In this document: piece after piece, positions 1 through 32,000 of the stretch
Numbering within the stretch: position 1 is the first letter of the stretch
Layout: each line of letters opens with the position of its first letter
DNA from: an archaeon
Lineage (GTDB): Archaea > Iainarchaeota > Iainarchaeia > Iainarchaeales > 1-14-0-10-31-34
Assembly: GCA_024277355.1 (NCBI GenBank)
Contig: JAJRVL010000004.1
Coordinates: 210,001 to 242,000 of the forward strand
Reading direction: 5' to 3'
Length of the DNA: 32,000 bases
Notes under the pieces: generated by a model
Databases searched by the model: none
Told to the model about the DNA's origin: nothing
The model's input: only the letters and a program-made list of their open reading frames with translations
Program-made: the position numbers and the translations under genes

Positions 1-6
1 AATCCT

Positions 7-183
7 TCACAAGTCATAAGGTTTTAAGGTTTTTCTTCCATTGTCTGAGCATCTTTTGATTGCTGAATCAATGTTTGCCATAACACTGGCACTTAATGCA
101 TCATAAGTATCAGAACCCATCTGCATATTTTTTGATTTAACATAATCTCCGACTTTACTTCTAACAACTAACATATCTGACAT
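7..183 (-). CDS. small DUF1931/histone-fold-like protein (58 aa, below ORF-track cutoff)
   Basis: Own translation of the minus strand, from ATG (rc of 181-183) to TGA (rc of 7-9): MSDMLVVRSKVGDYVKSKNMQMGSDTYDALSASVMANIDSAIKRCSDNGRKTLKPYDL. The C-terminal '..A..R...NGRKT.K..D' pattern matches my recollection of the DUF1931 family. Confidence 0.5.
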   Translation of the reverse strand: MSDMLVVRSKVGDYVKSKNMQMGSDTYDALSASVMANIDSAIKRCSDNGRKTLKPYDL

Positions 184-273
184 AATTTTTTACCCCCAAA
201 AATCATTAAAAAAGCATTATTTTAGTGCTTTTCTAAATTACATAAACAAAAAAGGTATTTAAATCTAATAGTC

Positions 274-338
274 AAAAACAGCTAAAAACAGGGAAAAACA
301 AGGAAAAAACCGTGAATTTCAGGGAATTAAAAGAAAAA
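274..338 (-). terminator. phased oligo-T tracts downstream of pyrD (A5-A6 tracts on the + strand with 10-bp periodicity)
   Basis: A5-6 runs start at 274, 284, 294, 304 and 334, all in 10-bp register ('gtcaaaaaca gctaaaaaca gggaaaaaca aggaaaaaac'). On the minus strand these are T5-6 tracts beginning 24 nt after the pyrD stop (362-364). Oligo-T is the known archaeal termination signal. Confidence 0.45.
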
Positions 339-361
339 CAACAAACACGCTTATGTATAAG

Positions 362-1279
362 TTAGTCGTGTGCTTTTCCAATTATTTCATTTAATTTTGA
401 AACATTATTTTGATTCATCCAGTCTTCAATTTCTTTTGTAATTTCATTAAAACAGGTTTTTCCTCTTGCATAAAGAACTGTTCCAATTCCTACAGCTGAA
501 GCTCCAGCCATTATTAATTCAACTGCATCTTCTCCATTTGATATTCCGCCCATTCCTAAAATTGGAATTTCAATTTCTTTGTAAATGTCATAAACACATC
601 TGACTGCAATTGGTTTTATTGCTGCTCCAGTGTATCCTCCTTTCTTAAAAGATAAAACTGGTTTTTTTGTTTTTAAATTTATTTTCATTCCAGGGCCAAC
701 AGAATTAATTGCAGTTATTGCATTGGCTCCTGCTTCCTCGCAGGCTTTAGCTATTTTTCCTATGTCATTTGCCTGAGGAGTTAATTTTGGAAGAACAGGA
801 ATTTTTCCAACAACATTTTTTACTTTTTCAGTTATTTCGCCTGCAATTTTTGAATCACAACTAAAAAGCATTCCAAAATTATCTACATTAGGACAGCTTA
901 TATTTAATTCAATGAATTCAGGTTTTTTTCCTGCAATAAATTCTGCTACTTCAATAAATTCTTTTGTATTAGTTCCATAAATGCTTGCAATTAAAGGAAA
1001 ATTTCTTTTATTCATGTTTTCCCAGAAGTCTTCCATATTTTTATGTCCTGGAGTTGGCAGTCCAACTGCATTAAGTGTTCCGTGTTCTAATTTAACTATA
1101 AAAGGAAAAGGATGAGATTTTCTTTCTTTTGGACCAATGCTTTTCAAAGTTATTGCTCCTGCACCTGAATCATAAATTTCCTGCATTTCTTTATATTTGT
1201 CTCCATAAAAACCTGAAGGCAGCACAGTTGGATTACGAAAATCAAAAACTTTGTTTTTTACTCTTAAATCTGGTTTCAT
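362..1279 (-). CDS. pyrD: dihydroorotate dehydrogenase (class 1, PyrD catalytic subunit)
   Basis: 305 aa. TIM-barrel DHODH motifs: 'FRNPTVLPSG', 'LNAVGLPTPG', 'IELNISCPNV', 'GGYTGAAIKPIAVRCV', 'GMGGISNGEDAVELIMAGASAVGIGT'. Confidence 0.9.
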   Translation of the reverse strand: MKPDLRVKNKVFDFRNPTVLPSGFYGDKYKEMQEIYDSGAGAITLKSIGPKERKSHPFPFIVKLEHGTLNAVGLPTPGHKNMEDFWENMNKRNFPLIASIYGTNTKEFIEVAEFIAGKKPEFIELNISCPNVDNFGMLFSCDSKIAGEITEKVKNVVGKIPVLPKLTPQANDIGKIAKACEEAGANAITAINSVGPGMKINLKTKKPVLSFKKGGYTGAAIKPIAVRCVYDIYKEIEIPILGMGGISNGEDAVELIMAGASAVGIGTVLYARGKTCFNEITKEIEDWMNQNNVSKLNEIIGKAHD

Positions 1280-1321
1280 CTAACTAAATTAAATGCAGTA
1301 ATATTTTTATTTTGATTGAAG

Positions 1322-2440
1322 TTAAAGAAAATTTTCAACACATTTACCCATTCTTTCAAGTGATTCAAGAAAAATCTGTTCCTGCAAAGTAAAATTCATT
1401 CTGAAATATCCTTTTACCTGAAAACTTTGATTACTTGGCAGAACTGAAACACTGTATTTTTTGAGCAGTGTTCTGCAAAATTTACTGCTGTCTTTTGAAA
1501 ATTTTATTTTAGGAAAACACACAGCTCCTGCTTCAGGAACAACATAATCAAAATAATTTGAATTGCTTTCCATAAATTCATTTAAACAATTAATGTTGAA
1601 TTCAGTTCTGTTAATTATTTCAGGAAGAATTTTATTTTTGTTTTTTAATACTTTTAAAGCAAAAAAATCACTTAAAGAAGGTGTAACGTGAGTTAAATAA
1701 TCCTTATAATTCCTGCATTCAATTAACTCTTTTTTATTTCCAATAAGCCAGCCAACTCTTAAACCCATTACTCCAAAACATTTCACAATTGAACCTGTGG
1801 CAAAAACTTTTTCATAACCTGAATTTAAGTCATAACCTGAAACAATATTCTTTCCTTTAAATGAAAGAAAACGATAGTGCTCGTCAAATAAAACAAAACA
1901 ATCATTTTCTTCTGCAATTCTAATTATTTCTTTTAACTGGACTTCAGGAATAATCTTCCCTGTAGGGTTGTGAGGCGAATTAATTACAATTAATTTTGTT
2001 TTTTTGTTCACTGCTTTTTCAAGTTTACCTAAATCTAATTCAAAATTTTTTTCAAGCATGCTGATGAACTTTATTTTACAGCCTATTGCAATTGGAAGTT
2101 GATATAATGGCTGAAAAGAAGGAAACTGAACAACAACTTCATCTCCTTTAATTAAAACAGAATTAAAAAAAGCAAATAATGCTTCAGAAGTTCCTGTTGT
2201 AACCAAAACATTTTCTGTTTTTACTGTTAAATACTGTTTTGCTATTTCATTTCTTAATTCAACTGAACCCCAAGGAGAAGGATTTTCCAGCGAAATTTCT
2301 CCTAATTCTTTTTGTGTTATTTTGCAAGAAGAAAGAATTTCCCTGACATTAAAATCAGGGATCCCGCTTTCAGCTAAATTAATTTCTGTTTTTTGGTTTT
2401 CAGTAAGCCAGTCTTCCATTCCAAGTTTCTGCATTTTCAT
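1322..2440 (-). CDS. PLP-dependent aminotransferase, class I/II fold
   Basis: 372 aa. Motifs: 'VINSPHNPTGK', 'TGTSEALF', and a Lys-containing 'GSIVKCFGVMGLRVGW' (the SxSK..G..G.R.G region). The start overlaps the upstream radical SAM stop by 4 nt (2437-2440). Confidence 0.85.
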   Translation of the reverse strand: MKMQKLGMEDWLTENQKTEINLAESGIPDFNVREILSSCKITQKELGEISLENPSPWGSVELRNEIAKQYLTVKTENVLVTTGTSEALFAFFNSVLIKGDEVVVQFPSFQPLYQLPIAIGCKIKFISMLEKNFELDLGKLEKAVNKKTKLIVINSPHNPTGKIIPEVQLKEIIRIAEENDCFVLFDEHYRFLSFKGKNIVSGYDLNSGYEKVFATGSIVKCFGVMGLRVGWLIGNKKELIECRNYKDYLTHVTPSLSDFFALKVLKNKNKILPEIINRTEFNINCLNEFMESNSNYFDYVVPEAGAVCFPKIKFSKDSSKFCRTLLKKYSVSVLPSNQSFQVKGYFRMNFTLQEQIFLESLERMGKCVENFL

Positions 2441-3180
2441 TTAATCACATCCTTTACTTCGTTAAACCATTCTTTTCTGCATTCACAGGAAAGACTCTGA
2501 ATTTTTTCAATACTTTGAGTTTTATTGAAGTATTCAACTGCCTTACAGATTTTCTCAGTGCATTTATTACAGCTTCTTGTAAACCTGTCTTTTGAAAGAT
2601 TTTCATCACTTAATCCGGCAAAAATAATTCCTTTTTTGTATGAATTTTTTATTACTTCAACTACTGACCACAAATTCAATACATTGTATTTTTTATTGAG
2701 ATAAAGGTCTTCAATAAAAGTATTCTCAGGAATAAATACTGGTTCAAAAGAAACTCTTGCATTGACTCCAAATTTTTCTGCTGTATCAAAAACAAAATTC
2801 GCAGAATTAACTGAATCCAAAATCGCATATTTTTCACTTACAAAAGGTGGTTTTATCAGAACATAAGCCATAAACTCTGTTCCTGTTTCTGCACAAAGTT
2901 GCATGCATCTTTCAAAACCTTTTTTTGAAAGTCCTTTGTTGATAATTGAATTTCTTATAAAATCATCAGAACTTTCTAAACCAATAGAAAATTCAAGTAT
3001 TTTATTCCCTAAAAGCCGTTTGCTTCCCTGCAGTTTTTCTTTTGTAAGGTATTCTGCTCTGGATTCAATTACAACTTTTTTTATATTTGGAATCTCTGAA
3101 ATTTTCTGCATTGCATAATTTCTGAATTCAGGGGCAATTTCTTTGTCATTATAAAAAGAGCCCAAGGTGAAGTAAATCAA
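2437..3180 (-). CDS. radical SAM protein, RaSEA/TIGR01210-like, C-terminal fragment (frameshift-split gene)
   Basis: 247 aa. 'IYFTLGSFYNDKEI', 'VVIESRAEYL', 'EFSIGLESSDDFIRNSIINKG', 'YVLIKPPFVSE' and 'LWSVVEVI' resemble the archaeosine-synthesis radical SAM family. It lacks its own Cys cluster and starts at a TTG inside the overlap with the upstream fragment. Confidence 0.7.
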   Translation of the reverse strand: MIYFTLGSFYNDKEIAPEFRNYAMQKISEIPNIKKVVIESRAEYLTKEKLQGSKRLLGNKILEFSIGLESSDDFIRNSIINKGLSKKGFERCMQLCAETGTEFMAYVLIKPPFVSEKYAILDSVNSANFVFDTAEKFGVNARVSFEPVFIPENTFIEDLYLNKKYNVLNLWSVVEVIKNSYKKGIIFAGLSDENLSKDRFTRSCNKCTEKICKAVEYFNKTQSIEKIQSLSCECRKEWFNEVKDVIK

Positions 3181-3436
3181 CTTGAGTTATTTGATTGTTT
3201 TCTGAAAGAACATTGTTTATTGCCCAATTTAATTGTTCTTTCATTTCGTTAACTGAAACAGTGTTGCTTGCACTGTTCTTGAAACCACACATAGTGCAGC
3301 CTCCATTTGAATTTTTGGCATACTCGCATCCGTTGGTTCTTAAAACTAACATTAGTCTTTCTGCCTGTTTTCCGTTAATGCTGACTGAAGTTTTTTTCCA
3401 GAAAGCAGGTTTTATGTTTTTATTCATTTTTTTCAC
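3149..3436 (-). CDS. radical SAM protein, RaSEA/TIGR01210-like, N-terminal fragment carrying the Cys cluster
   Basis: 95 aa. 'RTNGCEYAKNSNGGCTMCGF' is a C-x9-C-x2-C Fe-S/SAM motif. The ORF ends '..QVDLLHLGLFL*', while the next frame continues 'IYFTLGSF..'. Confidence 0.7.
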   Translation of the reverse strand: MKKMNKNIKPAFWKKTSVSINGKQAERLMLVLRTNGCEYAKNSNGGCTMCGFKNSASNTVSVNEMKEQLNWAINNVLSENNQITQVDLLHLGLFL

Positions 3437-3646
3437 CTCTAATGATATTTAACATAAACAAAAAAATTTTGTAAAAAAAGGAATTAATACAGGTGAATTA
3501 ACTCACTTGAATTAATTAATTTAATCTGCTGAAGGCTAACAAAATCAGTGATGAACTAAATCAACATTGTAAAGCAAATTAATCATGTAAATAATTTTAA
3601 ACCAAATCATTTAAAAAAAGAATTAAGTTAAATAAAACAGATAAAA

Positions 3647-3796
3647 ATGGTTAAAGAAGTAAAAGAAAATTTTCAGTGCGAAGAATGTAAATTAATTTAC
3701 AAAGAAAAAAGCATTGCAGAAAAATGCGAACAATACTGCAAAAAATATAATGCATGCAATTTAGAAATAATAAAACACGCAATTAATGAAAAATAA
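3647..3796 (+). CDS. small Cys-rich (zinc-ribbon-like) protein, 49 aa, not in ORF track
   Basis: Own translation: MVKEVKENFQCEECKLIYKEKSIAEKCEQYCKKYNACNLEIIKHAINEK. Five Cys, including CxxC and CxxxC. An A/T TATA-like box lies ~30 nt upstream (3608-3620). Confidence 0.5.
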   Translation: MVKEVKENFQCEECKLIYKEKSIAEKCEQYCKKYNACNLEIIKHAINEK

Positions 3797-3838
3797 CAAA
3801 AACTTATTTAAAGATTTGTTGACATAAGTTTTTTTTTA

Positions 3839-4882
3839 ATGAACCAAAAAATTTCATCAGCAAAACTGATTTTATCTGACGGAACTGTTTTTTCCGGCAA
3901 GAGCTTTGGATTTAATTCTTCTGTTTCTGGAGAAGTAGTTTTTTCAACTGGAATGACTGGATACCCTGAAAGTTTAACTGATCCAAGTTATTCAGGACAA
4001 ATTTTAACTTTAACTTTTCCTTTAATTGGCAATTACGGCGTAAACAAAATCAGTGAATTAGAATCAAATAAAATTCAGGTTAAAGGATTAATTATAGATG
4101 ATTATTCTTTTTCTTTTTCTCACTGGAATTCAAAAAAAAGTTTAGCTGACTGGCTGAAAGAATTTAAGATTCCTGCAGCATACGGAATTGACACAAGAGC
4201 TTTAACACAAAAACTCAGAGCAAAAGGAACAATGACAGGAAAAATTGTAATTGGAAAAAATACTGAATTTTTTGATCCAAATAAAATAAATTTAGTTGAA
4301 AAAGTTTCCTGTGAAAAACACCAATGGATTGGAAAAGGAAACAAAAAAATTGCTTTAATTGATTTTGGAGTCAAACAAAGTATTATCCGGAGTTTAGTTA
4401 ACAGAAAAATTAAAGTTTTAAAGGTTCCATGGAATTCCAATTTAAAAGAATTAGATGTAGATGGATTTGTTTTAAGCAATGGTCCAGGAGACCCTGCTTT
4501 ACTTAAAAAACCAATTGAAAATATTAAAGAATTACTAAAAGATGCCAGGCCAATTTTTGGAATTTGTTTAGGAAACCAACTGCTTGGAAGAGCCGCAGGA
4601 ATTAAAACATTTAAATTAAAATTCGGCCACAGAAGCCAGAACCAGCCTTGTATTAATTTAGAAACAAAAAACTGCATTATTACTTCACAAAATCATGGTT
4701 TTGCATTAGAAAACAAAATGAAAAATGGTTTTATGAAATGGTTTGAAAATGCAAATGACAAAACCATTGAAGGAATAAAACATAAAACAAAACCGTTTTT
4801 TTCTGTTCAGTTCCATCCTGAAGCAAATCCCGGGCCATTAGATGCAAATTATTTATTTGATGAATTTAAGGAGAAACTATGA
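3839..4882 (+). CDS. carA: carbamoyl-phosphate synthase small (glutaminase) subunit
   Basis: 347 aa. 'GEVVFSTGMTGYPESLTDPSYSGQIL', catalytic 'GICLGNQLL', 'VQFHPEA'. ATGA overlap with carB. A TATA-like 'tatttaaag' at ~3804-3812 suggests a leaderless start. Confidence 0.95.
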   Translation: MNQKISSAKLILSDGTVFSGKSFGFNSSVSGEVVFSTGMTGYPESLTDPSYSGQILTLTFPLIGNYGVNKISELESNKIQVKGLIIDDYSFSFSHWNSKKSLADWLKEFKIPAAYGIDTRALTQKLRAKGTMTGKIVIGKNTEFFDPNKINLVEKVSCEKHQWIGKGNKKIALIDFGVKQSIIRSLVNRKIKVLKVPWNSNLKELDVDGFVLSNGPGDPALLKKPIENIKELLKDARPIFGICLGNQLLGRAAGIKTFKLKFGHRSQNQPCINLETKNCIITSQNHGFALENKMKNGFMKWFENANDKTIEGIKHKTKPFFSVQFHPEANPGPLDANYLFDEFKEKL

Positions 4883-7800
4883 AAAAAGTTTTATTATTAG
4901 GAAGCGGTGCACTAAAAATAGGCGAAGCAGGAGAATTTGATTTTTCAGGAAGCCAGGCAATTAAAGCATTAAAAGAAGAAGGAATAAAAATAATTTTAAT
5001 TAATCCAAATATTGCTACAATTCAGACATCAGAAAATTTTGCAGACAAAGTTTATTTTCTGCCTTTAACTTCTTTTTTTGTTGAAAAAGTAATTGAAAAA
5101 GAAAAACCACAGGGGATTTTGCTTTCTTTTGGAGGACAGACTGCATTAAACTGCGGAATAGAATTAGAAAAAAAAGGAATACTAAAAAAATTCAATGTAA
5201 AAGTTTTAGGAACGCCAGTTAAAACAATTGAAGAAACAGAAGACAGAAAAAAATTTATTAAAAAATTAAATGAAATTAAAGTTAATTCAATTGAATCAGT
5301 TGCAGTTAAAAATTTACAGAATGGATTAAACGCAGGAAAAAAAATTGGTTTTCCTGTAATGTTAAGAGTTGCTTTTGCTTTAGGAGGAAAAGGTTCAGGA
5401 ATAGCAAGAAATAAAAAAGAATTAAAGAAAAAACTAAAACAGGCTTTTACTTTTACTAAACAAATTTTAATTGAAAAATACTTAAATGGATTTAAAGAAG
5501 TTGAATATGAAGTTGTAAGAGACAAATTCAATAACTGCATTACAGTATGTAATATGGAAAACTTTGATCCATTAGGAATTCATACAGGGGAATCAATTGT
5601 TGTTGCTCCAAGCCAGACTTTAACTAATTTTGAGTACCATAAATTAAGGGAAATTTCAATTAAAGTAATAAAACATTTAGGAATAATAGGAGAATGCAAT
5701 ATTCAGTTTGCATTAAACCCAAAAAAAGATGAATATTATGTAATTGAAGTTAATGCAAGGCTTTCAAGAAGTTCTGCACTTGCTTCAAAAGCAACAGGTT
5801 ATCCTTTGGCTTTTATTGCAGCAAAATTAGCTTTAGGTTATTCTTTAACTCAAATAGAAAATTCAATTACAAAAAAAACTATTGCCTGTTTTGAGCCTGC
5901 GTTAGATTATTGTGTAATTAAAATTCCAAGATGGGATTTAAAGAAATTCAGGAATGCAGACTTGAAAATTAATTCGCAGATGAAATCTGTCGGGGAAGTA
6001 ATGGCAATAGGAAGAAAATTTGAAGAAGCATTGCAGAAAGCATTAAGAATGACTGAAACAGGATTTAATGGAATTCAATCAGATTTTTTTTCAGAAAAAA
6101 AAGAAATAGAAAAAGAATTAAAAGAACCTTCTTCTGAAAGAATCCATGCAGTTGCTTCAGCAATTAAAAAAAAATATTCAATTGAAAAAATTCATTCAAT
6201 GACAAAAATAGATAAATGGTTTTTATATAAAATAAAAAATATTTTTGAAACAGAAAAAAAGATTTTAAAACAAAAAAATAATTTAAGCAAAGAATTATTG
6301 CTTGAAGCAAAACAATCAGGTTTCAGCGATAAGCAGATTGCTTTATTGATTAATTCAACAGAAGAAAAAATAAGGAAAAAAAGGCATAAAGAAAAAATTT
6401 TTCCTGTAATAAAACAAATTGACACTTTAGCAGCTGAATATCCTGCAAAAACAAATTATCTTTACTTAACCTACAATGGAAAAAAAGATGATGTTAAAGC
6501 TTTAGAAAAAAACATTATTGTTTTAGGCGGAGGCCCTTATAGAATTGGTTCAAGTGTTGAATTTGACTGGTGTTGTGTTAATACATTAAAGGCTTTAAGA
6601 AAAAACAAATTAAACACAATAATGATTAATTGTAATCCTGAAACAGTTTCAACTGATTATGATGAATCAGACAAATTATTTTTTGAAGAACTTTCATTAG
6701 AAAGTGTCCTGGAAATTTACAGAAAAGAAAAATCCAAAGGAATAATTATTTCAATGGGCGGACAGATTCCAAACAATTTAGCTTTAGGACTAGAAAAAAA
6801 CAACGTGAAAATTTTAGGGACAAAAGTTAAAAGCATTGATTCAGCTGAAAACAGAAATAAGTTTTCAAAGCTTTTGGATTCAATTAAAGTCAACCAGCCT
6901 GAATGGAGGGAATTAACTTCGTTTAGTAAAGCAAAAGAATTTACAAAAATAGTGGGTTTTCCTGTTTTAGTTCGGCCAAGCTATGTTTTAAGCGGGGCAG
7001 GAATGGTAGTAGTATTTAATGAAAAAGAATTAGAAAATTACCTGAAAAAAAATGAATTGTCAAAAGAACATCCGGCAGTAATAAGCAAATTTATAATTAA
7101 TGGAAGAGAAATTGAAATTGACGGAATAGCAAAAAATGGAAAACTGGTAATTTATGCAGTTTCAGAACACGTGGAAAATGCAGGAATTCATTCAGGAGAT
7201 GCAACAATTGTTCTGCCTGCACAAAAAATTTATTTAGAAACAATAAATAAAATAAAAGAAATATCCAAACAAATTGCATTAAAACTGAATATTACAGGGC
7301 CATTTAACATTCAGTTTATTGCAAAAGACAATGAAATAAAAGTAATTGAATGCAATTTAAGGGCTTCAAGGAGTTTTCCTTTTTGTTCTAAAGTAATTGG
7401 AAAAAATTTCATTGATTATGCAGTTAAAGCAATGTTAAACAAACCAATAGAAAAAACAGTTGATTATTTTGGTAAATTAAATTACGTTGGCGTTAAAGCT
7501 CCTCAGTTTTCTTTTTCAAGATTAAGCGGAGCAGATCCAATTTCTGGAGTAGAAATGGCTTCAACAGGAGAAGTTGCCTGTTTAGGAACAGATTTATATG
7601 ATGCGTTTTTGAAAGCAATGCTTGCAGCAAACAATAAGCTTCCTGAAAAAAATATTTTGATTTCTTTAGGAGGCGAAGAAAACAAATATGCTTTGCTTAA
7701 ACCAATTCAAAAATTAGTTAATCAAAACTTTAATATTTTTACAACAAAAAATACACATAAGTTTTTGAAATTTCACGGAATAAAAAGCAAAAAATTATTT

Positions 7801-8070
7801 AAAGTTCAGGAAAAAAAAGAACCAAATGTATTAACTTTTTTAACTAAACAAAAAATTGATTTTATAATTAATGTTCCGGATAAATATCATTCAAAAGAAT
7901 GGGATCCTGATTATTTACTGAGAAGAACTGCAGTTGATTTTAATGTTCCTTTAATTACAAATCTGGAACTAACAAAATTATTTATTAAGTCAATAACAGA
8001 AAAAAGAATTGAAGACTTGGAAATAAAAAGCTGGGATGAATACTTAAAAAACGGAAAAACCAAACAATAA
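4879..8070 (+). CDS. carB: carbamoyl-phosphate synthase large subunit
   Basis: 1063 aa. Duplicated ATP-grasp halves ('GSGALKIGEAGEFDFSG', 'YVIEVNARLSRSSALASKATGYPLA', 'GGGPYRIGSSVEFDWC', 'KVIECNLRASRSFPF'). Confidence 0.97.
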   Translation: MKKVLLLGSGALKIGEAGEFDFSGSQAIKALKEEGIKIILINPNIATIQTSENFADKVYFLPLTSFFVEKVIEKEKPQGILLSFGGQTALNCGIELEKKGILKKFNVKVLGTPVKTIEETEDRKKFIKKLNEIKVNSIESVAVKNLQNGLNAGKKIGFPVMLRVAFALGGKGSGIARNKKELKKKLKQAFTFTKQILIEKYLNGFKEVEYEVVRDKFNNCITVCNMENFDPLGIHTGESIVVAPSQTLTNFEYHKLREISIKVIKHLGIIGECNIQFALNPKKDEYYVIEVNARLSRSSALASKATGYPLAFIAAKLALGYSLTQIENSITKKTIACFEPALDYCVIKIPRWDLKKFRNADLKINSQMKSVGEVMAIGRKFEEALQKALRMTETGFNGIQSDFFSEKKEIEKELKEPSSERIHAVASAIKKKYSIEKIHSMTKIDKWFLYKIKNIFETEKKILKQKNNLSKELLLEAKQSGFSDKQIALLINSTEEKIRKKRHKEKIFPVIKQIDTLAAEYPAKTNYLYLTYNGKKDDVKALEKNIIVLGGGPYRIGSSVEFDWCCVNTLKALRKNKLNTIMINCNPETVSTDYDESDKLFFEELSLESVLEIYRKEKSKGIIISMGGQIPNNLALGLEKNNVKILGTKVKSIDSAENRNKFSKLLDSIKVNQPEWRELTSFSKAKEFTKIVGFPVLVRPSYVLSGAGMVVVFNEKELENYLKKNELSKEHPAVISKFIINGREIEIDGIAKNGKLVIYAVSEHVENAGIHSGDATIVLPAQKIYLETINKIKEISKQIALKLNITGPFNIQFIAKDNEIKVIECNLRASRSFPFCSKVIGKNFIDYAVKAMLNKPIEKTVDYFGKLNYVGVKAPQFSFSRLSGADPISGVEMASTGEVACLGTDLYDAFLKAMLAANNKLPEKNILISLGGEENKYALLKPIQKLVNQNFNIFTTKNTHKFLKFHGIKSKKLFKVQEKKEPNVLTFLTKQKIDFIINVPDKYHSKEWDPDYLLRRTAVDFNVPLITNLELTKLFIKSITEKRIEDLEIKSWDEYLKNGKTKQ

Positions 8071-8114
8071 GTAAAACAAAAAAGTTTTTATAAAACAGAA
8101 TCCATGTTTTTAGT

Positions 8115-8753
8115 ATGAAACAATTAAAATTATCTGACTTAAAAGTTCATTTAATTGCTTTAATTATTTTTTTAGTTATAATTGGATTTTATTTTTTTAC
8201 ACAGGAAGGAAACCAGCTTAAAATTCTAAATAAAGCTTCAGGTTATGCTGGAGTTCTGTTAGGTTCAATTGTATTTATGTTAGGTCCTTTAAGCAGGTTT
8301 TATCCAAAAACTTTTGCACAGGACTTAAAATTCAGGAAACCTTTAGGTTTATGGGCTTTTGTTTTTATTTTAATTCATTTTTTGATTTCAATGGAATTAT
8401 ACTATAAATGGAGTTTTTCAGCTTTCCTGAATTTTGATAATCTTTTGGGAATAACTTTTACTGCTGCATTAATTTCTTTTGTTATTCTTGCTTTAATGAG
8501 TTTAACTTCAACGTCAAAGGCAGTGAAGACTTTAGGATACAAAAACTGGAAGTTTTTGCAAAGAACAGGGTATATTGCTTTGCTGCTTGGAGCAGTGCAT
8601 TACTCTTTAATTCCCGGGAATGTTTTTTTTAATTCAGTCCATGGAATGCTTTTATCATTAATTGTCGTTCTTGCTTTAATTCTGAAAGTTTATTCTTTGT
8701 TCAGAGGAGTAAAAAAACAAGAGCATCATTTTGAAGGAGAAAAAAATGCATAA
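8115..8753 (+). CDS. ferric-reductase-like / MsrQ (YedZ)-like haem-binding membrane protein
   Basis: 212 aa with ~6 TM segments. Conserved-looking 'FRKPLGLWAFVFILIHFLI' and a second His in 'GAVHYSL', typical of the YedZ/ferric reductase TM domain. Confidence 0.5.
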   Translation: MKQLKLSDLKVHLIALIIFLVIIGFYFFTQEGNQLKILNKASGYAGVLLGSIVFMLGPLSRFYPKTFAQDLKFRKPLGLWAFVFILIHFLISMELYYKWSFSAFLNFDNLLGITFTAALISFVILALMSLTSTSKAVKTLGYKNWKFLQRTGYIALLLGAVHYSLIPGNVFFNSVHGMLLSLIVVLALILKVYSLFRGVKKQEHHFEGEKNA

Positions 8754-9036
8754 ACCATATTATAAAAAACCTTTAATAAGAAAAACAATCGCTGAAAAAA
8801 GTATTAAGACATTTACTGATAAAGCTAAAGGAGGGAATGTAGTTAGTGCATTTAGATACAAAATACAGCAGGGAAAATCAAGACCTAAAGGAAGATATCT
8901 TGGAAAATATGTAAGCAAAGAAAAAATGCTTGCAACACATATTTTTGATGCAAGAAAAGGAATTTACAGAAAATTAGGAAAACCTGTTTTAGTTGATGCA
9001 AGAATTTTCAGCCGGATTAAAGTTAAAAGAGAATAA
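8746..9036 (+). CDS. hypothetical small basic protein (96 aa from the ATG)
   Basis: The track ORF is 8731..9036. I prefer the ATG at 8746, preceded by an 'aaggag' SD at 8734-8739. Lys/Arg-rich, no recognisable family. Confidence 0.45.
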   Translation: MHKPYYKKPLIRKTIAEKSIKTFTDKAKGGNVVSAFRYKIQQGKSRPKGRYLGKYVSKEKMLATHIFDARKGIYRKLGKPVLVDARIFSRIKVKRE

Positions 9037-9037
9037 A

Positions 9038-9760
9038 TTATTTTTTTCTCGCTAAACAAACAATGCTTGTTCCAAAAGGAAAATTTATTCCTTTTGAAAT
9101 TAAAAAGTTTTCAAATTTTAAAATATAATATAAAACTGAATTTAAGGGTTCAAATAATTCGTTTAAATCTGATTCTGCTTTTGAATGATTTTTATAAAAA
9201 AACTTTTTAAATAATTTAATTGAAACTGAAGGAAAAAACAAAAAGAAATTCCAGTAAGAAATTTTTTCAACTTTAAATCCATTTAATTCAAGCATGAATT
9301 TAATTTGGTTTTTGTTGTATCTTCTGAAATGATAAAGCAGTTTATCATGAGGCCCGAATAAAAATTGAAATGCAGGAACAGTTAAAAAAATAAATTTGTT
9401 TTCTTCAACTGACTTTGAAATTTGTTTTAATGCTTCTGAATCTTCTTCTAAATGTTCTAAGACATCCAATAATAAAACTAAATCGTATTTTTTTACAAAA
9501 TAAAAATTTTCAATTGCTGAATGCTTTAATTCAATTCCTTTTCTTTGAGCAAATTTAACTGCGTTTTTACTTGAATCTAATCCTTCAACTGAAAAACCTT
9601 TTTCTTTCAGCATTTCAAGCGTTCTTCCTGTTCCTGCGCCAATTTCAAAAACAGTTTTGATTTTTTCAGGCATAATTTTAAGCAAAAGATTTCTTCTTGC
9701 TTTAAGCCACCAGTTTGAATCATCTAAATTATGTAATTTTTCTATTTCTTTTTGTTTCAT
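9038..9760 (-). CDS. class I SAM-dependent methyltransferase
   Basis: 240 aa. SAM motif I 'VFEIGAGTGRT' and 'LLLDVLEHL' (Methyltransf_11/23-like). Confidence 0.8.
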   Translation of the reverse strand: MKQKEIEKLHNLDDSNWWLKARRNLLLKIMPEKIKTVFEIGAGTGRTLEMLKEKGFSVEGLDSSKNAVKFAQRKGIELKHSAIENFYFVKKYDLVLLLDVLEHLEEDSEALKQISKSVEENKFIFLTVPAFQFLFGPHDKLLYHFRRYNKNQIKFMLELNGFKVEKISYWNFFLFFPSVSIKLFKKFFYKNHSKAESDLNELFEPLNSVLYYILKFENFLISKGINFPFGTSIVCLARKK

Positions 9761-9836
9761 TTATTTCACTTTTTAGCAGTATTCCATAATAAATTAAAAT
9801 AACTGACTGATGAAACAAGTTTTGTCAAAGAATTAT

Positions 9837-10958
9837 TTATATTAATGCACCCCATGAATGTTCTGCATTGCCTATTCCTATTCCTAAATCTTTTATAGTT
9901 ACTAATTGATTTCCCTGCTTGTCTTGTAAACTAAACTGAATTATTTTAGCAGGATATTCATTGTATTTTAAACGCATTCTAATTAACCCTAAAAACTTTT
10001 TCTCAAATTTCCAGAAAGCATCAGCATAACAATCAACTGTAAACAAAAGTTTGAAGTCTTTATTTTCTGCACTAACTTTAAATACAGGCTGATTTTGTTT
10101 GTTTGTTTCTTTTTTAATTTTAATTTTTTCAAAATCATAACGTTTCATTGTCTTTTTATCAAAAAAATAAGCTGTTTGTTTTACTGAAATATTTCCTTTA
10201 GACAAAAGTTTTTTTGTTAAATTATCTTTTAGTACTGCTGTCCCAATATGAGGATTAAAATAAGATAAAATACTTCCCTTATTGAAATGGAAAATTCCCC
10301 AATACCACGGAGAAACCGGTGCATTAACAATTACTTTCTGAAAATATGCAGTTCCATTAATATTTTGTTTTTTTTCCTTATTTTTAATTGCCCCAGTAAA
10401 AGACAGCCTTGGAATTCTAAGAACTTCGTGCCCAAAAGCACCTCTAAAATAAGAACTTTTTTTTATAATTGGAGCAACAAATTTATTGTTGTCTTCAAGC
10501 TTTAAATTAAAAACAAATTTATTATCCTCTTTATTAATTTTAACTATAAACTTGTCTTTTTCTTCATAAAAAGATGTTTTGTTTTTTGAATTAGAAATCA
10601 AAGATGCAGGTTTTTTAGTTAAAGTTATTTCTCCTTGTTCTAAAATAAAATTTTCATGCATTTTTTTCCCGTCAAAAAACCAGGCAGCTGCAGTCCCATC
10701 AAAAAAACTTTTGTTTTTATGAACATTTATTTCAGTATTTATTTTTAATAATCTGTCATTACAATTAATTTCTTTTTCATTTTTTGTTGACCATAAAATC
10801 ATTAATTGCTGCGGTAAACCCTTATTGTTTTTATTTTCAATGAAAAATACCCAGAACCACCACCACCAGGTTCCTGCCCGTTTATCCTTTAAATCAATTT
10901 CCCAGATTTTTTCAGTTATTTTTTTTTCCTTGGATTTTTTTACATTATTTTCATTCAA
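9837..10958 (-). CDS. hypothetical Trp-rich protein (possible CrtC/AttH-like beta-barrel superfamily, weak)
   Basis: 373 aa. 'AGTWWWWFWVFF' near the N-terminus and a C-terminal 'GNAEHSWG' are vaguely like the EWWY / DH.WG motifs of hydroxyneurosporene-synthase-like proteins. I could not confirm this by eye. Confidence 0.5.
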   Translation of the reverse strand: MNENNVKKSKEKKITEKIWEIDLKDKRAGTWWWWFWVFFIENKNNKGLPQQLMILWSTKNEKEINCNDRLLKINTEINVHKNKSFFDGTAAAWFFDGKKMHENFILEQGEITLTKKPASLISNSKNKTSFYEEKDKFIVKINKEDNKFVFNLKLEDNNKFVAPIIKKSSYFRGAFGHEVLRIPRLSFTGAIKNKEKKQNINGTAYFQKVIVNAPVSPWYWGIFHFNKGSILSYFNPHIGTAVLKDNLTKKLLSKGNISVKQTAYFFDKKTMKRYDFEKIKIKKETNKQNQPVFKVSAENKDFKLLFTVDCYADAFWKFEKKFLGLIRMRLKYNEYPAKIIQFSLQDKQGNQLVTIKDLGIGIGNAEHSWGALI

Positions 10959-11140
10959 TTAAAATCAACTTCCTTAAACTTGCACTCAAAATATAATATT
11001 AAATAAATTTATAATCTAATTTGTAAAACAACAGTAATTAAATCAAAAATAAATAATTAAATTAATTCATGAATTAATTATCTTTGTCCGCGAGTTTTTT
11101 ATAATTAAGCATATAAACCAGTAATGAATAATATTATTCT

Positions 11141-12175
11141 ATGGTAGAAATAAAAAGAGAAGGAATTATTCTTGAACCCACTAAATTAAGATTTGAAAAT
11201 AAAGGTGTATTTAATCCAGCGTGCATTAGAAAAGGAAAATATGTCCATATGTTTTACCGTGCATGGAATAAAGAAAACCGTTCAACTATAGGTTACTGTA
11301 AACTTGACGGTCCTTTAAAAGTTGTAGAAAGACTGGAAAAACCTTTAATGTTTCAGGAACAAGATTATGAATATAATCTGGAAGACCCAAGAATTGTTTT
11401 TCTTGAAGGAAAATATTATTTAAGTTATATTGCTTATGACGGCAAAAACGTACATATATCTTATGCTACAGGAAAAGATATTAAAAAATTAGAAAAAAAA
11501 GGAGTAATTTCTCCTCAAATAACATATCATGAAACAGCAGATATATTGAGAAAGTGCAGTTCTAATAAACTAAAAGATAGATATTTTCTTTTTGAATCTC
11601 ATTTTAATGATGCAGTTGGCGAAGACGCATTATTATGGGATAAGGATGCTTTCTTTTTTCCAAAAAAAATTAATGGAAAGTTTGCTTTAGTTCACAGAAT
11701 TCTTCCAGACATACAGGTAATTTATTTTAATGATTTTAAAGACCTTACATTAAATTTCTGGAAAAAACATTTTGAAAGGTTATATGATTTTACAATTCTT
11801 GAATCAAGATATTGGTATGAAAACAGAAATATTGGAGGAGGCTGTCCTCCAATAGAAACCGACAAAGGCTGGCTCTTGATTTATCATGCAGTAGATGATA
11901 TGAATCAGGGCAGAATATACAGAGCAGGAGTAGCTTTGCTGGATAAAACAAATCCTACAAAAGTAATAAGCCATTTAAGAGAACCGCTTTTTTCTCCAAA
12001 AGAAAAATGGGAAAAAAAAGGAAATATAGATAATGTTGTATTTCCTACTGGAACAGCAATATTTGATGACAGGCTTTTTATTTATTACGGCGCAGCAGAT
12101 GAAAGAATTGGCGCAGTTTCTCTTGACCTTAAAGAACTTTTAAATGAATTGTTAGCTAATAAAAATAACTTATAA
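11141..12175 (+). CDS. GH130-family glycoside phosphorylase/hydrolase (DUF377, 'PH1107-related glycosidase')
   Basis: 344 aa. 'GVFNPACIRKGKYVHMFYRA', 'EDPRIVFLEGKYYLSYIAYDG', 'WDKDAFFFP', 'GWLLIYHAV', 'IYYGAADERIG' fit a five-bladed beta-propeller GH130 pattern. Confidence 0.8.
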   Translation: MVEIKREGIILEPTKLRFENKGVFNPACIRKGKYVHMFYRAWNKENRSTIGYCKLDGPLKVVERLEKPLMFQEQDYEYNLEDPRIVFLEGKYYLSYIAYDGKNVHISYATGKDIKKLEKKGVISPQITYHETADILRKCSSNKLKDRYFLFESHFNDAVGEDALLWDKDAFFFPKKINGKFALVHRILPDIQVIYFNDFKDLTLNFWKKHFERLYDFTILESRYWYENRNIGGGCPPIETDKGWLLIYHAVDDMNQGRIYRAGVALLDKTNPTKVISHLREPLFSPKEKWEKKGNIDNVVFPTGTAIFDDRLFIYYGAADERIGAVSLDLKELLNELLANKNNL

Positions 12176-12255
12176 TTCTATAACATAATCTAATCAAAAA
12201 AAAACATGAATTTGAATTTAATCTCTTTAACTATTTTTTGAGTTAATTTTATGTA

Positions 12256-13437
12256 ATGGAAAAAAGAACAGACAGCAAAAAATCATGTTGGATACTGCAT
12301 ATGGGAACATTTCCTCCCAGAGAATGCGGCATAGCTACATTTACAAGAGATTTAACAAATGCAATGGATAAAAAATTCTCTCCTTTAATTAAATCAAAAA
12401 TACTTGCAATGAATGATAACTCTATTAACACTTATAATTACCCTAAAAATGTCTTGTTAAATTTAAATGAAGATAGTATTCAGGAATACATTGACACAGC
12501 AAAAAAAATCAATAAAATAGATGCAGTCAAACTAATTAGTATTCAGCATGAATTTGGTATTTTTGGAGGAGACTACGGAAGCCATTTAACTTCTTTTCTT
12601 AACGAAATAAACAAGCCTGTAATAATTACATTTCATTCTGTTTTACCAAAACCAAATAATCAACTAAAAAAAGTTGTTCAAAATTTAGCAGAAAAATCTG
12701 TGTGTTTTATTGTAATGACAAAAAACGCTGTTGAAATTCTCAGAAAAGATTATGAAATAAATAATCCTATTAAAGTTATTCCTCATGGAATACCAACTGT
12801 TTCATTTGGTTCAAACAAAAAAGAAAAAGAAAAAATCGGTTATAAAAATAACACTATTCTTTTAACTTTTGGAATGCTTGGCGCAGGCAAAGGCTGCGAA
12901 AATGTTATTGAGGCTTTACCTAAACTTGTAAAAAAATTCCCTAATCTTTTGTATTTAATTGTAGGAGAAACACACCCTATTGTAAGAATAAACGAAGGCG
13001 AAAAATACAGGAATTTTCTTAAAAATAAAGTAAAAGAATTAAACCTGCAAAAAAACGTAAAGTTTTACAATAAATATGTTAAGTTAAGTGAAATAATAAA
13101 ATACCTAAAGGCAGCTGATATTTATGTTTGCTCAAACACTGATCCAAATCAAGCAGTAAGCGGAACTTTAGCTTATGCAATGGGCTGCGGCAGAGCAGTT
13201 ATTTCCACTCCGTTTATACACGCAAAAGAAGCAGTTAATCCAAAAACAGGAATTTTAGTTGAATTTAATAATTCCCAGTCATTTGCAGATGCAATCCTAA
13301 AACTATTGTCAAATCCTGATTTAAAAGAAAAAATGAATAAAAATGCATATTTAAATACAAGGCATATGACTTGGCCTAATGTTGTAGAATCTTATATGGA
13401 GGTGTTTAACAAATATGCTGGGCTACATAAAATATGA
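12256..13437 (+). CDS. GT4-family glycosyltransferase (group 1)
   Basis: 393 aa. 'HMGTFPPRECGIATFTRDL' N-terminus and the GT-B C-terminal region 'LLYLIVGETHP', 'ADIYVCSNTDPNQAVSGTLAYAMGCGRAVISTP'. Confidence 0.85.
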   Translation: MEKRTDSKKSCWILHMGTFPPRECGIATFTRDLTNAMDKKFSPLIKSKILAMNDNSINTYNYPKNVLLNLNEDSIQEYIDTAKKINKIDAVKLISIQHEFGIFGGDYGSHLTSFLNEINKPVIITFHSVLPKPNNQLKKVVQNLAEKSVCFIVMTKNAVEILRKDYEINNPIKVIPHGIPTVSFGSNKKEKEKIGYKNNTILLTFGMLGAGKGCENVIEALPKLVKKFPNLLYLIVGETHPIVRINEGEKYRNFLKNKVKELNLQKNVKFYNKYVKLSEIIKYLKAADIYVCSNTDPNQAVSGTLAYAMGCGRAVISTPFIHAKEAVNPKTGILVEFNNSQSFADAILKLLSNPDLKEKMNKNAYLNTRHMTWPNVVESYMEVFNKYAGLHKI

Positions 13438-14497
13438 AAAAACATTTCCTGAAATTAAACTAAGCCATCTAATGACACTTACAGATGATTTTGGAGTTAT
13501 CCAGTTTGCAAAAAATATAAATCCTGATACAGATTCAGGATATTCTTTAGATGACAATGCAAGAGCAATCATAGTCTGCTGTATGCATTCAACTATTTTT
13601 AAAAATAACCCTGAAATAAACCTGCTGAAAACATATATTGATTTTATTAAACATGTCCAGCAGCCTGATGGAAAATTATATAATTTTGTTGATTACAATA
13701 AAAAAGTAAATTTAGAACAATGGTCTGAAGATGCTCATGGAAGAGCAATCTGGTCTCTTGGATTTTTGATTTTTAGTAAAGGAGTTTCTCAGGAATTAAA
13801 AAATCAAGCTGAACAAATATTATGCAAAACATTTAATTTAATGAAAAACATTAAGTCTCCTCGAGCAGTTGCATTTATAATTTTAGGATTATATTTTTAC
13901 AATAAAGCAAAACCTTGTCCTGAAAATATTTCCAAAATCCGTGAATCAGCTGACCATTTAATTTCATTGTATAATGATAATTCTTCTGATGATTGGAATT
14001 GGTTTGAAAGTTATCTTACATATTCCAACAGCAAACTGCCTGAATCACTTTTCTATTCTTATCTTATTACTAAAAACAAAAAATATTTAGAGATTGCAGA
14101 ATCATCACTTGATTTTTTGATTTCTATTACTTTTAAAAATGAAGTGTTTTCTCCTGTTGGAAGCAATGGATGGTATCAAAAAAACAACCAAAAATCAAGT
14201 TTTGCCCAGCAACCAGTAGACACCGCTTCAATGGTTCAGACACTTGTTTTAGCTTATGACATAACAAAAAAAGAGAGTTACTTAAAAAATGCAATTAATG
14301 CATTTCAATGGTTTCTGGGAAAAAACGTTTTAAATCAGGCAGTCTATAATGAATCAAATGGAGGGTGCCATGACGGAATTGAAGAAATTTCAGTTAATAT
14401 AAACCAAGGAGCTGAATCAACAATTTCTTATTTAATGGCAAGATTGTCATTAAATTTATTTTTAAGGGAATCAAATAATTCTTCCATGTTTTCCTGA
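13415..14497 (+). CDS. hypothetical protein, possibly a six-hairpin (alpha/alpha)6 glycosidase-like fold
   Basis: 360 aa. Overlaps the GT4 stop by 23 nt (operon). 'YSLDDNARAIIVC', 'EDAHGRAIWSLG' and 'YSNSKLPESL' are repeated helical-hairpin-like motifs. The fold call is inference only. Confidence 0.55.
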   Translation: MLGYIKYEKTFPEIKLSHLMTLTDDFGVIQFAKNINPDTDSGYSLDDNARAIIVCCMHSTIFKNNPEINLLKTYIDFIKHVQQPDGKLYNFVDYNKKVNLEQWSEDAHGRAIWSLGFLIFSKGVSQELKNQAEQILCKTFNLMKNIKSPRAVAFIILGLYFYNKAKPCPENISKIRESADHLISLYNDNSSDDWNWFESYLTYSNSKLPESLFYSYLITKNKKYLEIAESSLDFLISITFKNEVFSPVGSNGWYQKNNQKSSFAQQPVDTASMVQTLVLAYDITKKESYLKNAINAFQWFLGKNVLNQAVYNESNGGCHDGIEEISVNINQGAESTISYLMARLSLNLFLRESNNSSMFS

Positions 14498-15072
14498 ATA
14501 CGTCTGCATAATTGTTTTTCTAAGGGAAGCTGCCAGTTTACTGTGTATTTTCTCCAGTTAGAAGCTTTTAATTTTTGTGAATGGGCTCCAAAAAAAACAA
14601 AAATCTCGCTGTCATTTACATAGCCTGTTTTATTTGAAATTATTAAATGAGGTGTTTCATTCAAATATTTTTTACTGCACGCCATATAAGCAAGCAATGA
14701 ATGATGCCCGTCAAACAAAACCCATTTTTTATTTTTAGTTTTAACTAATTTTATGTTAGGCAGACATGAATCAGAATAAATGTCTTTTCCTGATTTTATC
14801 TGGTTAATCATAGATGTTATCTGAGGAATGCTTTTGATTCCTGTGTCATTGTGCAGGTTTATAATTTCTTTTAACAGCACCTGCTCTTCATTAAATTTTT
14901 TTTGGTTAATTGTTTTTTTTGTTTTTAGAAATATTTCTTTTCTAAAAAAATCAACGGTCTCATAAATAGTCATATTTTTTTTTGTAAAAGGAATTTTATA
15001 TACAAAAACAGTCGCAGAATTTCCCTGAATTGAATTTTGCGGCTGAATTAATTTTACAAACCTATAATCCAT
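14428..15072 (-). CDS. hypothetical protein with a ParB/sulfiredoxin-like 'DGHH' motif
   Basis: 214 aa. '..IKSGKDIYSDSCLPNIKLVKTKNKKWVLFDGHHSLLAYM' resembles the ParB N-terminal nuclease-like domain (DGHHR motif with R replaced by S). Its 3' end overlaps the convergent gene by 70 nt. Confidence 0.5.
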   Translation of the reverse strand: MDYRFVKLIQPQNSIQGNSATVFVYKIPFTKKNMTIYETVDFFRKEIFLKTKKTINQKKFNEEQVLLKEIINLHNDTGIKSIPQITSMINQIKSGKDIYSDSCLPNIKLVKTKNKKWVLFDGHHSLLAYMACSKKYLNETPHLIISNKTGYVNDSEIFVFFGAHSQKLKASNWRKYTVNWQLPLEKQLCRRIQENMEELFDSLKNKFNDNLAIK

Positions 15073-15192
15073 AAATATTAAAAAACATGAATTGACTATA
15101 AATATATTCTCTTAACACCTGCAATAAATAATAAAACTTAAATTAATACTTATTATGAGTTTTAATAAATTTATTCTGCTACTATAAACACT

Positions 15193-15210
15193 GTTTCACA
15201 GTTGAGCAAC
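15193..15210 (+). promoter_or_regulatory. 18-nt imperfect dyad 'GTTTCACAGTTGAGCAAC' just after a TATAAA box, upstream of the CBS gene
   Basis: It matches 17464-17481 at 15 of 18 positions. Both copies follow 'tataaa' by 2-4 nt and precede a similar 'aaaag.atttta' tail. Confidence 0.35.
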
Positions 15211-15258
15211 TAAGAAAACATTTAAAAGATTTTACTTTCTTTTAGAGTAGGTGGTTAA

Positions 15259-15690
15259 GTGAAAGTTAAAGATGTTTATGAAAGAAATTCTGGTTTTGTA
15301 GACAAGGTTTTAGAATCTGATAATCTTGAAAAAGTCATTGAAGTAATGTCATCCAATAAATCCACCCGAACAGTTTTTGTAATTGACAAAACAATGAATT
15401 TACTTGGAGTAATAACCATTCGTGAAATTTTTGGGCAAATATTTAATAAAATGAAACCAAGAATATTAAAAATATTTAATAAAAAAAAGGATTTAAAAGC
15501 AAGAGATATAATGAAAGTAGTAATATCTGTTTCATTAGATGATGATTTAGATAATGCTTTTCGTGCAGCCATTGTATCTAATCTACAGGATCTTCCTGTT
15601 TGTGAAAAAGGAAAAATTGTTGGAGAACTTGACTGTTTTGAACTTTTAGAAGGTTTGATTGCAGAAAACAAGAATTACTTCAAAGAATAA
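15259..15690 (+). CDS. CBS-domain pair protein
   Basis: 143 aa. GTG start with an 'aggtgg' SD at 15249-15254. Two CBS-like repeats ('VFVIDKTMNLLGVITIREI', 'LPVCEKGKIVGELDCFELL'). Confidence 0.8.
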   Translation: MKVKDVYERNSGFVDKVLESDNLEKVIEVMSSNKSTRTVFVIDKTMNLLGVITIREIFGQIFNKMKPRILKIFNKKKDLKARDIMKVVISVSLDDDLDNAFRAAIVSNLQDLPVCEKGKIVGELDCFELLEGLIAENKNYFKE

Positions 15691-15692
15691 TT

Positions 15693-17366
15693 TTATTCAT
15701 AATTAAATTCTGTTTTCTTTAACTGATTTAACTCAAATTCTTTTCCTTTATTGATATCCTGCAGAATAGTTTTCACTTTGTCAGCTGTAATAATAGAGGG
15801 AACCAAAACAAACTCTATTCCTGCAGCAAAAAGCTTTTTTGCAGTGTGCCCGTCATGCGCTAAAACAATAAGTTTTGCAGTCATTTTTTTTTGCTGTAAT
15901 TTTTTTGCCAGAATAATATTTGAATCAACACCCATTATAGTTGAAACAACGATTTTTGGTTTTACTTTCAGAATAAAATCAATTGTCTCTAAATCAGATA
16001 CATCTCCGTAAAGCGTATGAAAATTTAATTTACCTGCTTCTTTTAATGCTCTTGGATCAAAATCAACAACTAAAACATTTTTTTCATTTATTTTTCCCCC
16101 AAGAAAAATTCTTTTCCCTGTTTCTCCAAAACCAAGGCAAACAAAAGAATAATTTTTATCTTCAGACATATGCAGTGAATCCTCGAAAAATCTTTTGCTA
16201 TGCAAAAAAGGAAGAAACCCGGATAAAGTATTGTAAATTCTGTTATTATAAATAATAAAATAAGTTGAAACACTGATTGTTGCAACTGCAACTAAAGTAA
16301 TCATTGAAACAATTTCATTTGAAACATGTCCTGTTTTTTGCCCCAAAAAAATAAGTATTAAAGAAAACTCGCTTATTTGTGCAACAGTCAAACTTGAAAG
16401 AAAACTTGTTCTTCCCTTATAGCCTAACTTAGCCATTAAAATAAAAACAATTATTGGATTCCCTACAAGCACAAAAACTGAAAATATTATTGCAGGAATT
16501 AAAATTATATCAGAAGCAGCAAACACCAAACTTGAACCCAAAACAACAAAAAATAATACAATGAAAAAATCCCTTAAATATTTTAGTTTTCCTAATATGT
16601 TATAAGTGTAAGGAAGAGATGCAATTGAAACTCCTGCAAGAAAAGCTCCTATTTCTTTAGAAAAACCAAGAAAAATGGCAGCTGCAGAAAAAGCAAAACA
16701 CCATGAAATTGCTCCAAGAAAAAGCAGTTCCTGATTATTAGAAAGCGAATCAAATATTCTTTTAACTAAAAACTTTGAAGCAATAAAAAACAATAAAAAC
16801 AATACAATCAAACTAAAAATAAACTGGGAAAGCTGGCTGGTTAAATCAGATGAAAAAGAAAAAGAAGAAATTAAAACAAGAACAATAATTGCAACAAAAT
16901 CCTGTACAAGCAAAAAACCAATAGAAATTTTTCCATACAATGAATTCAGTTCTTTTTTGTCAGATAATAGTTTTACAATAATAATTGTACTGCTAAAAGT
17001 TAATGCAATTGCTATATACAATGACTCTAAAAAACTAAAACCCAAAAAAGATGCAATTCCAAACCCGACAAGAGTAGTAAAAACAATCTGCCCTATTCCA
17101 GTTATAACTGATGTTTTTCCTATTTCCTTAAAAATTCTTAAATCAAGATTCATTCCCACAAGAAATAAAAGAAAAGCAATTCCAAGTTCCGAAAAAACAT
17201 CCAGCAATTCTTTATAAGTAATTACATTTAAAAAAGAAGAACCTAAAATAATTCCTGCAAAAATAAAAGCAAGCAAAATAGGCTGTTTTAGTTTTCTGAA
17301 TAAAAAACCAAGCAAAGTAGCAGATATAATTACTGCTGCAAGCTCTAAAAAGAAATCCTGAATCAT
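15693..17366 (-). CDS. CPA2 cation:proton antiporter with a C-terminal RCK/TrkA-N domain (KefB/KefC-like)
   Basis: 557 aa with ~12 TM segments, then a Rossmann 'VCLGFGETGKRI' and 'HTLYGDVSD'. An 'aaggag' SD lies 8 nt upstream of the ATG. Confidence 0.9.
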   Translation of the reverse strand: MIQDFFLELAAVIISATLLGFLFRKLKQPILLAFIFAGIILGSSFLNVITYKELLDVFSELGIAFLLFLVGMNLDLRIFKEIGKTSVITGIGQIVFTTLVGFGIASFLGFSFLESLYIAIALTFSSTIIIVKLLSDKKELNSLYGKISIGFLLVQDFVAIIVLVLISSFSFSSDLTSQLSQFIFSLIVLFLLFFIASKFLVKRIFDSLSNNQELLFLGAISWCFAFSAAAIFLGFSKEIGAFLAGVSIASLPYTYNILGKLKYLRDFFIVLFFVVLGSSLVFAASDIILIPAIIFSVFVLVGNPIIVFILMAKLGYKGRTSFLSSLTVAQISEFSLILIFLGQKTGHVSNEIVSMITLVAVATISVSTYFIIYNNRIYNTLSGFLPFLHSKRFFEDSLHMSEDKNYSFVCLGFGETGKRIFLGGKINEKNVLVVDFDPRALKEAGKLNFHTLYGDVSDLETIDFILKVKPKIVVSTIMGVDSNIILAKKLQQKKMTAKLIVLAHDGHTAKKLFAAGIEFVLVPSIITADKVKTILQDINKGKEFELNQLKKTEFNYE

Positions 17367-17463
17367 AAATTAAAACTCCTTTTTATGTTAACAGTATATT
17401 TCATTTTTCTAACCAACCTGGCCGGCATTTTACATAACAATATATTAATAACACATATAAATA

Positions 17464-17481
17464 GTTTCGCAGTTGTGCAAG
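17464..17481 (+). promoter_or_regulatory. second copy of the 18-nt dyad ('GTTTCGCAGTTGTGCAAG') next to a TATAAA box, between the ArsR-like and KefB-like genes
   Basis: See 15193-15210. It lies ~100 nt upstream of the KefB-like ATG (17366, minus strand) and downstream of the T8 tract that follows the ArsR-like stop. Confidence 0.35.
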
Positions 17482-17516
17482 TATGGAATCAAAAAAAAGT
17501 GATTTTAATAATATTC

Positions 17517-17876
17517 TCAAATGTGTTTTGTTACTTTATCATAGACTTTAAAAAATTGTTTTAATTCTTTTATTTTAAGAAAATAGAATTTTTCAGGGGG
17601 CTTGTATTCACAGTCAATAAGCCTTAAATCATACAGCATTTTTAAATGTCTTGAAGCAAGCGACTCACTTAAATTAAGTTTTTCGGCGATTTCATGCACT
17701 GAAACCTTTTTATTTCTGCAAAGAATCTTCAGAATATTTCTTCTGGATCTTGCTCTAATAGCCCTTGCAAGTTTTTCATCAGACATTATTAACCAAAAAA
17801 AATAGCACCGATATTCTTTAAAGTCTTTAATAATTTTAATGTTCTTTTGACTGCTTAATTTACTTAATTTGTTCAT
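17517..17876 (-). CDS. ArsR/SmtB-type winged-helix transcriptional regulator
   Basis: 'SRRNILKILCRNKKVSVHEIAEKLNLSESLASRHLKMLYDLRLI' is a typical ArsR HTH. The first 30 aa look non-native, so the real start may be the ATG at 17786 (90 aa). Confidence 0.75.
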   Translation of the reverse strand: MNKLSKLSSQKNIKIIKDFKEYRCYFFWLIMSDEKLARAIRARSRRNILKILCRNKKVSVHEIAEKLNLSESLASRHLKMLYDLRLIDCEYKPPEKFYFLKIKELKQFFKVYDKVTKHI

Positions 17877-17880
17877 TAAG

Positions 17881-17894
17881 AATACTTAAGTATT
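17881..17894. promoter_or_regulatory. perfect 14-bp palindrome AATACTTAAGTATT in the ArsR-like/antiporter divergent region (candidate operator)
   Basis: The rc of 'aatactt' is 'aagtatt'. It sits between the divergent starts 17876 (-) and 17933 (+). Confidence 0.35.
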
Positions 17895-17932
17895 TATTTG
17901 TTGTATTAATTAACAGGGTTTTAGGTGAATTA

Positions 17933-19105
17933 ATGATTGATGCTTTACTTTTATTTTTTGTAGTAATTTTAGTTACTTTTGTTTTTGGAGAAATCTTTTT
18001 TAGATTTCATTTACCAAAAATTATTGGACAGATTATTGCAGGATTATTTTTTGGTCTGCCTTTTTTTACTGGTTTTTTTCCTTTAGAAAGCAATTCAATG
18101 ATTTCATTTTTATCTGAATTAGGAATAATTTTTCTGTTAATTTTAACTGGATTAGAAATTGATTTAAAAAAAATAAAGGGTTCTTCAAAAGATGTTTTGT
18201 TAATTGCTTTTTTTTCTGTTTTAATTCCTTTTACTTTAGGTTTTGGTTTTGCTTTATTTATGGGTTATTCTTTAATTGTTGCTTTTGTTTTAGGAGCATG
18301 TCTTTCTTTGACTTCAGAAGCAACCAAAACAATTGTTTTAATGCAGAAAAATGTTTTGAAAACAAGATTAGGAGAAATGATGATTGTTGCAGGAACAGCA
18401 GATGACATTTTTGAATTATTATTTTTAGCTTTATTGCTTGCTTTAATCGGAGGTAATTCAAGCCAGAGAATTATTCTTCTTCCTCTTGAAATAATTGCTT
18501 TTTTTATATTAGTTTTTATTGCATTAAAACTCCTTCCAAAGTTTATTGATTTATTTAAGCAGGAAAGTGAAGATGGTTATTTTACTTTAGCTATTCTTAT
18601 TGGATTAGGAATTGCTCTTTTATCAAGTTTTCTTTCTTTAGGACCGATTATTGGAGCATTAATTGCAGGTTTACTGCTTCAGAAAGCAATTAAATCAGAA
18701 AAAACAGAACATGCAATTGAAAATCATTTAAAGGCAATTACTTTTGCTTTAATTATTCCTTTTTTCTATTTAAACATAGGATTAAATTTTAATTTAGAAA
18801 ATATAGGTTTATATCCTTTATTATTTTTTGCAGTTTTATTAATTGCATTTACAGGAAAAATGCTTGGAGCTTTAATTGTTAAGCCTTTTACAAAACTTAA
18901 AACAAATCAGTTAACACTAATTGGATGGGGAATGAATTCAAGAGGATTAACAGAACTAATAATAATTGAAGTTGCAAGACAAAACATTCAGGGATTTCCA
19001 ATGGATTTGTATACTGCAGTTGTTTTCACTACAATAATAACAACACTGGCTTTTCCTTTAGTATTACAGTATTATCTAAAAAAATACCCAAAAATAATGG
19101 ACTAA
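17933..19105 (+). CDS. CPA2 cation:proton antiporter (Na+/H+ or K+/H+ exchanger, NapA/KefB-like, no RCK domain)
   Basis: 390 aa, polytopic. 'LPKIIGQIIAGLFFG', 'SELGIIFLLILTGLEIDL', 'GPIIGALIAGLLL'. Confidence 0.9.
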   Translation: MIDALLLFFVVILVTFVFGEIFFRFHLPKIIGQIIAGLFFGLPFFTGFFPLESNSMISFLSELGIIFLLILTGLEIDLKKIKGSSKDVLLIAFFSVLIPFTLGFGFALFMGYSLIVAFVLGACLSLTSEATKTIVLMQKNVLKTRLGEMMIVAGTADDIFELLFLALLLALIGGNSSQRIILLPLEIIAFFILVFIALKLLPKFIDLFKQESEDGYFTLAILIGLGIALLSSFLSLGPIIGALIAGLLLQKAIKSEKTEHAIENHLKAITFALIIPFFYLNIGLNFNLENIGLYPLLFFAVLLIAFTGKMLGALIVKPFTKLKTNQLTLIGWGMNSRGLTELIIIEVARQNIQGFPMDLYTAVVFTTIITTLAFPLVLQYYLKKYPKIMD

Positions 19106-19140
19106 TTAATTTAAAGTAATTTTTTGTTTTTGAATTAATT

Positions 19141-20034
19141 TTATTTCATTGTTTTTTGACTGCATTCAATTCCTGAACAACAGTCTTCACTTTCAAGTTC
19201 TATAGTTGAATGCTCTATAAAATGCTTTTTTAATTCCTGTTTGATTTTTTTCTTTAGTTGATCTGGTTTTTTAAGAAAAATATCTTCTGCAACAATATGT
19301 CCTGTAAAAATATTGGTTTCTCCTTCCAAAGACCAAATGTGTATATCATGCACTCCTTTTACACCTTTAATAGAAGATAAATCCTGTTTGACTTTATTGA
19401 TATTAATTTGTTTTGGTACTCCTTCTAACAAAATATTGCCTGCTTCCTTTAGGTTTTTTGTTACACCCCATAAAATAAATACAGTGAAACCAACTGTCAT
19501 AATTGGATCAATTAAATGATTATCCCAGAAAAGCATTATTATGCTTCCAATAAGAATTATTACCCATCCTAACACATCTTCAAGCATATGCCAAGATAAA
19601 ACTTTTTCATTTAAACTCATTCCTTTTTTTAAACGAAAAAAAGCCAGACCATTAAAAAATATTCCTATTAATGCTAAACCCATCATACCTTGTGCATTTA
19701 CATGTTCAGGATTAATAAGACGAGGAATTGCCTGTGAAAGAATAAACAAAGATCCAATTACAAGAACCGTTCCTGCAAAAATTGATGAAAACAATGAAAC
19801 TCTTTGATAACCAAAACTCATTTTTGTGTCTGCAGGTTCTTTTGCTTTTCTTTCAGCAAACCAAGAAGTAATTAAAGCAACACTATCCCCAAAATCATGC
19901 AACGCATCAGATAAAATAGCTAAACTATTAGTCCATAAACCACCGATTATTTCAATAACTGTAAAAGAAACATTCAATAGTATTGCAAGCTTAATATTTT
20001 GTTCACGATCAGCTGTCATCAAACCACTATACAA
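19141..20034 (-). CDS. cation diffusion facilitator (CzcD/ZitB-like Zn2+/Co2+/Cd2+ efflux transporter)
   Basis: 297 aa. 'LAILSDALHDFGDSVAL', 'HMLEDVLGWV', C-terminal cytoplasmic domain 'VHDIHIWSLEG', Cys-rich tail. Confidence 0.9.
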   Translation of the reverse strand: MYSGLMTADREQNIKLAILLNVSFTVIEIIGGLWTNSLAILSDALHDFGDSVALITSWFAERKAKEPADTKMSFGYQRVSLFSSIFAGTVLVIGSLFILSQAIPRLINPEHVNAQGMMGLALIGIFFNGLAFFRLKKGMSLNEKVLSWHMLEDVLGWVIILIGSIIMLFWDNHLIDPIMTVGFTVFILWGVTKNLKEAGNILLEGVPKQININKVKQDLSSIKGVKGVHDIHIWSLEGETNIFTGHIVAEDIFLKKPDQLKKKIKQELKKHFIEHSTIELESEDCCSGIECSQKTMK

Positions 20035-20114
20035 CAGAATAAAATAAAGTATTTAATAACTAACTTTATTACAACAGACAAAATACATAAATACACTAAA
20101 AACATAATTGTATT

Positions 20115-20480
20115 ATGCTTGAAAAATTATTGTTATTCGTAAATTTAAGTTTATTAATCCTGCATGAAATGGATGCAATCCACTGCAAAGAATGGAAAAT
20201 GTTAGTATTGCTAAACAAACTGACTGATTCAACAGCAAGAATTGTTTTTTCAATTCTGCATTTGCCTTTATTTATAATAATATTTTTTCTTTTAGAATAT
20301 TCCTTTGAAACTTTTTTCTGGATATTAAATATTTTTTTAGTTTTTCATTTATTAATCCACATAATATTTAATAAACATGAATTTAATAATTTTAAATCAA
20401 AATATTCCTTATTTTTGATTACAAGCATGGGATTAATCAGCACAATTAGTATTTTATTAAAAATATTTAATTTAATATAA
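20115..20480 (+). CDS. small hypothetical membrane protein (3-4 TM)
   Basis: 121 aa, hydrophobic, 'LHEMDAIHCKEWKM' N-terminal motif. No confident family. Confidence 0.5.
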   Translation: MLEKLLLFVNLSLLILHEMDAIHCKEWKMLVLLNKLTDSTARIVFSILHLPLFIIIFFLLEYSFETFFWILNIFLVFHLLIHIIFNKHEFNNFKSKYSLFLITSMGLISTISILLKIFNLI

Positions 20481-20534
20481 ACAACATTAAATTGACCATA
20501 TTCTTTTAATATTAGCAATACCCTTCATATTTCA

Positions 20535-20590
20535 GGCAATGATGATGTTAACACCAGCTGATTCATGATGAATTAACTCAACACTGAGCC
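20535..20590 (+). ncRNA. archaeal box C/D sRNA (2'-O-methylation guide)
   Basis: ggc-ATGATGA(C, 20539-45)-tgttaacaccag(12 nt)-CTGA(D', 20558-61)-ttc-ATGATGA(C', 20565-71)-attaactcaaca(12 nt)-CTGA(D, 20584-87)-gcc. Terminal 3-bp stem ggc/gcc. TATA-like 'ttttaatatt' at ~20504-20513, about 25 nt upstream of the 5' end. Confidence 0.85.
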
Positions 20591-20652
20591 TAAACTGTTT
20601 CGGCAGTTTAGTACTATGTGCTATCTTACAATAGCAGTGCAAAAACCTTTTT
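20591..20652 (+). terminator. two hairpins (one with a UUCG tetraloop) plus a T5 tract after the C/D sRNA; probably a bidirectional terminator
   Basis: 20591-20610 is 'taaactgt-ttcg-gcagttta' (8 bp including one G.U). 20619-20636 is 'tgctat-cttaca-atagca'. These are followed by 'cctttttc' on the + strand and T7 on the minus strand, downstream of the 20679 gene end. Confidence 0.4.
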
Positions 20653-20678
20653 CAAAAAAAGTTTAATTAAAAAATTAG

Positions 20679-21284
20679 TTAAGTTAAATCAACTAAAGGC
20701 ATAAAAACAAATTTTCCTTTACTAAAACTAATTAAAAGCAGATTAGATTTGTCAATTTTTGTTCTTAAACAAACTTTTTCAGCAGCATCCTTAAATTGCT
20801 TTTTTGAAAAACCATATTTTTTTTTCAAATCATTAAAAAAATTTATGCCTCTTTTTGTTTTTCCTTTTCCTTTATGCCCTGAAATCTCTTTTATATTTGG
20901 AGCATCTGTTTTAGCCATTGCAATAATATTTTCACTTAAAACAGATGCATTAGGCGCTACTAAAAAATAATTTTCTCCTTTGCCGTAAATTTTATTGTGC
21001 TTTCTTACAGTTCTTTTTACATAAGCTAAAGTGTATTTTGCAGTACCATGAAAAGTTCTTTTTAATACAAACTTTGTTTCGGGAAAATTTCTTGAAACAT
21101 TCATTTCTCTTACACGATTAAACATTGCTTTTGTGTTTTCTGAATGTTCTTTTGACCTGTGATCAGCAATCTTCATTTTCCCTAAAACAGAATAAATTCT
21201 TTTTGTGCCTTGCTTTGGCTTTTCTTTTTTAATTATTTTTTTTAATCTTTTAATCAGAGTATTAGGAACTTTTTTTACAGGCAT
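20679..21284 (-). CDS. hypothetical basic protein
   Basis: 201 aa, Lys/Arg-rich, no recognisable motifs. Confidence 0.55.
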   Translation of the reverse strand: MPVKKVPNTLIKRLKKIIKKEKPKQGTKRIYSVLGKMKIADHRSKEHSENTKAMFNRVREMNVSRNFPETKFVLKRTFHGTAKYTLAYVKRTVRKHNKIYGKGENYFLVAPNASVLSENIIAMAKTDAPNIKEISGHKGKGKTKRGINFFNDLKKKYGFSKKQFKDAAEKVCLRTKIDKSNLLLISFSKGKFVFMPLVDLT

Positions 21285-21388
21285 AATAATTAAAACTTCA
21301 GAAAAAAATAAAAAAGCAAGGAACCTTAAATGTCCTCTTTTTTCAGAATAATTTTGCCTAATTTTATTAGCATTATTAGTAGAATAGA

Positions 21389-21595
21389 TTATTTAGTTTC
21401 TTTTTCATCCCAGAATGATTCTTCTTTGAATTTGCTTCTTCTGAAAATACCCATTGAATGTCTGCATGGTTTTCCTGTAACAGAACAATGCTTTATACAG
21501 CAGGATTGATGCACTATTCCATCCTTAAATTTACATAAAATTATTTTATCTTTTATTCTGCCGAATTCTTTTGAACATATTTTACATTCCAGCAT
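21389..21595 (-). CDS. small Cys/His-rich (zinc-finger-like) hypothetical protein
   Basis: 68 aa. 'CKICSKEF...CKF...HQSCCIKHCSVTGKPCRH' contains 9 Cys and 3 His. Confidence 0.5.
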   Translation of the reverse strand: MLECKICSKEFGRIKDKIILCKFKDGIVHQSCCIKHCSVTGKPCRHSMGIFRRSKFKEESFWDEKETK

Positions 21596-21637
21596 AACAA
21601 AAAGATTATATTGCGTTTTAGTTTAATATTTAATGGT

Positions 21638-22318
21638 ATGCAGAAAGTATTGAATTTTGGAACAAAACAAAAAAAAGAAATAAAAGAATTTCTGAATGAA
21701 TTTGAAGAAAAAGAAACAAAAACTGAATTTGAAGAAAAAAGAGTTAAAATAAATGATTCAACTATAACTCTTTATTCAAGCGGAAGAATTGTAATTCAGG
21801 GAAATGACTGTGAAAAAGTTGCAGAAAAATTCCTGAAAAAAATTAATTCTGAAACAAAAACTATTATTGGAATAGATGAAACAGGAAGAGGAGAAAATAC
21901 AGGTCCTTTTGTTATTTCAGCAGTATTAGGAGAAACAGGAAAATTAATTGAATTAAGGGACAGCAAAAAAACAAATAAAATAAAAGAAAAAAACGATTTA
22001 GTTATGGAAAAATCAAAAAGCCAGATAATTTTTTCTTTTAATGCAGAGTATATTGACGAATTAAGAAATAAAGGAGAAACAATGGATTCAATTGAAGCAA
22101 AAGCCATTAATTCAGTTATTAGTTTTTTTGATTCAGTTAAAGAAGAAAGGGAATTGTTAATTGATGGAAAAGAAATAAAAGGAATAAAAAAAGGAAAATT
22201 TATTGTTAAAGGCGATGACTTAGAACCAGTTATTGGGGCTGCAAGCGTTATATCAAAAAATTTCAGGGAAAACTCTAAAGATGAAAAAATAAGGAAAAGC
22301 TGGAAAACAAAAAATTAG
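21638..22318 (+). CDS. type-2 RNase H with an N-terminal TBP-like (DUF3378) domain: minimal RNase HIII-like enzyme
   Basis: The track ORF starts at TTG 21611; I prefer the in-frame ATG at 21638. 'ITLYSSGRIVIQGND' resembles the RNase HIII N-domain. Core motifs: 'IIGIDETGRGENTGPFVISAV', 'RDSKK', 'LLIDGKE', 'KGDDLEPVIGAASVISK' (DEDD residues alignable to RNase HII). Confidence 0.65.
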   Translation: MQKVLNFGTKQKKEIKEFLNEFEEKETKTEFEEKRVKINDSTITLYSSGRIVIQGNDCEKVAEKFLKKINSETKTIIGIDETGRGENTGPFVISAVLGETGKLIELRDSKKTNKIKEKNDLVMEKSKSQIIFSFNAEYIDELRNKGETMDSIEAKAINSVISFFDSVKEERELLIDGKEIKGIKKGKFIVKGDDLEPVIGAASVISKNFRENSKDEKIRKSWKTKN

Positions 22319-22881
22319 TGTTCTAAAAAATTCATTCTTGTTTTTAATTCAAAAACTTCTTTTTCAGTTAAATCTTCTTTAATTATTTTTTCTCCGATTA
22401 ATGCTCCATTTCCAAAAGGGTCTTTAACAATTACAGTGAAAATAAATTTTACTTCTTTTGCGTCTGTAATTCTTTTCATTAGTTTTTCTTTTACTTTTTG
22501 TGCATCTTTTTCTTCTTCTTCAAAAGCAGTAAAAGACAACGATTCTTCTATTTTATTTAATAAACCTTCAATATTAGTAAAATAACCCTGCGAATTAACT
22601 GTTGGTTCAATTCTTGCACCAATTTCAGGAATAATTACAGTTGAAGTGCTTGACTTAACTATCTTAACAGTTAAATCTTTTTCTGTTTTAATTTCAACTG
22701 AATATTTTACCGGCTTTTTTTCTGAATCAGATGAAACATCATTTAAATTAAAATTACATTCAGTGCATCTTAAATTAGAAAATAATGTTTTACCAAAATG
22801 AGGAATTTCTTTAATTAATTCAGTCATAACTGCTTTTCCTTTGCATGAAGGACACTCAATTGACATTGAAACTTTATCCAT
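22315..22881 (-). CDS. ZPR1-type zinc-finger protein
   Basis: 188 aa. 'CPSCKGKAVMTELIKEIPHFGKTLFSNLRCTECNF' (C4 ZPR1 finger) followed by a beta-rich domain. Confidence 0.85.
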   Translation of the reverse strand: MDKVSMSIECPSCKGKAVMTELIKEIPHFGKTLFSNLRCTECNFNLNDVSSDSEKKPVKYSVEIKTEKDLTVKIVKSSTSTVIIPEIGARIEPTVNSQGYFTNIEGLLNKIEESLSFTAFEEEEKDAQKVKEKLMKRITDAKEVKFIFTVIVKDPFGNGALIGEKIIKEDLTEKEVFELKTRMNFLEH

Positions 22882-22919
22882 AAAAAAACCTAAATAAAAT
22901 AAGATAAAAACAATTTTAA

Positions 22920-23450
22920 TTACTTTTTTTTAGAAGTATTAAAAACCAGTGAATGAATTTTCCTGTTTAATTCTTCTTCTTTCTTTTTTATTGAAATAGT
23001 TTTTGGTTTTACTTTAATTTCTCTGAATTCATTTAACTGCATTAAAAGTTTTTTTATTGCCTCTAATTCAATCTTAGTGCTTCTCTTAAAGTCTTCCAGT
23101 CTTCTTATTTTTTCTTCAAATTTTGTTTCATTTGGAGAAGAAGACAAAACAGAATTAATTGAAACTAAAATTGTTTCCATTTCAGCAATCTTTTCATGAG
23201 CTAAACTTATTTTTTCATTAACTGTTCTTAAAGAACTCTGAACAGAATAAACATCCTCAATATACGCTTCAGGCAAAGAAGCACTGTTTTCCTGAATGCT
23301 TTCAGTTTCTTCAGTTGTATTTGACTGCAAAACCTGTTCTTTAATTGCTTCAATACTGTTTTTTTTAGTTGAAGTGAAATATAATAAGCCATTACCAAAA
23401 ACTAAAGAAACAATCAAAACAACCAAAAAGTCTGAAATCATAATAATCAC
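22920..23450 (-). CDS. hypothetical membrane-anchored coiled-coil protein
   Basis: 176 aa. N-terminal TM 'FLVVLIVSLVFGNGLLYF', then heptad-like E/K/L-rich sequence. Confidence 0.55.
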   Translation of the reverse strand: MIIMISDFLVVLIVSLVFGNGLLYFTSTKKNSIEAIKEQVLQSNTTEETESIQENSASLPEAYIEDVYSVQSSLRTVNEKISLAHEKIAEMETILVSINSVLSSSPNETKFEEKIRRLEDFKRSTKIELEAIKKLLMQLNEFREIKVKPKTISIKKKEEELNRKIHSLVFNTSKKK

Positions 23451-23516
23451 TTAAAAGTAATAACAATTCTGACTGAAAAAATATATATTTATTGTGGTTG
23501 ACATATAATGAATTAA

Positions 23517-24563
23517 ATGGAAAAAAGAAAAAGTAAATTACTGGAAAAAATCACTGAAACAGAGAAAATTCTTTTTTTAGGCAAAGCAGATATAGATGCA
23601 GTAAGCTTTCTTTCAGAAAAAAATAAAGTTACAGCTGTCTTTACTAAAATAAATGAAAAAAATTTAATTGAAAAATCAGTTAAAAACAGAAATCTTAAAA
23701 CAATTCTTGCTGATTCTTTTGAAAATATAAAAGAACAGTTTTCTTCTTCTTTTGTTTTTCATGAAGATTTTATGGGAAGACAAGGAACAAAAGAAGTTTT
23801 AGTTCAGGCAGGAGAAAAAACTAAATTAAATGGAAAAATTTATTTTTTATGCAAGACTTCAAGAGGAGCAAAAAACTTTCAGAAAACAATGAAAGAATTA
23901 TTTGGAAACGTAAAAGTGATTTCAGTTAAAGGAGGATTAAGGTTAATTGAATCCATAAAAAAGAAAAAAATAATTGAAGGGAATGAAACAGCAAAAGAAT
24001 TAAATGAAGAAAAAACAAAAAAACAAAAAGAATTCTTTGAATTTAAATTCAATCAGAAAGATTATTTTTTTAAGTCTTCTTTTGGGGTTTTTTCAAAAAA
24101 TAGAATTGATTCAGGAACAAAACTTCTTTTAGAAACAATTAAAGTTAAAGGAAAAAAAATCCTTGATTTTGGCTGCGGAACAGGAGCAATAGGAATTGTT
24201 TTAGCAAAAGAAAATCCTAAAACAAAATTATTAATGCTTGATTCAGATTTAAAATCAGTTTTTTTAGCAGAAAAAAACATTGAATTAAATAAAGTAAATA
24301 ACGCTAAAGCAGTTGTTTCAGATGGCTTTCAGAAAATTAAAGGAAAATTTAATTTAATTGTTTCTAATCCTCCAACACATAATAAAAGAGATTTCTTAGA
24401 AAAATTTGTTTTAAATTCATTTAAGCATTTAGAAAAAAACGGAAAATTAGTTGTTGTTTTAAATAAAAAAGTTTTTTTGGAAAAAGAAATACAGGAAGTT
24501 TTTGGGAATCATGAAATTTCAGCTGAAGGAAAAGAACACAAAGTGATTACAGGGCAAAAATAA
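23517..24563 (+). CDS. two-domain SAM-dependent methyltransferase (RsmC/RlmG-like MTS domain)
   Basis: 348 aa. 'ILDFGCGTGAIGIVLAK', 'LMLDSD', 'VSNPPTH'. Confidence 0.75.
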   Translation: MEKRKSKLLEKITETEKILFLGKADIDAVSFLSEKNKVTAVFTKINEKNLIEKSVKNRNLKTILADSFENIKEQFSSSFVFHEDFMGRQGTKEVLVQAGEKTKLNGKIYFLCKTSRGAKNFQKTMKELFGNVKVISVKGGLRLIESIKKKKIIEGNETAKELNEEKTKKQKEFFEFKFNQKDYFFKSSFGVFSKNRIDSGTKLLLETIKVKGKKILDFGCGTGAIGIVLAKENPKTKLLMLDSDLKSVFLAEKNIELNKVNNAKAVVSDGFQKIKGKFNLIVSNPPTHNKRDFLEKFVLNSFKHLEKNGKLVVVLNKKVFLEKEIQEVFGNHEISAEGKEHKVITGQK

Positions 24564-24564
24564 A

Positions 24565-25308
24565 TTAAATTCCAAAAAATTCTTCTGCGTTTTTTGTTGT
24601 TTTTTCTGCTAGTTCCTCAAAAGAAATGTTTTTTTCTGCTGCAAGTTTTTCTGCGACTTTTTTAACCCAAAAAGGTTTAGCTTTAATTCCATTAAATTCA
24701 ACAGGAGAATCAGTTTCAAGCATTAAATTATCTAAAGGAATAAGCAATGCTTTCTGAAGATATTCTTGATTAAATAAAACTGCAGGACCAACAGAAAAAA
24801 AATAATTTTTTGCAGCTGCTTTTGGAAAAAGGTTTTGACTTCCGTCAAACCAATGCAGTAAAACTTTTCCACTGAATTCAAAAAGAATTTCTAAAGATTT
24901 TTTTTCTGCATATCTTGAATGAATTACCACTGGAAGAGAATTTTCTTCTGCAATTAAAAGCTGTTCTTTGTAAACTTTAATTTGTTTTTGTTTTTCTAAA
25001 TCAGTTTTAGCATGCTTAAAATCAATTCCAATTTCTCCTATTGCTGTTGCATAATTAATATTTGTTTTAAGGAGTTCAATTGCATTAAAAATTTCTTTTG
25101 AATTCATTGAAAGCACATTAGAAGGATGTAAACCTAAACAGCATTTAATTTCACTGAATTTTTGTGAAATTTCAATGTTTTGTTCCATTGAAGTTAAATC
25201 AACAGAAGAAGAAATAATCTTTTTTATTCCATTAGCAAGAGATTCTGCAATTAATTCTTCAAGATTTTCAAGCATTTCAATATGACAGTGAACATCAACT
25301 AAATACAT
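24565..25308 (-). CDS. TatD-family metal-dependent hydrolase/DNase
   Basis: 247 aa. 'LVDVHCHIE', 'IGEIGIDF', 'PVVIHSR', 'LHWFDGS', 'LMLETDSP'. Confidence 0.9.
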   Translation of the reverse strand: MYLVDVHCHIEMLENLEELIAESLANGIKKIISSSVDLTSMEQNIEISQKFSEIKCCLGLHPSNVLSMNSKEIFNAIELLKTNINYATAIGEIGIDFKHAKTDLEKQKQIKVYKEQLLIAEENSLPVVIHSRYAEKKSLEILFEFSGKVLLHWFDGSQNLFPKAAAKNYFFSVGPAVLFNQEYLQKALLIPLDNLMLETDSPVEFNGIKAKPFWVKKVAEKLAAEKNISFEELAEKTTKNAEEFFGI

Positions 25309-25370
25309 AAAAAACTAACAAACTCGTTAAATTTAAAAAACAAACTAAAGCATTTTCTTTAAGTGATTAA

Positions 25371-26561
25371 ATGGAAGAAAAAAAAGAATCAATAAAACAG
25401 GAAAAAAAAGAAGTAAAAACAGAAGAAACAAAAAAAGAAATTCAGAAAACAACAGGAAAAAAAGAAATAACAGAAACAAAACCAAAAAAACAAAAAATTA
25501 ATGAAAAAATACCTGAAAAAAAAGAAGAAATAAAAGAAGAAAACATCCAAGAAAAAAAAATAAAAAAACCGTTTCCTGTTGTAATTACTATTTTAGCAGT
25601 AATTTTTCTTATTGTTGCAGGATTTGCAGTAAACAAACTTTTTTTTGAAAACACAAAACAAGGAGAATGGACCGAAACAACAAAACAAGTTGTTGAAATA
25701 AAAAACTTTTATTCATCTGAATGCAGTTTCTGTGAAAAAGAAAATTCAATTATTGCAAATTTTAATGCAAGAGACATAAATGTTACTGTTGAATCAATTG
25801 ATTTAGCCAAAGAAGAAAATAAGCATTTTATTGAAGAATTTAATTTGGAAATGATTCCTTCTGCTTTAGTTAATGCAAAAGACTTAGAAGAATATCCTTT
25901 TGAAGAAAATTTAATTAAACAAAGTTTTATTCTATTAAAAAATTATTATGTTATTCCTGAAGCATATCTTGACTCTAATCCTCATAATTTAATGTTATTA
26001 GATGAAACACAAGAATGCAGGGAAGGAAAAAAAATTTTTGTTGAAGAATTTTTAGATTATCAGTGTTTAGGATGCGCTATGTTATTAGAACCTGCAAAAC
26101 AGGCAAGAGCAAACTTTGCGGGTGAAATAATTTTTAAACATAAAAATTTTATTGTGCATGAAAATTCAGAGAATGCAGCTATTGCAGCTGAATGTGCAGC
26201 ACAACAAAACAGGTTTTTTGAATTTAATCAGTATTTATTTGAAAAAAGCTTTCCGCAGGTATTTGGAATTCAAAAAGAAGGAGTAAATAATTCTTCTAAT
26301 TCAATAATCCAGACAGGACTGCTTTTAACCAGTATTCCTGACACTAATTCATTTAACTATTGCTTTTCACAAAAAGAACCCTTAAAAAAAATTAATGAAG
26401 AAACCGCATTAGCAAAATCTTATGGAATAAATTATGCACCTTCATTAGTATTTGACTGTAAATATATAGTTCAGGGACAGGAACAAACAAGCAAAATTGA
26501 AGAATTAATATGCCAGATTCACCCTGAATTAAAAAAATGTGTAAAAGACAAAACTGCCTGA
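25371..26561 (+). CDS. membrane-anchored thioredoxin-fold / DsbA-like thiol:disulfide oxidoreductase
   Basis: 396 aa. K/E-rich N-terminus, one TM, an N-proximal 'CSFC' and 'VEEFLDYQCLGCAML' (F.D..C..C DsbA-type motif), 'YGINYAPSLVF'. Confidence 0.65.
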   Translation: MEEKKESIKQEKKEVKTEETKKEIQKTTGKKEITETKPKKQKINEKIPEKKEEIKEENIQEKKIKKPFPVVITILAVIFLIVAGFAVNKLFFENTKQGEWTETTKQVVEIKNFYSSECSFCEKENSIIANFNARDINVTVESIDLAKEENKHFIEEFNLEMIPSALVNAKDLEEYPFEENLIKQSFILLKNYYVIPEAYLDSNPHNLMLLDETQECREGKKIFVEEFLDYQCLGCAMLLEPAKQARANFAGEIIFKHKNFIVHENSENAAIAAECAAQQNRFFEFNQYLFEKSFPQVFGIQKEGVNNSSNSIIQTGLLLTSIPDTNSFNYCFSQKEPLKKINEETALAKSYGINYAPSLVFDCKYIVQGQEQTSKIEELICQIHPELKKCVKDKTA

Positions 26562-26591
26562 AAATATTCAAAAAGCAGAAAGGAAAACTAA

Positions 26592-27179
26592 ATGAAAAAA
26601 TTCATTGAATTAAACGGATTAAAGTTATTTAAAGAAAAAGAAGTTTATTTTCCAAGAGAAGACTCTTTGTTGTTAGCAGAAACAGTTAAAGTAAAAAAAA
26701 ATTCAAATGTTCTTGATTTAGGATGCGGAACAGGAATAATTGGTTTACTTGCCGTAAAACAAAAAGCAAAAGTTTTATGTGCTGATGTTAATACTAAAGC
26801 ATTAAAATTAACAAAAAAAAATGCAGAAGAAAACAATCTGAAAATAAAAACAACTGAAAGCAATTTGTTTTCTAATATAAAAGAAAAATTTGATTTTATT
26901 TTCTTTAATCCACCTTATGTAATAGAAGAAGGAAACAAAAAAGATTTGATTGAAACTGCAATTAACGGAGGAAAAAAAGGAAGAGAAATAATAGATTTAT
27001 TTATTCCTCAAATAAAAAATCATTTAACTGAAAAAGGAAACTGTTTTCTTTTGCAGTCAGACTTAAATGGAATAAAAGAAACAACAAAAAAACTTGAAAA
27101 ACAAGGATTAAAACATTTAATAATAAAAAGAAAAAGAATCTTTTTTGAGGAATTAATTGTATTTAAGATTTGGTTTTAA
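26592..27179 (+). CDS. HemK/Mtq2-like N5-glutamine (release factor) methyltransferase
   Basis: 195 aa. 'VLDLGCGTGIIGL', 'CADVN', 'IFFNPPY'. Confidence 0.8.
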   Translation: MKKFIELNGLKLFKEKEVYFPREDSLLLAETVKVKKNSNVLDLGCGTGIIGLLAVKQKAKVLCADVNTKALKLTKKNAEENNLKIKTTESNLFSNIKEKFDFIFFNPPYVIEEGNKKDLIETAINGGKKGREIIDLFIPQIKNHLTEKGNCFLLQSDLNGIKETTKKLEKQGLKHLIIKRKRIFFEELIVFKIWF

Positions 27180-27204
27180 ATATTTTCAGTAACAAAAGAT
27201 TATT

Positions 27205-28344
27205 ATGCCTTCAAATGCCGATTATAAATATGGTGCAGCAGAAAAAAAATATCATGATGCAAAAACAGATATTGAAAAACTTGCAGCATTACAGGAAATG
27301 AAATCAACTGCACCAAAACATAAAGGAGCAGAAAAATTAAGGGCAGGAATAAGCAAGAAAATTTCTTTGCTGAAAAAACAAATAGAAAAACAAAAACAAG
27401 CTAAAACTGCAAGCGGTTCAGGATATTCAATTAATGTAAAAAAAGAAGGTTCAGGACAAATTGCAGTAATAGGCCTTCCTAATTCAGGCAAAAGTTCTTT
27501 GATTAATGCAATAAGCAATGCATCAATTCTTGTTGAAGACTATGAATTCACTACAACTAAACCTGAAATTGCAACATTAGACTACAAAGAAGCAATGGTT
27601 CAATTAGTTGAAGTGCCTGCAATAATTAAAGATTCATCTAAAGGAAAAGCAAACGGAACACAAATTCTTTCAATTATAAGAAATGCTGATGCAGTAGTAA
27701 TTGTATTAGAAGAAAAAAAAGCAGAAGAACAATTAAAAATAATTTTAAATGAAACAAATAATGCAAACATCAGGTTAAATCAAAGAAAACCTTTAATTAA
27801 AATAACTTCATCAAAATTTCCCGGAATAAATATTGCAGGAAAAAAATTTCTTAAAATAAAAGAAGAAACATTAATTGAATTTCTTAAAACTATGTCATTA
27901 CAAAACTGCAATGTAATAATAAATGAAAAAGCAGACTTAAAGAAAATTTCAGAAGTATTAGACAACAGAATAGTATACAAAAAAGTGCTTGCAGTAACAA
28001 CAAAAGAAAAAAAAGAAAAAACTGAATTAAAGGATTTAGAAGGAAACAAAATTAATTCAATTTATTTTTCAAAAGAAAACATTCAGGAAATAAAAAAAGA
28101 AATTTTCTCTTTGCTGGATAAAATATTAATTTATACAAGAAAACCCGGAGAAAAAGAAAATTTAAATGAACCATTAGTTCTACCTAAAGGAACAACAGTA
28201 AGCAAAGTTGCAGGAATACTTCACAGAGATTTTGCTCAAAACTTAAAGTATGTTAAAGTATGGGGTTCAGGTTCATTTCCCGGACAAAAAGTATCAAAAA
28301 ACTTTAAACTGCAGAACGGAGACTTAATTGAAGTTTATTCTTAA
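27205..28344 (+). CDS. DRG-family GTP-binding protein with a C-terminal TGS domain (G3/G4 motifs degenerate)
   Basis: 379 aa. P-loop 'GLPNSGKSS', G2 'YEFTT', TGS 'ILIYTRKPGE...LQNGDLIEV'. The DxxG position reads 'EVPA' and the NKxD position reads 'TKEK'. Confidence 0.85.
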   Translation: MPSNADYKYGAAEKKYHDAKTDIEKLAALQEMKSTAPKHKGAEKLRAGISKKISLLKKQIEKQKQAKTASGSGYSINVKKEGSGQIAVIGLPNSGKSSLINAISNASILVEDYEFTTTKPEIATLDYKEAMVQLVEVPAIIKDSSKGKANGTQILSIIRNADAVVIVLEEKKAEEQLKIILNETNNANIRLNQRKPLIKITSSKFPGINIAGKKFLKIKEETLIEFLKTMSLQNCNVIINEKADLKKISEVLDNRIVYKKVLAVTTKEKKEKTELKDLEGNKINSIYFSKENIQEIKKEIFSLLDKILIYTRKPGEKENLNEPLVLPKGTTVSKVAGILHRDFAQNLKYVKVWGSGSFPGQKVSKNFKLQNGDLIEVYS

Positions 28345-29606
28345 AACTTAAATTCAGTTACTTCTGATTCTTCTTTTGGCTTAAAAAATTTTTTTCTGTT
28401 ATTAAATAAAATTAATCCAGCAAGCAAAACAGCTAAACCAATAATTATTGTTCCAAAATCAAATGGTTTTTGTTCAACAAAATCAGAAGAAATTATTATT
28501 ATTGCATCATTTTTTGCTTTTTGTGCAAAAGAAACAGATTTAAGATATCTTTTTTGTTCAAAAGCTTTTTCTGCTTCAGAAAAATTTTTCTTTAAAGAAG
28601 AAACTTTTTCCTGTTCTTTCCAAAAAGGAGACTTTTCTTCATTTACAATAAAAGAATAAGCAGCATCTAAACTATAAAAATTATTTTTTGTTTTTGAATA
28701 AAAACTTTTATCTTCAGAATAAATTTCATTATAAGCTGAATTCCTTTCAGTCATTAAAGAAATATTTTCTGTCCATGAATTAACCTGAGAATTTGCTTTA
28801 GAATAAATTTCTTCTATTCTTTGTGAGACGCTTTCAGACAAAGAAAAAATTGAATCAATTGAATTTAATTGCTGGGGTTCATTAGCTAAAGCCAAAAATT
28901 GCTGTTTATCTAAAGAATCAATTTCTGAATCAGAAATTAATTTTTTTAATTCAATTACATGCAGAGAATAATCTAATTTTAAATCCTTGAATTCCTGCAG
29001 TAAAGAAAAAACTAAATCATATTTTTCTTTTAATTTATCAGTGTTTTCAGTTGAAGGATTAAAAGTAAAATCTGACTCCAAAGAAATAGCTGAATCAAAA
29101 GCCAATTCAATTTCATTGGATTTATCACTCATAACAGAAAGCATTGAATTCATTAAATCAACTTTATTTCTTATTTCAGTGTTAATTGTCCCCTGCTTAA
29201 TTGAATTCAATTTAAATGGAACATCAGAAGAAAGAATTTTAGTTAAAGTATTAAATTTTCCTTTATTTGAATTAGAAAACATCCATTGCGAAGTTCCTTT
29301 ATAAGAATTAATTGAATACAAAACATAAGCCGTTCTGAATAACTTCCTGTTAATTGAAGAAGAATCAACAATAGTTTTTTCTTTTGAAGGAACAGCAGCA
29401 AAACCAGTTGGAGTTCTTTCAGACAACAAAACTATAACCCAATAATTGTTTTCACCTGACTTAACAAAAAAAGGAGTTTCACTAAAAGACTGGTTTTCCT
29501 CTAAATAATGTGCTTCTGAAGCAAAAAAAATCTTTACTTCAGCTGAAGACAAAGAATAACCAAAACCAATAATTAATAACAAAAATAACACTGTTAATTT
29601 ATTCAT
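28341..29606 (-). CDS. hypothetical secreted/surface protein (signal peptide plus C-terminal TM anchor)
   Basis: 421 aa. N-terminal 'LTVLFLLLIIGFGYSLSSA' and C-terminal 'IIIGLAVLLAGLILF' followed by 'NNRKK'. S/N/E-rich ectodomain. Confidence 0.6.
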   Translation of the reverse strand: MNKLTVLFLLLIIGFGYSLSSAEVKIFFASEAHYLEENQSFSETPFFVKSGENNYWVIVLLSERTPTGFAAVPSKEKTIVDSSSINRKLFRTAYVLYSINSYKGTSQWMFSNSNKGKFNTLTKILSSDVPFKLNSIKQGTINTEIRNKVDLMNSMLSVMSDKSNEIELAFDSAISLESDFTFNPSTENTDKLKEKYDLVFSLLQEFKDLKLDYSLHVIELKKLISDSEIDSLDKQQFLALANEPQQLNSIDSIFSLSESVSQRIEEIYSKANSQVNSWTENISLMTERNSAYNEIYSEDKSFYSKTKNNFYSLDAAYSFIVNEEKSPFWKEQEKVSSLKKNFSEAEKAFEQKRYLKSVSFAQKAKNDAIIIISSDFVEQKPFDFGTIIIGLAVLLAGLILFNNRKKFFKPKEESEVTEFKF

Positions 29607-29711
29607 TTAAACCATTTCCTTCAATAAAATAGAATAACATTAAATATAATCTTTTGCATTTCAACACAATAAATAAAAACAGCTCTATATTAATTTCTTT
29701 ATTAAGCAGCA

Positions 29712-29804
29712 TCGCGATTTCGCTCGCGAGCCACGAGGCGCGGGATAAACCCGCGCTAGCACGACCTTGTGTCGTGCACTGGCATAAATCGACAGTGGCG
29801 ATTT
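29712..29804 (+). ncRNA. GC-rich multi-hairpin element of unknown family, contiguous with the tRNA-Trp 5' end (structured leader or separate sRNA)
   Basis: 55 G+C in the 90 nt 29711-29800, in an otherwise very AT-rich window. Hairpins: 29712-29729 (6 bp), 29738-29756 (gcgcggg/cccgcgc, 7 bp), 29759-29777 (gcacgac/gtcgtgc, 7 bp), 29786-29804 (aaatcg/cgattt, 6 bp). A 4-bp stem 29730-33/29780-83 encloses the two 7-bp hairpins. Track ORFs here are on both strands and look spurious. The strand call is tentative. Confidence 0.4.
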
Positions 29805-29965
29805 GGGGATATGGGGTAATGGTATCCCGCTTGGCTCCAGACAACTTTTTTCAAAAAAAAGTTGTATCAAAAAAACCTTTTTAGAAAAAAGGTTTAACAA
29901 AAACACAATTTTTGAAAAAGAAAGGCAGCAACTAAGCAATCTGGGTTCGATTCCCAGTATCCCCA
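29805..29965 (+). tRNA. tRNA-Trp: tRNA-Trp (anticodon CCA) with a 90-nt intron at the canonical 37/38 position; CCA not encoded
   Basis: Acceptor ggggata/tatcccc (7 bp). D arm ggg(t)-aatggta-(t)ccc. Anticodon arm cttgg-CTCCAGA-ctaag, with CCA at 29837-39. Variable region 'caat'. T arm ctggg-ttcgatt-cccag. Discriminator A at 29965. Exon 1 is 29805-29840, the intron ~29841-29930, exon 2 29931-29965. Confidence 0.9.
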
Positions 29966-29966
29966 A

Positions 29967-30052
29967 TAACGGTTTCGTCCGTTAACACCAAAACACGACT
30001 TCGCTTAAATCTTTGCAAGCAAAGATTTATCAAAACAAGAGATAAATCTCTT
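29967..30052. terminator. three hairpins between the convergent tRNA-Trp and metF-like gene (probable terminators/processing structures)
   Basis: 29967-29984 is 'taacgg-tttcgt-ccgtta'. 30006-30029 is 'taaatctttgc-aa-gcaaagattta' (11 bp). 30037-30052 is 'aagagat-aa-atctctt'. On the minus strand the last hairpin is followed by 'gtttt'. Confidence 0.35.
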
Positions 30053-30085
30053 ATGCTCAGTCCTGCTGTAAAAATAGATTAAATT

Positions 30086-30952
30086 CTAATCATTGTTTAG
30101 CTTTTCAGCTAACTCAACACAATAATCAAGATTATGCAGAAAAATTTCTTCTACATTTAAAGCAACAGGAACTGAAATATTATTTTCTTTATTAAAATCT
30201 TTTATGTCAGTCCATACTTTTTTTGCAATTTCAATTGAATTTTTAACTGCATTATTTTCTTCTTTAAAAAAATTTTTTTCTGTTTCTTCAGGTATTTCTA
30301 CTCCAAGCCATTTCATGAAATATAATTCTCTTGAATCAGAAACAGGACAAAAACTCAGGAAAACTTTTGCAGGAGTAATTTTATTTTCATTGCATAAATC
30401 ATTATATTCAGCTAAAACTTTTTTTGTGTTAATTGATTCAAACAAAACCTGTGAAGTAAAAAAATCTGCTCCAGAAACAGTTTTATTAAACATTCTTTTT
30501 GCTTCATTTTCCCTTGAAGGAATCATAATATTCCCGATTTTTATTCCTTTAATATTTTTTGCTTTGTTGTTTGCTTCATTTACTGTTAAACCTGAATAAG
30601 AAATATGATCAAAATTTCCTCCGACAAAAACAAAATTATTAATCTTGAATTCATTAATACTTTTATTTATCCATAAATCAAATTCATTTATTCCTTTGCA
30701 GTGAACTACAACCTTATTTTCAATTATTTTTTTTCCTGTTAAATCATTTAATTCTTTTCCAAATTCACAGGCACGAATGTTTCTGTAATAAGGTTTTCCT
30801 AAACGGTTTTCGTCAATTATTTCAGGAATATTAATTAAATCAGGTTTCATTGAATTAACTGCAGTAACAATTTTTTCAAGAATTTTTTTTCGGTAATTAT
30901 CAGAAGACAACGCACTAGGAGGAACGACTTCAAGCATTAATTCATCTTTCAA
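30086..30952 (-). CDS. methylenetetrahydrofolate reductase (MetF)-like protein
   Basis: 288 aa. 'LEVVPPS' N-terminus and 'SGADFFTSQVLFE' (equivalent to the MTHFR 'GAD..iTQ.fFd' motif). An 'aggtga' SD overlaps the upstream stop codon. Confidence 0.65.
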   Translation of the reverse strand: MKDELMLEVVPPSALSSDNYRKKILEKIVTAVNSMKPDLINIPEIIDENRLGKPYYRNIRACEFGKELNDLTGKKIIENKVVVHCKGINEFDLWINKSINEFKINNFVFVGGNFDHISYSGLTVNEANNKAKNIKGIKIGNIMIPSRENEAKRMFNKTVSGADFFTSQVLFESINTKKVLAEYNDLCNENKITPAKVFLSFCPVSDSRELYFMKWLGVEIPEETEKNFFKEENNAVKNSIEIAKKVWTDIKDFNKENNISVPVALNVEEIFLHNLDYCVELAEKLNND

Positions 30953-30960
30953 TTAATCAC

Positions 30961-32000
30961 CTATAATTCTTTTCTGGCTAATTCAGCTCCTTTAACCATA
31001 TTAACTAATTTTGGATAAGCTACATCCCATCTTCTTGTTCTTAAACCGCAGTCAGGATTTACCTGCACGTTTTCAGGATTATCCATTAAATTATTAATGA
31101 AAAGAATTCTATCTTTAATTATTTCAGGACTTTCAATTAAATCAGAATGAATATCAATTAATCCTGCTCCAATTTTAACATTCATTCCATATTCTTTAAA
31201 TAAATTAATTACTTTTAATGCTTCTTCATGAATTTGACTTGGATTAAATTCTTTTCCTGTTGAATGATTAGTGCATTCAATCAAATAACTATCAGCAGCA
31301 CTTTCTGCTAACTCAGGAAACAAAGAAGAATAATTACTGTAACATAAATGAACTGCTTTTTCAATGTTTCTTGGAACACCTTTAAATGATTCATTTATTC
31401 CTTCCACTACTAATTCAGCTTCATGCTGTTTGGTTGCAGCAGCAGGTTCATCAATCTGAATTACTTTAGCATTTTGATTGACGTATTGTTTTACAATTGG
31501 ATTTAAAACATTTCTTGCAAAATCAATTACAGCATTTTTTCTTGCTGTTTTTACTGCTTCAAGTTTGCTTCCATCTTTATTTTCTAATGATTTAGCATAA
31601 AACTCAACATAACTCCAGTCAGTCATAGTATAAGGGCCAGTAAGACAAGGCTTAATTTCTTTTTCAGTGTATTTTTTTACGAAATCAAATTCTTCTTTAA
31701 ACCATTCAACACCAGAATCAGTAATTGAAATTTTATTTTCTAAAATTCCTTTCCTGAAATAATTTGCATCAAAAGAATTCACAAAACCTGCTGTTTTAAT
31801 TCCTTTAGTTTTTTTTGCAAGCATATCATACATTTCAGTTCTAGGCTGTTCGCCGTTAAAAACTCTGTCTAAACCTGCTGACTCAAACATTTTAATTACA
31901 TAAATAGAAGAAATATCAATTATTCTTTGTTTTTCTTCTTCAGTTCTTTTAATTCCATTTTTTTGTAAAAGCCCTGTGCCTTTTTCATTAGCTAATTCAA
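30961..32000 (-). CDS. metE: short cobalamin-independent methionine synthase (MetE catalytic-domain/'core-MetE'-like), 5' end beyond the window
   Basis: 'VIQIDEPA', 'HLCYSNY', 'NPDCGLRTR'. The track gives 30961..31890, but I translated the frame upstream of that Met and it stays open to base 32000 ('..ELANEKGTGLLQKNGIKRTEEEKQRIIDISSIYVIKMFESAGLDRV..'). The gene is therefore probably N-terminally truncated by the window edge. Confidence 0.85.
   Translation of the reverse strand, partial: ELANEKGTGLLQKNGIKRTEEEKQRIIDISSIYVIKMFESAGLDRVFNGEQPRTEMYDMLAKKTKGIKTAGFVNSFDANYFRKGILENKISITDSGVEWFKEEFDFVKKYTEKEIKPCLTGPYTMTDWSYVEFYAKSLENKDGSKLEAVKTARKNAVIDFARNVLNPIVKQYVNQNAKVIQIDEPAAATKQHEAELVVEGINESFKGVPRNIEKAVHLCYSNYSSLFPELAESAADSYLIECTNHSTGKEFNPSQIHEEALKVINLFKEYGMNVKIGAGLIDIHSDLIESPEIIKDRILFINNLMDNPENVQVNPDCGLRTRRWDVAYPKLVNMVKGAELARKEL

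Follow-up and report, generated by a model that had tools for sequence, protein, structure and literature searches.

Directly upstream of a tRNA-Trp gene in the 32-kb stretch of archaeal DNA analyzed here (the window), AT-rich sequence gives way to a short GC-rich island. What is this island: an RNA in its own right, a part of the tRNA-Trp precursor, or an element that acts as DNA? An earlier reading of the sequence (the original prediction) saw in it one ~90-nt RNA with four hairpins and a three-way junction, fused to the 5' end of the tRNA. We compared the locus with its counterparts in related archaea, and this led us to a different view.

A GC-rich, noncoding island abuts the tRNA-Trp gene

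Between 29711 and 29800, 55 of 90 nucleotides are G or C. Across 90-nt windows of the 32 kb the mean count is 25.0 (standard deviation, 5.0), and the next-best value elsewhere is 41. In a scan with 60-nt windows the GC fraction peaked at 0.67 in the island, against a mean of 0.278 (standard deviation, 0.066), and there was no second noncoding GC island in the window. The window as a whole is 27.8% G+C, the flanks of the island are 18 to 26% GC, and the island ends exactly where the tRNA-Trp gene begins (29805). The original prediction had counted and placed this island correctly. The hairpin sequences that it named, a GCCA/UGGC helix, an ATAAAT at 29784 to 29789, and the sequence TATATTAA at 29686 to 29693 were likewise all found as described. 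The features of the locus are as follows.

29669 to 29679, + strand: candidate TATA box ATAAATAAAAA; predicted start at about 29700 to 29706, just before GCAGCA
29686 to 29693, + strand: alternative TATA-like box TATATTAA; predicted start at about 29713 to 29718, inside H1
29706 to 29711, + strand: 5' motif GCAGCA; pairs with UGCUGU (30064 to 30069) at the trailer end, probability 0.92 in the full-length fold
29712 to 29729, + strand: hairpin H1, UCGCGA-UUUCGC-UCGCGA; 6 bp, 6-nt loop, probability 0.86 to 0.99
29738 to 29756, + strand: hairpin H2, GCGCGGG-AUAAA-CCCGCGC; 7 bp, 5-nt loop, probability 0.97 to 1.0; part of the double-hairpin module
29759 to 29777, + strand: hairpin H3, GCACGAC-CUUGU-GUCGUGC; 7 bp, 5-nt loop, probability 0.97 to 1.0; joined to H2 by a UA linker (29757 and 29758)
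29777 to 29804, + strand: 28-mer CACUGGCAUAAAUCGACAGUGGCGAUUU; sequence conserved, fold ambiguous
29805 to 29965, + strand: tRNA-Trp(CCA); Rfam RF00005, 47.9 bits; anticodon loop CUCCAGA
29967 to 29984, + strand: H1-type trailer hairpin, UAACGG-UUUCGU-CCGUUA; present in the minimum free energy (MFE) and centroid structures of the trailer
29994 to 30065, + strand: terminal trailer hairpin, CA.GACU / AGUC.UG; loop with two inserted hairpins (30006 to 30029 and 30037 to 30052)

The tRNA gene consists of exon 1 (29805 to 29840), a 90-nt intron (29841 to 29930), and exon 2 (29931 to 29965), with no encoded CCA. Its intron is AU-rich and lies at position 37/38, with a junction that is ambiguous by one A, and contains no C/D boxes. 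ARAGORN missed the gene because of the 90-nt intron.

At the Rfam gathering threshold, the tRNA at 29805 to 29965 was the sole match in the window. A scan of 29500 to 30200 with Rfam 15 at an E value of ≤10 returned nothing overlapping 29705 to 29800. Such a scan had been proposed together with the original prediction, and at neither threshold did a family match the element. The tRNA model RF00005 matched 29805 to 29965 only, with no cloverleaf across the GC-rich element, whose hairpins are of 7-bp/5-nt and 6-bp/6-nt size. No C box was found on the + strand of 29650 to 30080, even with one mismatch allowed, and there was no CUGA (D box) either. H/ACA features were also absent: the stems of H1 to H3 are perfect and unbroken, with small loops at their ends and none inside, and the sole ACA (29792 to 29794) is inside alternative hairpins and not 3' of a stem. 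These scans and box searches bear out the earlier statement that the element has no cloverleaf and no C/D, H/ACA, SRP, or RNase P motifs. RNase P RNA, SRP RNA, 5S rRNA, and a split-tRNA half were considered and rejected, with no conserved motifs and no Rfam hint for any of them. Literature searches did not find a description of such a leader. The data support an element that is GC-rich, strongly folding, and noncoding.

Orthologous tRNA-Trp loci in related archaea

The genes around the element are archaeal and include a DRG-type GTPase with a TGS domain and a MetE-like protein, among others; none of the genes in the window is for RNA processing. The nearest genome matches are DPANN metagenome-assembled genomes labeled Micrarchaeota, Diapherotrites, or Iainarchaeum, and two flanking proteins of the window have no exact matches on record. 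When genome contigs were searched with the DRG GTPase, the closest relative's contig stopped short of the tRNA and the others were too distant. A metagenome scan with the tRNA 5' exon yielded one locus (L014). The 421-aa protein encoded by the divergent neighbor gene has 12 homologues (64 to 72% identity), from whose contigs came another nine distinct orthologous loci as well as duplicates. Eleven orthologous loci from a DPANN clade entered the comparison. One tRNA locus per genome, that of tRNA-Trp, was compared.

At every orthologous locus, tRNA-Trp lies beside the 421-aa gene and has an intron of roughly 60 to 140 nt. The lineages are about equidistant (60 to 79% identity in the neighbor protein), except for L015 and L027, which are 94% identical. 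None of them stands out as a near relative of the window; its 421-aa protein is 68 to 69% identical to that of L024, whose leader is arranged in the same way.

Three hairpins are conserved through compensatory changes

The leader (29705 to 29804) folds at -42.9 kcal/mol (z of about -3.0 to -3.2) as the + strand, and its complement folds slightly better (-45.6 kcal/mol; z of -4.1). By partition function, the pairing probabilities of H1, H2, and H3 were 0.86 to 1.0, whether the leader was folded by itself or as part of a 375-nt precursor. In L024 the parts follow one another as they do in the window (H1, H2, UA, H3, 28-mer, tRNA), and the whole leader is 82% identical. Five stem pairs in H1 to H3 are changed on both sides between the two, and none is broken. 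An A-U pair of H1 is G-C in L024; the top three pairs of H2, all G-C in the window, are A-U, C-G, and C-G; and the innermost C-G pair of H3 is G-C. The loops also differ (UUUCGC/UUCCGU, AUAAA/GUAAA, and CUUGU/UUUAU for the window and L024, respectively).

Alignments of the modules gave the same picture. The double hairpin from four lineages was 96% paired, and 7 of its 14 pairs had changed on both sides; 0 of 500 shuffles were as high, and slid controls reached 23 to 48%. Fifteen paralogous 7-bp/5-nt hairpins with basal GYAC...GURC, taken from leaders, trailers, and introns, were also 96% paired, with 21 double-change cells. The pairing of H1 to H3 has been kept in evolution through compensatory changes, and the expectation that a structure would be conserved in relatives was upheld by both the L024 leader and these alignments. 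The sequence itself is conserved in the basal GYAC/GURC pairs and in the UA linker.

The proposed fold as a whole did not fare so well. It had four hairpins, a helix (29730 to 29733 with 29780 to 29783) that enclosed H2 and H3 as a three-way junction, and a last hairpin that ended exactly at tRNA position -1. H1, H2, and H3 are solid (probability of at least 0.86 and compensated in L024), but the fourth hairpin is only one among competing folds. The last 27 nt of the leader have four mutually exclusive pairings with probabilities of 0.03 to 0.59, namely, AAAUCG/CGAUUU (hairpin 4), ACUG/CAGU, GCCAC/GUGGC, and GCCA/UGGC (the junction helix). The proposed fourth hairpin ranged from 0.08 to 0.59 and the junction helix from 0.13 to 0.37. 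An RNAalifold consensus of the window and L024 has four serial hairpins, with the fourth formed by ACUG (29778 to 29781) and CAGU (29793 to 29796), and no enclosing helix. Where the window has GCCAC, L024 has GCAAC. Because this C-to-A change in the 5' strand is uncompensated and the consensus fold lacks an enclosing helix, the junction is unsupported. The hairpin ending at -1 is not favored either: the consensus prefers ACUG/CAGU, and the sole substitution (G to A at 29791 in L024) weakens AAAUCG/CGAUUU.

One could still argue for a ~90-nt junction RNA, kept as a whole at the 5' end of the tRNA, from the single-sequence MFE structure, which has a closing helix around H2 and H3, and from the overall similarity of the L024 leader. 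However, the closing helices reach only 0.13 to 0.43 and compete with each other, and the unit is at the tRNA 5' position in only 2 of 10 lineages (see below). Together with the uncompensated change and the consensus fold, this makes such an RNA extremely unlikely.

The cassette occurs on either side of the tRNA gene and in either orientation

With a covariance model of the leader (R1), we searched 109 kb, made up of the window, 10 clade loci, and the more distant L002. The cassette or its remnants were found in these arrangements.

Window and L024: cassette H1-H2-UA-H3 upstream of the tRNA, in tRNA sense
L017: cassette in the trailer, antisense to the tRNA, with H1, H2, UA, and H3 recognizable; 55 bits, E value of 1.7e-11 (29.5 bits in sense)
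L019: cassette in the trailer, in tRNA sense, directly after CCCCA, with a nearly identical H1 (UUCGCGGUUGCGUCCGCGAG); 26 bits
L023: AT-rich decayed cassette copy in the trailer; 26.6 bits
L015: trailer, equal on both strands; 32.6 and 32.1 bits
L014: only a hairpin at the H3 position, of different sequence, plus the 28-mer; 29.8 bits

The antisense cassette of L017 includes the reverse complement of H3 and lies 41 nt after a co-oriented 162-aa open reading frame. The decayed copy in L023 looks like the outcome to be expected without maintenance. In L014 (largely), L021, L022, and L025, the cassette is reduced or missing. The leader is very short in L021, whose A-rich trailer is unstructured (-2.9 kcal/mol), and almost absent in L017. 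R1 found no further copies in the 109 kb, including the rest of the window, and in ~90 kb of clade DNA GC-rich perfect 7-bp hairpins were practically confined to the tRNA-Trp unit. Because the cassette is upstream, downstream in sense, downstream in antisense, or missing among the relatives, it is not a fixed leader. The original prediction of one discrete, conserved RNA fused to the tRNA 5' end therefore does not hold, since relatives carry the cassette in the trailer, in either orientation, or not at all.

Hairpins of the same type also lie inside the introns of L014 and L024, and there they are part of an RNA that is certainly transcribed. One 19-nt hairpin (GUACGGGACAAGCCCGUAC) is common to the L014 trailer and the L024 intron. 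The loops were seen in both orientations: ACAAG (four times) and CUUGU (H3 of the window), AUAAA (H2 of the window) and UUUAU (three times), GUAAA and UUUAC, UGAAA and UUUCA, and the H1-type UUUCGY and RCGAAA. H1-type hairpins with the inverted loop RCGAAA occur in L025, L015, and L017. Intron segments, too, have opposite orientations in different lineages. AT-rich noncoding DNA is known to mutate by small inversions at hairpins. The distribution of the cassette is mosaic and does not track the protein tree.

In the alignment of fifteen hairpins, G-U pairs were almost absent and A-C mismatches were as frequent as U-G. Therefore, there is no strand signal, so that perfect palindromes could also be kept at the DNA level, by templated correction between their arms. 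This leads to the main rival explanation, a selfish or neutral palindromic cassette that duplicates, inverts, and moves as DNA, has its arms kept perfect by templated repair, and has no RNA function. It would persist around tRNA-Trp only because insertions in a discarded leader, intron, or trailer do no harm. The three placements of the cassette (upstream sense, downstream sense, and downstream antisense) all speak for it, as do the loop types that each occur in both orientations, the near lack of G-U pairs, the inverted intron segments, and the mosaic distribution off the protein tree. However, 60% GC has been kept in a 28% GC genome across lineages with ~68% identical proteins, with five compensated stem changes, and the unmaintained L023 copy has decayed in both GC and pairing. 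Also, the rest of the 32-kb window and ~77 kb of the relatives' flanks are free of further copies, and no transposase-like gene is among the open reading frames of the window. We take this possibility seriously but think that it is probably not the answer. It overlaps the reading that we prefer (see Discussion), and the two differ in whether the pairing has any consequence in the RNA.

Another candidate is a discrete, stable small RNA carried along in the tRNA-Trp transcript. Like tRNA-linked snoRNAs, it would be freed by RNase P from an upstream position or by RNase Z from a downstream one, and it might replace the C/D guide of euryarchaeal tRNA-Trp introns. The cassette does always adjoin the tRNA-Trp gene, on one side or the other, the intron in the window is free of C/D boxes, and the GC-rich stems would stabilize a released fragment. 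Sequence conservation of the basal GYAC/GURC pairs and the UA linker would fit as well. However, the cassette in L017 is antisense to the tRNA. The loops and linkers, which are the sole single-stranded parts available for target recognition, are unconserved and flip orientation. The cassette is absent from L021, L022, L025, and largely L014, and it has no C/D or H/ACA features. We consider a small RNA unlikely.

Candidate promoters and the 28-mer next to the tRNA

Three TATA-like boxes precede the element. An archaeal TATA box is centered near -26. The TATATTAA box, which had been put forward as the promoter, is indeed present and resembles AGCTTATAAATATTTTT, found 95 to 140 nt upstream of the tRNA in L014, L019, and L025. 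However, it fits less well because its predicted start is inside H1. ATAAATAAAAA (29669 to 29679) fits better as a candidate, and the same CACAATAAATAAAAAC box is found ~32 nt before the tRNA in L017, a suitable distance for a tRNA that has almost no leader. There is no run of at least four T residues between the candidate boxes and the tRNA. Because of this and the direct abutment, the simplest reading is that the GC-rich element would be co-transcribed with tRNA-Trp as a leader of ~100 nt.

Other roles for this region were rejected. ATAAAT (29784 to 29789) as the tRNA promoter would put the start at about tRNA position +9, and L017 and L021, with their short leaders, have normal spacing; we agree with the earlier judgment that this sequence is too close to be a TATA box. 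The element is not the 5' untranslated region of the 421-aa gene, which runs divergently on the minus strand and has its own conserved TATA-like box 35 to 45 nt from the ATG, nearer to the gene than the element is. A replication origin, with dyad repeats like ORB elements, was rejected because there is no GC skew switch.

The 28-mer that abuts the tRNA differs from the hairpins in being conserved in sequence. It is identical in L014 (28 of 28 positions) and nearly so in L024 (27 of 28), whereas the introns are 50 to 54% identical and exon 1 of L024 is 89% identical. Seven other lineages have unrelated sequence at this position (≤57% identity). Most lineages with longer leaders do have some hairpin ending at or near -1, but the sequences differ. 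The window and L014 share identical exons and an identical 28-mer, although the L014 protein is closer to that of L024. Such a pattern points to mosaic evolution or exchange at the tRNA-Trp locus.

Might the region instead be a DNA regulatory element, made of operator palindromes for dimeric proteins or of cruciform sites, that controls the divergent 421-aa/tRNA-Trp promoter region? Archaeal repressors commonly bind just downstream of TATA boxes, and the element is just downstream of the candidate boxes. Its invariant outer half-sites (GCAC...GUGC) are strand symmetric, and the 28-mer is conserved in sequence without covariation. However, inner stem positions vary yet stay complementary, which a protein site does not require, and the same hairpins are found in the intron and trailers, far from promoters. 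The GC skew has no sign of an origin. This makes a regulatory element of this kind very improbable.

The trailer and its pairing with the leader

The trailer of the window is also structured (-24.3 kcal/mol; z of -3.9). An H1-type hairpin is at the same place after the tRNA in the window, L024, and L019. L015, L019, L024, and L025 keep the terminal stem motif CGACUUCR..YUCAGUCCUGCUG, in which one A-U pair has become G-C in L025. The part inserted in the terminal hairpin of the window shares 77% identity with a stretch that precedes the tRNA promoter in L014.

Leader and trailer are complementary to different extents. CAGCAC motifs homologous to the GCAGCA of the window, which aligns with them, begin the leaders of L024, L015, L022, and L025. 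In L024, a duplex of ~30 bp (-37.5 kcal/mol; z of -5.2) joins the leader's 5' end to the trailer's 3' end. In the window, leader-trailer complementarity is no better than that of shuffled sequence (z of -0.4), apart from the 6-bp GCAGCA/UGCUGU terminal helix. We rejected a leader-trailer processing stem, which is convincing in L024 only and absent in the window. A bulge-helix-bulge (BHB) at the leader-trailer or leader-acceptor junction was also rejected, there being none; the L024 duplex has only 1-nt bulges and 1-by-1 mismatches. The L024 duplex and the 6-bp closing helix of the window recall the leader-trailer stems of archaeal rRNA operons, which contain a BHB for the splicing endonuclease. 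However, the 3-nt bulges 4 bp apart that define those stems are absent from the tRNA-Trp leader-trailer pairing.

Discussion

With moderate confidence, we interpret the island as a co-transcribed cassette of self-contained stem-loops in the flanks of pre-tRNA-Trp that would be removed in processing, is evolutionarily mobile, and would have a role of structure only. The 5' flank of the tRNA-Trp transcription unit (29706 to 29804) would consist of the ~70-nt cassette (H1 and H2-UA-H3) followed by the 28-nt block that abuts +1. It would be transcribed with the tRNA from a promoter near 29669 to 29693 and cut off at 29804/29805 by a 5' maturation activity. In archaea this is generally RNase P. Each stem-loop would fold on itself and so keep a long flank from mispairing with the tRNA, and it may block exonucleases. 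Stem-loops would thus be tolerated and kept in the discarded parts of the precursor (leader, intron, and trailer), and the cassette would move within the locus by duplication, translocation, and inversion. Selection would keep only arm-to-arm pairing and leave loop sequence, orientation, and position relative to the tRNA free. The case for a cis element that acts by structure only is that pairing alone is conserved, while loops, orientation, and position vary. A purely structural role does not account for the conserved basal GYAC/GURC pairs or for the perfect conservation of the 28-mer.

The cassette is confined to a DPANN clade and patchy within it. It is also not required for tRNA-Trp as such. 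Any benefit is dispensable, because L021 has no structured leader or trailer and L017 has no leader.

The closest known parallels are the leaders and trailers of archaeal pre-tRNAs, which are substrates of RNase P and RNase Z. Like them, the element abuts +1, is apparently co-transcribed and discarded, and has a U at -1. Typical archaeal leaders are short and unstructured, whereas this one has ~100 nt and a GC content of 60% (28% for the genome), with perfect stem-loops under pairing constraint, and the same cassette serves as a trailer in related genomes. The stem-loops themselves resemble bacterial REP/BIME elements, which are GC-rich, near-perfect palindromes of ~20 to 40 nt that cluster in transcribed intergenic DNA in both orientations and are thought to stabilize RNA ends. 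However, a genome with REPs has tens to hundreds of dispersed copies, which are associated with RAYT transposases, whereas all copies in the ~109 kb are at tRNA-Trp; neither the covariance model nor a hairpin scan found dispersed REP- or MITE-like copies outside these loci. Another comparison is with the Hgc RNAs of Methanocaldococcus, which are in Rfam and were found by base composition. They too are GC islands in AT-rich DNA, but our element has no Rfam match at an E value of ≤10 and is not an independent gene with its own terminator. In Euryarchaeota (Haloferax), a box C/D guide RNA is within the tRNA-Trp intron (summarized in PMC7714728). The likeness is an extra structured RNA in the precursor of tRNA-Trp specifically. 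However, our element is in the leader and not the intron, has no C/D boxes on the tRNA strand of 29650 to 30080, and has no conserved single strand that could act as a guide. The element works like a pre-tRNA leader or trailer with REP-like stem-loops, and structured flanks of tRNA precursors are an already known kind of element.

More far-reaching versions can be imagined. The cassette and related hairpins might be undescribed, locus-confined mobile RNA modules that move among leader, intron, and trailer, for example, by RNA cutting and rejoining by a broad-specificity splicing endonuclease and a ligase, followed by fixation in DNA. Or they might be a stable, protein-binding small RNA, made stoichiometrically with tRNA-Trp in place of the intron C/D guide of other archaea. 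Even taken jointly, we give these two versions only a small probability.

What is unusual is the shuffling of one hairpin cassette between three parts of the same tRNA gene, its leader, intron, and trailer. If our interpretation is true, then discarded parts of an archaeal tRNA precursor can hold a stem-loop cassette that is selected for pairing but free in side, orientation, and loop. For scans of AT-rich archaeal or DPANN genomes that rely on GC islands, there is a caution here, because strong covariation in an island does not have to mean a discrete RNA gene of fixed architecture. The finding alone opens no long-standing question. Even so, about ten lineages with different arrangements offer a compact natural system for the effects of flanks on pre-tRNA folding, stability, and processing, in organisms that have a reduced RNA-processing machinery.

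A two-hairpin module found on either side of tRNA-Trp

We compared the trailer of the window with the orthologous tRNA-Trp loci of DPANN relatives. The trailer, the flank 3' of the tRNA, carries the following insert:

30010-30052: two-hairpin insert of the trailer, in the order hairpin, AUCAAAAC, hairpin

At one relative's locus, L014, the counterpart (approximately positions 8930-8975; 34 of 44 positions identical, 77%) lies upstream of the tRNA promoter. By sequence comparison, this insert is a second module, besides the hairpin cassette 5' of tRNA-Trp, with a changed side relative to the tRNA. Elsewhere in the window, a GC content of 48-52% (60-nt windows) was reached only at 685-781, 11832-11895, and 13136-13242, which overlap long ORFs (362-1279, 11141-12175, and 12256-13437, respectively).

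We also compared the leader (the 5' flank) with the trailer. On the tRNA-sense strand of L024, leader positions -125 to -86 form a duplex with trailer positions +11 to +57 that spans about 30 bp and has a folding energy of -37.5 kcal/mol (z score of -5.2). It joins the 5' end of the leader with the 3' end of the trailer, has bulges of only 1 nt, and resembles a processing stem enclosing the whole tRNA. Weaker duplexes were found in L015, L025, and L023 (z scores of about -2.5), and the same comparison found none of the L024 kind in the window.

The tRNA-Trp intron

The tRNA-Trp gene of the window was missed by an ARAGORN search. Its intron is as follows:

29841-29930: tRNA-Trp intron of 90 nt, AU-rich, with three hairpins

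Within it are T5 to T8 runs, which would normally resemble archaeal termination signals. We found no C/D boxes in this intron, whereas tRNA-Trp introns of Euryarchaeota have them.

When the introns of L015, L019, L021, L022, L023, L024, and L025 were compared, segments were seen to be flipped between lineages. The reverse complement of the L021 intron matched those of L019, L022, L023, and L024 with local scores of 69, 72, 49, and 42, respectively, but the forward orientation scored only 33, 25, 25, and 27. Against L025, L021 matched in the forward orientation (local score of 97). Reverse complementing the 3' part of the L025 intron yields the 5' part of the intron in L015.

The tRNA-Trp neighborhood and exchange of the tRNA segment

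The gene divergent from the tRNA unit always adjoins tRNA-Trp:

28341-29606, minus strand: 421-amino-acid protein without a Pfam domain

Its 12 homologues (64-72% identity) were confined to this clade in the search made. A conserved, nearly palindromic TCCTTTATTAATTTTTCC box lies 35-45 nt upstream of its ATG in L014, L015, L019, L021, L022, L023, L024, and L025 (window equivalent, about 29640-29655). Because its distance is also right for driving the tRNA unit in L015, L024, and L021, the box may be a bidirectional promoter of both.

Synteny is lost directly after the trailer (30070-30090 in the window, and the trailer ends of the relatives). Beyond it are convergent MTHFR-like and MetE-like genes in the window, a co-directional GT2 glycosyltransferase gene with a perfectly conserved promoter-like CTTTTATTCTAGTTCTGCTTTTTTA in most relatives, and small ORFs of unknown kind in L015, L017, and L025.

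Finally, between window 29777-29965 and L014 9072-9237, the tRNA exons and the 28-nt block upstream are 100% identical. However, the neighboring proteins share only 71-74% identity, with L014 nearer to L024 than to the window. This disparity in sequence identity suggests that the tRNA segment was recombined or exchanged between lineages.
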